From an uncultured Acidobacteriota bacterium (GTDB taxonomy: Bacteria > Acidobacteriota > Terriglobia > UBA7540), in NCBI GenBank assembly GCA_963731705.1, contig CAVSWQ010000045.1, positions 981-64,980 of the forward strand: DNA of 64,000 nucleotides. The letters are read 5' to 3'. Positions within the stretch are counted from its first letter, which is position 1, and every line of letters starts with the position of its first letter. Positions 1 through 64,000 of the stretch are shown one piece after another. The translations under genes were made by a program, and so were the position numbers. The notes under the pieces are model-generated. The model was not told the DNA's origin and did not search any database. It saw nothing but the letters and a program-made list of their open reading frames with translations.

Positions 1-254
1 GCCGCAGCCGGCAGAAACTCTGGACCAAGGGTGAAACCTCCGGCCACAAACTGAAGGTCCACGAAGTGCGCGTAGATTGCGACAAGGACGCGCTGCTGGT
101 ACGCGCCGAGCTTGCCGGGCCCGGCTGCTGCCACATGGGCTACCGATCGTGCTTTTTCCGCAAGGTGACGACCGCAGGCGAAGAAGTCATCGCCCAACAG
201 GAATTCAATCCCGACGACGTTTACAGCAGTTCGAAACAGGAGAGCAAAGCATGA
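1..254 (+). CDS. hisI: phosphoribosyl-AMP cyclohydrolase HisI, 3' portion (5' end lies outside the window)
   Basis: The frame is open from the window edge (codons from nt 3) and reads [46 protein letters not shown], the conserved HisI core. The stop TGA at 252-254 overlaps the hisG ATG (ATGA). Confidence 0.9.
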
Positions 255-1129
255 GTTTGAAACTGGGAATCCCCAAGGGCAGCCTGCAGGAGGCTTCCCT
301 GCAATTATTTCGGCGCGCGGGCTACGAGATCACCGTCAGTTCGCGGTCTTATTTTCCTGTGATTGACGACAGCGAAATGGAGTGCATGCTGATTCGCGCC
401 CAGGAAATGGCCCGCTACGTGGAAGACGGCGTGCTCGACGCCGGCATGACCGGCCGTGACTGGGTCCTTGAGAATAACGAAGATGGCAACGGCGTGGTGG
501 AAGTGGCCGACCTGATCTACGCCAAGAATACTTTTGGCAAAGTTCGATGGGTGCTGGCCGTGCCAGAGAAGTCGGACATCCAGAGCGTCAAGGACCTGGA
601 GGGCAAAGTTGTCGCCACCGAACTGGTGAATGTGACAAAGCGTTATCTCGCCAAAAACGGCGTCAAGGCCAAGGTGGAATTCTCCTGGGGAGCGACAGAA
701 GTCAAGCCGCCCGTGCTTGCCGATGCCATTGTTGAAGTCACGGAAACCGGCTCGTCGCTGCGCGCCAACGGCCTGCGGATTGTCGAGACCGTGCTCGAAT
801 CAAACACCAAGTTCATCGTCAACAAGGCCGCCTGGAACGATCCCTGGAAGCACCAGAAGATCGAAACGCTGGTGATGCTGTTGAAAGGGGCCATCGACGC
901 GGCGGGCAAGGTGGGCCTGATGCTGAATGTCAAGCGCGCAGACCTGAAGTCGGTGCTGGACGTGCTTCCGGCGCTGAAGCGCCCCACCATTTCTGACCTC
1001 ACCGATTCGGAATGGGTTGCGGTGAACACGGTGATTGAGGAGAAGACCTCGCGCGAAATCATTCCACGGCTCAAGGCCGCAAACGCGCAGGGTATTGTGG
1101 AGTATCCTCTGAACAAGATCGTCCTCTAG
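251..1129 (+). CDS. hisG: ATP phosphoribosyltransferase, long form with C-terminal regulatory domain
   Basis: The internal ATG at 251 of ORF 77..1129 gives [25 protein letters not shown]..., a typical HisG N-terminus. The product is 292 aa and sits within the his operon. Confidence 0.92.
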
Positions 1130-1173
1130 GGTTGTGCGTCCGGCCGCAACGGCCGGGCCGAGAGAGATGCGTT

Positions 1174-1761
1174 ATGGAATACCGGAGAGTCTGCGTTTAT
1201 TGCGGTTCAAGCCGCCAGTGCGATGCCACCTACCTCAACGCCGCGGAGCAACTGGGCCGGGTGCTGGCCCGGAACAACTTTACGGTGGTCTATGGCGGCG
1301 GCGCTGCCGGTTCCATGAACAGTCTCGCCGAGGGCGTGATGGCCGAGGGCGGCCGCCTCGTGGGCGTGATTCCGGAATTCATGGTCAAGCTGGAATGGGT
1401 GAATCCGAAGCTGCCTGAAACCATCGTGGTCAATGACATGCACGAGCGCAAGAAGCGGATGATTGATGGCGTGGATGCCGTGATCGCCCTTCCCGGCGGG
1501 TGCGGCACGCTGGAAGAATTGATGGAGGCCATCACCTGGAAGCGGCTGGGCCTTTATCTTGGGGCCATCGTCATCCTGAACACGCAATCTTACTACCAGC
1601 CGCTCATCAGCCTGCTCGACCGGTGCATCGGCGAGCGCTTTATGGATTCCCGGCACGCCCGCATGTGGAGCGTTGTGGGAGAACCGGAAGAAGTTCCGCA
1701 GGCCATTTCCGCCGCCGCACCATGGAGCAAGGACTGCCGGGACTTTGCGGCGCTGAGGTAA
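1174..1761 (+). CDS. LOG family protein (TIGR00730-type Rossmann fold, cytokinin riboside 5'-monophosphate phosphoribohydrolase-like)
   Basis: ATG at 1174. The motifs VYGGG..G.M and PGGCGTLEEL..ITW are characteristic of the LOG/lysine-decarboxylase-like family. Confidence 0.85.
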   Translation: MEYRRVCVYCGSSRQCDATYLNAAEQLGRVLARNNFTVVYGGGAAGSMNSLAEGVMAEGGRLVGVIPEFMVKLEWVNPKLPETIVVNDMHERKKRMIDGVDAVIALPGGCGTLEELMEAITWKRLGLYLGAIVILNTQSYYQPLISLLDRCIGERFMDSRHARMWSVVGEPEEVPQAISAAAPWSKDCRDFAALR

Positions 1762-1818
1762 GTTAAGCAGCTGGAACCGAGCCGACTGCGTCCGGCGAGC
1801 CTTCGAATCTGGGACACA

Positions 1819-3117
1819 GTGATGATTCCAATTTTTCGCAGTACCGACACCAGGAACCTTCAACGAGTTCTCCGCTCCGGAGAGACTCAGCTGAAGAAAG
1901 CCGAAGCCGCCGCCCGGCGCATACTGAATGACGTCCGGCGCGATGGCGATAGTGCGCTGCAGCGCTGGACTTTGCAACTCGACAAGATGGATCTCGCACG
2001 GGAAGGCTTCACCGTCAAGCGGCGCGAGATCATGAAGGCCTACCGCCAGGTTCCCGAAGGATTTGTGGCCGCCGTCCAGACCTCGGCACGGAATATTCGC
2101 AGAGCCGCGCGGGAGCAATTGCCGCGCGCGTGGCAGATCACGAACGGCCCGGGCATTGAAGTCAGCCAGATGGTGCGGCCGCTCGCCCGCGTGGCGTGCT
2201 ACGTGCCCGGCGGCCGCTTCCCGCTGCCCTCCACGGTGCTGATGAGCGTGATTCCGGCACAGGTTGCCGGCGTCGAGGAGATTTTCGTCACTTCGCCGCG
2301 CCCCGCACCCGCCGTCCTGGTCACCGCCGATATGCTCGGCATCAAGAAGATCTTCCGCCTCGGCGGAGCACAGGCCATTGGCGCGTTTGCCTACGGCACG
2401 GAAAGCGTTCCGCGCGCCGACAAGATTGTGGGGCCCGGCAACCGCTACGTTGCCGCCGCCAAAAAGCTGGTGGCCGGCGATTGCGGAATCGACTTTGTGG
2501 CCGGTCCCTCGGAGCTGATGGTAGTGGCGTCGAAGGGCAACGCCGGGTGGATCGCTTCCGACCTGGTGGCGCAGGCCGAACACGATCCCGACGCCGTGGC
2601 CATCTTCCTGACGCCCTCGCGCAAGCTGGCGCTGGAAGTTCAGGGCGCCGTGGAAAAAATTCTGGAAGAGGTTTTCGCGAAGGAGACGGACGTTCCTGCA
2701 AAGGCACTGAAAGGGCACGGAGCGGTGGTGGTGACGAAGAACCTGGAGGAAGCCATCGATCTGGTCAACGACTTTGCTCCCGAGCACCTCACGCTGCTCG
2801 ACGGAGCCAGCCGCATGCTCCGCCGCGTTCGCTCGGCCGGCTCCATCTTTCTCGGCGAAACCAGTCCCGTTGCGGCGGGCGACTACGCTTCCGGAACCAA
2901 TCACATTCTGCCCACCGCCGGAGCGGCGCGCCTGCGCGGCGGATTGAGCGCGGCCGATTTCGTCAAGACGATTTCCGTGCAGGAACTCACCCCGCAGGGT
3001 CTCGGGCGCATTCGCAAAACCATTACCACGCTGGCCCGCACCGAGGGCCTGAAAGCGCACGCCTACTCCATCGAAACGAGGTTCAAGGCAAATGCTTCGA
3101 CCGCGAAAGGCCGTTGA
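1819..3117 (+). CDS. hisD: histidinol dehydrogenase
   Basis: 432 aa. Contains the GPGN.YV..AK, SQAEHD and PEHL motifs of HisD and lies in the his operon. Confidence 0.93.
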   Translation: MMIPIFRSTDTRNLQRVLRSGETQLKKAEAAARRILNDVRRDGDSALQRWTLQLDKMDLAREGFTVKRREIMKAYRQVPEGFVAAVQTSARNIRRAAREQLPRAWQITNGPGIEVSQMVRPLARVACYVPGGRFPLPSTVLMSVIPAQVAGVEEIFVTSPRPAPAVLVTADMLGIKKIFRLGGAQAIGAFAYGTESVPRADKIVGPGNRYVAAAKKLVAGDCGIDFVAGPSELMVVASKGNAGWIASDLVAQAEHDPDAVAIFLTPSRKLALEVQGAVEKILEEVFAKETDVPAKALKGHGAVVVTKNLEEAIDLVNDFAPEHLTLLDGASRMLRRVRSAGSIFLGETSPVAAGDYASGTNHILPTAGAARLRGGLSAADFVKTISVQELTPQGLGRIRKTITTLARTEGLKAHAYSIETRFKANASTAKGR

Positions 3118-4216
3118 GCGCCTGAAAGCTTACCACCCGCCTCGCGAGGGACGCGGCGGAAAGCTCCGGCTCGACTTTAATGAAAACACGGTGGGTTGCG
3201 CGCCGCAGGTCATTCGCGCTCTGCGCAACAAGCTCGATGGTGACTGGCTCTCGCGCTATCCGGAATACGAAGAGGCGCGCGAAGCGCTTGCTCGATACTT
3301 TGGCGTGTCCGCGGACGAACTGCTGCTGGCCAACGGCACCGACGACGCCATCAAGATGGTCTGCGACACGTTCGTAGGCCCGGGCGATGAGATGATTGTT
3401 CCCGCGCCCACGTTTCCTGTCTATGAGTTCTTCCACACCGTCGCCGGCGGGCGCACCACGCGCGTCCGCTACGATGAGAAATTTCGTCTCACCGCGCACA
3501 TGCTGCTTTCCGCCGTCAACAAGCGCACCCGCTGGATAGCCATCGCCAATCCCAACAACCCCACGGGCACCGTGGTTTCACAGCCGGACCTGCGCCGGAT
3601 TCTGCGCGAAGCTCCCGACGTGCTGGTGCTGGTGGACGAGGCTTACGTCGATTTCTCCGGCCAGACGGTCCTGCCCTGGATCAGAAAGTATCCCAACCTC
3701 GTGGTCACGCGAACCTTCTCCAAGGCTTTTGGCCTGGCCGCGCTGCGCCTCGGCTGCATCCTCACCAACGCCCGAATCGCGGAACCCATGCGCCGTTCTC
3801 AAAACCCCTTTGCGGTGAATTCGCTGGCGCTGGCCTGCGCGCTTGAAGCCATCAAGCATGACAAATACGTCGCCCGCTACGCCCGGCAGGTTTGCGCCAA
3901 CCGCGACAAACTCTGCCGCTTTCTCGACAAGATCGGAATCCCTTATGTGCCGAGTTCATCGAATTTCGTCCTGGCGCGTGTGGGCGCAAGGGCTTCGGAA
4001 ATTGCCCTCAAGCTGCGCGACCAGAAGATCCTGATTCGCGATTGGAGTTACGATCCGCGCCTGCAGGGGTATCTGCGTTTCACCATCGGCTCGACTGAAC
4101 AGACGCGCCGGCTGATGCAGGGGCTCGCGGAGTTTGAACCCATGATGGAAACGCGCAACGGGGCTGGCCCCGCTCGGAAGTCTTCAGCCAAATCTTCAAG
4201 AGGACGGTCCAAATGA
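3092..4216 (+). CDS. hisC: histidinol-phosphate aminotransferase
   Basis: 374 aa class-II aminotransferase ([25 protein letters not shown]-lysine motif). Overlaps the hisD end, and its stop overlaps the hisB ATG. Confidence 0.9.
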
Positions 4217-4806
4217 AGGCGCGCACGGCATCACTCCATCGCAAGACCACGGAAACCGACATTCGCATGCGGCTCAATCTTGATGGCCAGGGGAAGTACT
4301 CGGTTTCCACGGGCATCCGCTTTCTTGACCACATGCTGGAGCTCTTTGCGCGCCACGGCGGCTTCGATCTCGACCTCACAGCGCGCGGCGACCTTGATGT
4401 TGACCAGCATCACACGGTTGAGGACGTGGGCATCGCGCTGGGCGAGGTTCTGCTCAAGGCACTTGGAACAAAGAAAGGGATCAATCGCGCGGGCTACTTT
4501 GTGATGCCCATGGACGAGACGCTGGCGCTGGCTTCGGTTGACCTGAGCGGCCGGCCTTACCTGGTGTTGCAGGCGCCCATCCGCGCCCGCCTGGTGGGCG
4601 ATCTGCAGTCTGAGCTGCTGGAAGATTTCTTCCAGGGATTTGCCACCAGCGCCAAAGCCAACGTGCACCTTAAGATTTTTTATGGCCGCTCCAGCCACCA
4701 CGCGATTGAGGCGCTGTTCAAGGCGCTGGCGCGCGCGCTGCGTTATGCCTGCTCGCGCGACGCGCGGCTGAAAGACCAGCTTCCTTCCACCAAAGGACTC
4801 TTATGA
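4213..4806 (+). CDS. hisB: imidazoleglycerol-phosphate dehydratase
   Basis: 197 aa. Contains [19 protein letters not shown] and HH..EA.FKA motifs. ATGA overlaps occur at both ends. Confidence 0.93.
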
Positions 4807-5397
4807 TCGGAGTGATCAACTACGGCGCCGGCAACGTCGGCTCAGTGCTTCGGGCCGTGCAATTTCTCGGATATCCGGCTGAAGCTGTCGAAGACCCGCG
4901 ACTGTTGCAGTCCGCCGATCGCCTCATTCTGCCCGGCCAGGGACATTTCGGCTCCATGATGGAAGCGCTGGAATCGAAAAAGATGGTCACCCCGCTGCGG
5001 GAGCAGATGGCCGCGCGGCAAGCCGTTCCTGGGAATCTGCCTGGGCCTTCAGGCGCTCTATGAAACCAGCGACGAAGCTCCGGACCGCACAGGTTTCGGA
5101 CTTCTTCAGGGCCACGTGACAAAGTTTGAAGGAGTTTTCAAAATCCCGCACCTCGGCTGGAACCAGTTGCAGATTCGCCGCCAGGACGGCCTTTTCGATG
5201 GCGTCGCCGACGGTAGCTTTGCCTACTTCTGCCATTCGTATTACGGCCCGGTGACGGCAGAAACGACGGCGGTCACTGAATACGGCCAGAACTTCGCGGC
5301 CGCCGTCCGGGTGGGCTCGGTCTACGCCGTGCAGTTCCATCCGGAAAAATCCGGCGACATAGGGCTGAAGGTGCTCGAGAATTTCTTGAAGTCCTGA
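4803..5397 (+). pseudogene. hisH: imidazole glycerol phosphate synthase glutaminase subunit HisH, interrupted by a 1-nt frameshift near 5013-5017
   Basis: ORF 4803..5063 carries the N-terminal part ([20 protein letters not shown]). The remainder ([32 protein letters not shown]) continues in the +1 frame through to 5397. The junction is gcc gcg C ggc aag. Confidence 0.85.
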
Positions 5398-5462
5398 GGT
5401 TGCGAAAGAACGGGCGGGTTGACTCGCGCGGCCCTGCACGCTCTGCCGATAGAAAGAACTCT

Positions 5463-6236
5463 ATGTTTGCCAAACGCATTATTCCGTGCCTTGATTGCAA
5501 AGACGGCCGTGTGGTCAAAGGGGTACAGTTCGTCGATCTGCGTGACGCCGGCGATCCCGGCGAACTGGCCGCCATGTATAACACCGAGGGCGCCGATGAG
5601 CTGGTGATGCTCGACATTTCGGCCTCGCGCGAAGGCCGCGCGACCCTGATGGACACCGTCAACCGCGTAGCTCGAAGGCTTTTTATTCCGCTCACCGTGG
5701 GCGGCGGCGTGCGCACCATTGAAGACGCCCAGCGGCTGCTTTCCGTGGGCGCCGACAAGGTGGCCATCAACACCGCCGCGGTTGAAAATCCTGAAATCGT
5801 GCGGCAACTCGCGGCACAGTTCGGGCGCCAGGCGATTGTGGTGGCCATTGACGCCCGGCGGCAACCGCGCCGCGAGCAGGAATCCACGCGCTGGAACGTG
5901 GTGACCTACGGCGGCACGAAGGACACGGGCATCGATGCGCTCGAGTGGGCCCGCCGTGTGGACCAGTTGGGAGCGGGAGAAATCCTGCTGACTTCTATGG
6001 ACGCCGACGGCACCCAGGCAGGTTTTGATTGCGAACTGACAGCCACCATCGCCCGCGCCGTGCCCATCCCGGTGATCGCTTCGGGCGGCGCCGGAAACCT
6101 GGAGCACTTTGCCGACGTTTTTCTCGACGGAGCGGCGGACGCGGCGCTGGCCGCTTCCATTTTCCATTTCGGCACCCACACCATCCGCAGCCTCAAAGAA
6201 CATCTTCGTTCCAAAGGAGTCTCAGTCCGCCTGTGA
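5463..6236 (+). CDS. hisF: imidazole glycerol phosphate synthase cyclase subunit
   Basis: ATG at 5463 gives [31 protein letters not shown]..., the canonical HisF sequence. 257 aa. Confidence 0.93.
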
Positions 6237-6916
6237 TTATTCCGTGCATCGATCTGATGGGCCGCAAAGTGGTGCAGCTTGTCCAGGGCAAAAGCAAAGC
6301 CCTCGAGCTGCCCGACCCCTTTGCCGTGCTCGAAAAATTCAAAGACTATCCGCAGATTCAGGTGATCGATCTCGACGGCGCCATGGGCCGCGCCTCGCAG
6401 GCCGACATCGTTCGCGAGCTTTGCCGGCGCAAGCCCTGCCGGGTGGGCGGCGGCATTCGCACCCTCGAGCGCGCCCTGCAGGTTGAACAGGACGGCGCCC
6501 ACAAAATCATCGTGGGCAGCTCGGCGTTCACCTCCGACGGGATTAACACCGATTTTCTCCGCATGCTTTCTGAACGCATCCCGCGCGAAAAGTTGATGAT
6601 CGGCGTCGACTGCTTCGGCAACCGCGTGGCCATCCACGGCTGGAAGGACACGCTTCCCATGGCGCCCGCGGAAGTTCTTCCCCGGCTTGAACCTTACTGC
6701 TCGGAATTTCTGTGCACCTATATCGACGCTGAAGGAAAGCTGCAGGGCACCGACCTCGAATATTTCCGCGCCCTGCGCGCCGTCACTACCCTGCCCATCA
6801 CCGCGGCCGGCGGCATTACCACCGACGATGAAATTCGGGCGCTCGAAGAGATGGGCATGAATGCGGCGCTGGGGATGTCGATCTATCGCAAAACGTTCCC
6901 CGAATTGTTTGCCTGA
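6233..6916 (+). CDS. hisA: ProFAR isomerase (HisA/His6-type)
   Basis: GTG at 6233 overlaps the hisF stop (GTGA). The product [32 protein letters not shown] is a (beta/alpha)8 HisA-like protein. The start codon is inferred. Confidence 0.8.
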
Positions 6917-7035
6917 AACAGGAAAAGCCGGCAAGCGGCTCACCCTCGTGGATTAATATAGAAGCCGGGCCCCCGGTTGGGGCATCGAGACGTCCGTTGT
7001 TGCGGGGTGCAAGACCCAACGAAATTTGAGGTGCT

Positions 7036-8844
7036 ATGCGCTGGGCCAGATCGTGGATCTTATGCGCGGCTTTTTATTATCCGGCCCTGTGGCTGGCAGT
7101 GTCGTGCGTCTGGGCCCTTCCCGGGCTTGTGCGCAGCACCTTCCTGGGTGAACACATCGTCGAACTTCGCCCCACGGCCTTTGGCCTGATGCTCTGGAGC
7201 GCTCCTTCCAACCCCGCCACTCACCCCGGTATGGGCCGCGGGTTTTTCACTTTTTTGCCTTCCGGGTGGATTCTGGTTCCGCTGGCCGCGGCGGTTGCTT
7301 TGGCGCTGGTCCGCGCGGGTCGTACCCGGCGCGTTCTCGGCGGCCTGATGGTCGCCGTGCTGGCGGATGTGGCCCTGGTGCTGCCGTTCGCGCGGTTCCG
7401 TGGAACATTCCACGCGAGCGTACTTCTCATCTTTTCTTCCATCTTCTTCATCGCCCTGCTCTGCCTGGGCCTCTATTGGATGTCAGCCGCCTGGGCCGGC
7501 AGCGGATACGGGTCGCGCCTGGCGGGCTTATGGGCGGTTGCCGCGCTCGTGCCGCTGGTGCTCTGGTTTATGTTCCGAATTCTTCAGGCGTCCCGGTTCG
7601 GAAATTTCCTCTGGATGCTCGCTCCTCCGGCTGCCGTTGCGGCAGTCCTGGCGGGCTTGCGCGTTCCTGAAAGTTCCGCAGCAGACTCGCAGCCCATAAG
7701 TTCGCGGGCCATTCTCTCCGGCCTGGCCGCCACCGTTTTGCTGGCTGCGGGCGTCGCCTGGGGCGGGCCGGTAATCGTCCATGCATTCCAGCGGCAACAG
7801 CAGCGGGCCAACCAGGCGGCGGTGGCAAAGCTACCGCCCATTCAGGTTGACGCTCCCTATCCCCGAGTTTTTTTCCAGAAGGGCGTCAGCTTTTCCGCCG
7901 AGTTTCCCAATCCCTATGCCAGCCCGGGCGCGCGGCAGATGCTCCGCACGCTGCACGCGGACGGGGTGAATGCCGTGGCGCTGGTTCCTTACGGGGGCAT
8001 GCAACTCGGCTCGCCGGAAGTGCGCGGATTCGGGCAGCACAGCTGGGAAAGTGACGAGGGGCTGCGCGAACTCACGCGCCTGGCCCACGCCATTGGAATG
8101 AAGGTGATGCTCAAGCCCGGCATCTGGATCCGCGGGCATTTTGGCGGGGACATCGAATTTCCAGATCCCGCCGACCGCGAAAAGTGGTTTGACAATTACG
8201 GCAACTTCATCGAGCGCTACGCAAAGCTGGCCGCCGAAATCCACGCGGACCTGTTTTGTGTGGGCGGCGAGTTCGTCCGCATGTCGCGATTCGACGCGCA
8301 GTGGCGCAACCTGATTGCAAACGTCCGCAAGGTTTATCCGGGCCCTGTGACCTACGCCGCCAACTTCGGCGAGGAATTCCAGAATCTCAAGTTCTGGGAC
8401 GCGCTCGATTTCATCGGCCTGCAGGATTACTACCCGCTGCCCGATGATCTATCCACCACAGCGGTGGTGCAAAAGGTTGAAGCCGTGCAGAAGCGCTTCC
8501 ACAAGCCCGTCATTTTCACCGAGGTTGGATTCCCCAGCATGCCCGGCGCGAATCGCCATCCCTGGCAGGACGGCAAGTCCGGCAACGCCGACCCGCAACT
8601 CCAGGCCCGTTGTTACCGCGCGGTTTTCCAGGCCTTCTACGGCAAGCCGTGGTTTGAAGGCATGTACTGGTGGAAGGTGGGAACCAACGGTTTTGGCGGG
8701 GCGGATGATACTTCGCTCACCCCGTGGGGCAAGCCGGCCATGCAGGTGGTCAGGAAGTGGTACGAAAGCAGCGGCAGGCAGAACGCCGGAACGAGCGAAA
8801 CCGCGTCGAAACCAGGCCCGGCCTCACCTCAGGAATCCAGGTAG
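7036..8844 (+). CDS. polytopic membrane domain fused to a TIM-barrel glycoside-hydrolase-like domain (clan GH-A, GH113/GH5-like)
   Basis: 602 aa. The first roughly 260 aa contain multiple hydrophobic helices. The C-terminal roughly 330 aa carry GVSFS..., VGGEF and VIFTEVGF motifs resembling GH-A acid/base and nucleophile strands. Confidence 0.5.
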   Translation: MRWARSWILCAAFYYPALWLAVSCVWALPGLVRSTFLGEHIVELRPTAFGLMLWSAPSNPATHPGMGRGFFTFLPSGWILVPLAAAVALALVRAGRTRRVLGGLMVAVLADVALVLPFARFRGTFHASVLLIFSSIFFIALLCLGLYWMSAAWAGSGYGSRLAGLWAVAALVPLVLWFMFRILQASRFGNFLWMLAPPAAVAAVLAGLRVPESSAADSQPISSRAILSGLAATVLLAAGVAWGGPVIVHAFQRQQQRANQAAVAKLPPIQVDAPYPRVFFQKGVSFSAEFPNPYASPGARQMLRTLHADGVNAVALVPYGGMQLGSPEVRGFGQHSWESDEGLRELTRLAHAIGMKVMLKPGIWIRGHFGGDIEFPDPADREKWFDNYGNFIERYAKLAAEIHADLFCVGGEFVRMSRFDAQWRNLIANVRKVYPGPVTYAANFGEEFQNLKFWDALDFIGLQDYYPLPDDLSTTAVVQKVEAVQKRFHKPVIFTEVGFPSMPGANRHPWQDGKSGNADPQLQARCYRAVFQAFYGKPWFEGMYWWKVGTNGFGGADDTSLTPWGKPAMQVVRKWYESSGRQNAGTSETASKPGPASPQESR

Positions 8845-9983
8845 ATTCGCGGCACGCGCTTGCCGATGGAGCAGAGGACTTCATAGGGGACCGTGCCCAC
8901 CGTTTCGGCGATGTCAAGCGCCGTCACCGAGCAATCGTCCGCCTGCCCCAGCAGGATGATTTCATCGCCGATATCCACGCCCGGAACGTCTGTCACGTCC
9001 AGCAGCGTCAGGTCCATGCTGATGTTGCCCACGATGCGGGCAACGCGCCCGCGCACCAGCGCCCGCCCGCGGTTGGAAAGCGCGCGGTTCAGCCCATCGG
9101 CATAACCCACGGGCACGGTGGCGATGCGCGACCGGCGGCGCGTGTGGAACGCCGCGCCATAACCGAGCGGGGTCCCGCTGGGCACATCCTTCAGGTAAAC
9201 CACGCGAGACTTCAGCGTCAGGACCGGCTCAACCTGCGGCGGCCCGGGAGATTCCCGGCTGGGCTGCGGCATGAGCGGCAGGCAGTAGCCGTAAAGCAGC
9301 GCGCCGATGCGAACCAGGTTTTCAGGAAAAGGCCAGCCCGCCACCAGCGCGGCGCTGTTGCCCACATGGATCCATTCCGGCTCAAGGCCCAGCCCGCGCA
9401 CCTGGCTGAGCGCTTTTTCAAAGCCGGCCGCCTGGTCTTCGGTCTGCGATGCCACCAGGTCTTCGGCGGAGGCGAGATGCGTAAACAGGCCTTTCATCTC
9501 CAGGCCCGGAAGCTCGCGGTAGTGCTCGACAAATGCTTTCAGCCGGTCGGGCGGCAAGCCCAGGCGGCCCATGCCGGTGTCCACCTTCAGGTGGAACTGG
9601 ATGGGCTTGCCCAGGCGGCGAGCGCATTCGGAATAGGTATCGAGGCGCGCCGTGGAGGAAAGGGTGGGCGTCAGTCCATATTCAATCAGGTGGGCGGGGT
9701 CGCTCATGTAAAGCCCGCCCAGCAGCAGGATCGGCTGCTCCACGCCGGCGGCGCGCAACTCCAGGCCTTCCTCCACCGTGGCCACGCCAAACCAGTCAGC
9801 GCCAGCTTCCGCCAGGGTTTGGGCAACGGTAACGGCGCCGTGCCCGTAGGCGTCCGCCTTCACCACGGCCATCACCCGGCGGGGGCCCGCCATCCGGCGC
9901 ACGTATTCAAAGTTGCGGCGAAGTCTGGGCAGCGAGATTTCCGCCCAGGTGGGCCGCAAAAGAGTTTGGGTATCTGCTTTCAC
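8829..9983 (-). CDS. alr: alanine racemase
   Basis: 384 aa. Contains the AVVKADAYGHG PLP-lysine motif and a typical Alr C-terminal beta domain. Confidence 0.92.
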   Translation of the reverse strand: MKADTQTLLRPTWAEISLPRLRRNFEYVRRMAGPRRVMAVVKADAYGHGAVTVAQTLAEAGADWFGVATVEEGLELRAAGVEQPILLLGGLYMSDPAHLIEYGLTPTLSSTARLDTYSECARRLGKPIQFHLKVDTGMGRLGLPPDRLKAFVEHYRELPGLEMKGLFTHLASAEDLVASQTEDQAAGFEKALSQVRGLGLEPEWIHVGNSAALVAGWPFPENLVRIGALLYGYCLPLMPQPSRESPGPPQVEPVLTLKSRVVYLKDVPSGTPLGYGAAFHTRRRSRIATVPVGYADGLNRALSNRGRALVRGRVARIVGNISMDLTLLDVTDVPGVDIGDEIILLGQADDCSVTALDIAETVGTVPYEVLCSIGKRVPRIYLDS

Positions 9984-10094
9984 TCGACTTTATATGGCCC
10001 CGGCAGCACGAAAGGTCGAAAATTCATCACGCTCTGGCATTGCACCATTCCTCCGGTTCTTCCAAGGCAATCCCAGTCGGTGTAAGGAAGGGAA

Positions 10095-10607
10095 TCATAT
10101 TCCTAGCACACTGCCCATGCTCTTCGATCCGGCCGTTTGATTCTGCTGTCCTTGCGCATGGCGGTCAGCCGCGATGTACAGGCAGTCTTCCGCGTCGTGC
10201 TTACCCGTACACAGAAAGCACAGCGTTGTTTTGTGCTTCCTGCAATACAACATGGCACGGGGCCGCTTGCAATCGTCGCAGATAATACCCGTTGGCGGGT
10301 TGTCCCAGACACCCCTTGAATACGACTCCGGGGCAGTCGCTGAGCCCATGTTCTTGAATGAGTCTGCAAGCACCTCGAAAGTTATCGCTGCCTGGGTTCG
10401 AGCGCTGCGGTTCGCGGCCCAAATCATCCCGACGATTAACACCCAGGCCACAAATGACCCGACGGTCAAGGCCGCCCAGGCCACAAGAACCGGCAGCATC
10501 CGCGGCTGCGTGAAGAAGCCGTGCCAGACGGCGACACTCACGCCGAACACAATAGCGGAAAGGGCCGCCACTAAGCCAATCAATCGCAACCACCACGGGT
10601 TTTTCAT
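10095..10607 (-). CDS. hypothetical membrane protein with a C-terminal Cys/His-rich (zinc-finger-like) module
   Basis: 170 aa. Two or three N-terminal TM helices are followed by CDDCKRPRAMLYCRKHKTTLCFLCTGKHDAEDC. No family was recognised. Confidence 0.5.
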   Translation of the reverse strand: MKNPWWLRLIGLVAALSAIVFGVSVAVWHGFFTQPRMLPVLVAWAALTVGSFVAWVLIVGMIWAANRSARTQAAITFEVLADSFKNMGSATAPESYSRGVWDNPPTGIICDDCKRPRAMLYCRKHKTTLCFLCTGKHDAEDCLYIAADRHAQGQQNQTAGSKSMGSVLGI

Positions 10608-10672
10608 CGTTCTCCTTTCGTTTCTAAGGAGCTTTCTGCAACGACGACATGCGAGCGGGCTGGCACAGAAGA

Positions 10673-12055
10673 TTAATAGGATTCATTTTCCCGGTCGGTT
10701 GCCATGTTTTCAAAGCGGACGTACGACTTCATGAAAACGATGGGGATTTCTCCTGTAGGCCCGTTGCGCTGTTTTCCGATAATGAGCCTGGTTTCTTCTC
10801 CGCCGAAACCTTCCTCACCGTCTTCGCTTGAACGCCGTTCGCGGAAGATAAAGATCACCACGTCGGCGTCCTGCTCAATGGAGCCCGACTCGCGCAGGTC
10901 TGAAAGCATCGGCTTCTGCCCCGGGCGTTGTTCCGGAGCGCGGCTCAACTGCGAAAGGGCCAGGACGGGCACATTCAGTTCCTTTGCAATGCTCTTCAAT
11001 CCCCGCGAAATATAGCTGACTTCCTGGGTGCGGTTTTCGTATCGTCCGTGGCCGGTGGCAAGTTGAAGGTAGTCAATAATCAGCAGATCCAGGCCTTTTT
11101 CGGCCTTCAGCCTCCGCGCCTTGGCGCGGATCTGCATGATGCTGAGCGCCGGTGTATCCTCAATGTAAAGCGGTGCCTCCGCCAAACGGCCCAACGCCTG
11201 CGTCATTTTGGGCCAGTCATCCCGGGTGGTGAAACCTGACCGGAGTTTATGGCTGTCAATGCGCGCCTCTGAACAGAGAAGGCGGAGTGCGAGCGACTCT
11301 TTGCTCATTTCCAGCGAGAAGACGCCCACTTTCTTCGCACAATTGACGCAGGCATGCGCGGCAATATTCAAACACAACGCCGTCTTTCCCAGCGAGGGCC
11401 GTGCGGCAAGAATGATCAACTCGCCCGGCTGGAATCCCGACGTCATGTTGTCCAGCTCGATAAATCCGGTCTCGATACCAGTGACGCCATGGCCACGGTC
11501 GAGCAGCTTGTCCAGGTCGCCAAAACTGGCTTTAACAATCTCGTGAAGGCCAAGGAAACCCGACTGCGTCCTTTTCTCGGCGATTTCAAAAATCTGGCCC
11601 TGGGCCAGATCGATCAGTGTTTCGGGATCATCGACGCCTTCGAAGCACCGGGTGATAACGTTGTTTGAGGCATTGATCAGCCGCCGGACTAAAGATTTTT
11701 CCTTGATGATGCGCGAGTATTCTTCAATGCTTGCAGAAACACCGATGGGAATGCCGTCCGTCAGCGCCGCAAGGTATCCCGCCCCGCCCACTTTTTCCAG
11801 CAGCCCTTCTCGCGAAAGGTCCTCGGAAAGAGTGACCAAGTCAATGGTGCGGTTTTTCTCAGAAAGCAGCAGCATCTTTTCAAAGATGGTGCGATGCCCG
11901 TCTGAAAAGAAATCGTTCTTGTCGATGATTTCGAGGACCTGATTCAGCACACCGTTGTCCAGCAGGATGGAACCCAGCAAGGCGCGTTCTGCCTCAAGAT
12001 TGTGGGGAAAGGCTTTCTCGCTGACGGTAGTGCTTGCCATGGAGATCGGATCCAA
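10673..12055 (-). CDS. dnaB: replicative DNA helicase
   Basis: 460 aa. Begins PHNLEAERALLGSILLD, has Walker A AARPSLGKTA, and ends with the DnaB C-terminal RecA-like domain. Confidence 0.95.
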   Translation of the reverse strand: MDPISMASTTVSEKAFPHNLEAERALLGSILLDNGVLNQVLEIIDKNDFFSDGHRTIFEKMLLLSEKNRTIDLVTLSEDLSREGLLEKVGGAGYLAALTDGIPIGVSASIEEYSRIIKEKSLVRRLINASNNVITRCFEGVDDPETLIDLAQGQIFEIAEKRTQSGFLGLHEIVKASFGDLDKLLDRGHGVTGIETGFIELDNMTSGFQPGELIILAARPSLGKTALCLNIAAHACVNCAKKVGVFSLEMSKESLALRLLCSEARIDSHKLRSGFTTRDDWPKMTQALGRLAEAPLYIEDTPALSIMQIRAKARRLKAEKGLDLLIIDYLQLATGHGRYENRTQEVSYISRGLKSIAKELNVPVLALSQLSRAPEQRPGQKPMLSDLRESGSIEQDADVVIFIFRERRSSEDGEEGFGGEETRLIIGKQRNGPTGEIPIVFMKSYVRFENMATDRENESY

Positions 12056-12089
12056 AGACGGTGAATGTGCCGATTATACCAGCGAGGGG

Positions 12090-12164
12090 GAAAAACAAAA
12101 ATACCCTCTTTGCGACCCCGGCCTTCTGCCAGACAATTCCTGCCCTGCCGGGATCGCAAAGGGG
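12090..12164 (-). terminator. putative rho-independent terminator after rplI
   Basis: The minus strand reads CCCCTTTGCGATCCCGGC...GCCGGGGTCGCAAAGAGGG followed by TATTTTTGTTTTT. A TATAAT box (12073-12078, minus strand) follows, upstream of dnaB. Confidence 0.55.
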
Positions 12165-12180
12165 TTAGAAATTACTAAGA

Positions 12181-12840
12181 TTACGAAGTGGTCTCTTCGC
12201 TTTCGCCTTCAGCTTTGACTTCATCTTCAGCGCCGGCTTCAGCCAGGTCTTCGGCAACGCTGGCTTCGGCTTCGACTTCAGCGGCAGCGGTTTCCACTTC
12301 AGCAGCTTCGGGAGCGGCCTTGGCGGCAGCTTCGGCTTCAGCAGCCGCGGAAGCGGCCTTGGCTTCTCTTTCGCGAGCCGCCTCCAGCTCAGGATCGACC
12401 TCCGCCTCCACGCGCACCTTCACGATGATGGTCACGTCGCGGTGCAACCTGACCGGCACGTCGAACTCGCCGACAGACTTCAGAGGGCTGCCCAATTGGA
12501 TCTTGCGACGGCTGATCTTATAGCCCTGGGCCGCCAGGCCTTCCTCAATATCAATGGTGGTGACGGATCCGAAAAGCTGTCCCTTGTCGCCGCTTCGCCG
12601 TGTGGCCACAATTTCAATGCCTCCCATCAACTTGGCGAGGTCTTCGGACTCAGCCCGTTCCTTGGCTTCCAGTTTCAGGAAGCGCACGCGCTGCTGTTCA
12701 ACCCACTTGCGGTTCTGCGGGGTCGCGGCCACCGCTTTCTTTTGGGGCAGCAGATAATTCCGCCCATAGCCGTTCGCCACCTTCACCATCTGCCCGCGCG
12801 AACCGAGCGTTTCAATATTCTCAAGAAGAATAACTTCCAT
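12181..12840 (-). CDS. rplI: 50S ribosomal protein L9 with a long Ala/Glu-rich C-terminal extension
   Basis: The sequence MEVILLENIETLGSRGQMVKVANGYGRNYLLPQKKA is canonical L9. At 219 aa it is longer than the usual roughly 150 aa. Confidence 0.93.
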   Translation of the reverse strand: MEVILLENIETLGSRGQMVKVANGYGRNYLLPQKKAVAATPQNRKWVEQQRVRFLKLEAKERAESEDLAKLMGGIEIVATRRSGDKGQLFGSVTTIDIEEGLAAQGYKISRRKIQLGSPLKSVGEFDVPVRLHRDVTIIVKVRVEAEVDPELEAAREREAKAASAAAEAEAAAKAAPEAAEVETAAAEVEAEASVAEDLAEAGAEDEVKAEGESEETTS

Positions 12841-12923
12841 GTCGTGCCTCTCTCATCACCAGTTTTTCACCGCCGGCCCTTCCTGCCGACTTTTGGCCCC
12901 ACGTTCCATCTCCGTAATGGAAG

Positions 12924-13199
12924 CTAGACCTCTGCCGCAAAAGGAAGGAGGGCTATGTTGCGGGCCTGCTTGATGGCTTGGGTCAGCGCCCGCTGGTGCG
13001 GCGCGCAGGTCCCCGTCAGTCGCCGGGGCAGGATCTTCCCCCGCTCCGCCACAAACGGCCCGATCAGCCTGAGTTCCTTGTAGTCGATAAAATCGATCTT
13101 TTCCACACAGAACTTACAAACCTTGCGCCGGCGGAAATATTGCCGGCGACCACCCGGCCGCCTTGGACCGCCGCTTGACCTCGATCGATCATATGGCAT
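12924..13199 (-). CDS. rpsR: 30S ribosomal protein S18
   Basis: The internal ATG at 13199 gives a 91-aa product, [47 protein letters not shown]. The longer 132-aa ORF overlaps rpsF and is spurious. Confidence 0.9.
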
Positions 13200-13212
13200 A
13201 ACTGTTTCTCCC

Positions 13213-13599
13213 TTAACTCTGAGTTGCTGTTTCTTGCCCGGCCTGGGACTCGGAAACCGGCGGCGCGGCCTTCTTCTTTGCGGCGGCTTTGGCTTCCGCC
13301 GCCGCTTTCTTGCGTTCGTCAACCCGCACGGTCAGGTACTTGATCACTGTGTCGGTCACCTTGAGCCGCCGCTCGAACTCCCGCACGGTGTCGCCGGTTC
13401 CTTCAAAAGTAAAGAGGATATAGATACCTTCTCGCTGCTTCTTCACACGGTAAGCCAGGCGGCGCCGACCCATCTTGTCGATCTTTTCCGTCTTTCCGCC
13501 GGCGCCTGAAACCACCGACTCCATCTGGGCGTTCAGCTTGTCGATTTCCTCCTCGGGAACGTCCGTCCGAGCGATAAACATCATTTCATATTTCGCCAT
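13213..13599 (-). CDS. rpsF: 30S ribosomal protein S6 (Lys/Ala-rich tail)
   Basis: The sequence [31 protein letters not shown] is the canonical S6 fold signature. Confidence 0.92.
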
Positions 13600-13605
13600 A
13601 ACTCC

Positions 13606-14229
13606 TCACAACTCCTCTGCTGGAACCTTTCGATTGAAAAGGTTCATTGCTTTGTCCACGCCTTCCTTCAGGATGACCCGAACAGCCTCGAGTGACTGAT
13701 CGATCATCCCTGCCACTGCTTCCTGGTCCCTCTCACCAAAAGGAGTCAGGACGTAAGAGATCAGGTCTTCAACCGGCCTATCGGGTCCCGCTCCCATCCG
13801 GACCCGCGTAAAGATGTCTGTCTCCAAGGCGCCGATCACGGACTTCAATCCATTGTGGCCGCCCGCGCTCCCCTTCTTGCGAATTCGCAACGAGCCCAGG
13901 GGAAGATCGACATCGTCCACCAGAACGATCAGGTCATCGAGGGGCACGTCCAAGGTCCGCAACAAGCCGATAACAGAAACCCCGCTCAGGTTCACAAACG
14001 TCTGAGGCTTGGCCAGAACCACCTTCTCGCCGTGAAATCTGGCCGAGGCCACTCTCGCCCGGGCTTCGCGGCGTGAGAAATCCGCCCTGCACATTTCCGC
14101 CAAGCGGTCAACAGCCATAAACCCCAGATTGTGGGGCGTCAAATGGTACTCGTACCCGGGGTTCCCCAGACCCACAATCAGTTTCACCCCGCCGCTACCA
14201 TTCCCTTCTGTGCCGGTGCGCCCTGGCAA
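13606..14229 (-). CDS. pth: peptidyl-tRNA hydrolase
   Basis: Contains the LIVGLGNPGYEYHLTPHNLGF motif. The true start may be the GTG at 14187 (VKLIVGLGNPG). Confidence 0.9.
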   Translation of the reverse strand: MPGRTGTEGNGSGGVKLIVGLGNPGYEYHLTPHNLGFMAVDRLAEMCRADFSRREARARVASARFHGEKVVLAKPQTFVNLSGVSVIGLLRTLDVPLDDLIVLVDDVDLPLGSLRIRKKGSAGGHNGLKSVIGALETDIFTRVRMGAGPDRPVEDLISYVLTPFGERDQEAVAGMIDQSLEAVRVILKEGVDKAMNLFNRKVPAEEL

Positions 14230-14238
14230 TCACCGGGC

Positions 14239-14961
14239 TTATCTCTTTTCCTTCTTGCCTTCCGGCTTGGCGGCTTCTTTCTTCTCTTCCTTGCCTTCCT
14301 CGGCGCCTTCTTCCTCGGTCTTGCGCTTGCGGATCAACTCGGGCTCGGCCGCAGCCTCCGCCACGGGCGCAACCTCTTCCGCCGCAGGCGCAGCTTCCGT
14401 CTTCGGCGGCACCACGTGGGCCACAACGCGGCCGGGCTCAGCCAGCACTTTCACGCTCGCTGCCACCGGAAGATCGGAAACTCGAAGCTGTCGACCGATC
14501 ACCAGCTCAGACACGTCCACCGTGATGTGCTCCGGGATATCATCCGGAAGACACTCAACTTCAACTTCGCGCAGGATAAACTCGAACACACCGCCCTGGA
14601 TCTTCACGCCCTCGGGTTCGCCCGTCACCCGGACCGGGATACGAACCCGCAACTTCTCGTCGCGGGCAATCCGGACCATGTCCACGTGCAGCAGGCCGCC
14701 GTGGATGGGTTCCCACTGCCATTCTCGGAGCATGACCCGCGCAGGGGCCTTTTCCGGAATCTGCAGCGTAAAGATGGCGTTGTGGCCAGCCTCAGAACGC
14801 AGAATTCGGACGATCGCTTTGGGATCAACGGCAACCGAAACGGCAGGACCTCCGCCACCGTACACAACCCCGGGAATGCGGCCCGAATACCGCAGGCGCC
14901 GCGCGGCGTTCTTGCCGAACGTTTCGCGCGCTTCAGCTTCAACATTGAACATCTCAACCAT
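14239..14961 (-). CDS. rplY: 50S ribosomal protein L25/general stress protein Ctc
   Basis: 240 aa. Contains RETFGKNAARRLRYSGRIPGVVYGGG and a K/E-rich tail. Confidence 0.9.
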   Translation of the reverse strand: MVEMFNVEAEARETFGKNAARRLRYSGRIPGVVYGGGGPAVSVAVDPKAIVRILRSEAGHNAIFTLQIPEKAPARVMLREWQWEPIHGGLLHVDMVRIARDEKLRVRIPVRVTGEPEGVKIQGGVFEFILREVEVECLPDDIPEHITVDVSELVIGRQLRVSDLPVAASVKVLAEPGRVVAHVVPPKTEAAPAAEEVAPVAEAAAEPELIRKRKTEEEGAEEGKEEKKEAAKPEGKKEKR

Positions 14962-15018
14962 AATTATTTACACCTCAAAACATCTTAAAAGTCATACGCA
15001 AACCAGCCGATCGGGAAC

Positions 15019-15972
15019 TCAAATAAACAGCTTGCTCACCGAAGTTTCTTTGTAGATGGACTTGATAGCGTCCGCCAGCAGTTTTGCCACACTCAGAACT
15101 TTGATGCGCTCACACGCCCGAGCTTCAGGCAGCAGCGGGATAGAATTGGTCGCCACCACCTGTTCCAGCGGCGAATCCATGATATTGTGGATGGCATTTC
15201 CGGCAAAAACCCCGTGGGTGCAGCACGCTAGGACCCTGCTCGCGCCCTTTCCCTTCAGGGCCTTTGCGCCTTTGGCCAGCGTGCCGCCCGTCCCGATCAT
15301 GTCATCCACAATCAAACAGGTCTTGCCTTCCACTTCGCCGATCACGTTAAACATCTCAACAACGTCCGCATCCTCGCGCCGCTTATCGATGATGGCCAGG
15401 GGCACCCGCAACCGCTTGGCGAAAGCCCGGGCCCGTTCAACGCCGCCCGTGTCCGGAGAAACAACCACCAGGTTCTTCAGCCGCAGCTTCCGGAAATAAC
15501 CCACCGTCACCGGCGTCGCGTATAGGTGATCGACGGGAATATCAAAATAGCCCTGGATCTGCCCCGCGTGCAGGTCCAGCGCCAGCACCCGGTTGGCCCC
15601 CGCAGAAGTCAGCAGGTCAGCCACCAGCTTGGCGGAGATGGGCACGCGCGGCCGGTCTTTCCGGTCCTGCCGCGCATAGCCATAATAGGGCATCACCGTG
15701 GTAATCCGATAGGCGGAAGCGCGCCGCAGCGCGTCCAGAATAATCAGCAGTTCAACCAGGTTTTCATTCACCGGGCGGCAGGTCGGCTGCACCACAAAAA
15801 CGTCCGCTCCGCGAACGTTCTCCTTGATCTGCAGCCGCACTTCGCCGTCGGGAAAGCGGCTGACGTTCATCCGCGCCAGGGGGACATCCAGGTGCTGGCA
15901 GATTTCCCGAGCCAGCGCCGGATGGGCGTTCCCGGTCAGGATTTTCAACGCGTGATGAATTCGGTCAGCCAT
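15019..15972 (-). CDS. prs: ribose-phosphate pyrophosphokinase
   Basis: 317 aa. Contains the PYYGYARQDRK and DLHAGQIQGYF motifs and a PRPP-binding loop, VDDMIGTGGT. Confidence 0.95.
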   Translation of the reverse strand: MADRIHHALKILTGNAHPALAREICQHLDVPLARMNVSRFPDGEVRLQIKENVRGADVFVVQPTCRPVNENLVELLIILDALRRASAYRITTVMPYYGYARQDRKDRPRVPISAKLVADLLTSAGANRVLALDLHAGQIQGYFDIPVDHLYATPVTVGYFRKLRLKNLVVVSPDTGGVERARAFAKRLRVPLAIIDKRREDADVVEMFNVIGEVEGKTCLIVDDMIGTGGTLAKGAKALKGKGASRVLACCTHGVFAGNAIHNIMDSPLEQVVATNSIPLLPEARACERIKVLSVAKLLADAIKSIYKETSVSKLFI

Positions 15973-16007
15973 CGCCTCTACCTTTGCTTCACGTCAGTTT
16001 CTGAATC

Positions 16008-16081
16008 TGGCTGGGAGGCCTGGATTCGAACCAGAGTTCCATGCTCCAAAGGCATGTGTCCTACCACTGGACGACCTCCCA
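16008..16081 (-). tRNA. tRNA-Gln (anticodon UUG), CCA encoded
   Basis: I folded the minus-strand sequence by hand into a cloverleaf. The acceptor is TGGGAGG/CCTCCCA, the D arm GTCC/GGAC and the anticodon stem CATGC/GCATG with loop CTTTGGA. The T arm is TCTGG-TTCGAAT-CCAGG, the discriminator is G, and CCA follows. Confidence 0.9.
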
Positions 16082-16178
16082 GCATCCTGACCCAGGAACA
16101 GAGACAATCCCTTGTCTCCCGCCTTTCGTTCCCGACTCTCCCCGTGCCGGGACTGGCAACCGTTCCAGGCCTGTTCCG

Positions 16179-17069
16179 TCAGGCAAAAAGCCGCCGCAGA
16201 TACACGGCGCGAGGAAGGGTCCGGACCTTAAAAACCTTCCATCCGGCGGGCATCCGAGTTGCCGCTCGATTCAGTTGTTGGGCAGATTCGTAGACGGCGT
16301 ATAGCGCTGAACCGCTACCCGTCAAGGAGGCTGTTTCGGCCCCGGCCCGGATAAGCTGGCGCTTCACCTTTGCCAGCTCAGGCCACCTCGCGAAAACGAA
16401 TCCTTCAAAATCGTTTTCGGCCGGCCCCCACGCTTCCAGGGGAAAAGGTGACCGCATGCCCAAAGAATTAATTCTACGGCCTTCAGCCCGCCCCGTCAAC
16501 CGCAAACCCAGGGCCCCATAAGCTTCCGCGGTGGAAACAGAGAAGCCCGGGAAGGCAATCAGGCAATGACGGGCGGGAAGGTCCGTCAGGGGAAAAACCT
16601 CTTCGCCGCGGCCGCAGCCCAGCACGCGTCCTCCCAGAAGAAACAAAGGAACGTCGGACCCGAGCTTCGCGGCCATCTGCAGGCAAGCCGCAGATTCCAG
16701 GCGGTTTCCGGAAAGGCGCTCCAGTGCCAGCAGGGTGGCCGCCGCATCACTGCTGCCGCCGCCCAGCCCGGCGCCCATGGGAATCTTCTTTTCAAGCCGA
16801 AGGCTGATGCCACCCTTAAAACCGCGCGCCCGCCGCCACAACTCGGCGGCGCGGTAAACCAGGTTTGCCCGCCCCGAAGAAAGCTCCTGGTGCTCACACT
16901 CCAGGCGGATGCCGTTCTTTCCTGAAGATAGGCTGATCTGCAGCCGGTCTGCCAGCCCTACCGTCTGGTAAACCGTGCGGATTTCGTGGAAGCCGTCCGG
17001 CCGTTTGCCGAGGATTTTGAGTCCGACGTTAATCTTGGCAAAAGCGCGGGCTTGGACAGTTTTCAGCAA
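16179..17069 (-). CDS. ispE: 4-(cytidine 5'-diphospho)-2-C-methyl-D-erythritol kinase
   Basis: 296 aa. Contains AFAKINVGLKILGKRPDGFHEI and the GHMP kinase motif PMGAGLGGGSSDAA. Confidence 0.92.
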   Translation of the reverse strand: MLKTVQARAFAKINVGLKILGKRPDGFHEIRTVYQTVGLADRLQISLSSGKNGIRLECEHQELSSGRANLVYRAAELWRRARGFKGGISLRLEKKIPMGAGLGGGSSDAAATLLALERLSGNRLESAACLQMAAKLGSDVPLFLLGGRVLGCGRGEEVFPLTDLPARHCLIAFPGFSVSTAEAYGALGLRLTGRAEGRRINSLGMRSPFPLEAWGPAENDFEGFVFARWPELAKVKRQLIRAGAETASLTGSGSALYAVYESAQQLNRAATRMPAGWKVFKVRTLPRAVYLRRLFA

Positions 17070-17138
17070 GGAAAGTGGCAGGTTGTTGTTCGATTTCAGA
17101 CGATGAAGAAAACCCGGGCCCCGGGCTGAGTGCCGGCG

Positions 17139-19226
17139 CTAATGGTTGCCCACGGCAGCTTCGGGCCGACCGATCTGGCGCTTCAGGTTGTTCACCTGCC
17201 TGCGGAGCTTGGCAGCCTGATGGGGGCCAAAGTCGTTCGAAACGCTCTTGCTCTGAAATTTCAAAGCTCGCTCCCATTCCTGAAGCGCTTTGGCCTTTTC
17301 GCCCAGCGCCAGGTAAACGTATCCCAGGTGCTCGCGAATGGTCGGATCATTGGGAATCAGCTTCACGGCTTTTTCCAGCGAGCCCTGGGCCATGTCGTTG
17401 CGGTTCATTTTGTGATAGGCCCATCCCAGACTGTCGAGGTAAGCACCGTTGTTCGGCTCAATCTTGAGCGCGTCCTTGATGTACTTGACGGACTCATCCA
17501 GCCGCACACCACGGTCCGCCAGCATGTATCCCAGATAGTTCGCCGCGGCATCGTTCAAGGGATCTACCGCCAGAACCCTCTTGAACTGCTCTTCGGCCAG
17601 GTCATACTTCTTTTGACGCTCGTAAATGGAGCCCAGCATGAATCGGGCATATTCCTGGTCTTCCGGATTGTCGCTCAGATCCAAGGTCTTCTGGATGGCC
17701 GCTTCGGCCTTCGGGTAAACCTTGGCCTGGGAGTAGATCTGCGCAATGGACAGATAGATGTCACGGTCGTCCGGACTGCCGGTCAGCATCTTTTCCAGCT
17801 GCGCCACGGCCTCATCCTGATGCCCCTCCTGCCCCAGCAGCGAGGCCCGCAGCATCAGGAGTTCGCGGTTTTGGGGATACTTCTTGAGAGCGGCATCGGC
17901 CACCTGGAGGGCCTTATGGTTCTGATGGTCCAGTTGGAGCGTTTCAATAATCAGGGCTTCGCCGCGCGGTGCCTGGTCGCCGCCCAGCGCGACAATGCGC
18001 TGAAAGATGGCAGAGGCCTTCTCATAGTTTTCCTGGGAGCGATAGATCGCGCCCAGCCGTTGCAGATAAATAGCGCGATTGTTGGCTTCTGCGGGATTAT
18101 ATTTCCCGTCCGGCTTCTCGGTTTTCTTCAGGACTTCTTCCAGCAGGTTGATCGCCTTCGAATCATTGCCCAGGGTGTCTTCAAGAATCGCTTCCCGATA
18201 AGGAATTTCAGGATCGTCGGGTGAAAGCGCCCGCGCCTGTTCCAGTTCTTTCCGCGCTTCGTCAAAGTTTCCCATTTGCATGTCGAGTTGCGACAGCCGG
18301 ACGTAAGACATGGGAGCCTGAGGATCGGACTTGACGATCGCCTGCAATTGCGCCCGAGCGTCCTGCATCTTGCCCTGGGCTATTAACGCTTCGGCGTAGG
18401 CGCGCCGGATATCCTCACTGTCCGGCTCCCGCTTCAAGGCATCGTTGAATACGTCCTCAGCTTTACTGAAATCACGTTTCCGTGCGTACGAGTTCCCCAG
18501 CAGATACAACAACGCGGGGTCCATCCTGCTATCCGGGATGTTCCCCAGCAAGGTAATGATCTTGTTATAGTCGCCCTGGTCATAATAGAGCTGGGTCAAG
18601 TTCACCAATACATTGCGCGAATCCGGGTTGGCAGAAAGCACCTTCTCAAAGAGTGCTTCAGCTTTGTGCGGCTGGTTGTTGGCCTTGTAAAGCCTGCCCA
18701 GCATCAGAGCCGATTGCGCATCGCTCGGATCAAGCCGGTGCACGGTTTCAAATTCGCTAATGGTCTTATTCAGCATCTCCTGGCTGGTCCCGCCTGAATT
18801 CGAATTGCCCAGAGAACTCAGGTAGACTCGGGCGAGCAGGCGGTGGGCCTGAACGTCGTCAGGATTCTCTTTCAGCACAGCCTGGACTTCTTTGACAGCG
18901 TCCTGGATGCGGCTGGCGCGCCAGTAGAGCTCGGCGAGTTGCACGCGCAGGAAAAGTGACCCGGGATCGTCTGCAATGGCCTTCTGGTATTCGGTAATCG
19001 CGCGTTCAACGTAATCGCTGCGATTGTAAATGCCAGCCAGGTCCTTATACCGTTGCGCCAGCATGTAGTGGTAATAAGCACCCGCATGGTCCGGACTGAC
19101 TGCAGCCTGGTTTGCGTCACTGCCGGCCTTTTTCTGTGCAGGAGATTGCGCACCAGACACAGCCACCGCCGCAAACAGGACAAGGCCGACACCAGCCGCC
19201 CCCAGTCTTATTCTTTTTGTTGTCAT
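17139..19226 (-). CDS. secreted tetratricopeptide-repeat (TPR) protein
   Basis: Start chosen at MTTKRIRLGAAGVGLVLFAAVAVSG, a signal-like sequence. About 15 TPR-like 34-aa repeats run throughout. Confidence 0.8.
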   Translation of the reverse strand: MTTKRIRLGAAGVGLVLFAAVAVSGAQSPAQKKAGSDANQAAVSPDHAGAYYHYMLAQRYKDLAGIYNRSDYVERAITEYQKAIADDPGSLFLRVQLAELYWRASRIQDAVKEVQAVLKENPDDVQAHRLLARVYLSSLGNSNSGGTSQEMLNKTISEFETVHRLDPSDAQSALMLGRLYKANNQPHKAEALFEKVLSANPDSRNVLVNLTQLYYDQGDYNKIITLLGNIPDSRMDPALLYLLGNSYARKRDFSKAEDVFNDALKREPDSEDIRRAYAEALIAQGKMQDARAQLQAIVKSDPQAPMSYVRLSQLDMQMGNFDEARKELEQARALSPDDPEIPYREAILEDTLGNDSKAINLLEEVLKKTEKPDGKYNPAEANNRAIYLQRLGAIYRSQENYEKASAIFQRIVALGGDQAPRGEALIIETLQLDHQNHKALQVADAALKKYPQNRELLMLRASLLGQEGHQDEAVAQLEKMLTGSPDDRDIYLSIAQIYSQAKVYPKAEAAIQKTLDLSDNPEDQEYARFMLGSIYERQKKYDLAEEQFKRVLAVDPLNDAAANYLGYMLADRGVRLDESVKYIKDALKIEPNNGAYLDSLGWAYHKMNRNDMAQGSLEKAVKLIPNDPTIREHLGYVYLALGEKAKALQEWERALKFQSKSVSNDFGPHQAAKLRRQVNNLKRQIGRPEAAVGNH

Positions 19227-20124
19227 TCTGCGCTTCGCCCTTTTAGTACTAACTTCCGAATTATCGCACAGCGTCAAGCAGGGTGTCAAAAGTGAAGGCG
19301 ATCCAAATTCAGAGCCGTAGGGACGAGGTCGACCGGGTGGCAGGTGCTGCCGCTTGCCGTGTTTTTCTGCGACCTCGGCAGCAAGTGGCTCTTATGTTCA
19401 TTCTCATTCCCGCCATGCCAAACCAGGCACCTCGGGGTAACACGTGCCGCTGTTTTTGAGGTCTGCGGCATTAATCATGATGGCCCGTAAAGTCATTCAG
19501 AATCTCCAGGCGGGTGGATGCAGGAGGAATCGCTAACCTCAAAAGCCGAAACTCCGTCCTGATAAGGCATCCCGGCAGGAAAAAAATTGCGCACTCGAGC
19601 TGCGGGACTCCACCGCTAAGTTCCCGATCACTGTCAGCCGGAAGATACCCGACCCAGCCCCTAACCGGCTGAAAACGTTGCTTTTTCACCTTGTGAGCCG
19701 GGATCAGGGCTTCGATCGACCCCGGCAGCGATTGAAGCAGTAGAATCGGCCAGTCTCATAGTTCGCCACCGGAAACAAGTTGCGCAGCTGTGGGCTCGGG
19801 TCTGCTGATGGAAGCTTACCTTGGAAGAAAGCCAGAAGCTAGACCAATTCACGTAACGTATTGAAACCAGATACCAACCGTGGTTCCCGGCGGAGCAGAC
19901 TCCGGATTCGGCGGGTCAGCGTGCGGAACCTCCAGTTTGGAAACGCAAGTGCTCGGTAGGCCTGTCAGGAAGGCGGGCGTGTGTCGGTGCGGGGCGACTG
20001 CCGAAGGGCTGATGCGTACGCACGGGACCCATCTGCCTGAAACGCCTGATAGCAGGCAAATCCACAAGGGACAAACAGATCACGTGTGCCTGTCGGTTTC
20101 ACCGGCAGGAGAAGGGTAGCGCAG

Positions 20125-20772
20125 ATGATAAAGGAAATGGTCAAGGGTGTCGCAGAACACTACCTCTTCTACCGCGACGCGGAGCGGACGTTCTTCGAGC
20201 CGGAGGAGTTTCCCTGGGTAGCCAAGGTTGAAGCAGAATGGAAGATGATTCGTAAGGAACTTGACGAACTGATGCTTCGCAGGGACGAGATCCCGAATTT
20301 CCAGGATTACTCCCCTACCCAGAGGAGCATCACTCAGGACGACCGATGGAAGACCTTCTTCCTCTATCGGTTTGGCCACGTTGAAAAGGGGAACCTGGCA
20401 CGCTGCCCCGAGACCGTGCGCATCCTGAAAAAGATTCCGGGCATGAACACCGCCATGTTTTCCATCCTGGCGCCTGGAAAATACATTCCCCCGCACCGCG
20501 GCGCCTACAAAGGCGTGTTGCGCTACCACTTGGGATTACTGGTTCCCAAGCCGGAACACAGTTGCAGGATTCGAGTGGAAAATGACATCCGGCACTGGCA
20601 GGAAGGAAAAAGCCTGATCTTTGACGACAGCCACGAACATGAGGTCTGGAACGATTCCGATGCCTACCGCGTGGTACTCTTCGTCAATTTCACCCGTCCA
20701 ACCGTCTTTCCCTTGTCTCTTTTCAACCGGCTGCTCATCTGGATCCGCTGCCGGAGGAAGAAGGTGACTTAG
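20125..20772 (+). CDS. aspartyl/asparaginyl beta-hydroxylase family (2OG-Fe(II) oxygenase) protein
   Basis: ATG at 20125 lies downstream of GGAGAAGGG. Contains the PPHRGAYKGVLRYHLGLLVP and FDDSHEHEVWN motifs. Confidence 0.8.
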   Translation: MIKEMVKGVAEHYLFYRDAERTFFEPEEFPWVAKVEAEWKMIRKELDELMLRRDEIPNFQDYSPTQRSITQDDRWKTFFLYRFGHVEKGNLARCPETVRILKKIPGMNTAMFSILAPGKYIPPHRGAYKGVLRYHLGLLVPKPEHSCRIRVENDIRHWQEGKSLIFDDSHEHEVWNDSDAYRVVLFVNFTRPTVFPLSLFNRLLIWIRCRRKKVT

Positions 20773-20910
20773 ACAACCCCCGGGAATGAAGACATCGTAC
20801 CTTTCGCGATGAGTGCGGACCTCACAAAGGGGCACGGATTCACCCGTGGCGAAAACGGTCGCACGCGCACGGCACTTCAGTTGCTGACGGAGGCCGCGCC
20901 GCGCCCCCCT

Positions 20911-20951
20911 GACCAATCTGAAATCGTAAATCTACAATTCCAAATCCTGAG
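20911..20951. repeat. divergent copy of the type-1 intergenic repeat
   Basis: The sequence caatctgaaatcgtaaatctacaattccaaatcctgag shares its ends (caat.ctg ... caaatcctg) and its AT-rich periodicity with the copies at 21392 and 23810. Confidence 0.35.
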
Positions 20952-20972
20952 CAGGGTGCTCCAGCCGCGCAT

Positions 20973-21272
20973 TTATGCGGACCGGTAGAGCCTCGCCCAG
21001 AGCAGCCAGACAGCCAGATTGGTCACCACCGCCACCACGATTCCCACCAGGGACAGCGAACCCATGCTGAGGCCGCTTTGGGAAAGAAGCTTGTGGATAA
21101 CAATCACTTCCACCATGCTACCGGGCAGCAGCAGTAGGTTCCCTGAAACCAGCAGGCCCACCCCGATTCCGGAGAGGAGAGGGCTGGGACCCGGAGCGTA
21201 ATATGACCCCGCCCAAAAAATGATCCCGGCCCCTTGCACACTCAGAAAAATCATCCACGCTTTGCGGCTCAC
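20973..21272 (-). CDS. small hypothetical membrane protein (3 TM)
   Basis: 99 aa. A GTG start is preceded by GGAGG 6 nt upstream. The product has hydrophobic helices and no recognised family. Confidence 0.5.
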   Translation of the reverse strand: MSRKAWMIFLSVQGAGIIFWAGSYYAPGPSPLLSGIGVGLLVSGNLLLLPGSMVEVIVIHKLLSQSGLSMGSLSLVGIVVAVVTNLAVWLLWARLYRSA

Positions 21273-21391
21273 TCATGACCTCCGGACGTTTGCGGACGCT
21301 TTCTCAGCCAGGCCACGCCTCGACCGGACCAGCAAAGATGCCGCCCGCAACAAGCGGCTTCAGACGCTGAAGGATTTTGTGCCGCCGGACC

Positions 21392-21428
21392 TGTCAATTC
21401 TGCAATTTCAAGTCTGAGATTTCAAATG
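21392..21428. repeat. type-1 intergenic repeat (tgtcaattctgcaatttcaaNNctgagatttcaaat)
   Basis: Nearly identical, apart from 3 substitutions, to 23811-23847. Confidence 0.8.
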
Positions 21429-21568
21429 CCAAAGGGCCGACCCGCATCGGCCGGCTCTTCACGTGCCTCTTGCCAGCCCTGCCGTTCTGTGCTTATGATG
21501 GCCTCAAACCCCAAGGGAAAGTTTTAAAAGCAGCCGACAGCGGTCACTACCGCATGCAGGGAGGAACG

Positions 21569-22375
21569 ATGAAAGGCAGATCTCTGATTCTGAATCTGGT
21601 CCTCGTGCTTCTTTTTTGCGCACCTATCCTTTCAGCGCAGGACTGGGCGCGGGCAAAGGTGGACCAATCACCCCGGCACGGCGAGTGGGTGACCATCAAG
21701 CACGATGGCCGCAGCGTGCAAACGTTCGTGGTCTATCCCCAGGTCAGCGACAAGCGCCCCGTGGTGCTGATTATTCATGAAATCTTCGGCATGACGGACT
21801 GGGTGCAGGACCTTGCCGACCAGATGGCCGCGGCCGGTTACATTGCCGTGGCTCCCGACCTGCTTTCCGGCATGGCTCCGAATGGCGGCGGAAGTTCCGA
21901 CTTCGCCCAGGGTAAGGCCGTCAAGGCGGTCAGCATGCTCAATCCTGAACAGATCACCCGCGACCTCAACGCCGTTGCCGACTACGCGCTCAAAATTCCT
22001 TCCGCCAACGGCAAGCTCTACGTGGCGGGGTTCTGCTGGGGCGGCAGCCAAAGCTTCCGTTTTGCCACCAACCGCTCCGATCTCTCCGCCGCTTTTGTCT
22101 TCTACGGAACGCCACCTTCGGCCGACGCCATGGCGCGCATCAACGCTCCGGTCTACGGATTCTATGGCGGCAATGACGAACGTGTCGGAGCCACCATTCC
22201 CACCGCTCGCAAGGAAATGAAGGCCGCGGGAAAAGTCTACGAACCCGTGACATACGAGGGCGCCGGCCACGGCTTTATGCGCGCCGGCGAAGCGCCGGAC
22301 GCCACCCCGGGCAACAAGAAAGCTCGTGACGAAGCGTGGGCACGCTGGAAAAGCATCCTCGCGCACGGGCATTAA
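21569..22375 (+). CDS. dienelactone hydrolase family protein (secreted)
   Basis: ATG at 21569 follows GGGAGGA. The product has a signal peptide (MKGRSLILNLVLVLLFCAPILSAQD), the sequence VVLIIHEIFG and the nucleophile motif GFCWGG. Confidence 0.85.
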   Translation: MKGRSLILNLVLVLLFCAPILSAQDWARAKVDQSPRHGEWVTIKHDGRSVQTFVVYPQVSDKRPVVLIIHEIFGMTDWVQDLADQMAAAGYIAVAPDLLSGMAPNGGGSSDFAQGKAVKAVSMLNPEQITRDLNAVADYALKIPSANGKLYVAGFCWGGSQSFRFATNRSDLSAAFVFYGTPPSADAMARINAPVYGFYGGNDERVGATIPTARKEMKAAGKVYEPVTYEGAGHGFMRAGEAPDATPGNKKARDEAWARWKSILAHGH

Positions 22376-22436
22376 GCTGGCGGATTGTGGGCGGCTCCCC
22401 GAACAATCGGGTCGATCTCGCGAGGCCTCATGCGTT

Positions 22437-22483
22437 GTAGCGGCGAGTTTATCTCGCCACGTGGCGGCGTAAAGCCGCCGCTA
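22437..22483. repeat. type-2 palindromic intergenic repeat
   Basis: The sequence gtagcggcgagtttatctcgccacgtggcggcgtaaagccgccgctac contains nested inverted repeats: ggcgag/ctcgcc, the palindrome cgccacgtggcg, ggcggc/gccgcc, and outer arms gtagcggcg/cgccgctac. A second copy lies at 23873-23946. Confidence 0.8.
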
Positions 22484-22556
22484 CCTCACGCAAACCCGCA
22501 TTGGGACAAGAATGCCTTAACGGCCGAGGCGCCTCTTCGCACGGGCCACGCGAAGC

Positions 22557-23738
22557 CTACTTCAAAACAGTGCCAACGATGGAGCCCAGGGGAATTCCCA
22601 CGGGTGCAATCGGCGTTGGTCCATAGCCAAGCCGAACCACCACCAGGTCAAGAGACGGCACCACGTAGCAACGGTTGGTGGCATATCCCATGAAGGCAAA
22701 CGCGTCATTGGGAACGCCCGGCCACAGTTTTCCGTCCGTATTCACCCAGAACGTATATCCGTAACTGGGATTCAGGCTCTGCGAACTTTTTGTCGCCAGC
22801 TCAATCCACCATTTGGGCACAAGCTGTTTGCCCTTCCAGTTTCCATCGCGCAGCAGCAGGTAGCCAAGCCGCGCGAAGTCGCGAGCGGTAAGGTGCAGGC
22901 CGCTGTGCGGGTTGGTGTGCGGGCCGATGTTTCCTCCGCCGCCCTCCAGGTCCCAAGTGGAGTTCTCAATGCCGATGGGCCGGAAAACGCGCGCCTTCAT
23001 AAAGTCGCCGATCTCCTGGCCTGTGACACGGTTGAAAATCAGGGACAGATGGGCAAAGGCAGCATCGGAATAGTCCCAGCCCGTGCCGGGGTCTGCATAG
23101 AGCTTTGCCGCCGAGGCCCCCAGGCGGTCGCGTTGTCTGCCCAGCGCAATTTCGATCTCTCCGCCGCCCGGCGTCACCTGCAGTCCCACCAGCCCGTGGT
23201 CCTCGCCCGGAATGCCGGAAGTCATGGTCAGCAACTGGCGGATGGTGATCTGCGCCTTCCGGGCATCCGTCAGCGGATGGCCTTCCGGGATAAGGTCATA
23301 AGCCTTGCTGTCGAGGCTGATTCGCACATCGTGGGGCAGCCGGTGGTGGCGGCTCGCGTCAAGCAGCAATCCGTAGGCAATCCCCGTGGCGGACTTGGTG
23401 CTGCTCCACACATCGTAAGTGGTCTGGGGCATGGCAGGCACGCCAAACCATTCGCGCACGAGATATCCGTGGCGGATCACCACCAACGCCCACGGGCCTC
23501 CATAGAGCGCGGTGGTTACGCGGCCCACCTGGTCCAGCTCCTGCGGGTCCATGCCCGCCAGCTTGCGCACTTGCTCGTCGGTTTTGCAGCGCCGCCAGCC
23601 GCCTGCCGACTCGGACGGCGGATAGTAAATTCCGGCCGTCGCGGCCTGATTTGCGGGCGGCCCTCCCGCCATAGCACGTGGCCCTCCGCCGGCGAACACC
23701 AGAAAAAGAATCGCGGAAATGGAAATGATATATCTCAT
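22557..23738 (-). CDS. serine hydrolase, beta-lactamase/transpeptidase-like family (secreted)
   Basis: Start at MRYIISISAILFLVFAGG. Contains the SxxK motif WSSTKSATG. 393 aa. Confidence 0.8.
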   Translation of the reverse strand: MRYIISISAILFLVFAGGGPRAMAGGPPANQAATAGIYYPPSESAGGWRRCKTDEQVRKLAGMDPQELDQVGRVTTALYGGPWALVVIRHGYLVREWFGVPAMPQTTYDVWSSTKSATGIAYGLLLDASRHHRLPHDVRISLDSKAYDLIPEGHPLTDARKAQITIRQLLTMTSGIPGEDHGLVGLQVTPGGGEIEIALGRQRDRLGASAAKLYADPGTGWDYSDAAFAHLSLIFNRVTGQEIGDFMKARVFRPIGIENSTWDLEGGGGNIGPHTNPHSGLHLTARDFARLGYLLLRDGNWKGKQLVPKWWIELATKSSQSLNPSYGYTFWVNTDGKLWPGVPNDAFAFMGYATNRCYVVPSLDLVVVRLGYGPTPIAPVGIPLGSIVGTVLK

Positions 23739-23809
23739 CAGGTACGTTCCCCTCTGTCCGGTTTTTTGGACGCACCGCGAGCAACGCAAAGCATACTACG
23801 CCCGCGGCC

Positions 23810-23850
23810 TTGTCAATTCTGCAATTTCAAACCTGAGATTTCAAATCCTG
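23810..23850. repeat. type-1 intergenic repeat, second copy
   Basis: The sequence is ttgtcaattctgcaatttcaaacctgagatttcaaatcctg. Confidence 0.8.
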
Positions 23851-23872
23851 CGGAGGGGCGCATCAGCCCCAT

Positions 23873-23946
23873 GGCGGCAAGTTTATCTCGCCCCGTACCA
23901 TCTGGGGCCGGGTCTAGCCACGTGGCGGCGTAATGCCGCCGCCACG
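23873..23946. repeat. type-2 palindromic repeat, second copy with a 29-nt internal insertion
   Basis: The sequence ggcggcaagtttatctcgcc[ccgtaccatctggggccgggtctag]ccacgtggcggcgtaatgccgccgccac shares both halves with 22437-22483. Confidence 0.75.
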
Positions 23947-23979
23947 CCACGAAAACTCTCAGGGGCTGAAGAGAAAACC

Positions 23980-25554
23980 TTACCGCCCGGTCTTGGCGGC
24001 TGCGGGCTCTTTGTAATCGGCGTCGCGCAGGTCGTGGCCGGTCATTTCAGCAGGCAGAGAAATGCCCAGAATGGCGAGCAGGGTGGGAGAGATGTCGGCC
24101 AGCGCTCCGCCTTCGCGAAGTTTCTGTGGGACCTCTTCGGCAATCATGATGAGCGGAACGGGGTTGGTGGTATGGGCCGTGTGCGGGCCGCCGGTGGCGG
24201 GATCCACCATCAGCTCGGCGTTGCCGTGGTCCGCTGTGATGATCATGGCCCCGCCCTTGGCGCGGACAGCCTTGTAAATCTCGCCCAGGCAGACGTCAAC
24301 GGTTTCCACCGCCTTGACGGCGGCTTCAAGCTTGCCGCTGTGGCCCACCATGTCGGCGTTGGCGAAGTTGACGATGATGACCTCGCGGCTGCCTTCGTTG
24401 ACGGCCTTGATCACGGTTTCCATCACGCCGCGGGCGCTCATTTCGGGTTGCAAGTCGTAGGTGGCCACTTTGGGCGACGGCACCATGATGCGGTCTTCGC
24501 CCGGATAGGCTTTTTCCACGCCGCCGTTGAAGAAGTAAGTGACGTGCGCGTACTTTTCCGTTTCCGCCACGCGCAGGTTTTTCAACTGCGCTTCCGCCAT
24601 CACGGCGGCCAGGATGTGAGTGAGCGTTTGCGGCGAGAAGACGTGCGGATTGGTGAACGTCTTGTCGTAGCGGGTCATCGAGAGGTAGTGCAGCTTCTCC
24701 GGATTGTTACGGCGCTCGAAGCCATCAAAGTCAGGGAAAGTAAGGGCGCGAGTCATCTGCCGGGCGCGGTCGGCGCGAAAGTTGAAGAACATCACCGCGT
24801 CGTCGCTGCGAATGGTGGCCGTGGGCTGGCCCTCGGAATCCGTGACCACGATGGGAACCACAAACTCGTCGGTGACGTCCTGGTTGTAAGAGTTCTTGAT
24901 GGCCGCGACGGGGTCATCGGACTTCACGCCCTCGCCGTTCACAATCGCATCATAAGCCAGCTGCGTGCGCTGCCAGCGGTTGTCGCGGTCCATGGCGTAG
25001 TAACGTCCTGAGACCGAAGCGATGCGGCCCACGTTGTATTCGCGCATCTTCTGTTGAAGAGCTTCGACGTACTTGACGCCGTTGGTGGGCGCGGTGTCGC
25101 GGCCGTCGAGGAACACGTGGACGAAAACTTCGTTGACGTGGTTTTCGCGCGCCATCTTCAGCAGCGAGTAAAGGTGCCGCTGGTGGGAATGCACGCCGCC
25201 GTCGCTGAGCAGGCCCATAAAGTGCAGCCGCGTCTTGCGCCCCGCTTCCATCAGCTGCAGCAGTTCGGGCTTTTTGAAGAATTCGCCGCTCTCGATGGAG
25301 GCGTCAATGCGGCTGATTTCCTGGTAGACAACGCGCCCGGCGCCGATGTTCAGATGGCCCACTTCAGAATTGCCCATCAGGCCATTGGGAAGGCCGACGC
25401 GCCTGCCGGAAGTGTGCACCAGCGTCGAGGGATATTCTTTCAGCAGCGCATCGTAGTTGGGCGTTTGAGCCAGCGCGATGGCATTATTCTCGCGTTCGGC
25501 ACGATACCCCCAGCCATCCAGAATGATGAGTACAACGGGTTTTGGTATTTTCAT
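23980..25554 (-). CDS. gpmI: 2,3-bisphosphoglycerate-independent phosphoglycerate mutase
   Basis: 524 aa. Contains [25 protein letters not shown] and ITADHGNAE motifs. Confidence 0.95.
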
Positions 25555-25654
25555 AGATCTCTTTTAAATATGGTCGGGGGCAGAGGTCAGAGATTAGCGT
25601 TTAAGGCTTAACTTACATCCACCTTCCCTAATCCCTGGCCTATCGTCCCTGCTG

Positions 25655-26938
<1,284 letters not shown>

Positions 26939-27080
26939 TCAGGTCTCTCCTTTAATGAATATCAAAACTCTTCATTGTAACATAGTCATTTAGGAATAAT
27001 GTGGTCATCCACAACCAGGGGCGAGCGTTTAATCCTTGTCTCGGGGTGCTGAATGGCGGAATAATGTCCGGCGGACCCGC

Positions 27081-30035
27081 ATGTATAACCTCAACCCTGA
27101 ACAACGGAAGGCAGTGGAACACGGCGAAGGACCGCTGCTGGTGATTGCCGGTCCTGGCAGCGGGAAAACGCGCGTCATTACCCAGCGGATTGTTCACCTG
27201 CTTGAAAACGCGTCTGGGCTCCGGGCGGAAAACATCCTGGCACTGACGTTCACCGAAAAGGCAGCGGCAGAAATGAAGAGCCGCGTGACGAAAGAGCTGC
27301 CCGGCCTCGACACCAGCCCCCACATTTCCACTTTTCACTCGTTCTGCTATGGCGTCCTGCTCAAGCGTCATTTTGAGCGGGAGCTGCTCGACAAAGTCGA
27401 TATATGGATCTTCCTCCGCCGAAGGATGGAACAGCTTGGCCTGGAGTATTACCAGAAGCTCGCCGCGCCCGGCGCTTTTCTCCACGACCTGAACAACTTT
27501 TTCTCGCAGTGCCAGGATGAGCTTGTTGGGCCGGAAGAATTTGAGGCGTATGTCCGCAAGCGCGAGAGTGAATTGCAGGCGCGCGCGGCATCACTCGACC
27601 CGGCCGAACGGCTGCTGCAGGAGGGGGAGCTTCGCAAACAGCAGGAGCTTGCGCGCGTGTTTCGCACCAGCCTGCGCCTGATTGAGGAGGCCGGTTATTC
27701 GAGCCTGGGCACCCTGATCAGCGAAGTGGTTCATCTCTGGGACCGCGAACCGGAAACGCTGGAAGAATACCACCGGCAGTTCCGCTACATCCTGGTAGAT
27801 GAATTCCAGGACAGCAACTACGGACAGGTGCAACTGCTGAAGCGCCTGGTTGCGCCACCCTTCAACATCACCGCGGTGGGTGATCCGGACCAGGCCATCT
27901 ATCGTTTCCGTGGCGCCGCGCACGGCACTTTCGACATGTTCAAGGAAGTGTTTCCCGCACCCGAGGAGGTATATCTTAACCGTAATTACCGCTCCACCCG
28001 AAGAATCCTGCGGACTTCAGATGTGGTGATCGCCCGGAACGAGCGTGATGGCAAGAAGCCGCCGCTGGTCACGGAAAATCCCGAAGGCGCCAACGTTTTC
28101 CTGCTCTCTTCGCCCGACTACACTGTGGAGGCTGATGGTGTTGCCGGTCTGGTACAGGACCTCATTCGGGGAAAACGAGCTATCACAGAAATTGCGATAC
28201 TCTATCGTGCACACAGCCATCGAGATCTTCTGGTGCGCGAATTCCGCCGACGGAAAATTCCCTTTGTCATCCGAGGACTCTCGCTTCTCTCCACAACCAT
28301 CATTCGCGACCTGCTGGCTTATTTGCGCCTGGTCCATTCTCCCCATGACAACATCAGCCTCACGCGAGTGCTCCTTGTGCGCCGTTGGAAGTTTCCGGAA
28401 CGGCTGGCGCTGGACCTGCGCAGGCAGGCCGCACGGGGCCGCTACTCGATTTACGACGCCATCCGGCAAACTGAGCAATCGCTCTTCAAAGCTGACCTTC
28501 AGAGCACGCGCTGGCAGGAACTGAAATCCATTCTCGTTGAACTCAGAAAGAAATCAGAGCACGTCTCGGTGACCGCCCTTCTGGACCGGATGACCGAGCT
28601 CCTTGAACTGAAGTTTGTTCCCGGCAGCAGCGATGCAGCCTGCCTGGAAGCCTTCAAGAAATTCCTGGAGAAGTGGGAGGAAAAGAGCGAGACTCGCAAG
28701 CTGCCGGAGTTCATGGAGTACTTCGGCTACTTTCTGGAAGCCGGCGGGAAAATAGAAGTGCCGGAACCGCCAGGCCCGGTGAACGCCGTGCAGATGATGA
28801 GCGTCCACTCGTCAAAGGGCCTCGAATTTCCCGTCGTCTTCATTCTGAGTGTTGCCTCGCGGCGCTTTCCTCATGGCGAAAAGAGACCGGTCATCGAATT
28901 TCCCGACGAGCTTCGCAAGGGACCCGTGCCACCGGTCAACCTCCATCTTGAAGAAGAGCGCCGGCTGTTTTACGTGGCGATGACGCGTGCGCAGGAACAG
29001 CTCTACGTTTCGAGCGTCGGCAGGAAGGGGAGAAAGGCATCCGTCTTCATCGACGATCTTCTTTCCGACACGGTGGTGGAAGGAAGAGACATCGCAAAGG
29101 TCGAGTTTGAAGAAGCAACAGAAATGAATGAAGCATCTGAAAGGACCGAACCATCGAAGCCACCCTCAAAGAAGACTGTCCGCAGCAATCATCCTTCGCA
29201 GCAGACTCTTTTCGGAGAGCCTGCTCCCGCGCCCGATACGGTCCGGCCACCGCTGGCGGAATGGGCACAAGCAGTTCCCACCACACCGTCCGACGGAAAA
29301 CTTCGTCTCAGCGCAACGGCCATTGAGACCTATCTAGACTGTCCGCTGAAATTCAAATTCAGCCACCTCTACCGGATTCCAACGGGTCCGCAGGCCGCCC
29401 TGACGTTTGGCAACATCATGCACCAGTCGGTGCGCCATTATTTCAATCTGCGCAAAGAGGGGAAAGTCGCCTTTGACGATTTGAGCCAGTTTTACCTCGG
29501 CTCCTGGAAAAACGTGGGCTTTGAGGATTCCTACCAGGAAGAGACATACCAGAAATCCGGCCTTAGCCAACTGCGTGAATTTGCGGATCGCCACAACGCG
29601 ATGCCGATTTCCGCAGACGGCGTGCGAATGGAAGTCCACTTTGAACTCGACATGCAGGACGTGGTGCTCGAAGGCCGCATCGACCAAATCAATCCCGTCA
29701 AGCCTCGCGAGCCGAAGCTGGTGCAACTGGTGGATTACAAAACCGGCCGGCCCCGAACACAGAAAGACGCGGACAAGAGCCTGCAGCTTTCCGTCTATGC
29801 TCTTGCCGCGCGCAACCAGATGGGGCTTGAACCTGAAGGACTGATTTTCTACAACCTCACAAACAATCAGCCGGTGGCGAGCGTAAGGACGCAAAAGGAA
29901 CTGGACGCAGTCCAGCAAAAAATCCTGGGAGTGGCAGAAGAAATCCGCCGGATGATTTTTCCAGCCAAACCAGGTTTTGCGTGCAGGTATTGCGAATTTG
30001 TTCCGGTCTGCCCTGCGCATGAAGAAGATTTTTGA
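27081..30035 (+). CDS. UvrD/PcrA-type superfamily-1 helicase fused to a C-terminal PD-(D/E)XK (Cas4/AddB-like) nuclease with a 4-Cys cluster
   Basis: Start at MYNLNPEQRKAV. Carries helicase motifs AGPGSGKT, VDEFQDSN and the MSVHSSKGLEF-type motif. The C-terminal domain has YLDCPLKF...VDYKTG...CRYCEFVPVC, giving the pattern C-Xn-C-X2-C-X5-C. Confidence 0.85.
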   Translation: MYNLNPEQRKAVEHGEGPLLVIAGPGSGKTRVITQRIVHLLENASGLRAENILALTFTEKAAAEMKSRVTKELPGLDTSPHISTFHSFCYGVLLKRHFERELLDKVDIWIFLRRRMEQLGLEYYQKLAAPGAFLHDLNNFFSQCQDELVGPEEFEAYVRKRESELQARAASLDPAERLLQEGELRKQQELARVFRTSLRLIEEAGYSSLGTLISEVVHLWDREPETLEEYHRQFRYILVDEFQDSNYGQVQLLKRLVAPPFNITAVGDPDQAIYRFRGAAHGTFDMFKEVFPAPEEVYLNRNYRSTRRILRTSDVVIARNERDGKKPPLVTENPEGANVFLLSSPDYTVEADGVAGLVQDLIRGKRAITEIAILYRAHSHRDLLVREFRRRKIPFVIRGLSLLSTTIIRDLLAYLRLVHSPHDNISLTRVLLVRRWKFPERLALDLRRQAARGRYSIYDAIRQTEQSLFKADLQSTRWQELKSILVELRKKSEHVSVTALLDRMTELLELKFVPGSSDAACLEAFKKFLEKWEEKSETRKLPEFMEYFGYFLEAGGKIEVPEPPGPVNAVQMMSVHSSKGLEFPVVFILSVASRRFPHGEKRPVIEFPDELRKGPVPPVNLHLEEERRLFYVAMTRAQEQLYVSSVGRKGRKASVFIDDLLSDTVVEGRDIAKVEFEEATEMNEASERTEPSKPPSKKTVRSNHPSQQTLFGEPAPAPDTVRPPLAEWAQAVPTTPSDGKLRLSATAIETYLDCPLKFKFSHLYRIPTGPQAALTFGNIMHQSVRHYFNLRKEGKVAFDDLSQFYLGSWKNVGFEDSYQEETYQKSGLSQLREFADRHNAMPISADGVRMEVHFELDMQDVVLEGRIDQINPVKPREPKLVQLVDYKTGRPRTQKDADKSLQLSVYALAARNQMGLEPEGLIFYNLTNNQPVASVRTQKELDAVQQKILGVAEEIRRMIFPAKPGFACRYCEFVPVCPAHEEDF

Positions 30036-30078
30036 TCCGCGTTGCTTCTAAGATGTCGATGAAGAGCTGGGAGAAATC

Positions 30079-31470
30079 ATGAACCCATGGATCCTGTTCA
30101 TAGTCGGAATTACAGTTGGGGGAGTGGTCGGATGGCTATTGGCCGGACTCCGCCGGAACTCCTCTCTTTCTGCGTTGCGAGTCGAAACCGAAGGGAAAAC
30201 GAGGGCTGCGGAAAGCCTGGTCGGCGAACTTCGCTCTCAGGTTGTGGACCTCCAGACAAAATTAGCCTCGGGCGAACAACAGACCAGGAACGAAGGTAAC
30301 CTTCGAGTGGCGGCGGAAACTCGCCTGACGGAAACGCAGGCAAACCTGGAAGACCAGAAGCGAATGCTTGAAGAAGCGCGCGAGAAACTGGCAGACGTGT
30401 TTCAGGCTCTTTCCGCACAAGCACTGAAAAGCAACAACCAGGCATTCATCGAACTGGCCCGCAGCACGTTTGAAACCATCCAGGCCCAGGCGAAGGGTGA
30501 ACTCGAAACGCGTGAACAGGCCATCAAGGGACTGGTCAGCCCGCTGACTGAAACCCTGAAACGCTACGAAGTGCAAATCCAGGAGATGGAGAAGACCCGG
30601 CAAAACGCGTATGGATCGCTGGAGGAACAACTACGCAATCTGGCGATGGTGAACCAGCAGTTGCAGAAAGAAACGGGAACCCTGGCGAACACTTTGAAGG
30701 GCGGACCGGCAGTACGAGGTCGCTGGGGAGAAATGACACTGCGGCGCGTTGCGGAACTGGCGGGCATGTCGAAGCATTGCGATTTCACCGAGCAGGAAAA
30801 TTTTGAATCCGCCACAGGCCGCCAGCGTCCGGACATGATTGTCCACCTGCCCAACGGCCGCGGGATCGCTGTGGATGCAAAAGCGCCGCTCCAGGCTTTT
30901 CTGGATGCGGCGGCGGCGACAACCGAAGACGAACGCAGAGAAAAACTCTCCCGGCACGCGCAGCTTGTGCGTGACCGGATGAAGGAACTCTCAGCCAAGG
31001 CATACTGGGATCAGTTTGATCCCGCGCCTGAAATTGTCGTGCTCTTTCTGCCAGGGGAATCATTTTTCAGCGCCGCGCTCGAACAGGACCGCACGCTGTT
31101 GGAAGACGGAATGCAGAAGCACGTGGTGATCGCGACGCCTACCACACTGATTGCTCTGCTGCGGGCCGTGGCATTCGGGTGGCGACAGGAACAGGTTGCA
31201 CAAAACGCGCGGGAGATCAGCGCACTTGGAAAAGATCTCTACGACCGGGTGCGAACCTTTCTGGGACACTTCGAAGGGGTTGGCTCCTCTTTGAAACGGG
31301 CGACGGACAACTACAACCGCGCGGTCGGATCACTCGAATCGCGCGTTCTGCCTTCTGTGCGCAAATTCAAGGAACTCGGCGCGGCCACGGGCGAGGACAT
31401 TGCGGAACTTGAACCGGTTGATGAAACGACGCGGGAACTCAATGCGCCGGAAGATTATCCGTCGGAATAA
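30079..31470 (+). CDS. rmuC: DNA recombination protein RmuC
   Basis: 463 aa. Has an N-terminal TM helix, a long coiled coil and a C-terminal RmuC nuclease-like domain (PDMIVHLPNGRGIAVDAKAP). Confidence 0.88.
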   Translation: MNPWILFIVGITVGGVVGWLLAGLRRNSSLSALRVETEGKTRAAESLVGELRSQVVDLQTKLASGEQQTRNEGNLRVAAETRLTETQANLEDQKRMLEEAREKLADVFQALSAQALKSNNQAFIELARSTFETIQAQAKGELETREQAIKGLVSPLTETLKRYEVQIQEMEKTRQNAYGSLEEQLRNLAMVNQQLQKETGTLANTLKGGPAVRGRWGEMTLRRVAELAGMSKHCDFTEQENFESATGRQRPDMIVHLPNGRGIAVDAKAPLQAFLDAAAATTEDERREKLSRHAQLVRDRMKELSAKAYWDQFDPAPEIVVLFLPGESFFSAALEQDRTLLEDGMQKHVVIATPTTLIALLRAVAFGWRQEQVAQNAREISALGKDLYDRVRTFLGHFEGVGSSLKRATDNYNRAVGSLESRVLPSVRKFKELGAATGEDIAELEPVDETTRELNAPEDYPSE

Positions 31471-31521
31471 ATCTTGATTTGAAACAGGAACGGGAAAGTT
31501 GTTGGGCGCGGGAAAAGGCAA

Positions 31522-31559
31522 CATAAAAAAGTTCGGGGATGCATCACTGCATCCCCGAA
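31522..31559 (-). terminator. rho-independent terminator (possibly bidirectional, also downstream of rmuC)
   Basis: The minus strand forms a perfect 13-bp stem, GTTCGGGGATGCA-GTGA-TGCATCCCCGAAC, followed by TTTTTTAT. Confidence 0.85.
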
Positions 31560-31587
31560 CCTTCTCTTTCAATCTGCCTGAAGAGTG

Positions 31588-31731
31588 TTACCTCTTCTTC
31601 TTTTTCGCTTTGGCTTTGGGCTTTGCCTTGGCTTTGGCTTTCGGCTTCGCTTTCGCCTTCGGCTTTGCCTTGGCTTTGGCCTTCGGCTTTGCTTTGGCCT
31701 TCGGCTTTGCTTTCTTCTTGGCTACTGCCAT
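31588..31731 (-). CDS. small (47 aa) lysine/alanine/proline-rich basic protein, histone H1-like (KAKP)n repeats
   Basis: Absent from the ORF track because it is under 60 aa. The minus strand reads GAGAGGAGAATAGA-ATG, encoding MAVAKKKAKPKAKAKPKAKAKAKPKAKAKPKAKAKAKPKAKAKKKKR and ending in TAA. It has a strong SD, an upstream promoter and a downstream terminator. Confidence 0.7.
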   Translation of the reverse strand: MAVAKKKAKPKAKAKPKAKAKAKPKAKAKPKAKAKAKPKAKAKKKKR

Positions 31732-31801
31732 TCTATTCTCCTCTCGAACGTTGTTGAGATCGCGTCAGCTAATTGCTGACGGAGCGCGTGCTCAGTCACA
31801 A

Positions 31802-31830
31802 TGTATAGTGACAGTCGAGAATCTTGTCAA
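31802..31830 (-). promoter_or_regulatory. sigma70-like promoter for the small basic protein gene
   Basis: On the minus strand, TTGACA (31830-31825), a 17-nt spacer and TATACA (31807-31802). The 5' UTR contains the perfect palindrome cgtcagc-taatt-gctgacg (31763-31781). Confidence 0.5.
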
Positions 31831-31995
31831 GAAGAAAGTGAAGTCGCGATTTTGAATCGAGTGTAAAAAAATATTCTTCTCGCATTGTTTTCGTCACCTC
31901 CGAAAAACTTCACATCGTCTCATCAAACTTTTCTTTCTCTGAAAACTTCAAAGCGCGAGCGTTTTTCACTGCATCCAAGTAAACTGAAAGTGAGG

Positions 31996-33012
31996 ATGAA
32001 TCGGATGACGACACGGCAACAGAAAAATATCGGCAGATGCTTCGGGACCGCATCAATAGCAGGCTTCATGCTTGTGCTGCTGTTGTCTGCCGTGGCGGGC
32101 GCTGCGGCGCAGGAAGTCCCGCAAACAACCGGACCGACGCTGAAAGTCACAACGGAGGCGGTCAACGTTTATGCCGTGGTACGAAACAAGCACGGGCGAC
32201 TTATTCCCAATCTCACCAAGAATGATTTCGAAATCAAAGAAGACAACACCCCGCAGAAAATTTCTTACTTCACGCGCGAAACAGACACACCACTGACTCT
32301 CGCCATCATGATCGACACGAGTCCAAGTCAGGAAAGAGTTCTGGACGTCGAGCAACGTGAAGCCAAAGCTTTTCTCCGTCAGGTGCTGCGGCCCAAGGAC
32401 CTGGCGTGCGTCATCCACTTTGATCTTGAGGTGGAACTTCTGCAGGATTTCACGATCGACCAGCGTCGGCTGGACAACGCAATCGATGCCACTGTCATCA
32501 ACGGAGGCGGCCACGGTGTGTTACCTTCACCGCTGCCAAGCCGCGGCGTCGGAGGCACACATCTTTACGACTCGGTTTATCTGGCTGCCAATGAATTGAT
32601 GAGCCATGAAGTCGGGCGGAAGGTGCTGATCCTCCTCACAGACGGCGAGGATCAAGGAAGCAAGGAAAGCCTTAACCAGGCGCTCGAAGCCGCGCAGAAA
32701 TCCGATTGCATCATTTATGCCATCGACATCGTTGATCGTGCCTTTTACGGATTCGGCAATATGGGATTCAGGGGAGACTCGGTCCTGCGCAAACTCTGCG
32801 AGCAAACCGGGGGAGACGTCATCAAAGTTAAAAAGATCAACAATACCTCGGCAGCGTTCCAGGAAATCGCCGACGAACTCCGAACGCAGTATCTTCTAGG
32901 TTACACTCCATCCAACTCCAGAAAAGATTCCGGGTTTCGCAAGATCAAAGTTCGCGTCACTCACGGCAATTACAAAGTGCAAGCCCGAAGCGGATATTAT
33001 CCGCACTCGTGA
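31996..33012 (+). CDS. secreted VWA (von Willebrand factor A) domain protein, acidobacterial VWFA-related type
   Basis: ATG at 31996 with a signal/TM segment. The sequence LAIMIDTSPSQ matches a MIDAS-like DxSxS motif, and LLTDGEDQGS is present. The C-terminus FRKIKVRV..YKVQARSGYY is typical of this family. Confidence 0.8.
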   Translation: MNRMTTRQQKNIGRCFGTASIAGFMLVLLLSAVAGAAAQEVPQTTGPTLKVTTEAVNVYAVVRNKHGRLIPNLTKNDFEIKEDNTPQKISYFTRETDTPLTLAIMIDTSPSQERVLDVEQREAKAFLRQVLRPKDLACVIHFDLEVELLQDFTIDQRRLDNAIDATVINGGGHGVLPSPLPSRGVGGTHLYDSVYLAANELMSHEVGRKVLILLTDGEDQGSKESLNQALEAAQKSDCIIYAIDIVDRAFYGFGNMGFRGDSVLRKLCEQTGGDVIKVKKINNTSAAFQEIADELRTQYLLGYTPSNSRKDSGFRKIKVRVTHGNYKVQARSGYYPHS

Positions 33013-33187
33013 AATTCAGGATGGAATCCTGCGCGGTTTCCCGTGCAAACAAAGATGGAACCCTTCTGCCTGACAGGCGAAGCTCATGGGCGGGGAAAAC
33101 CCTCTGTCCGTTCCCGGCCGCTGATGATCAACTGTGAAGTCTAAAGCGGGGTCGGAATGATAACCCGGTGATGTTCACGCCAAAGGA

Positions 33188-34138
33188 TTACCGGGAGGGA
33201 GCAAAGTATCCGGCCTTTGCCTGCACGCGTAATCCTTTCCTGTCCATCTTGATGGCGATTTTGCGGAAGCTGCCGTCGTGGGCTGTAATGGCGTACGCCA
33301 GGCTGTACTGGCTGCGCAACTCTTTGCCGATCTTCTGGAATTCTCCGGCCAGATCGGCGGCCTCAACCGGGAAGAAAGCGTCACCACCTGTTTCTTTCGC
33401 CAGATACTTGAGGACATTGTCGCCCCGGGTATGCAGTCCATACCAGTTGGTGCTGATGGCATAGATAGTGGCTTCCGCCTTCTGTGCCATAGAGAGCGCC
33501 TCTTCCCGCGAGTGTTGGCTAAAGTTGTCCTGGCCGTCAGAGACTACAATCAGGACGCGCCGAAGATAGGGTTCCGGCGCAGGGGTATAGATCATCTTTT
33601 CCTTGCAGGCAAAATAAATGGCGTCGTAGAGGCCCGTTCCACCACCCGCCTGGAGAGAATTAATGCCCTGCTTCAACTTGTCAAGGTCACCTGTATAGTC
33701 CTGCACCATCACCGGCTCAACATCGAACCCCACAACGAAAGCTCTGTCTGTGTCCGGCCGGATGGTATCGTAAAGAAAATCGGTGGCGGATTCCTGTTCA
33801 AAGTGCAATCGCATCCGGATGCTGTTGCTGGTATCAATCAGAACTCCGATGCGGAGCGGAAGGTTCGCCTCACGATTGAAGAAAAGAATCTTCTGGGGTT
33901 TGCCGTTTTCGTAAACTTTGAAGTCTTCCTTCTTGAGATTCGTCACTAACCGATTCTTCTTGTCGAGAACTGTGAACAGCACGTTCTCCAAATTCACGTT
34001 GATCTGAATCTGCGCCGCTGCGTTCTGACCAGGACTCTGGCTGGAGGACGGGCCGGAGTTAGGTTTTTGAGTGGTCTGTGCGGAGGAGGATCCCGCGAGA
34101 AAAAATCCGATCAGTAGTAAGCCAAAAAACTTCTTCAT
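33188..34138 (-). CDS. secreted VWA domain protein, paralogue of 31996..33012
   Basis: 316 aa. Has a signal peptide, VLIDTSNS, VVSDGQDNFS, and the C-terminal sequence FRKIAIKMDRKGLRVQAKAGYF. Confidence 0.8.
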   Translation of the reverse strand: MKKFFGLLLIGFFLAGSSSAQTTQKPNSGPSSSQSPGQNAAAQIQINVNLENVLFTVLDKKNRLVTNLKKEDFKVYENGKPQKILFFNREANLPLRIGVLIDTSNSIRMRLHFEQESATDFLYDTIRPDTDRAFVVGFDVEPVMVQDYTGDLDKLKQGINSLQAGGGTGLYDAIYFACKEKMIYTPAPEPYLRRVLIVVSDGQDNFSQHSREEALSMAQKAEATIYAISTNWYGLHTRGDNVLKYLAKETGGDAFFPVEAADLAGEFQKIGKELRSQYSLAYAITAHDGSFRKIAIKMDRKGLRVQAKAGYFAPSR

Positions 34139-34448
34139 CGTCGCCCTGACTGACTTCCCCGCTCATTATAGAGTGGGGGTCCGGCAACGTCAACGAACGT
34201 TAGGCCAAAAAAACAAGGAGATATCTCATCGCAAGTCCGTAACTCTGTGGGAATCTGACCCGTTCTCCGATGAGCCTGCTATACGCTGAGCAGAACTCCG
34301 GAACAACGACCGCGTTTTCGCGCGGGTGTGCCCGGAGCAGGAATTTAAGGGGAGGGGACAGGACCGGTCGGGTGGCGTCGCAAGACTGAACCTCGGCATA
34401 TCACCAGATTGCGCGCCCGAGATGGGCAATAGGAAAAGAGGAGGCAGC

Positions 34449-34944
34449 ATGGGACGTTGCAAAGCAATCGGTTCCGTCGTTGCCCGATGCCTGTTCTTCA
34501 GCCTGAAAGCTGCTTCAGCCGCCCCCACCCCCAATCCAAGCCAACCCGCCTGGGAGATGGGAAATCAAGGAGAGGGTCACAGCAGTCATGGGCGAGGAGC
34601 ACAAGGAACACGGCCACAGCCACAATAAAAAGAAAGCGCGCGAGTGGCGCTCTCTGTTCACGACCGGGAAATCATCCGCAACTATTTCCGCGAATACCCG
34701 TCAGACCTTCCTCCGGGGCTGGCCAAGCGCGGAAGCAATCTGCCGCCGGGATTAGAGAAATAGCTTCGGGAAGGCTGCACACTACCCCCGAGGTTACAGA
34801 AAAGGCTTAGGCCGTGCCCTGTGAGGCTCTCGCGGCGGCTGCCACCTCTTGCTCTCCGGCTATTCGCGCAAGATGATGGGAACGCAGCTGCTGATTCTTG
34901 ACAGCATGAATGTGATCAGGGACATCATGGTCCTGTCAAGATAA
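34449..34944 (+). pseudogene. decayed gene for a small secreted LPPGL-repeat protein (CigR/RcnB-like architecture), with about 3 frameshifts and 1 in-frame TAG
   Basis: A strong SD (AAGAGGAGG) precedes the ATG at 34449 and a signal-like N-terminus. The pieces ..GHSSHG / EEHKEHGHSHNKKKAREW / SVHDREIIRNYFREYPSDLPPGLAKRGSNLPPGLEK*LREGCTLPPRLQKRL..LPPL / GYSRKMMGTQLLILDSMNVIRDIMVLSR are only contiguous when frames are switched near 34592, 34650 and 34860 and the TAG at 34761 is read through. Confidence 0.6.
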
Positions 34945-35222
34945 GAACTACCCCAAAAACTCTGGTCTCCCAGTAGGGACGCCTGCCGGACGAGGAAAGG
35001 CAACCCGAAGATCAGCCTTCTTAATTACTGCTTGGGGTCTTTTCAGGCCCGGGTTGCGCTGGCGGGACGGATAATCAACTGGTAAGATGTCTCTTGGATG
35101 GATTGGGGCCCAATTCTTCTCATTTTCTCTTTGACGGGCAAGAAGGTTAAGTGGTGAAATTAATTATTGGTCGCTGGGAGTCTTATCTCAGGGGGGCCAT
35201 AGGCGGGCAGAGGAGGAATCCT

Positions 35223-35924
35223 ATGGTGCGGAGTACATTCAAGGTTCTGGCGTTAGCGCTCGTGATGGCGGCGCTTCCTGCCGTACTTCAGGCTCAAACG
35301 AGCCTCGCAGAGGCACAGAATCAATATTGGATTCCAGAAGGAACAGAGTTCAAGCTCGCCCTGCACTCAACGATCAGCTCCAAGAAGTCAAAAAAAGGGG
35401 ACATTGTTTTCACCACGCTGCTCGAACCTGTTTTCGTTGAAGATCAGGAAGTGCTGCCGAAGGGCATTCGCGTAGACGGCCGTGTCCAGGAAGTCCATGG
35501 AGCCGCCCATCGCGGGAAAGGCGGCCAGCTTTATGTCCTTTTCAACACTCTCACGCTACCCGACGGCCAAAAGGTGGCAATCAGCGGCTCTCTGACAGAA
35601 GTTTTTGCCAGTAAGAACGGAGGAGATAACTCCACTGTGGATGCCGAGGGTGATCTCAAGGGCGGCGGACCAGGTAAGGCAAAACGGATCATTTTATTTG
35701 GGGCTCCGACTGCGGCCGGCGTTGCCGCTGGCGGGATTGGTGTAGGCATCGCCGCTGGCGTTGGAGGCGCGCTCGCCGCATACTTCCTCCCCAAAGGCAA
35801 GCAGGCAGTACTTCCCTCCGGATCGCTGATCGGGATGCGCCTGGACAGAGACCTGACCATCACGCTCCACCCTCAGCAACAGAGCCAGAGCGGTGCCGCT
35901 GCTCAGGCCTTGATCAAGAAGTAG
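35223..35924 (+). CDS. secreted protein with TrbI/VirB10-like beta-barrel signature and a Gly-rich hydrophobic segment
   Basis: ATG at 35223 follows GAGGAGG. The product has a signal peptide. IPEGTEFKLALHSTISS..GD.V...L..PV.....VLPKG..V.GRV and ..LPSGSLIGMRLDRDL resemble the VirB10/TrbI C-terminal domain pattern. Confidence 0.45.
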   Translation: MVRSTFKVLALALVMAALPAVLQAQTSLAEAQNQYWIPEGTEFKLALHSTISSKKSKKGDIVFTTLLEPVFVEDQEVLPKGIRVDGRVQEVHGAAHRGKGGQLYVLFNTLTLPDGQKVAISGSLTEVFASKNGGDNSTVDAEGDLKGGGPGKAKRIILFGAPTAAGVAAGGIGVGIAAGVGGALAAYFLPKGKQAVLPSGSLIGMRLDRDLTITLHPQQQSQSGAAAQALIKK

Positions 35925-36156
35925 ATTCCTGCACTCCACCCTTCCAACCCTGAAAATCTCTCGGGCATTTGTCTGCATTTCATTCTTGGTGTGTCCTTCA
36001 TGCTTTGAGGGTTTGAGCCGGACCGGTGACCAGAACACGCGGCAAGCCCACAGACTCGCATGCCCAAAGCGCAATAAGCCCTTGAGGACCAATCAAGCTG
36101 ATCACATCACATCGTGGATGAGCAGATTAGAGATTTTTGCTGCAGGGGCAGCCAGG

Positions 36157-37425
36157 TTATACACATTCGAGCAGACTAAACGACCTTGCAGCTACGGGCC
36201 TGAGCAGTTTCAGGTGCGCGGCTTTCTCGGGAGCGCTCTTCTTGGAAAGAATTTGAAGGGCCTTTTGGAGCTGCTTGTCGTCCGGCCCGCCCAATTTTGG
36301 TGCTGCTGTTTCTCCGGATGCTGCGGCAGCTTCATTTTCAGCAGACTGCATCACGTTCGGCGTGATGCCGTTTCCGGGAATGGGCTTCCCGTCAGGAGTG
36401 TAATACTTGGCAACGGAGAGCAACAGTGCGGACCCGTCCCCCACAGGAATCAGCTTCTGGTAAACGCCTACGCCGAAACTGGTGACGCCGACCAGGTCGC
36501 CGCGTTTGTTATCGAGGATAGCTCCGGCCACTATTTCCGCCGACCCGGCCGTCGACTGGTTAATCAGGACAACCAGCGGCAGCTTCGTGATTTGGTCAGA
36601 AGCCTGCGCGACAACTTCTTTTCGGGGGTAGCGTTGACCGTAAAGATAGGTAATGAGTCCGTGGTCAAGAAAGAGATTGGCCGTCTTTTCGCCTTCCTTC
36701 TCGCTTCCTCCAGCACAGTCCCTCAAATCCAGAACGATCTTACTGTCTCCGGCGGAAATCAGCTGTTTGAGCTGGGCGGCAATTTCATCGGACTTTCCCT
36801 CATCAAACGTAGGTACGTGCAAATACGCTGTGGCAGGTTCAATCGTTTTTGCCACCAGAGGTGCGTTCTTCAAGATCTCACGAGCTAAGGTAAGTTTTTC
36901 CGGCTGGCCCTGGGTTCCCTTAATCACAGACATTTCGATAGAAGTGCCGGGAGCCCCGTCCAGCAGTCGGTTAATCTGGACTACTGACAATTCCCGGATC
37001 CGCTTGCCATCCACCTCATCAATCAGGTCGCCGGGAAGAATCCCCGCCTTTTGCGCCGGGCTGTTCGGAAGCACAGACACAACCGTGGCAAATCCCATCC
37101 TCTTCGAGAGAAAGATCCCGATGCCGGCCGGACCCGGGTGAGGGTGTTGCAGGTATTCCTGATATTCCGCGGGAGTAAAGTACGTGCTGTAGGGATCGAG
37201 CGCTTCAAGCAAGCCGCGGATGGCCCCCTTGGTCACATTCTTCATGTTTGGCTGGGTCACATACTCCTGCTGGATTCTGGAAAGGACCTGGCTGTAGACG
37301 CCCAGGTCGCGATAGGATTTCTCCCCCTGGTCAGTGCTTCCGCGGCCAAGAACGCCTCCAATGATGACGTAAAAAATCAGCAGCGAGGACAAAAAGATAA
37401 CAACCAGACGGACATGCTTCGTCAT
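36157..37425 (-). CDS. S41 family C-terminal processing peptidase homologue (PDZ domain)
   Basis: 422 aa. Has an N-terminal TM helix, a PDZ region (SPAQKAGILPGDLIDEVDG) and an S41 core (VVLINQSTAGSAEIVAGAILD..FGVGV). Confidence 0.8.
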   Translation of the reverse strand: MTKHVRLVVIFLSSLLIFYVIIGGVLGRGSTDQGEKSYRDLGVYSQVLSRIQQEYVTQPNMKNVTKGAIRGLLEALDPYSTYFTPAEYQEYLQHPHPGPAGIGIFLSKRMGFATVVSVLPNSPAQKAGILPGDLIDEVDGKRIRELSVVQINRLLDGAPGTSIEMSVIKGTQGQPEKLTLAREILKNAPLVAKTIEPATAYLHVPTFDEGKSDEIAAQLKQLISAGDSKIVLDLRDCAGGSEKEGEKTANLFLDHGLITYLYGQRYPRKEVVAQASDQITKLPLVVLINQSTAGSAEIVAGAILDNKRGDLVGVTSFGVGVYQKLIPVGDGSALLLSVAKYYTPDGKPIPGNGITPNVMQSAENEAAAASGETAAPKLGGPDDKQLQKALQILSKKSAPEKAAHLKLLRPVAARSFSLLECV

Positions 37426-37774
37426 TTAAGTCGCTACTCCTTCGGTGGGCACCCCTATTTGGACTCCCTAGCAGACACTATAGCATACCTCCAACTTCAG
37501 ATGCATTGGCATCCCGGGCATTTTCTGGCCCGCTCCCGGCCTTATGCTCCCTATCAATTTTATCGATTGGACGCGAGATGGCAACCTCCGCCAAGATGAA
37601 GGAGTGCCATGGTCGACCAACAGCAGATCACGAAAAGGCAAGAACTGGACCCCATGATGCGTTCACTCTGATTTAATCACAAATTAACTCCACCGTAATA
37701 ATCGTCACCCACAATGTAGTTTTAACCCGTTCCCGCATTGGCGCAGTTCAGCCAGAGTGAAAAGGAGGGAGCCT

Positions 37775-38617
37775 ATGCAAAACTCAGCAAAAATCTTAAA
37801 GCGTTATCTGGTTGCCAGCGATTTTGACCAGACGCTCAGCTTCCATGATTCCGGGTACGTCCTGAGCGAGATAGTGGGCATTCCCGGCAGAGAATTTGAA
37901 CGCAAGACCGCAATCCTCTCGGTACAGAACTTCGTCCAGCAGGGCGCCGAGCTATCCTACCTTCTGCTCCATGATCCTGACCTGCACGCCCGTGTCCGCA
38001 AGGAACACCTGACCCGGGCGGGTAAGAACATCCGGCTCAAGCGAAACATCCAGCAGCTCCGGGACCTGCTCAGCAGCGCCATTGAAGGTTACGCCTTTGA
38101 ATTTCACGTCCTTTCCGCCGCCCCGCAGGAAGTGGTGGAATCCGCGCTCGAAAACGTCATCCCGCCGGACCACGTCCATGGAACCCAGTTACGCTATGAC
38201 AGTGCCGGCCGCGTGGAAGGCATCGTCCGGGTCAACGCGGGGTACGGCAAGGTCACCACGCTCGACGATCTCCAGTGCCTGCTGCAGATTGGCGCGGACA
38301 GAGTCATCTATGTGGGTGACGGCAGCTCCGACGTACACGTCATGCTCCACGTCAATCGGCGCGAGGGTTTCACCGTGGCAGTTTCAGAGGCCCGTACCAT
38401 CGCTCAGATTGCCCGGAGGACCGTCCTCAGTGACGATGCTCTCAGCGTCCTCGTGCCCATCCTGGAAGAGATCGCCGGCTGGAACCGGCCGCGCATCCGC
38501 AGCTTTTTTGAGGAGCAGGGCCTGCTGATTCAGGGCTGGGACAAAGTGCAGGCCGATTGGCTCACCTTCCGCTCGTCATCGTCCCATTCGAACGGAAGCC
38601 CCCGAGCCGGATACTAA
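37775..38617 (+). CDS. HAD-superfamily hydrolase (subfamily IB-like)
   Basis: ATG at 37775 follows AAGGAGGGA. Contains the DxDxT motif (ASDFDQTLS) and a late GDGSSD motif. Confidence 0.7.
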
Positions 38618-38632
38618 AGCGCGGGCGGCAAG

Positions 38633-41224
38633 CTATTGCTGGCCGGACCCCAGGGTTGGGTTGGGATCGCCCGGGTTTGCCCCCATGGCGGCAAACTTTG
38701 TCGGCGATACGACGTAAAAAATCGACGATCCGGACCCCAGGACCACTCTTCCGTTTGAGGACACTGAGTAGGTTGTAGAGTTCGTTTGTCCGGCAAGCAA
38801 CGTCCCCTGCACATTCTGGTCAGTGACGGTCGAGATGTTTCCGGCGCCATCAAAGGAGACCACCTTGGTGCTCAACGTCGCCGGGAAAACTCCGTACGGA
38901 GGCGGAACCGGCGCCCCTGCAAACTCCTGGGCGCCAAAGAAGCCGGTAAAGTTCAGTGAGGAATTCGTGAACGGCCCGGCGGTTTGTGCCTGAAAGGTTC
39001 CCGCAGTAACACCGCTGTCTATCCCGACCACAAATGCCCGGTTCGCGGAAACCAGATAGCCGGCCAGCGAAGGCAAACCCTGAGGAGGCATCAGTGTGAA
39101 GCGTCCGGTCGACGCGTCAGGGGTCGTATAGGTTCCGCTGCCCGTCACCGTGGTCAATGCCCCCGCGCCGTTTGTGTCCATGGAGAAGTCAGCATTGCCG
39201 TTGCCGTCCAATGTGACAACGCCCAGCGTGACGTGTGACCCATCGGCTCCAGACGAGTCAACACCCATCACCACCGGCCCACTGAGTGAACTGTTCGAAT
39301 ATGGACCACCTGTCTGCGCATCGATCTCTCCCGTCACGAGTCCTGAGGTCGAAGCTGTGTCCATACTGAGCGCCAGCATTCTGCTGGCTGAAACAATGTA
39401 AGCAACATAAACAGAGGGTGCCGGCGAAACACTGTTGAGCGTTACGGCACACCGTCCCGTCGTGGTATCAACGCTGTAAGTGCTGCTGTTGGCAATTGCG
39501 CCAGAGGTTGTGGGGGTGCCGCTGTCATCAGCGTCAAACACCCCGCCCGTGATGCCCCCTGAGCCATCGGCTGTCAACTGGCCCGCAACAGCCAGGCGGC
39601 TCCCTGCCATGTCAGAACCGGTAAAGCCAAAAGCGTAGCTGCCCGTGATGTCCTGTTTCAGGAATGAGGCACTGTTCTGCCATTCAATCACGCCGCTCAT
39701 GAGATAACCGCTCGAGTCAAACTCCACAGCGGAGCCCTTCTCCGCCGTGCCCGCAACCAGACTCCCCACGGCGATCGCCATGGTGTAGGTGGACCCTGAG
39801 GAGTTGGTAAAGGTGATGGTCCCCCGGTTGTCCGCTCCCACCGAATAGGTGCCTGAATTGATAGTCAGGCTGGCTTGCGGCGCGACACCCCTGTCGTTCA
39901 AGTCTTCCACGCCACCCGTAATACCTCCCGCACCGTCCGCCACAAAACTTCCTGCCGCCGCCACGCGATTTCCATGGGTGTCGTAACCGCTCAGCAGAAA
40001 GGCGTAACGCCCGCTCAGTTCTGTGTTGTTCGCTCCTACACTGTTGATGGTGATACTGAGTTGCTGAGTGGCTGTCTGCGGCGGTGTGCTGGAATCCGTC
40101 ACCATCACGGTAAAATTCGAGGTCCCGGCCACGGTGGGTGACCCGGAAATATCTCCGCTGCCGGCACCCAGCGTCAACCCGGCCGGCAAAGCGCCCGAAC
40201 TGATGTTCCAGGTCACGGGCAGTGTTCCATAGGCAGCTTCAACAGTGTTGCTGTACGCCACATTTACCGTGCCGTCAGCCAGTGAAGCCGTGGTAATCGT
40301 CAAAGCCGGTTCGATGGTGATGCTGAGCTGTCGCGTCGCCGTCTGCGTGGATGCATCGGCCACCTGCACGGTAAAGGAGTAGTTCTTTGAAGTTGCGGGG
40401 GTCCCGAAAATCACCCCGGTGCTGGCGTCAAGTGAGAGCCCGGCAGGAAGACTGCCGGTTGTAATCGACCACGAATAGGGCTTCGTTCCGCCGCTGGTCT
40501 GCAACGTCGTACTGTACGCCACGTTCACCGACCCGTTCGGCAGCAAAGCCGTTGTGATGATGAGCCGGTTTGCAATGGTGATGCTCAGTGACTGGGTGGC
40601 TGACACTGGCGTAGGCGCCGAATCTGTGACCCGAACGGTAAAGTTCGTTGTCCCTGAAGCGGTGGGGGAGCCGGAAATCACTCCCGTGCTGGCATCGAGC
40701 GAAAGTCCGGCCGACAGACTGCTTCCCGACGCAAGATTCCAGGAAAGGGACCCTGTCCCGCCGCTGGCCTTCAAGGTGGCGCTATAGGAATTTCCCACCA
40801 CCCCCCCCGGCAGCGAGGCAGTGGTCACGACGGGAGACGGATTCACAGTCACCGTCGACGGAGCCGAAACGCTGCTCTTTGCCACAGAAGTGGCTTTCAC
40901 CGTCACTGCCAGGGCGGAAGAAACGCTGGATGGAGCGTTGTAAGTTGCCGCTGTTTTGGTCGTATTGGTGAGTATTCCGCAGGAGTTGCCGCTACAACCG
41001 CTTCCGGATACGCTCCAGGAAACACCCTGGCTGTTGGAGTCATTGGTGACGCTGGCCGTGAATGTCACGGTCTGCCCTGCGTCAATGCTCAGCTGTGTAC
41101 CGGGTGATATGGCGACGGATGGCTGTGGAGATACCAGACTCGGCGAAACAGGGGCGCTCGAACCGCCCCCGCAGTTCGTCAAAAGAAATATTACGACGCC
41201 AATGAGGCCTACGGCCTTCTTCAC
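38633..41224 (-). CDS. large lipoprotein with about six putative-Ig (He_PIG-like) repeats and a repetitive C-terminal beta-rich region
   Basis: 863 aa. Has a lipobox-like N-terminus (FLLTNCGGG). The unit LP.G.V...Y...L...GGT.PYSWS...GSLPAGLSLDASTGVISGTP recurs. Confidence 0.75.
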   Translation of the reverse strand: MKKAVGLIGVVIFLLTNCGGGSSAPVSPSLVSPQPSVAISPGTQLSIDAGQTVTFTASVTNDSNSQGVSWSVSGSGCSGNSCGILTNTTKTAATYNAPSSVSSALAVTVKATSVAKSSVSAPSTVTVNPSPVVTTASLPGGVVGNSYSATLKASGGTGSLSWNLASGSSLSAGLSLDASTGVISGSPTASGTTNFTVRVTDSAPTPVSATQSLSITIANRLIITTALLPNGSVNVAYSTTLQTSGGTKPYSWSITTGSLPAGLSLDASTGVIFGTPATSKNYSFTVQVADASTQTATRQLSITIEPALTITTASLADGTVNVAYSNTVEAAYGTLPVTWNISSGALPAGLTLGAGSGDISGSPTVAGTSNFTVMVTDSSTPPQTATQQLSITINSVGANNTELSGRYAFLLSGYDTHGNRVAAAGSFVADGAGGITGGVEDLNDRGVAPQASLTINSGTYSVGADNRGTITFTNSSGSTYTMAIAVGSLVAGTAEKGSAVEFDSSGYLMSGVIEWQNSASFLKQDITGSYAFGFTGSDMAGSRLAVAGQLTADGSGGITGGVFDADDSGTPTTSGAIANSSTYSVDTTTGRCAVTLNSVSPAPSVYVAYIVSASRMLALSMDTASTSGLVTGEIDAQTGGPYSNSSLSGPVVMGVDSSGADGSHVTLGVVTLDGNGNADFSMDTNGAGALTTVTGSGTYTTPDASTGRFTLMPPQGLPSLAGYLVSANRAFVVGIDSGVTAGTFQAQTAGPFTNSSLNFTGFFGAQEFAGAPVPPPYGVFPATLSTKVVSFDGAGNISTVTDQNVQGTLLAGQTNSTTYSVSSNGRVVLGSGSSIFYVVSPTKFAAMGANPGDPNPTLGSGQQ

Positions 41225-41561
41225 GGTGACTTGCCCCCCTCGAAAGTCAGCAAGTCGTTCGTTTGCTAGCTTAAGAATTTAACGGCAGGATATCTTAACG
41301 AGTGCTCCACTGTCAATTGAAACGCCACCAATGGCAACCTGATTAACCCAACACTAACCAGGACGCCCGCAGGCATGACATTCACGGGAAACTTCCGCGG
41401 ATGAAAACAGAAAGCTTTGGCGTGCGATTCAGTTGCGCCATGCCTTGGCAACCTCGCGTTTTGATGAATCCTGTTAACGCCACTAAAATAGGGTGACAAC
41501 CCATAGCCGCATCGTCCCTGCCGTATCCACAGCGGGTACCGGCGAGGTTTAACATTTTTTC

Positions 41562-41591
41562 TTGCTCATTCGCTTTTTATTCGCCTATAAT
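41562..41591 (+). promoter_or_regulatory. putative sigma70 promoter of lexA with a direct repeat in the spacer
   Basis: TTGCTC (41562-41567), an 18-nt spacer and TATAAT (41586-41591). The spacer contains ATTCGC-TTTTT-ATTCGC. Confidence 0.5.
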
Positions 41592-41645
41592 AGCCTCAAA
41601 TGTAGTCAATGTGGCTCCCAGTCCGGCCACTGCAGGAGGAATCAG

Positions 41646-42353
41646 ATGGCGTTGACACGGCGGCAAAAACAGGTCCTGGATTTCCTGGTCCACTTTATCA
41701 ACCGGCACGGTTATTCACCGAGCTTTGAGGAGATGGCGTCCGGGCTTCATCTTTCCTCACTCGCCACCGTGCACAAGCACCTGCAGGTCCTTGAAAAGAA
41801 GGGATTCATCCGGCGCCGGTACAACCAGAGCCGCTCGGTGGAAGTGGTTGCCGTCCCCGGGTCTGTTCCTTACGGGAAAGAGTTCATGCAAACGGGGGCG
41901 GGCCAACCTGAACCCGGACGCGCACCACTTCCAGCAATGCCCAGTGACTCCATTCACTTCCATCCTCTGCCGAATCTTGATTTCCCACTGCTCGGTTACA
42001 TCGCTGCCGGGCAGCCCGTGGAAGCGATTCCTCAGCCGGAGAATTTTTCGCTGGGCGACTTCACCAGCCGCAGGGACAGAATTTATGTTCTGCGGGTGAA
42101 AGGCGATTCCATGGTGGATGACCACATTTGCGATGGCGATTACATCCTGGTGGAGAACTCAACGACCGCGCAAAACGGCGACATTGTGGTGGCGCTGGTC
42201 GGTGAAACAGATGCCACGCTGAAACGGTTCTTCCTGGAAGGGGCGGAAAAGGTTCGGCTCCAGCCCGCCAATGCCCAGATGGATCCCATCATTGTGCCTG
42301 CGGGAAACGTCAAGATTCAAGGGCGCGTGATTGGCGTCCTGCGCAAGTACTAG
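41646..42353 (+). CDS. lexA: LexA repressor (S24 peptidase) with an extended linker
   Basis: ATG at 41646 follows GCAGGAGGA. The N-terminal winged HTH is MALTRRQKQVLDFLV..GYSPSFEEMA. The cleavage site is IAAGQP, with GDSM (Ser) and LKRF (Lys) motifs. Confidence 0.92.
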   Translation: MALTRRQKQVLDFLVHFINRHGYSPSFEEMASGLHLSSLATVHKHLQVLEKKGFIRRRYNQSRSVEVVAVPGSVPYGKEFMQTGAGQPEPGRAPLPAMPSDSIHFHPLPNLDFPLLGYIAAGQPVEAIPQPENFSLGDFTSRRDRIYVLRVKGDSMVDDHICDGDYILVENSTTAQNGDIVVALVGETDATLKRFFLEGAEKVRLQPANAQMDPIIVPAGNVKIQGRVIGVLRKY

Positions 42354-42484
42354 AGAGGGAACCCAACCCGCCGGCAATTGCCACCCGGGCTGCAGCGCGT
42401 TGTACTTCCGTTGACAGAACTCACCACGAACACGGGCCGCGGGATTCCAAGCCGCAGCCCGTGCGTGCCATCCATTGCTGCCGG

Positions 42485-43651
42485 CTAATGGCCAGCCGGC
42501 CCGTGCCCTGCCGGGACGGAGAACTTCGAAGCACTGATGGGGACATTCTGCTGCACCTGCGCCACCTGCACCGTTGACTGGCCATGCGGCTGGGCAACGG
42601 TCCATTGGAACGGCACTTTCACTCCGTCAACCTCGCGGTAATCGGAATAGTCGGTCTGCTGCGGCAGGCGCCCGAGCGCCGTCTGGGTAAAATAGACCAT
42701 CCGCAGCAGCAACCCCGATTGCTTGCTGAAGAACAGTTCGACAGGCGGCTTGCCCGGCCGCATGCCCAGCACTACAAAGGCTTCCTCATCGCCGACTTTT
42801 TGCGGCGGCCTCTCGCGCATCGAGGTGAAAATCTTCTGGATATCGAGTGGGAAATAGAAGTTCGCATTCAGCCGCGCCCGGTCCAGTTCACTGCCTTCCA
42901 GCGCGTGCGGCGGACGGGGCATCATGGACGCCCATCCCTCCTGGCCGTTATAGACCGTCATGCTTTGCCCTCGCGGCGACTTTATCACGCTGGCCATCTC
43001 ATCCGGAGCCTGGGCATAGATCTCGACAGGCATGGTGTGCCCAAAGGCTGTCATCGTGCCCGTCATCACGCGACTCTGGACCTTTCGCAGAGCATCCGCA
43101 CCGCCCAGCGCTGCAACGTATTTGCCAACAATCGCATCCGGCTGCGGAAGCGATGCAAGGTTCGCGCGCCGGCCATGCTCTTCCATGTGGGCAGGGCGCG
43201 CCTGGACTTCTCCGGCTTCGGCAATCGCCGGCATTCCCGCCGGATGCCGGGCACCGTTATGGCAGGTGTTGCACGTCACCTGCAGATGCCCGTGGAAACT
43301 GTCTTTGTCAATGGCGAACATCATCTGCATCATTTCACGCGCACGTTGCTTTGGCTTTTTGGTGTCCTCATCAAAGTGGTGTTCAACGTGGCAGTAGTCG
43401 CAATGCACGCCGAGCGACGCTGAAATAAACTCCATGGTGGGAATCAACTCATAGGAGGGAATATCCTTGAGAACCTTGATGTTCTTGTAAGCCTCCGCCG
43501 CCGTCCTCGCGACCGGGGGTTGAGCGGATTGCCCCACCGACTTTGGCCCCGATTGCGCCAGGAATCGAGGCGCTTGCCCAGCACCTGTCAACAGTAAGAA
43601 ACCCAATGAAAACCCCATTGCGGCCGCAGCCGCAATTCTCCATCTCCGCAT
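42485..43651 (-). CDS. secreted dihaem c-type cytochrome domain fused to a LolA-like beta domain
   Basis: Has a signal peptide and two CxxCH motifs (CDYCH, CNTCH) in a reaction-centre-cytochrome-like N-terminal region. The C-terminal roughly 220 aa are beta-rich. Confidence 0.65.
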   Translation of the reverse strand: MRRWRIAAAAAMGFSLGFLLLTGAGQAPRFLAQSGPKSVGQSAQPPVARTAAEAYKNIKVLKDIPSYELIPTMEFISASLGVHCDYCHVEHHFDEDTKKPKQRAREMMQMMFAIDKDSFHGHLQVTCNTCHNGARHPAGMPAIAEAGEVQARPAHMEEHGRRANLASLPQPDAIVGKYVAALGGADALRKVQSRVMTGTMTAFGHTMPVEIYAQAPDEMASVIKSPRGQSMTVYNGQEGWASMMPRPPHALEGSELDRARLNANFYFPLDIQKIFTSMRERPPQKVGDEEAFVVLGMRPGKPPVELFFSKQSGLLLRMVYFTQTALGRLPQQTDYSDYREVDGVKVPFQWTVAQPHGQSTVQVAQVQQNVPISASKFSVPAGHGPAGH

Positions 43652-43811
43652 TATGTTTGCCCCTTTCGTGTGGAAGCCGCCCCGACGCACCCCTCGCGCG
43701 AAAACGGCCGAATATCAAACCCTTAGACGCCACCGCCGGGCGCACAGTTACACGGCGCAAAGCCGCAAGGCCCGCATGCCCGCACAACCCCATACTGTCG
43801 CGTCGCTGCCC

Positions 43812-45498
43812 TTAGAGATTTCCGCGCTTCAATTCCTGCATCATGCGGTCGCAGGAACGAACACACAAGGCCATGATGGTAAGGGTCGGATTCTGGCAGG
43901 CCGTGGAAGTGAAACCAGCTCCGTCCAGAACAAAGAGGTTCTTGACGTCATGGCTCTGCTGGAACTGGTTGAGGACCGACGCTTTGGAATTGTCACCCAT
44001 GCGGGCAACGCCAACTTCGTGGATCGCATAGCCAGGAGTACCATGCCGGGCGTGGGTCTTGACGTTCTTTGCGCCCGCTGCTTCCAGCATCTCGGCGGCG
44101 GATTCTGCCATGTCATTCAGCATGGCATATTCGTTCTCGCCGTATTTCATGTGGAAATTCAGAACGGGAATCCCATAGGTATCCACGACGTTCGGATTGA
44201 CCTCCACATAGTTGTCCCAGCGCGCCAGGCACTCGCCAAAGCCCCCAAGGCTGATCGAAACAACAGGATCCTGAATAGCCTTCTTGAACGCCTCGCCGAA
44301 ACCATGCGCATTCCAGTTGAACCCCACTCCACCTCCACCCTGGAACCCGTAGCCGCGAAGGAACTTCCTCGAACGGGGTCCATTGTGAGTGTTGCGAAAC
44401 CGGATCACATAAATGCCGTCGGGCCGATTGGGACCGTTAAGGGTGGGTTTACCGGTCAGTCCCGGGAGTTCGCCCGTGGCGCCCCCGCCGGAGATATGGT
44501 CCATCAGATAATGGCCCAGCACGCCGCTGGAGTTAGCCAGACCGTTCGGGTACTGCCGGTTGGCCGAGTTGAAAAGGATGCGCACAGACTCCAGTGACTG
44601 CGCGCAGAGCGCCACCACACGCCCATAAATTTCCCTCGGCTGCCGCGTGTTGCGGTCTATATAGAGCAACCCTTTGGCGCGGTTGCGGTCCGGGTCCATC
44701 AGGACCTTGTAGACCATGGCATTGGGAATATGGGTGCAGTTGCCGGACTTCAAGGCGTCCGCCACCGTTGTGAAGAAGCTATTGAAATAGGAATGCGTCA
44801 CACAGCCGCGCTCGCAGGGGCCGCAGTAATGGCACGGCAGCGCGCCCGTTGATCGGTTTCGTCAGGTTGGCCGAGCGCCCCAGGGTGACTGTCCGGCCCA
44901 GCTTCTCTTTCACTTGCTTCCGCAGCAGGGTTTCCGCGCACGTCAGTCCCATGGGCGGCTGGAACTTCCCGTCGGGCAGTTCATAAACGCCTTCCGGGAT
45001 GCCGGTGATGCCGACATACTCTTCCACGATGTCGTAATAGGGTGCGAGGTCCTTGTAGCTGAGCGGCCAGTCGTCGCCGTAACCATCGTGAGAGGCGGCC
45101 TTGAAATCGAGATCACTCAACCGGTAACTCTGCCGGCCCCAGACGTTAGTGCGGCCGCCGGTCACCCGCATGCGCCCCTGCCAGCTGAAGGGCATGCCTT
45201 CGGCGGTCGTATAAGGTTCATCGAGGTCGTTGCAGAACCAGTCGTAGTTATATTCCATGCAGGCGTAGCAGTCTTTTTGCCGGGGCCGCGTCCGGCGAAT
45301 CACTTCCGGAGCCATGTCGCGGTACTTCAATTTGAATGCGGGCTCATGCTCCGTAAAATTCTTGTCAGACTGCTGCCGGCCGGCATCGACGAGAGCCACC
45401 TTCAGCCCGGCTTCTGCCAATCGCTTGCAAGCCCATCCGCCGGATGCGCCGGAACCCACCACCAGCACGTCATAGACCTGCTTTCCCCCCTGGGTCAT
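43812..45498 (-). pseudogene. GMC family FAD oxidoreductase, split by a 1-nt insertion near 44833-44836
   Basis: ORF 44779..45498 (YDVLVVGSGASGGW...NGRAA) and ORF 43812..44801 (THSYFNS...KRGNL) together align end to end with the intact paralogue at 45545..47230. The junction gct gcc G tgc cat tac would read AACHYCGPCERGC. Confidence 0.8.
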
Positions 45499-45544
45499 CC
45501 CACCTCACCAGTGATTGCTTTAATTGGACTGTCAGGCCGCCCCG

Positions 45545-47230
45545 TCAAAGGTTTCCCCGCTTCATCTCCCCCAACAGATAATCGCAGGAACGCGTGCAAA
45601 GGGCCATGATGGTCAGGGTTGAGTTCTGGCAGGCACTGGATGTAAACGCCGAACCGTCCAGGACGAAGAGGTTCTTCACGTCGTGGCTTTGCTGGAACTG
45701 GTTGAGCACCGAGTCCTTCGAAGTCTTCCCCATACGGGCAACACCCACTTCGTGAATGGCCCATCCGGGCGTTGAAGGGCGCGCAAACGTGGTGATGTTT
45801 TTGGCGCCGGCTGCTTCCAGCATTTCGCCGGCCGACTCAGCCATGTCCTTCACCATGGCAAACTCGTTCTCACCGTACTTCATGTGGAAATTAAGAACAG
45901 GAATCCCGAACGTATCCAATACGTTGGGGTTGATCTCCACATAGTTTTCCCAGCGGCCCAGGCATTCGCCGTAGCCGTGCAGAGAAAAAGCCTGGACGGG
46001 CTCATGCAACGCCTTCTTGTAAGCCTCTCCAAATCCGGAAGCCTTCCAGTTGTAGCCAACCCCCGCCCCGGTCTGGAAGCCGTAACCCCGGATGAAATTC
46101 TTGGAGCGCGGCCTGCCCGGAACATTGCGGAACCGGATGATGTAACTGCCCGCCGGATTCACGGGTCCCCCGAGGCTCGGCTTGCCACCCAGTTCGGGGA
46201 AGTGGCCCACGGCCCCACCACCCATCACGTGGTCCATCAGGTAGTGGCCGAGCGTCCCGCTTGAATTGGCCAGACCGTTCGGGTACTGCCGGTTGGCTGA
46301 GTTGAACAGGATGCGCACCGACTCCAGTGACTGTGCGCAAATCGCCACCACGCGCCCGTAGATTTCCTTCGGCTCCCGGGTGATCCGGTCGATATAAAGC
46401 ACTCCTTTGGCCTGATTGCGATCCGTGTCCATCAGAACCTTGTAGACCATGGCGTTGGGAATCAACGTGCAATTCCCCGAATGGAGCGCATCGGCCACCG
46501 TAGTGAAATAGGAATTGAAGTAGGAGTGCGTAATACAGCCTCGATCGCATGGGCCGCAGTAATGGCAGGCCGCCCGCCCGTTAAGTGGCCGGGTCAGATT
46601 GGCACACCGGCAAGGCGTAAGAATATACCCGCCGTGCTTCTTCAGCCGGTCACGGACCAGAACCTCCGCGCACTCCAGCGGCATCGGCGGCTGGAATTTA
46701 CCATCCGGAAGGACAGACGCGCCTTCCGCTTGCCCACAAATGCCTGCGTACTCCTCGACCTCATCGTAATAAGGAGCCAGGTCCTTGTAACTGAGCGGCC
46801 AATCCTGACCGTAGCCGTCCCGCGAAGCGGCCTTAAAGTCCAGATCGCTCAAGCGCAGACTCAGCCGGCCCCAGACGTTGGTGCGGCCACCCGTCACGCG
46901 CATGCGTCCCTGCCAGCTGAACGGCATGCCCTCTTCGGTTGTATAGGGTTCATCGAGGTCGTTGCAGAACCAGTCGTAGTTGTACTCCGTACAAGCGTAG
47001 CAGTCCTTTTGCACGGGCCTCGTCTTGCGAATCAGCTCCGGGGCCATGTTCCGGTATTTCAGTTCGAAACGGGGTTTGTGTTCGCTGAAGTTCTCGTCCG
47101 ATTGCATCCGGCCTGCATCCAGGATGGCAACTTTCATGCCGGCTTCAGAAAATTTCTTGGCCGCCCATCCCCCGGAAGCGCCGGACCCTACCACGAGCAC
47201 GTCGTAGGTGTTTTGCTCACCTTTGCTCAT
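45545..47230 (-). CDS. GMC family FAD-dependent oxidoreductase (intact paralogue)
   Basis: 561 aa. Contains the VVGSGASGGWAAK dinucleotide fold, CHYCGPCDRGC, and the C-terminal GMC motif HEVGVARMG. Confidence 0.85.
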   Translation of the reverse strand: MSKGEQNTYDVLVVGSGASGGWAAKKFSEAGMKVAILDAGRMQSDENFSEHKPRFELKYRNMAPELIRKTRPVQKDCYACTEYNYDWFCNDLDEPYTTEEGMPFSWQGRMRVTGGRTNVWGRLSLRLSDLDFKAASRDGYGQDWPLSYKDLAPYYDEVEEYAGICGQAEGASVLPDGKFQPPMPLECAEVLVRDRLKKHGGYILTPCRCANLTRPLNGRAACHYCGPCDRGCITHSYFNSYFTTVADALHSGNCTLIPNAMVYKVLMDTDRNQAKGVLYIDRITREPKEIYGRVVAICAQSLESVRILFNSANRQYPNGLANSSGTLGHYLMDHVMGGGAVGHFPELGGKPSLGGPVNPAGSYIIRFRNVPGRPRSKNFIRGYGFQTGAGVGYNWKASGFGEAYKKALHEPVQAFSLHGYGECLGRWENYVEINPNVLDTFGIPVLNFHMKYGENEFAMVKDMAESAGEMLEAAGAKNITTFARPSTPGWAIHEVGVARMGKTSKDSVLNQFQQSHDVKNLFVLDGSAFTSSACQNSTLTIMALCTRSCDYLLGEMKRGNL

Positions 47231-47584
47231 CGAACATCTCCTGACTTTTTTGTGATGCCTGTTATCACTGCGCCCTGTTCAAGCTCCCGCGGAAGCGCCA
47301 ACCTCCGCGGTCGCCGGGAGGAAAAAGAAAGGTTTCCGGATGAAAGGGTCAATCCCGGGAACAAACTGCGAAAGCCCCTCCGGATTGGTCAGATGCGTCT
47401 CACACATGAAGAGAAATGATCGTAACAATCGTGCGAAAAAACGTCAACCATAGCGGGCACAGAAACCCGCTTACGGAGAGTTGTCTTGAACCGTGTTTCG
47501 GTGATAGCATGAGGCCCTTATTGATTCAGGGTGAGATTCCCCGGTTTTTGGCGAGTCTGAAATGCACTTAAGGCAGGGCAAAGG

Positions 47585-48238
47585 ATGAACAAGAAACAGG
47601 TTCCGGCCGTTCCCGGCCATAGCTCCAACTCAGAGACTGGAATCAATCGCCGTGAGATGGTCCGGCGATTAATGCTGGCCGGAGGCGCTGGACTTGCTCT
47701 GCCTGGCATCACCGAGGGACATCCCATCGCCAGGCACCTTGCAAATCAGGGTGCGGCCGCAAAAGCTGCTTCCACGGCTGCAAATACCGACGGGTCCCCG
47801 GCATTCCTTGATCAGCATCAGAGCAAGACCCTGGAGGTTCTGGGCGAGCGCATCATTCCCGGCTCATCCAAGGCCCAGGTCAACCGCTTCATCGACCTTC
47901 TACTTTCTGTAGACACGCAGGACGCACAGAAGAAATTCATCGCATCGCTCTCAGCTTTTGAAGCGGAATCCCTCAAGCGTTTTTCCCATCCCTATAAAAA
48001 CCTCACCGTAAGTCAGCAAAACGATATCCTCACTTCAGCTTCCACAGCAAAACACGGGGAAGCCTCGGGAGACCAACCGCACCCGGTCACCTTGCGTGAT
48101 CACTTTGAGAACCTCAAAAGCTGGATTTCGGGCGCTTATTACTCGTCGGAAATCGGCATGAAAGAACTGGGATGGACAGATCAGGTTTTTTTCACAAGTT
48201 TCCCGGGGTGCCAGGATCCAGGGCAACACCAATCGTAA
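47585..48238 (+). CDS. gluconate 2-dehydrogenase subunit 3-like small subunit with a twin-arginine signal
   Basis: 217 aa. The sequence INRREMVRRLMLAGGAGLALPG is a Tat motif. This subunit is a common partner of GMC flavoprotein subunits. Confidence 0.7.
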   Translation: MNKKQVPAVPGHSSNSETGINRREMVRRLMLAGGAGLALPGITEGHPIARHLANQGAAAKAASTAANTDGSPAFLDQHQSKTLEVLGERIIPGSSKAQVNRFIDLLLSVDTQDAQKKFIASLSAFEAESLKRFSHPYKNLTVSQQNDILTSASTAKHGEASGDQPHPVTLRDHFENLKSWISGAYYSSEIGMKELGWTDQVFFTSFPGCQDPGQHQS

Positions 48239-48591
48239 CTACTTTACTGCAGCACTCCCTCGCCCTTCACTTTGCCATCAGCCCGAATGATAGGCACAAT
48301 GGGTGCGTGAATTATTAGGGAATAATAAGAAATAAGGTTTCATCTGATGGGTTCCATTTGCTGGAAAATGCGCCGGGACCAACGCCTCGCAAGGCGTCCA
48401 GCTGTGCCGAAAAGGATTCCAAAACCCTACGCAAGATGCTGTTAAAAAACAACTTACAAGACATTGGCTTGAGGCGACCAGCGGGCTGCCATCCGGCTCT
48501 GAAACAGAATATCATTCAGCAAGTGGAATATTTCAGGTATATTACTTTTTGCTTAATAACTTTCTTTTGTTTACTTTCAGCCCGTTTTCCC

Positions 48592-48619
48592 TTGACATGT
48601 CCCAGTTTTGTGGCACAAT
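48592..48619 (+). promoter_or_regulatory. candidate sigma70 promoter upstream of the repeat-peptide gene
   Basis: TTGACA (48592-48597), 16 nt, CACAAT (48614-48619). It is followed by the inverted repeat GGTAAC..GTTACC (48621-48644). Confidence 0.35.
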
Positions 48620-48729
48620 TGGTAACGGTAGATTAGCAGTTACCTATTGACTTGGGAGGCATTGTTAGATAGGCTCTCTTCCACTGCGGGAAAAATTTAA
48701 CCCGATAGATTCACCTGGAGGAGAGTCTG

Positions 48730-48975
48730 ATGAAAAACTACATCCTGACCTTTGTGTTGGCTGTGCTGGTTGTGCTGGCGAGCGTGTCTCTGCGAAGAGC
48801 TATTGCTCCTAGCAGTGTTGATATGAGCAGCGCGGGAACCTTGTTAGCGATTGGGCCATCGCCCGCCCCGCTTCCGCCGCGTGTTTCCGCGATTGGGCCG
48901 TCACCAGCGCCGCTTCCGCCGCGCGATTCTGCAATTGGGCCATCGCCGGCGCCACTTCCGCCGCGCGCTCAGTAG
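48730..48975 (+). CDS. small (81 aa) signal/TM peptide followed by three AIGPSPAPLPPR repeats
   Basis: ATG follows CTGGAGGAGAG. The product has a hydrophobic N-terminus (MKNYILTFVLAVLVVLASV) and then 3 x 14-aa units. Confidence 0.65.
   Translation: MKNYILTFVLAVLVVLASVSLRRAIAPSSVDMSSAGTLLAIGPSPAPLPPRVSAIGPSPAPLPPRDSAIGPSPAPLPPRAQ
48847..48972 (+). repeat. 3 x 42-bp in-frame tandem repeat (coding)
   Basis: The units are 48847-48888, 48889-48930 and 48931-48972. Within the 12-codon core, the units differ only at synonymous third positions. Confidence 0.95.
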
Positions 48976-49042
48976 GATTTTTTATGAGCTCTGAGCAGCC
49001 TGGCGAGGCCTTCGAAGGTTAAGGTTTTCAATCAGGCTGCTT

Positions 49043-49792
49043 ATGAGTGCCATTACAGCAAGCAACCTTTTGAGCTACGCCGGGTATATCCTCGAGGCGG
49101 GCCTATTGGTGTATCTGCTTGTGCATGGTCACGCGAAACGTCTCTGGGAACTGGTTTTTTACCTTGTCATGTCGCTCAGCGTTATCGGTGCTCGCAGCTA
49201 CACGCTGCATCACTATGGCTTAGACTCATCGCAATATTGGAACTGTTACTGGACAACTGATTTGTTGCTCGTATTGGCCGCTTTTGTCGTGGTCGCTTCC
49301 TTTTTCAGGCGCGCCTGCTCCGAAAACGCGGAAATGTGGCAATTTGTAAGGCTGTTGCTGGGAACGGTTCTCGTCGCAATCACAATTGTCTCCTTTTTCT
49401 CGCTTTCCAGCCATAAAGACAAGGTGTTTTCCCTCTTTATTGTTCAATTCTCACAGAACCTTTACTTTGCCAGCCTTGTGCTGACCACCCTCTTATACCT
49501 CATGACCCTGAAAATGGAGGTTGCCGACGATAGGCTGGGAATGCTGGTTTGTGGATTAGGCATCGAGTTTGCCGGCCCGGCAGCAGGTTTAGCATTATTC
49601 TATTTGGCGCGGGGAGCCGAATTATCCCGCCTGGTCGGAGTCTACTTTTTCCCGCTTTGTGATATCGGAATGATCTTGACCTGGTTCTATGCCGTTTCCA
49701 GAGTACCCGATCTGGCGAAAGTCCCTCGCCCCAGCGTGGGCAGGGTGGATGGAACACCCGCCTATGCGCGAGGAATTATTTCCCGTTTTTAA
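49043..49792 (+). CDS. hypothetical 7-TM membrane protein
   Basis: 249 aa with about seven hydrophobic helices. No recognisable catalytic or family motif. GC content is lower than in the flanking genes. Confidence 0.6.
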   Translation: MSAITASNLLSYAGYILEAGLLVYLLVHGHAKRLWELVFYLVMSLSVIGARSYTLHHYGLDSSQYWNCYWTTDLLLVLAAFVVVASFFRRACSENAEMWQFVRLLLGTVLVAITIVSFFSLSSHKDKVFSLFIVQFSQNLYFASLVLTTLLYLMTLKMEVADDRLGMLVCGLGIEFAGPAAGLALFYLARGAELSRLVGVYFFPLCDIGMILTWFYAVSRVPDLAKVPRPSVGRVDGTPAYARGIISRF

Positions 49793-50281
49793 TTGGGGCT
49801 TCTCATGTTTCTTGCTACCTTGATTTTGACATTGTCGATCGCAATGTTTTTCTTTTACATTCAGACGATTTGTCTGAAGATCCTTCGGCAGGAGTTTGAT
49901 CGCGACTATTTCCTGCCCATCGTCAATGCCAATCGCCTGGAATTCCCGACTGTCCGCAAGGCTGTGGAGAAATTCGACGCCCCCATCGACTACGCCCGAT
50001 TTTGCATGATGTTGAAATGCGACTTTCTGGCCCTGAGCTACCTGCTGAAAAACGCTGCCAACAAAAGTCATCGTTACACGCCGCAGGACCGGCTTTTGAT
50101 TCTCTACTTCCATCTCACCTATTTCATGCTGCGTCTCCGGCACTTCCTGAAATTCGACCAAAAGACGCCGCTCCTCCGCCTGACTTCAATCCTTCAGTTT
50201 TTCGGAAACGTGGTCGGCCTGCGCGTCAGTTCGACCCACTTCAGGGAGATCAGCGCCTCGGATTACCTTCTCACTCTTTAG
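49793..50281 (+). CDS. hypothetical protein with an N-terminal TM helix and a helical soluble domain
   Basis: A TTG at 49793 immediately follows the upstream stop (alternative ATG at 49805). 162 aa, about 35-48% GC locally, and no recognised family. Confidence 0.55.
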   Translation: MGLLMFLATLILTLSIAMFFFYIQTICLKILRQEFDRDYFLPIVNANRLEFPTVRKAVEKFDAPIDYARFCMMLKCDFLALSYLLKNAANKSHRYTPQDRLLILYFHLTYFMLRLRHFLKFDQKTPLLRLTSILQFFGNVVGLRVSSTHFREISASDYLLTL

Positions 50282-50408
50282 TCCGTTCCACCTGCAGACA
50301 ACCGCACAGGATGCCGTTAAACCCGGCTTGTGAAAAGTCCTTCCTTAAACCCCCTTGCTTGTTCCCCGTTTCCTTTCCTGCCGCGGTATCGGCCGATATA
50401 CTAAAGTG

Positions 50409-51869
50409 ATGAGCATCCTTTCAAAACCTTCAACCGCGAATGCTGATTCCCGCAAGGCCAAGATCGTTTGTACTCTCGGCCCGGCGACTGACGACCCTGA
50501 AGTCCTTACCGCCCTCCTCACCGCCGGCATGGACGTTGCGCGCCTCAACTTCTCTCATGGGTCGCACTCGGAACATGGCCGGCGGCTCAGAAAACTTCGG
50601 GCTGCTGCTGCAACCTGCGGCAAGGCCGTGGCCGTCATGCAGGACCTTCAAGGGCCCAAGATTCGTACCGGATCGCTCGAAGGCGGCCGGCGCGTCGAAC
50701 TGCGAGACGGCGCTCCCATAACCATTACCACCCGGCCCGTCCCATGCAATGACCGCTTTATTTCCACCACCTTCCAGAGCCTTCCCCAGGAAGTGCGCCC
50801 GGGCAACAGCATCCTGCTCTCGGATGGCCTCATCGAACTGAACGTGGAGAGCGTGAGAGGAACAGAGATCCGCTGCCGGGTGGTGAATGGAGGGGAACTG
50901 GGTGAGCGCCAGGGCATCAACCTCCCCGGCGTCGCTCTGGGGATTTCCGCCCTGACCAGGAAAGACCGTGAAGACCTCAAGTTCGGCATTCAGAATCGCG
51001 TGGATTACATCGCCCTTTCCTTTGTGCGCCGGGCTGAAGACGTGCTGGCTTTGAAGCGCATTCTTGCCCGGGCTGAACGGTCGATTCCCGTGGTCGCCAA
51101 ACTTGAAAAGCCGGAGGCGATTGATCATCTGGATGATATTCTGCGGGCGACGGACGCCGTCATGGTAGCTCGCGGCGATCTGGGAGTTGAATTGCCTCCG
51201 GAAATGGTCCCGGCCATCCAGAAACGGATCATCAACAGCGCTTTCGCCGCGCGGGTTCCGGTGATTACCGCAACCCAGATGCTCGAGTCCATGACCGTTC
51301 ACTCGAGGCCGACCCGCGCGGAGGCTTCCGACGTTGCCAATGCGGTGATTGACGGCACGGATGCTCTGATGCTGTCGGGGGAAACCGCCACGGGCCATTA
51401 CCCCGTGAAGGCCGTAGGGATGATGGCGAGAATCATTTCCGTCACAGAAGGCACTCAGCGCTCAGTGGGTTTCCACGACGGGAGGAACTGGAACGAGGCG
51501 CTGGACGTACCTGAAGCCATCTGCGAATCCGTGGCGCACATGACGGCCGAACTGGATCTGAAAGCGGTGGCGGTTTTTACACAATCGGGATCAAGCGCTC
51601 GCGTCATTTCAAAATACCGGCCCAGGGTCCCCGTCTTCGCCTTCTCCCCTTTCGACAACGTGCTACGGAGGACCGCGCTCTATTGGGGTGTGAAGCCCGT
51701 CCACATGCGCAGACTTCAATCCACCGACAAAATGGTGGAGGCAGCCGCCCAGCGGTTGCGAGAGATGGGCGTGGTCAGCCGGGGTGACTTCATTGCAGTG
51801 ATTGCCGGCAACCCCATCGCCAAACGAGGGAGCACCAATATTTTCAAAGTGCATCGGGTTGTAGGATGA
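50409..51869 (+). CDS. pyk: pyruvate kinase
   Basis: ATG at 50409. Contains KIVCTLGPAT, ARLNFSHG, MVARGDLGVE and TQMLESM motifs. Confidence 0.95.
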   Translation: MSILSKPSTANADSRKAKIVCTLGPATDDPEVLTALLTAGMDVARLNFSHGSHSEHGRRLRKLRAAAATCGKAVAVMQDLQGPKIRTGSLEGGRRVELRDGAPITITTRPVPCNDRFISTTFQSLPQEVRPGNSILLSDGLIELNVESVRGTEIRCRVVNGGELGERQGINLPGVALGISALTRKDREDLKFGIQNRVDYIALSFVRRAEDVLALKRILARAERSIPVVAKLEKPEAIDHLDDILRATDAVMVARGDLGVELPPEMVPAIQKRIINSAFAARVPVITATQMLESMTVHSRPTRAEASDVANAVIDGTDALMLSGETATGHYPVKAVGMMARIISVTEGTQRSVGFHDGRNWNEALDVPEAICESVAHMTAELDLKAVAVFTQSGSSARVISKYRPRVPVFAFSPFDNVLRRTALYWGVKPVHMRRLQSTDKMVEAAAQRLREMGVVSRGDFIAVIAGNPIAKRGSTNIFKVHRVVG

Positions 51870-52015
51870 AAGACAGGTCCGCACACGGTTCAGCAGCCTT
51901 CCTCTTGCAATGAATCCACGCCACGCAAGAACTTTAGGAAACACGAGCGGCCGGCCGGTCAAGGGACGAAGCCTTCAGCCTTTCCGACTCCGTCCCGCAT
52001 CATACGCCCCGGTTA

Positions 52016-52531
52016 TTACCGCACTGCCATTTCGCGCGCGTGGGTCCTGCGGAGGTGGTACTCGTAAGCCCCAAACAGGATACCGCTGAAAAGAACGGCG
52101 CTGATCAGTGAATTCCCATAGAACGGAATCGCCGCCGCGTAGCAGGCTGCAAGGCCGCCGAAGGTTGGCGGATACATTCCTCCGCCAATCCACACAGCGA
52201 AATTACTGATCACGAAAAAGACGCTCGGCCCGGCCACCGAGGCCACCAGCACGTTGCGCATGTTGACACGCTTTTGCAACCACCAGCCGACCATCACGAT
52301 CGCGGCAAAACCAACCCAGTTCAGGGTCTGCATCCATTGGAACGACGCCTGGTAAAGAAGCGAATTCACCAGCAAGTCACTCCCGGCAAGCAGCAAGACG
52401 GGAAACCAGATGGAATCGCGCCTCTTGAGGTAGGCGCCGCTGAAAAGAAGCCCGGCGTAAACGGGGCTGAAGTTGGCTGCGCCGGGAATGAACCGTGCTG
52501 CAATCGCCAGTGCAATAATGAGATAAAGCAT
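52016..52531 (-). CDS. DUF6580-like membrane protein (putative transport component linked to TonB receptors)
   Basis: 171 aa with 5-6 TM helices. The N-terminal sequence is ARFIPGAANFSPVYAGLLFSGAY. It lies 15 nt downstream of the TonB-dependent receptor. Confidence 0.6.
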   Translation of the reverse strand: MLYLIIALAIAARFIPGAANFSPVYAGLLFSGAYLKRRDSIWFPVLLLAGSDLLVNSLLYQASFQWMQTLNWVGFAAIVMVGWWLQKRVNMRNVLVASVAGPSVFFVISNFAVWIGGGMYPPTFGGLAACYAAAIPFYGNSLISAVLFSGILFGAYEYHLRRTHAREMAVR

Positions 52532-52546
52532 CCTTGTCTCCTTCGC

Positions 52547-54780
52547 TCAAAATTCCAGGCGGATGCCGGCGCGGTATGTCCTCTTGAGCGCCGGATAGCC
52601 CAGGACTTGCATATACTTCTGATTGAAAAGATTTCCTACCAGCCCATAGTACGTCATGTGCCCGAAGGCCCGGTAACTCCATGAAAGGGTCGAGTCTGTG
52701 TAGCCATTGTTCCAGATCAGCGGCGGTTCCAGGCCCACAAAATCGCTGTCCTGCCGCCGCCCCACAATACTTGTGGTTGAGGTCACATTCATGCGCCCCC
52801 AGTTCCACAGAACCTGCACGGAACCCGAATGCCGCGGCTGCCTCAGAAGCCATCGCCCGGCCTGCAAGGCCGGGGAATACGGGTTGCCACTTTCAATGAC
52901 TTCTGAATCAAGATAAGTGTAACTTCCAATCGCCCGCAAGCCCCTCACGGGAGCAAGATCCAGCGATACCTCTGCGCCTTTGGCCCGGGCGCGACCGATG
53001 TTGAAATACGTGCCGCTAAAGGTCTGGTAATTCGTTGTTTCAAACGCGATCTGATCACGAAACAAGTTGTCAAAGCCGTCCAGTTCCAGCCGGCCCTTCC
53101 CATCCCAGAACCGCTGCTCCAAGCCGTAGTCCAGTGTCCGGGTGCGCTCGGGAGCCAGGTTCGGGTTCCCCACAAAGTAGGGCGAATTGGCGTAGGATTC
53201 CAGAAAGCTGGGCTCCTTGACCCCCAGACCGAAGTTGAACTTCAGCGTCGTAGCTCCGAAAAACCCTCCGCCGTTTCGCACTCGGTACGCCAGTGAACTG
53301 CGCGGAACAACCACCGTTCCAAAACTGCCGTTATCGTCGATGCGGACCCCGTTGCCCAGCGACAGCCGGCCCCACAACATCTGGTCCTGGAAAGTATAGC
53401 CGAAGTTATTTCGCCGCGCACGCGTTGCAGGGTCCTGGGCGAACCGGTCCACCAGGAATCCATGTTCTCCGTCCCAGTCAAAAGCAAAGGTATCCACATG
53501 GTGCCCGAACCGGCCTCCCAACGGCGAGCCTTCCCAGTTGGTCTGGTAGCTCACGTGGTTGCGCCACTCGTCGTCGAGATAATTCGTTGCGTAGTCGTAG
53601 TACTGGTAGGCAGCGGTTCGTCCCTCATATGAAGGCGTGAACGGAGGATTCTGGCCCAGGTCAAGGGAAACCTGGCGGCTCTTTGAAAACGTGTAGGTCA
53701 GCTGCTGCTCCCAGGAAGAAGTGACCTGGTTGTGGAGTGAAAAAGCGCCATAACCTGTCCGCTGCCGGTACGAAGCGTCAGTGATGGGCGGCCCGAAGGC
53801 CGTCTGGCCCGGAGTTCCCGCCAGGCCAAAATTGCCCATCATGATGGCGCGCAACGTGGTTGCCTTTCCCACCTTCAGGCCCAGGTTTGCCGAAAGCGTG
53901 GTGACGTGGAAAAAATCGTTGGGGACCTGGTTGTCGGTGCTGAACTTTCCTCCCTCCAGTGCTGTAGTCGAAAGGTCCGTCGCCGCCCGTAACCGAACCC
54001 CGCCCCTGCCAGGTGGAATTCTTGCCGCCTTCCCCGCTGAAGGAAAAGTGAGGGTGTCGGGTTTCCGTGCTGCCATGCCGCGTAAACAACTGGATCACAC
54101 TGGTCATGGCGTCGGACCCGAACAAGGCGGATTCCGCGCTGCGAACCACTTCAACCCGTTCGAGGTTGCTGGTGGTGAGTGTGCTGAAGTCAAACGCCCC
54201 GCCGGCCAGGTTCAGCGGAACACCATCCAGCAGCACCTTGTTGTAATCACTGTCGCCCCCGCGGACAAACACGCTGGTCACACCGCCCGGAGCGCCGTTG
54301 CGAACCACCGTAATACCCGGCAGAGACTGCAGCAGGTCGCTGACAAAAGGGCGTCTCACGGTCCACAATCTGCTTCCGGGTAATCACGCTGGTACTCGCT
54401 CCAAGCTGGCTTGTGGCTGCCGCCGTTCGCGTGGCCGTCACAAAAACACTTTCGTGGACGGGAGCCAAAGGCAAAACGAGATGAAGCGTTTCGCCGGCCC
54501 TGGCTGTGGCCGTGGTTTCACCGAATCCGGCAAGAGAAACCTTCAAGTTATAGGTCCCGGAGGCAAGGCCCTCAAAATGGAATTGCCCCTGTTCGCCGGT
54601 CACCGTATGCGCAACTTCTCTGCCCCCGGCGCCAAACAAGCGCACAGCTGCACCGGGAACTTCAGCCCCTTGAGGATCCGCTACTGTTCCCCGGAGGGTT
54701 GCAGCATTTCCAGCAATAGTGCTCGTCAGAAACAAAAACAGGAAAAGAAACAAAGGCCACTGGTAACGGCCTGCTTTCAT
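52547..54780 (-). pseudogene. TonB-dependent receptor (BtuB-like, CarboxypepD_reg N-terminal domain), interrupted by two 1-nt insertions
   Basis: Three ORFs (54247..54780, 53778..54368, 52547..54076) tile one receptor: signal plus TLRGTV..GTYNLKV domain, plug (PFVSDLLQSLPGITVV..FVRGG..NKVLLDGVPLN) and barrel ending in a C-terminal F. Frame switches occur at the TTTT run (54345-54348) and near 53958-53963. Confidence 0.8.
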
Positions 54781-54849
54781 AATTCCATCCTTTCTGCCCG
54801 TCTTAATAACGGGCGTCCCGGACGGAAGGACACACGAAGAAACAGCCTG

Positions 54850-54891
54850 AAAAACAAAAAACCTTCCAATTCCTCATACGGAACCGGAAGG
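54850..54891 (-). terminator. intrinsic terminator forming the expression platform of the cobalamin riboswitch
   Basis: The minus strand forms a 12-bp stem with two G-U pairs, CCTTCCGGTTCC-GTATGA-GGAATTGGAAGG, followed by TTTTTTGTTTTT, about 70 nt upstream of the receptor ATG. Confidence 0.75.
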
Positions 54892-54944
54892 CTTCGGCAG
54901 CTCTCCCTCAGTCCTCTTTCCGTCGAAGAGTCAGTCTGAGTTTC

Positions 54945-55130
54945 AGTTCCTGGGCAGGCTTCCTGGCTTTCGGGTCATCGCGGGACCTTCTGCCTTCCCA
55001 TCCCTGACTTCAGGGACAGTGGCTTTCAGAATCGAAGATCCAACTCGCCGATCACAGTGGCGGGACCGCGGCCGGTTTTCACGGCCTTTCCTTTTATCCC
55101 CGCTTGCGCGGGGCACCACAGGAACAAAAG
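54945..55130 (-). promoter_or_regulatory. cobalamin (B12) riboswitch aptamer
   Basis: The minus strand reads GGTGCCCCGCGCAAGCGGGGATAAAAGGAAAGGCCGTGAAAACCGGCCGCGGTCCCGCCACTGTGA ... AAGCCAGGAAGCCTGCC. This matches the conserved core, including the B12 box GCCACTG and the 3' AGCCAGGA..CCTGCC element. Confidence 0.85.
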
Positions 55131-55227
55131 TTTTCAAAGAACAACGAACGGATTGACTCTAGCACCGGTGGAAGGCAGGCGTCAACCGGATTGGTGTGTG
55201 TACGCCCTGCCCTGGACCGAGACAGGG

Positions 55228-55256
55228 TTGCCATTCTGAAGTGTCGTGGTTATACT
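55228..55256 (+). promoter_or_regulatory. putative sigma70 promoter of the mazEF-like operon (near-leaderless)
   Basis: TTGCCA (55228-55233), 17 nt, TATACT (55251-55256). The antitoxin ATG at 55263 lies 7 nt after the -10 box. Confidence 0.45.
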
Positions 55257-55262
55257 CATGGT

Positions 55263-55499
55263 ATGAAAACCGCCGTTTCCATTCCTAATGACATCTTCGA
55301 GGTTGCAGAGCGTTTGGCCCGCCGCACCAGGAAATCACGCAGCCAGTTGTTCAGCGATGCGCTTAAGGAGTACCTCGCGCGGCACGTCCCGGACGAGATC
55401 ACAGAAACAATGAACCGGGTCTGTGATGAAGTGGACGAACCGAAGGATCAGTTTGTCTCCACCGCTTCCCACCGCATCCTGAGGCAAAGCGAGTGGTAA
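55263..55499 (+). CDS. ribbon-helix-helix type II antitoxin
   Basis: 78 aa. The sequence MKTAVSIPNDIFEVAERLARRTRKSRSQLFSDALKEYL is an RHH/CopG-like fold signature. It overlaps the toxin start. Confidence 0.8.
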   Translation: MKTAVSIPNDIFEVAERLARRTRKSRSQLFSDALKEYLARHVPDEITETMNRVCDEVDEPKDQFVSTASHRILRQSEW

Positions 55500-55837
55500 T
55501 TTCACAGGGTGAGATCTGGTGGGCTGATCTGCCCGCTCCCGAAGGATCCGGCCCGGGGTTTCGAAGGCCGGTGGTCGTGGTGCAATCTGACGCGCTCAAT
55601 CGAAGCCGAGTCGCCACGGTGGTCTGTGTGCCGTTGACGAGCAACCTCAAATGGGCTTTGGCGCCTGGCAATGTGCACCTTTCGAAGCGTCTCACAGGGC
55701 TGGCGAAAGATTCCGTCGCCAACGTATCGCTGGTCGTCAGTGTTGACAAGGAATGCCTCACCGAACGAGTGGGTAAGCTGCCAGCTTCAAAGCTTGAACT
55801 GGTTCTCTCAGGCATCGACATTGTTCTTGGTCGATAG
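55493..55837 (+). CDS. mazF: MazF/PemK family type II toxin endoribonuclease
   Basis: GTG start. The sequence QGEIWWADL.....G.GFRRPVVVVQSD..N....TVVCVPLTS is the PemK signature. Confidence 0.85.
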   Translation: MVISQGEIWWADLPAPEGSGPGFRRPVVVVQSDALNRSRVATVVCVPLTSNLKWALAPGNVHLSKRLTGLAKDSVANVSLVVSVDKECLTERVGKLPASKLELVLSGIDIVLGR

Positions 55838-55880
55838 CGCCGGGCGCCGCTGCCAACCCTCACTCGTGCCAGCAATCGTG

Positions 55881-56264
55881 TCAATGCACGCGCGAAAAGT
55901 GCTCATGGACAATCTGCCACTTGTCGCCGCTGCGGACAAACACGTGGCTGCCGCGACCGTGGATGGCGTGCCGGGGGCGTCCTGCACCAAGCTCCACCGT
56001 CCAGGTGAAAGTGGCCACTGCGGTATCGCCAAACACCTGGATCTGCGGCTTGACGACCGCGTATTTCATCTTGCTGCTGGCGTGCCGGTAGTAGTCAAAG
56101 GTTTTGCGCATGGCCGCTCGGCCGCTGATGCGCTGCTGTTGGGTGGAAGAGAATCCCACAACCTTGGGATGGAAGTGGGCCAGGAGGTCGTCGGTTTTAC
56201 CGGCGTTGAAGTCTCGAACCAGTTCTTTCTCAATCGCCAGAATGCTTTGCTGTGCAGATGCCAT
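55881..56264 (-). CDS. SnoaL-like / DUF4440 (NTF2 fold) protein
   Basis: 127 aa. Shows a typical NTF2-like pattern ending in GDKWQIVHEHFS. Confidence 0.7.
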   Translation of the reverse strand: MASAQQSILAIEKELVRDFNAGKTDDLLAHFHPKVVGFSSTQQQRISGRAAMRKTFDYYRHASSKMKYAVVKPQIQVFGDTAVATFTWTVELGAGRPRHAIHGRGSHVFVRSGDKWQIVHEHFSRVH

Positions 56265-56335
56265 GGGCTCCTCCTTCGCCAGAGTGTCACGCGCCGCAGC
56301 CCCAGCCCGTCATCAACACGCTCTACAAACCCATT

Positions 56336-57073
56336 TTAATTGATCCAGCGGTCAGGGTCATCCTTTCTTTCCTGATCCCGCATATAGACTTCAAACTTGC
56401 GCCGCAATCGCGCCCGCCGCCATTCTTCATATCGCAATTGCATGCGGCCCGAAAGCCCGCTTCCCCGCAGATAAAGGTAGGCCACCAGCATGCCACCCAG
56501 ATGCGCCAGGTGAGCAACATTGGAACCGGGCCCGCTGATCTCGCTGAAGAATTCGATGGCGCCGATGATCACCACAAACCACTTGGCCTTGATCGGAATG
56601 ACGAACCAGATAAAAATCGGCCGGTTGGGAAAGAGCACCCCGAAGGCCAGCAGCAGTCCGTAGATGGCTCCTGAAGCTCCGATGGTCAGCGAGAAGGGCG
56701 ACCCAAAGAGCGTGGTGAGCACCACGTCAAACACTCCCGCGCCGATTCCACAGAGGAAATAAAACTTGAGGAACTCCGACTCTCCCCACAGCTGTTCCAG
56801 GTCCGGCCCGAACATCCACAGCGCAAACATGTTAAAGAAGATGTGGAAAAATCCGCCATGCAGGAACAGGTAGGTGACGAGCTGCCAGAGAAAAAGGCGA
56901 TGGACCACCGCGTAGGGCTGCAAACCCAGATAGAAGAACGGCGCCTGCCAGCCAAACAGTCTAAGAGGCAGATAAGTCAACACAAATACCGCCGCCGTGA
57001 CAATCACCAGCCCCTTCACCATCCGCGTGAAGGGCGGGAAAAACGACATGTACGATTGAGTATAGCGAGGCAT
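56336..57073 (-). CDS. rhomboid family intramembrane serine protease
   Basis: 245 aa. Contains HGGFFHIFFNM, GASGAIYGLL (catalytic Ser) and AHLGG (His). Confidence 0.9.
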   Translation of the reverse strand: MPRYTQSYMSFFPPFTRMVKGLVIVTAAVFVLTYLPLRLFGWQAPFFYLGLQPYAVVHRLFLWQLVTYLFLHGGFFHIFFNMFALWMFGPDLEQLWGESEFLKFYFLCGIGAGVFDVVLTTLFGSPFSLTIGASGAIYGLLLAFGVLFPNRPIFIWFVIPIKAKWFVVIIGAIEFFSEISGPGSNVAHLAHLGGMLVAYLYLRGSGLSGRMQLRYEEWRRARLRRKFEVYMRDQERKDDPDRWIN

Positions 57074-57147
57074 TAATTGAAGCCTACCATAAGAACGGAG
57101 CTAGAGGGAGTGGCTATGGACAATTCGCGCGCCCCGCGCGCCGCAAA

Positions 57148-59299
57148 TCACGTTTCGGAGTTCCTGACGGCGCCCTTTGATTTCGCCACAAAGTAGAGCA
57201 GCGCAGCAAGGGCTGTAAAGATCACCAGTGCAGCAAGGTCGCTCTGAGCGAAACCGGGGAACCAGCGCATGCCCAGGGCAAACGCCTGTTCCTTCTTGAA
57301 CCCGACCACCGTGGCCAGCGCCAGGCCGCCCAGCGATCCGCCGGCAATCAGTCCCGAACTGAACAGGGCTCCGCTGCCGGTTTCGGATTCCGCAGCCTCT
57401 TCTTCCTTGCGCTTGCCGCGGTCCACCATCCATTTGACCACGCCGCCCGCAAAGATGGGGGCGGTGGTTGAAATCGGCAGGTAGAGGCCCACCGCGAAGG
57501 CCAGCGAATGGATGCCGCACAACTCCAGAACAATCACGGTGAAGGCGCCGAACAGCACCAGGGTCCACGGCAGCTTGCGGGTGAGAATGCCGTTGATCAC
57601 CACGCTCATCAGGGTCGCCTGCGGGGCGGGATAATCCGTCGAACCAATGCCCTCCACCTTCTGGTAATCGATCTCTTTGGTGGCGGGATCGTAAAAGTAA
57701 CGGCCGTCGGGAATTTTGGCCGATCCGATCACGCTGATCACTTCATACTTGTGCCCCTGGTAAGTGGTGGGACCCTGCGGCTTCATCGAGGCGGTGATGG
57801 AGACGTCGGAAATATGCATGGGCTTCACTTTGGTCGCACTGTTGTTCAGCAGTTGCATGGTGAGCCCCACCACAAAAACCGACGTCATCACGCCAATTGC
57901 ATAACCAAGTTCCTGCTTGCTGGGCGTGCCTCCCACGAGGAAGCCGGTTTTCAGGTCCTGCGTCGTAGCGCCCGCGCTGGCCCCGCCGATCGCAACCACT
58001 GCGCCGATGCTCAGAGCGATGGCGGAATACACGCCGCCCGTCCATCCCACCAGCAGGAAAATCAGGCAGGTTCCCATCAGCGTGGCGATGGTCATTCCGG
58101 AAACCGGGTTCGAGGAACTTCCGATCAAACCCACGATCCTTGCCGACACGGTGGCAAAGAAGAAACCGAACAGGACCATCAGCAAAGCCGAGACCAGGTT
58201 GCCGCTGGCTTTGGGGTTGATGTGGAACGCCAGCAGCGCCCACAGGAAACCCACCACCAGAACCGCGCCTCCGGCAATCACGGTCAGAGGAAGATCGCGG
58301 GCCGTGCGCTCCACCTTCAGGCCGGCAACCAGTTTGCTGTTCTTCAGCTGGTTGAAGGTGGATTTAAATGAACTGATAATGGTGGGCAACGTCCTGCCCA
58401 GCGTGATGATGCCCGCCGCGGTCACCGCCCCTGCGCCGATGTAGCGGATGTAGCTGCTCCAGATCTGCGTCTCGGTCATCTGCCCGATGGGAATCGTTCC
58501 GGGGTACATCACGTCCGGCACATGCGAGCCAAAGAACTGGATGATGGGAATCAGAACCAGCCAGGAGAGAACGCCGCCGGCAACCATGGTTCCCGCAACT
58601 TTCGTCCCGATGATGTATCCCACGCCCAGATATTCCGGGCGTGATTTCTCCCGCAAACGTCGAGCCGGGATACCAGGCCGGGTGCCACTCCGGCGTGGCC
58701 TTCCAGAAGAACAGGCCTCCCTGCTCGCCCATCAGGAATTTGTAAACGATCCCGAGTGCCGCGCCGCCGAAAACCTTGCCCGCCTGGATGCCGCCCTTTT
58801 CGCCGGTGATCAGGACGTCCGCGCAGGCCTTGCCTTCCGGGAACGTCAGGTTTCCGTGTTCCTTCACCACCAGCGCGTTGCGAAGCGGAACCACAAACAA
58901 AACGCCCAGCAGGCCGCCGGCCAGCGCCAGCGGAAAAATCCGCCAGTAATCGAGCGTGTAGCCAAGGAAAATCAGCGCCGGCAGCGTGAAGACAGTCCCG
59001 GCCGCAATCGATTCGCCCGCCGAGCCCACCGTCTGGACGATGTTGTTCTCAAGGATGGTCGAGTTCCCCAGCCACTTGAAGACCGTGATGGAGATGACCG
59101 CAACAGGAATGGAAGCGCTGACCGTCAGGCCGGCGCGCAGGGCCAGGTAAACGGAGACCGCGCCAAAAATGATGCCCAGGAAAGCGCCCAGGAGGATGGC
59201 GCGCGGAGTGAATTCCGGCAGGACAACGTCTGCCGGAACATAAGGCTTATAAGCGGCTGCTGCGTCCAGCTTCGACTGAGTTGTGGGTTCAGAAGCCAT
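57148..59299 (-). pseudogene. OPT family oligopeptide transporter, interrupted by a 1-nt insertion at a CCC run (58637-58639)
   Basis: ORF 58364..59299 (N-terminal half) and ORF 57148..58656 (C-terminal half) overlap. The junction gaa atc acg cCc gga ata would read [14 protein letters not shown] after removal of one C. The span is 2152 nt, i.e. 3n+1. Confidence 0.8.
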
Positions 59300-59360
59300 G
59301 CTTCCCGTTCTTTACAGCTCAGAAAGAATGTGCCTGAGGAAGGTCCTGGAGCGCCTCGTG

Positions 59361-59811
59361 CTATCCGCCCAGTTTGGCGCGAACCATCTGGCTTACCCGC
59401 TTGCCGTCAGCATTCTTGCCCGCCAGTTTCTGCATGGCCGCCTTCATCGCCTTGCCCAAATCCTGCGGCCCGGCCGCCCCGGTTTCCTCGATGGCAGCAG
59501 CTACGGCGGCGCCGATTTCTTCATCACTCGCCTCGGCCGGCAGGTAGGCCTGCAGAATTTCCGATTTCCGCTTCCTCTTTGGTGGCCAGGTCTTCGCGCC
59601 CGCCCTTGCGGAATTGCTCCACCGAATCCCGCCGCTGCTTCAGCAGTGTCCGCAGCACGGCAACGGCCTGATCATCGTTGAGCGGTTGGCCGAGTTCCAC
59701 CTGCTTGTTCTTGAGGGAAGTTTTGGCCATCCGCAGCACGGAGAGCTTGAGCTCTTCCCGCGACTTCATGGCCCCCACCAGGTCTTTTTCCACTTGTTCG
59801 ACAATCGTCAT
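59361..59811 (-). pseudogene. yqeY: GatB/YqeY domain protein, interrupted by a 1-nt insertion near 59561-59562
   Basis: The ORF ending at 59524 terminates prematurely. The next frame continues as EILQAYLPAEASDEEIGAAVAAAIEETGAAGPQDLGKAMKAAMQKLAGKNADGKRVSQMVRAKLGG to the stop at 59361-59363. Confidence 0.8.
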
Positions 59812-59880
59812 CGCAAAAACCCTTTTCCAGGAACTCCCGGCGAATATACCACAAACACCCGCCCTTTCGCGCCTGTTCGG

Positions 59881-61002
59881 CTATCGCTGCTCGATGGGAA
59901 CGTAGTTCAGGCCGGCGGGGCCAGTGTACTCGGCGAGCGGCCGGATCAGTTTGTTGTCGGCATACTGTTCCAGAACGTGGGCGGTCCAGCCGGAGATGCG
60001 GCTGACGGCAAAGATCAGCGTGTAGAGGTCCACCGGAATCCCCAGCACGTAATAGGAAGACGCCGAATAGAAATCGACATTAGCGTTGATGCCCTTTTCG
60101 CTCACCATCAGCTCTTCGATCCGCTGCGACATCTCAAACCATTTTGTCTGGCCGGTGCTGCGGCCCAGTTCTTCAGACATCTTTTGCAGGATGGTGGCGC
60201 GCGGGTCTCGGGTGCGATAGACGCGATGGCCAAAGCCCATCACTTTCTCCTTGCGGGCCAGCAGGCCGCGAACGTACTCCTCGGCCTTGTCCACGCTGCC
60301 GATCTCCAGCAGCATGCGCATCACGCGCTCGTTGGCGCCGCCGTGCAGGGGGCCTTTCAGCGCCCCGATGGCCGAGGTGATGGCGGAGTGCATGTCCGAC
60401 AGGGTTGAAGCGGTCACGCGGGCGGCAAACGTTGATGCGTTAAAGCTGTGGTCGGCGTGCAGAATGAGGGCGATGTCAAACCAGCGAGCGGCCTGCTCAC
60501 TGGGCTTTTCGCCGGTCAGCATGTAAAGGAAGTTTGCGGCGTGGCCCAGGCTTGGATCAGGAGCGACAGCCTCTTTACCGTCCCGGATGCGGGCGTAGGC
60601 GGCCACGAGGGTTCCCATCTGGGCGGTCAGCCGCACCGCCTTGCGCCGGTTCGCTTCCTCCGACATCTCTTCCGACTCCGGATCGTAAAGAGAAAGCGCG
60701 GAGATGGCCGTCCGCAGCGTTTCCATCGGATGCTGGGCGGGAGGCAGGCTCTTCAGCAGGTCAAGAATCTCTGGAGCGACGGCGCGGTTTTCCGCAAACT
60801 GCTTTTTGAGCTGGTCGAGTTCCTCGCGATTGGGCAGGCGGCCGTACCAGAGCAGATAAATCACTTCCTCAAAAGTGGAATTCGCGGCGAGGTCGCTGAT
60901 CTCGTAGCCTCGATAAATCAACCTACCCTGCTGCCCGTCGATCGAGCAGATTTCCGAAGTCGCAATCACAACATTCTGCAGTCCTGTTTTCACTTCCGCC
61001 AT
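59881..61002 (-). CDS. gltA: citrate synthase (about 373 aa type)
   Basis: Contains GLQNVVIATSEICSIDGQQGRLIYRGY, HADH and GFGHRVY motifs. Confidence 0.93.
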   Translation of the reverse strand: MAEVKTGLQNVVIATSEICSIDGQQGRLIYRGYEISDLAANSTFEEVIYLLWYGRLPNREELDQLKKQFAENRAVAPEILDLLKSLPPAQHPMETLRTAISALSLYDPESEEMSEEANRRKAVRLTAQMGTLVAAYARIRDGKEAVAPDPSLGHAANFLYMLTGEKPSEQAARWFDIALILHADHSFNASTFAARVTASTLSDMHSAITSAIGALKGPLHGGANERVMRMLLEIGSVDKAEEYVRGLLARKEKVMGFGHRVYRTRDPRATILQKMSEELGRSTGQTKWFEMSQRIEELMVSEKGINANVDFYSASSYYVLGIPVDLYTLIFAVSRISGWTAHVLEQYADNKLIRPLAEYTGPAGLNYVPIEQR

Positions 61003-61201
61003 CCGAACACTTCCTCACTTTCATTTGTAAGCTTGGGCCGCCCCTCGACAGGCTGGTGCGCAATCATCTTACAACGGCTGTTTAAAAACGCACAAGAACG
61101 CCGTCCCGGGCCCGGTAGTTGGTCCCCGCGCTCTTCTGATTGCAATCACCGTTCACGCCCGATATTCTGCTTATAAGCTGGCGTGATCGATTTGAGGTGC
61201 T

Positions 61202-62173
61202 ATGAACAGCGCGCATCTTCCTGTGGGAATGGTCCTGGTTGGCGTTACAGTCGGGTTCCTGGGTTTAAGGTATTTCAGCAGACCAAAGTCCGGTGCGTTC
61301 CGGCTGTGGGGCTGGGCCGGGCTCGTGCTGCTCGCGCTTTTTTGGACCTTGCTCGTTTTCCGCGTGGGCTGGGCTTCCACCTTTTTCACTCCCTTATGCT
61401 GGACGGCTTACCTGCTGCTGGCCGATGCGGCGGTCTGCAGCTTGAAAGGCTCTTCCCGGCTTTCCGATTCGCCGCGCGACTTCCTTCTGCTGGCGCTCGT
61501 GTCCATCCCGCTCTGGCTGATCTTTGAGGCCTACAACCTGCGGATGCAGAACTGGGCCTACGTGGGTCTTCCGGCCAATCCCATCCTGCGCAATTTCGGA
61601 TATGCGTGGTCATTCGCCACCATCTGGCCGGCCATCTTTGAAACGGCGGACCTGCTCAAAGCGCTGGATCTCTTCAGCCGGCCCATCCGCCCGCACGCGC
61701 CCTTCAGCCGAACCTGGCGAACGACGCTGATCGTGGTGGGCGCACTGTTTCTTGCCGTGCCTGTGCTGGTGCCGATGGACATCGGGCAATACCTTTTTGC
61801 GCCGGTCTGGGTGGGGTTCGTGCTTCTGCTGGACCCCGTGAACTATGCCTGGGGAGGCCATTCGCTCCTGCGCGACTGGGAAGACGGCGATTCGTCTCTC
61901 TTCTGGAACTTCATGGCCGCGGGTCTTGTGTGCGGCGTCTTCTGGGAGTTCTGGAACTACTGGGCCACGGCCCGTTGGCTCTACATCTTTCCCATCCTGC
62001 AGGGGTGGAAGATTTTCGAGATGCCGCTGCCCGGCTTTCTGGGATTTCCGGCGTTTGCGGTAGAATGCTTCGTCATGTTTGAATCGGTGAAGGTGCTCGC
62101 CGGAGGGATCTTCCGGGTGCGCACGGGCGATCAGGTTTCGCAGTCCTACACTTCCGCCGCAGAATCAAAATAG
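61202..62173 (+). CDS. hypothetical polytopic membrane protein with an internal duplication
   Basis: 323 aa with about 8 TM helices. The motif recurs as LWLIFEAYNLRMQNWAY and VFWEFWNYWATARWLY. No family was recognised. Confidence 0.6.
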   Translation: MNSAHLPVGMVLVGVTVGFLGLRYFSRPKSGAFRLWGWAGLVLLALFWTLLVFRVGWASTFFTPLCWTAYLLLADAAVCSLKGSSRLSDSPRDFLLLALVSIPLWLIFEAYNLRMQNWAYVGLPANPILRNFGYAWSFATIWPAIFETADLLKALDLFSRPIRPHAPFSRTWRTTLIVVGALFLAVPVLVPMDIGQYLFAPVWVGFVLLLDPVNYAWGGHSLLRDWEDGDSSLFWNFMAAGLVCGVFWEFWNYWATARWLYIFPILQGWKIFEMPLPGFLGFPAFAVECFVMFESVKVLAGGIFRVRTGDQVSQSYTSAAESK

Positions 62174-62177
62174 AGCC

Positions 62178-62510
62178 ATGAGCAAACGTCCACCTTTCGT
62201 TAAAGTCGCAAGCGTCGCCGATGTTCCCGCGGGCTCCGTCCGGCACATCGTCGTTCACGATAAACCCATGGCGCTTTGCAACGTGGACGGGCAATTCTAC
62301 GCGGTGAACGCTGTGTGCCCCCACATGGGCGGCCCTTTGGCCAGCGGCCGCCTGGAGGGCTGCGTAATCGCCTGCCCGTGGCATGGCTGGACGTTCGACG
62401 TGCGGACGGGCCTGCCCGACCATCCCGGCGGACACTCCACCTCCGCCTACGAGGTGCGCGTGGAAGGCCAGGACATCCTGGTCGGCTGGCTCAAGCGCCC
62501 CGGGCAGTGA
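62178..62510 (+). CDS. Rieske [2Fe-2S] domain protein (NirD/ferredoxin-like)
   Basis: 110 aa. Contains CPHMGGPL ... CPWHGWTF cluster ligands. Starts 4 nt after the upstream stop. Confidence 0.88.
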   Translation: MSKRPPFVKVASVADVPAGSVRHIVVHDKPMALCNVDGQFYAVNAVCPHMGGPLASGRLEGCVIACPWHGWTFDVRTGLPDHPGGHSTSAYEVRVEGQDILVGWLKRPGQ

Positions 62511-62584
62511 GGTTTTCCAATTTGTCTCCGAGCAGCATGTCAGCATGATGCAGCCAGGTGTGGCTTGCTGGAAGCAGCCGGTTT

Positions 62585-62660
62585 TTCTCTGTGCGCTCTG
62601 TGACTGAAACATCCTTAACACAGAGGTCACGGAGACCCTCTGTGTACTCTGTGTGAAAGA
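62585..62660. repeat. CTCTGTG/CACAGAG-rich intergenic element with a hairpin
   Basis: The sequence is ttctctgtgcgctctgtgac...cacagagg-tcacggagac-cctctgtg-tactctgtgtgaaag, with an 8-bp stem at about 62620-62645. Confidence 0.5.
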
Positions 62661-62753
62661 TTGCGGACCACAGAATCCTGGGTTGATTATATCTGCTCGA
62701 ACTGCGCAGCTTGAATTGTGCTTTGTGGCGTTTAGTTGAGTTTGTGAGGGAAG

Positions 62754-63753
62754 ATGGAACGCAAACTTCTTGCCGAAAAAACAACTCTGCTGGTGGTGTT
62801 CCTGGCCGCATGGGCCGGTGCCTCAGCCGCCCGTGCCACTCCGCGCCCGCAAACCTCCGAGCCCGAACAGATCAAGGTGGCGCAGCAGGGGCTCGACCTG
62901 CTGATGAACGGCAGACCCCAACGCCGCCATCAAAGTCTTCCGGAAAATCCAGACAGACGACCCGGATTCAGCGCTGGGCTATCTGATGGAAGCCGACGCC
63001 CTCTGGTGGAAGATCTATTTCGCCACCGGCAACCTTATTGATCCCGATGTGTTCGTCGTTCCCTCGAATTCCAAGAGTCCCTTCGACTCGCAATTCAACC
63101 AGCTTGTTGACCAGGCCATTGCCAAAGCGCGCGCCAACAGAAACGCAAAACGCGATGTTGCCAGGAATGCCCTCTACGAAGGAATGGCCTACGGGCTGAG
63201 GGGAAGGCTGGCCTCCATGCAGGGAAGCAACATGGCCGCCGCGCGCGCGGCAAAACAGATGCGCTCGTTGCTGATCGATGCCGTGCAGAAAGACCGCAAC
63301 CTGGCGGACGCCTATGCCGGCCTGGGACTTTACGACTACTTTGTGGATACCCTGCCCACCATCGTCAAGCTGCTGCGCTGGATGATCGGCCTGCCGGGCG
63401 GAAGCCGCGAGCGGGGAATTCAGGAGATCGAGTACGCGGCAAAGAACGGCCAATTGACCAACGCTGAAGCCCTCTACTACCTGGCCAAGGATTATTCCCG
63501 CACCAGTGAAAAGCAGTATGCCAAATCACTGGAACTCTTCCAGCAGTTGCGCAGCAAGTATCCCGGCAACGGCCTGTGGACGCTGATGGCGGGAAGCCTC
63601 AAAATCCGCATGGGCCATGTCGAAGAGGGTGAAGCCCTGTATCGCCAGGTCCTGAACCAGGAGCGCGGCAAGCAATCCGTCGCCGGCAAAGCTCTCTACA
63701 AAGCCGCACGAACCGCTCTGAAGAAGCGCCACCCAACCGAGAACGTCCAGTGA
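62754..63753 (+). pseudogene. secreted TPR-like protein, interrupted by a 1-nt insertion near 62911-62914
   Basis: ORF 62754..63041 (signal peptide, ..QQGLDLLMNG) continues in the +1 frame as DPNAAIKVFRKIQTDDPDSALGYLMEADALWWKIYF..., which is ORF 62986..63753. Confidence 0.7.
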
Positions 63754-63849
63754 TGTTTTTCTCCGCCTTGCGGTATGCTCTTCCGCCTATCTTTGCGCCT
63801 TGGCGCCTTTGCGTGAGATGCTTTTGGGGAATTGCGAGAACTCACTCAC

Positions 63850-64000
63850 CTATTGCTTCAACTGCGAATCGAGGGAAGAAGATTGTTCGTGGGCGTGGTA
63901 GGAACTGCGAACCAGCGGTCCCGATTCCACGTGCCGGATGCCGCGCCGCAGGCCCTCCTGCTTGAGGGTTGCAAATTCTTCCGGAGTGTAGAAACGCGCC
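63850..64000 (-). CDS. lipA: lipoyl synthase, 3' end (5' part outside the window)
   Basis: The minus-strand frame open to the window edge reads [39 protein letters not shown].., the conserved LipA C-terminus. The stop TAG is at 63850-63852. It is not in the ORF track because no Met lies inside the window. Confidence 0.8.

Follow-up and report, generated by a model that had tools for sequence, protein, structure and literature searches.

Organisation and composition of the locus

The locus consists of three open reading frames on the forward strand of the window, i.e., of the whole stretch of 64,000 nucleotides that was analysed. They encode a small proline-rich protein of 81 residues (pep), a membrane protein of 249 residues with seven transmembrane (TM) helices (7TM), and a protein with a single TM helix (p158). 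The features of the locus are collected in Table 1. An earlier note on this DNA had reported the same three genes, and its description agrees with ours: the 81-residue frame preceded by a Shine-Dalgarno sequence (SD), the seven-helix protein and the single-helix protein are all present. The note also placed the third gene directly after the stop codon of the 7TM gene. This is correct for a TTG start at 49793, which gives a protein of 162 residues, but not for the conserved start, an ATG at 49805, which gives 158 residues and leaves a gap of 12 nt.

Table 1. Features of the locus, in positions of the window.
Feature	Position	Strand	Basis and remarks
Promoter-like site TTGACA (48592-48597), 16 nt, (TGg)CACAAT (48614-48619)	48592..48619	+	consensus scan
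Inverted repeat GGTAAC (48621-48626)-N12-GTTACC (48639-48644)	48621..48644	+	read from sequence
Family-wide block (A)TTGACTT, 17 nt, TAGGCT	48647..48675	+	nearly invariant columns in 49 diverse loci
Predicted long-range leader helix, AGGCUCUCUUCCA (48671-83) with UGGAGGAGAGUCU (48716-28)	48671..48728	+	RNAalifold, MFE
pep, 81 aa	48730-48975	+	ORF with SD GGAGGAGAG at 48717-48725
N-terminal hydrophobic signal/anchor of pep, residues 1-26	48730-48807	+	followed by a linker, then three 14-aa units
Three proline-rich modules AIGPSPAPLPPR	48847-48882, 48889-48924, 48931-48966	+	2-aa variable spacers between them
Intergenic hairpin	48984..49053	+	MFE, covariation; core stem 48993-49002 with 49033-49042
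7TM, orphan membrane protein with seven TM helices, 249 aa	49043-49792	+	AF2, homologue alignment
p158, N-terminal TM helix and helical domain	49805-50281	+	homologues, AF2; alternative TTG start 49793

The islet formed by these genes has a GC content of 0.505 and is the lowest 2-kb stretch of the window, whose mean is 0.583 (s.d. 0.028, 2-kb windows). The GC content at third codon positions (GC3) of the three genes is 0.59-0.70, against 0.59-0.73 in the neighbouring genes. The deficit is located at second codon positions (GC2 of 0.31-0.40, hydrophobic residues) and in a spacer of 491 nt (0.45). Hence, the low GC content of the islet results from the amino-acid composition of membrane proteins and from the AT-rich spacer.

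Distribution and gene order of the trio

A profile search with 7TM among 1.84 billion representatives retrieved 435 clusters, mostly of about 225-260 residues, alongside shorter fragments and a few forms with an N-terminal extension. We found 930 homologues of p158, almost all of exactly 158 residues, with a mean column identity of 76%. The gene of pep directly precedes that of 7TM in all 87 loci having upstream DNA, and 7TM lies directly upstream of p158 in 77 of the 80 loci fetched via p158. The remote tier of 7TM homologues in Acidoferrales (profile E about 1e-28) has the same trio, including the pep frames. The trio is a conserved module of Terriglobia and Acidoferrales, with the three genes strictly together.

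The flanks of the trio differ by clade (gluconate dehydrogenase subunit 3 and pyk, purH-VWA, or the ffh operon). Relatives down to 58% identity in 7TM have it between gluconate dehydrogenase subunit 3 and pyk, and in one lineage it adjoins ffh. Beside pep, conservation is limited to the two orphan membrane proteins, the other neighbours being clade-specific housekeeping genes. The earlier note saw no maturation enzyme at the locus, and this extends to the relatives: in the loci examined, a maturation enzyme, a protease or an ABC/MFS exporter was never adjacent to the trio. The locus occurs in a single copy, with conserved synteny and vertical inheritance, and the approximately 0.7 Mb of fetched loci contained no further pep-like frames. 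The exact sequence of pep is missing from the protein collection, from which we conclude that it is usually left unannotated. Literature searches retrieved no earlier description of the pep/7TM/p158 family.

A small protein made of proline-rich modules

The N-terminus of pep follows a family-wide pattern, MKN-(17 hydrophobic residues)-LRR-AxA, and would serve as signal or TM segment. The positive charges on either side of the hydrophobic segment (MKN...LRR) make its topology ambiguous, and in the window a proline directly after the AIA site would block signal peptidase I. We infer export and topology, the segment acting as a Sec signal peptide or else staying uncleaved as an anchor. The pep of the window has no Cys and no His, and matched none of the Pfam families at E ≤ 1.

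Seven of the 12 core codons vary among the three AIGPSPAPLPPR units of the window and every change is synonymous, exactly as tabulated in the earlier note; at the DNA level, TRF reports a repeat with a period of 42 nt, 2.9 copies and 84% identity. In the family, the module takes the form small residue-I-G-x-x-P-x-P-x-P(P), which probably adopts an extended polyproline-II conformation. There are one to eight modules per protein and their number shifts fast between relatives. In about one quarter of the family there is just one module, and a poly-proline tail often comes after it.

Purifying selection on the peptide had been proposed from the three units of the window, and we could establish it in 52 genes. 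Among units of the same gene, the 10-codon module cores showed 324 synonymous and 13 non-synonymous variants, against 95 and 159 in the spacers between modules (binomial test of the synonymous excess versus one-third synonymous, p about 1e-134). Hence, pep is a real gene and purifying selection acts at the protein level on its modules. In a pep with eight units (L016), modules up to about 120 residues away from the stop codon were constrained like the last one.

The comparison of two loci, L005 and L033, showed that a core residue that differs between lineages does so jointly in every unit, i.e., in a concerted manner. Their units are orthologous one to one. At position 4, one locus has Ser throughout its three units and the other has Ala throughout, and the unit-specific synonymous differences persist despite this joint switch. 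Such uniformity could stem from birth-and-death of units or from short-tract gene conversion instead of co-evolution with a partner. Divergence at the variable core positions outpaces that of 7TM (core identity of 0.77 at a 7TM identity of 0.93), and the N-terminal segment of pep is as conserved as 7TM or more so (identities of 0.92, 0.88 and 0.59, versus 0.93, 0.75 and 0.43).

The boundaries of the modules are also patterned. In 117 of the 129 later units, IG is preceded by A, G or S, and position -3 before IG is mostly V, A, L or T. A small-x-small junction is found also where the first unit adjoins the signal region, e.g., ...LRQAFA/IGGAP...KAVG/IGGAP (slashes mark the junctions). At the other end of the core, the residue is R, K, S, H, N, M, Y or G depending on the lineage; processing after Arg, as once envisaged for the window, can therefore not be general. 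The proteins typically finish in prolines: the last Pro lies two to three residues ahead of the stop codon in 56 of 69 peptides, and PP is found in 63 of the 69. No RAPP/RAGP-like motif was found among these peptides, and the proline motif differs between lineages.

RNA elements at the two starts

The promoter candidate upstream of pep noted earlier, TTGACA-16-CACAAT, is the best promoter-like site of the region in a consensus scan (10/12, with an extended TG). It would leave a 5'UTR of ~105 nt, and is kept in the clade of the window and in several other clades rather than family-wide. We rejected a sigma-54 reading of the TGGCAC in this site, because inspection by hand did not show the GG-N10-GC spacing. 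The GGTAAC/GTTACC inverted repeat, likewise present as described, is retained in close relatives only, at times with one mismatch; it might fold into a 5'-terminal hairpin of the long leader, or serve as an operator. The block that is conserved family-wide may be a second weak promoter, an element of the leader RNA, or both. It was not called by the promoter scan because its second hexamer matches at just three of six positions.

The leader (48626-48745) has an MFE of -35.5 kcal/mol (z -2.26). RNAalifold predicts in it a long-range helix that encloses a small hairpin (about 48685-48705) and whose UGGAGGAGAGUCU arm is the SD of pep; the changes that support this helix are one-sided G-C/G-U changes, true covariation being absent. 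The start region of pep has a paired probability of 0.83 across 66 loci, and the helix may sequester the SD of pep itself. An Rfam scan of 48200-50450 at E ≤ 1 matched no RNA family.

A second structure, absent like the leader helix from the earlier note, buries the start of 7TM. The core stem of the intergenic hairpin ends at position -1 of the ATG, with the ATG and codon 2 base-paired in the extension of this stem. Its MFE is -33 kcal/mol (z -3.68), and compensatory changes in nine of the 10 core pairs (57 loci) show that it covaries. The 7TM start codon has no SD, and its paired probability is 0.84, compared with 0.58 in shuffled sequences, with 67 of the 71 loci exceeding their own shuffled mean. 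pep ends 67 nt before the 7TM gene and is co-directional with it, as are the upstream small frames that encode arrest peptides. The base of the hairpin begins about 9-10 nt after the pep stop codon, and in the window the bases pairing with the 7TM ATG are 13-17 nt past this stop. A terminating ribosome would at best reach these positions, whereas one stalled at the last PP would not. In free-RNA MFE predictions, the hairpin stays closed with and without masking of the 10 nt that follow the stop (0.79 vs 0.85). The combination of a proline-rich end two to three residues before the stop with a hairpin on the next start is also exactly what would be expected of an arrest-peptide leader, a likeness that the earlier note does not mention.

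Two other regulatory schemes were discarded. One clade has an alternative hairpin in the spacer between pep and 7TM (P1/P2, 94.6% paired), but the start-burying hairpin dominates thermodynamically with or without a ribosome footprint, so that no clear ribosome-dependent switch can be demonstrated. An attenuator based on proline codons, of the mgtP type, leaves the conserved non-Pro positions and the membrane segment unexplained, and there is no terminator-like alternative structure.

The two membrane proteins

The AF2 models have seven helices for 7TM (pLDDT 85.6), and an N-terminal TM helix plus a helical domain, itself highly conserved, for p158 (pLDDT 83.6). The conserved motifs are YGxxSxQY, YWxTD, FFRRAC, QNLYF and GLGI(E/Q)FAGPAA in 7TM (homologue alignment), and IVNANRLEFP, MLKCDFLALTYLLKNAAN and FGNVVGxRV in p158. 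The earlier note could assign neither protein to a family, and our searches agree. Scans of Pfam, NCBIfam and PADLOC, with the single proteins and with all members of the alignments, returned only noise for all three proteins of the trio, and PDB sequence profiles had no match to 7TM or p158. In Foldseek searches against the PDB, 7TM had zero matches at E ≤ 0.001 and resembled a generic GPCR/rhodopsin-like bundle at a level that is not significant (E 0.013, TM-score about 0.5), whereas p158 had no meaningful match (best E 4.6, probability ≤ 0.09). p158, the most conserved of the proteins, sits probably in the cytoplasm.

We considered more specific identities. In the alignment, helix 7 of 7TM has no conserved Lys, the residue that binds retinal in rhodopsins, which, together with the non-significant fold match, led us to reject a rhodopsin. 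The GLGIEF motif might recall a GxGD-type intramembrane protease, but the acidic position is occupied by E or Q instead of D, and the fold gives no support. The extended forms P0268, P0287, P0292 and P0311 are not fusions of pep with 7TM, since they carry an unrelated '...DW(K/Q)REWL(A/G)EL...' region that is not proline-rich. Some features of 7TM and p158 speak against their being partners of pep: the periplasmic loops of 7TM are short, and p158, besides being probably cytoplasmic, is too conserved to track a fast-changing epitope.

A proposed envelope module with gated translation

The reading that we favour, with a probability of roughly 0.4, is that pep is an exported or anchored, modular proline-rich protein that acts together with the two membrane proteins, and that the synthesis of these two is gated at translation. 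The three genes would be a self-contained operon, the first product of which would be a functional small protein and more than a leader. The module would be the working unit and, in our reading, a binding epitope for a partner that differs between lineages. The signature of the modules points to such a specific molecular partner, and the most economical one would be a complex of the co-encoded 7TM and p158. The copy number of modules may set valency or dose; given that about one quarter of the members have a single module with a poly-proline tail, multivalency would not be essential. 7TM and p158 would be made from the same mRNA as pep through a translational gate: since the 7TM start lacks an SD and lies inside a stable hairpin ~10 nt past the pep stop, ribosomes completing pep would be positioned to control the synthesis of both proteins. 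We infer the physical interaction of pep, 7TM and p158, as well as the direction of the translational control and the biological role. More tentatively, the trio may be an undescribed envelope module, in which a secreted or membrane-anchored pep, with its identical and rapidly co-evolving modules, serves a new 7-TM/1-TM machine as dedicated ligand or as monitored substrate, and the nascent pep feeds back via the hairpin on the synthesis of this machine. Such a module, specific to Terriglobia, would amount to a peptide with its receptor, or to a monitoring substrate of some unknown membrane pathway.

A comparable architecture is found in TonB-ExbB-ExbD and TolA-TolQ-TolR, which associate a proline-rich single-pass protein, a multi-pass protein and a second single-pass protein. 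The analogy with pep, 7TM and p158 comes from general knowledge and concerns this three-protein arrangement. The trio has no sequence or fold similarity to these systems, and the domains TonB_C, MotA_ExbB and ExbD were not found (Pfam, NCBIfam). Furthermore, pep lacks a C-terminal globular domain, the multi-pass partner has seven helices rather than three, the soluble domain of p158 is probably cytoplasmic, and neither single-pass helix has a conserved Asp.

Other readings have to be weighed against the one in which pep works with 7TM and p158. A horizontally transferred islet, with the small frame being a chance or non-functional one over a tandem DNA repeat, would account for the GC minimum of the window and for the 42-nt repeat. 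The low-GC islet of the earlier note remains the lowest 2-kb stretch but is not foreign, since GC3 is normal, with the deficit confined to GC2 and the spacer, and relatives keep the synteny. No integrase, transposase or other mobility gene adjoins the locus, and the frame is kept in every one of the loci with upstream DNA. The overwhelming synonymous excess in the modules and the normal GC3 refute this reading, to which we leave next to no probability. It is also quite improbable that pep is a multi-copy precursor, exported and cut into proline-rich pheromones or apidaecin-like antimicrobial peptides of ~11-14 residues, for which 7TM and p158 would be receptor, processing or immunity factors. 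Multi-copy precursors are well known, e.g., the yeast alpha-factor, which has a 7-TM receptor, insect apidaecin, and the multi-core RiPP precursors, and pep resembles them in having a signal followed by tandem identical units with spacers, in variable copy number. The identical cores amid freely evolving spacers, the small residues before IG with their small-x-small junctions, copy-number changes that could act as dosage control, the rapid divergence of specificity positions between lineages and the receptor-like bundle of 7TM, albeit not significant, all fit such a precursor. Yet the multi-core architecture suggested by the earlier note is weakened by the common single-module members with poly-proline tails and by the lack of a linked protease, modifying or maturation enzyme, exporter, or kinase/regulator for signal transduction. 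The spacers have no conserved processing signal beyond the small residues, nor is a basic residue conserved after the core. Unlike bacteriocin/immunity loci, this bacterial chromosomal locus occurs once, keeps its synteny and is inherited vertically, and its p158 is very conserved.

We regard as rather unlikely, less so than a precursor, that pep acts mainly in cis, in the manner of SecM, MifM, VemP or CutF, as an arrest peptide that is exported or as a monitoring substrate. Its N-terminal segment would then engage a pathway of export or insertion, which may be the 7TM-p158 pair itself, and a helicase would open the base of the hairpin shielding the 7TM start, thereby inducing 7TM and p158. 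The signal peptides of known monitors are usually much less conserved than the segment of pep, which counts against this view. The position of the last prolines, the covarying hairpin over a start codon without SD, the base of this hairpin at the leading edge of a terminating ribosome, and the trio beside ffh in one lineage are in its favour. Among the closest known systems are CutF and CruR (DUF2946), exported nascent-chain sensors of Rhodobacter (cutFOG) and Bordetella (cruR-bfrG) (PMC9973294; 10.1101/2025.02.05.636593). Like them, pep has fewer than 150 residues, a putative N-terminal Sec-type signal, a proline-rich motif (PP) in the last 15 residues, and a same-strand downstream gene, the four features by which CutF-like proteins were collected (PMC9973294). 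In both cases, an intergenic stem-loop covers the initiation site of the downstream gene (PMC9973294; 10.1101/2025.02.05.636593). In contrast to them, pep has no homology to DUF2946 (Pfam, E ≤ 1) and no Cys/His metal-binding motif, identical modules in tandem make up its mature part, the genes that follow encode orphan membrane proteins instead of metal-homeostasis functions, and the hairpin, which begins ~10 nt after the stop, covers the start codon and not an SD. With SecM, MifM, VemP, ApdA/ApdP and uA_LPPP, pep shares an upstream frame with an export/insertion signal, a C-terminal arrest region and the control of the downstream gene by a stem-loop, the last two being putative in pep (PMC10987492; PMC7897499). 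Arrest peptides include a class that uses L-P-P-P (PMC10987492), and the pep of Acidoferrales and of clade B end in ...LPPPIP and ...PPLPPPPPKP. However, the downstream genes are not secA, secDF or yidC, nor any other Sec, YidC or metal-homeostasis component (Pfam, NCBIfam, fold search), pep has no RAPP/RAGP, and six of the 69 peptides have no PP at all. Known arrest peptides are not modular repeats, whereas pep has up to eight identical modules, mostly far from the stop and equally constrained, which a purely cis-acting arrest motif would not need. Variable positions that are uniform within a gene and differ between lineages would not be expected of a peptide whose partner is the ribosomal tunnel, which is invariant. 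Finally, a ribosome stalled at the last PP reaches about the stop codon and not the stem, and the hairpin remains closed in the free-RNA predictions.

Significance

The Acidobacteriota, here Terriglobia, are among the most abundant bacteria in soil and are genetically poorly characterised. The locus defines three unannotated protein families in them, one of which, pep, is mostly missed by gene callers, apparently also in the source assembly of the window. Units that are identical at the protein level while their codons have diverged, and that switch residues jointly between lineages, are an unusually clean signature. If pep is a nascent-chain sensor, it would carry the CutF/SecM paradigm into a new phylum, to a sensor domain that is modular and to a membrane pathway that is unknown. 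As a ligand or subunit, pep would make the trio a new envelope system based on a 7-TM protein.

Gene layout and base composition

The locus encodes three proteins: a small protein (pep), a seven-helix membrane protein (7TM) and a protein with a single transmembrane helix (p158), hereafter the trio, followed by pyk. The coordinates and features that an earlier note had read from the sequence were correct on re-reading, and are listed in the table with those added here. The third gene has two possible starts, of which the ATG is the likely one, because almost all homologues are exactly 158 aa long and begin there. AlphaFold2 models based on homologue alignments predict a seven-helix bundle for 7TM (pLDDT 85.6), and an N-terminal TM helix followed by a helical domain for p158 (pLDDT 83.6).

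Features of the trio locus (positions in the window)
Feature	Position	Strand	Remarks
Gluconate_2-dh3 domain gene	47585-48238		precedes the spacer; domain match
Spacer upstream of pep	48239-48729		491 nt, GC 0.45
GGTAAC-N12-GTTACC inverted repeat	48621-48644		
TTGACTT-N17-TAGGCT block	48647-48675		
Leader helix over the pep SD	48671-48728		predicted pairing of AGGCUCUCUUCCA with the SD region UGGAGGAGAGUCU
pep	48730-48975	+	81 aa; GGAGGAGAG five nt upstream
9-nt period	48752-48778		TTGTGCTGG x3
Hairpin around the 7TM start codon	48993-49002 / 49033-49042 (core stem); 48984-49053 (extended)		MFE -33 kcal/mol, z -3.68
7TM gene	49043-49792	+	249 aa
p158 gene	from TTG 49793 or ATG 49805	+	162 aa or 158 aa

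The 2-kb region of the trio is the GC minimum of the window (0.505 vs 0.583 overall, sd 0.028 in 2-kb windows). The deficit sits in the upstream spacer and in the second codon positions of the genes (0.31-0.40), the latter reflecting their hydrophobic residues. The three genes have GC3 values (0.60, 0.59 and 0.70) no different from those of their neighbours (0.59-0.73), and the trio occupies the same site in related genomes; it is therefore not the compositionally foreign islet suggested by its low GC. Both a foreign islet and a spurious ORF are excluded.

Conservation of the trio

Searches of Pfam, NCBIfam, PADLOC, PDB sequences and PDB folds related none of the three proteins to anything known, and the fold search with the 7TM model yielded nothing beyond generic bundles of seven TM helices (best E 0.013, TM-score ~0.5). 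The exact pep sequence of the window is absent from a collection of 15 billion proteins that contains both of its neighbours. Annotation pipelines often leave pep uncalled on other contigs as well: the gene is uncalled at locus L099, and at L100 the only call across its position is a 41-aa gene on the opposite strand.

All homologues derive from MAGs or metagenomes. Searches with the 7TM protein matched 200 hypothetical proteins from Terriglobia/Acidobacteria MAGs, and those with p158 gave 930 matches. A genome scan identified 16 loci (7TM identity 38-97%), to which a metagenome scan with the p158 alignment added 80, and the 7TM gene lies directly upstream of p158 in 77 of the latter. Wherever upstream DNA is available (87 loci), the 7TM gene is preceded by a pep-like ORF; in the 12 loci lacking one, the sequence ends less than 130 nt from the 7TM gene. 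The three loci without an adjacent 7TM gene are L065, L085 and L089. Two of them (L065 3159-4477, L085 3161-4477) have neither 7TM nor pep and encode p158 in two tandem copies, each preceded by duplicated upstream sequence, next to an unrelated gene; L089 has one copy, alone. These copies may be secondary, in genomes also carrying the full trio.

A 7TM profile search of 1.84 billion representatives retrieved 435 clusters, mostly of ~225-260 aa, alongside fragments of lesser length and a few proteins extended at the N-terminus; none contained a known domain. A remote tier, 'Candidatus Acidoferrales' (profile E ~1e-28), has the same three genes, e.g., MRRILVSLCIALVLLCSVVGLKNVVAEQTGTTPTIVAVGGMPPPPIPTLGVGGMPPPPIPTLGVGGMPPPPIPTGN followed by the 7TM gene and a 157-aa p158 homologue. 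One remote 7TM homologue (P0509, locus L104) is labelled 'Candidatus Xenobia' in NCBI and has the neighbourhood of the Acidoferrales loci (Memo, MM_CoA_mutase, HD, trio, OpuAC ABC transporter); the label may be a binning or taxonomy inconsistency. In four others (P0268, P0287, P0292 and P0311), the N-terminus is longer by ~70-100 aa and includes a conserved '...R(S/A/T)DW(K/Q)REWL(A/G)EL...' motif; this extension is unrelated to pep and may reflect either an error of gene calling or a separate fusion.

Flanking genes vary between clades, which makes the trio itself the conserved unit. It is flanked by gluconate-DH subunit 3 and pyk in the clade of the window, down to 58% 7TM identity, whereas a second clade has purH and a VWA gene upstream, and a third has the ffh-rpsP-rimM-trmD-rplS operon downstream. 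In this last lineage (L101 7635-10869, L102 3011-6245) ffh (SRP54) is the gene immediately after the trio, and rpsP, a KH-domain gene, rimM, trmD and rplS come next. This adjacency is suggestive of a link to membrane targeting, but the other clades lack it.

Architecture of pep and selection on its modules

The N-terminus of pep follows the consensus MKN(Y/L)xLTFLLALLVVL(T/A)xxSxRR, in which positively charged residues border the hydrophobic segment at either end; then comes a small-x-small site, which in the window is AIA directly followed by Pro. Judged by sequence identity, the N-terminal segment is conserved as much as the 7TM protein, or more (0.92, 0.88 and 0.59 vs 0.93, 0.75 and 0.43 in the same classes of pairs). 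The 9-nt period in the coding region of the hydrophobic segment (VLAVLVVLA) is probably a by-product of its Leu/Val-rich sequence.

A linker leads to between one and eight proline-rich modules. Among 75 distinct genes, roughly 18 have one module, 15 have two (a few of these calls being false), 25 have three, seven have four and 10 have five to eight. I (or V), G, P5, P7 and, in most cases, P9/P10 are invariant, while positions 3, 4, 6 and 8 depend on the lineage (PSPAPLPP, PGPMPFPP, GAPVPMPP, TDPVPLPP, PEPVPPL and others). A small residue (A, G or S) precedes IG in 117 of 129 later units, and in several clades the small-x-small site abuts the first IG (e.g., ...SSSLRQAFA|IGGAPAPMPKAVG|IGGAP...). 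Many single-module proteins run on into a poly-proline tail, e.g., ...AIGTSPVPNPQPPPPPPPPPPGK. The last Pro lies 2-3 residues from the stop in 56 of 69 peptides, and 63 of the 69 contain PP.

The three AIGPSPAPLPPR units of the window and their codon table were described exactly in the earlier note: seven of the 12 core codons vary, always synonymously. As DNA, the array has a 42-nt period, 2.9 copies and 84% identity. Counting distinct variants per column in the 52 genes with at least two units, we found 324 synonymous and 13 non-synonymous variants in the 10-codon cores, compared with 95 and 159 in the spacers between units, which is about the neutral expectation. The core excess has p ~1e-134 against one-third synonymous, a value that overstates independence since the loci are related; despite this kinship the pattern is universal.

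Codon patterns specific to each unit are stable between the window and its close relatives L002 and L018, so no homogenisation of the units takes place over that span of time. Even so, amino-acid replacements hit all units of a gene together. L005 and L033 illustrate this: marks specific to single units are common to both (unit 3 reads 'SIG...PPN-AQ' in each), but at position 4 one locus has Ser and the other Ala in every one of its three units. Over short distances the variable positions evolve more rapidly than the 7TM protein (identity 0.77 vs 0.93), and among pairs with 90-97% 7TM identity only 49% have equal copy numbers. On this evidence the modules are functional protein units, and their uniformity within a gene is maintained in its own right. 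The uniformity could result from unit turnover or short-tract conversion instead of co-evolution with a partner.

RNA features

The distance from the pep stop to the 7TM start is nearly constant (60-70 nt), and no SD precedes the 7TM gene. Its start codon lies in a hairpin whose core stem shows compensatory changes in nine of 10 pairs among 57 diverse loci (e.g., AGCAGCCUG/CAGGCUGCU, AGCGAUCCG/CGGAUCGCU and AGUGACUCGAA/UUCGAGUCACU). Around the start (-12..+3) the paired probability averages 0.84, vs 0.58 with shuffled spacers, and 67 of 71 loci lie above the shuffled mean. With its base ~9-13 nt past the pep stop, both in the clade of the window and in another clade, the extended stem begins at the leading edge of a ribosome terminating on pep. 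One clade has an alternative hairpin beginning 3-5 nt past the stop (94.6% paired) that shares a strand with the main stem; the latter is thermodynamically dominant with or without a simulated ribosome footprint.

Upstream of pep, the TTGACTT-N17-TAGGCT block is kept family-wide and resembles a weak TTGACT-17-TAGGCT promoter. The changes that support the leader helix over the pep SD are all one-sided (G-C/G-U). The upstream segment complementary to the SD overlaps the family-wide invariant TAGGCTCT. Because an SD-sequestering segment and a weak promoter-like block coincide, two transcript isoforms are conceivable, a longer one in which the SD is closed and a shorter one in which it is open; TAGGCTCTC would be inside or outside the mRNA depending on the TSS. 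The TTGACA-16-CACAAT promoter proposed in the earlier note is kept in the window's clade and in part of the other clades; a start there would place the SD helix within a leader of ~105 nt. The inverted repeat, between the upstream promoter-like site and the TTGACTT block, is kept only in close relatives and could be an operator or a 5' hairpin. An Rfam search of the locus gave no match.

Function of the trio

Exported arrest peptides have a C-terminal motif, often proline-rich, that opens a stem-loop over the next initiation site (PMC10987492, PMC9973294, 10.1101/2025.02.05.636593). Among described systems, CutF/CruR (DUF2946) and the monitoring substrates SecM, MifM, VemP, Apd and uA_LPPP come closest to the trio. 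An arrest-peptide leader of one of these types is a serious rival explanation, albeit a rather unlikely one, and pep passes all four filters used for collecting CutF-like proteins. Unlike CutF/CruR, it has neither DUF2946 homology nor a metal-binding motif, and the genes that follow are orphan membrane proteins. Several features would also be unexpected of a purely cis-acting arrest peptide and make us favour a functional protein. Up to eight modules are equally constrained, mostly far from the stop; their residues are uniform yet lineage-specific, whereas the ribosomal tunnel does not change on that scale; and the membrane segment is more conserved than the adjacent 7TM protein. Some members lack any PP, and a ribosome stalled at the last PP would stop short of the stem. 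Processing into multiple copies of a peptide, pheromone or antimicrobial, with 7TM and p158 as receptor or immunity pair, is possible at a still lower probability, given that no processing or export gene is linked and that it fits poorly with the vertical, housekeeping-like inheritance of the trio.

We thus tentatively propose (probability around 0.4) that pep is a functional modular proline-rich protein, exported or anchored, which would work together with both membrane proteins inherited alongside it; the hairpin around the 7TM start would act as a translational gate or coupling device. This model and the arrest peptide can be combined, with the modules as the sensing part of a nascent-chain sensor for a 7TM/p158 machine.
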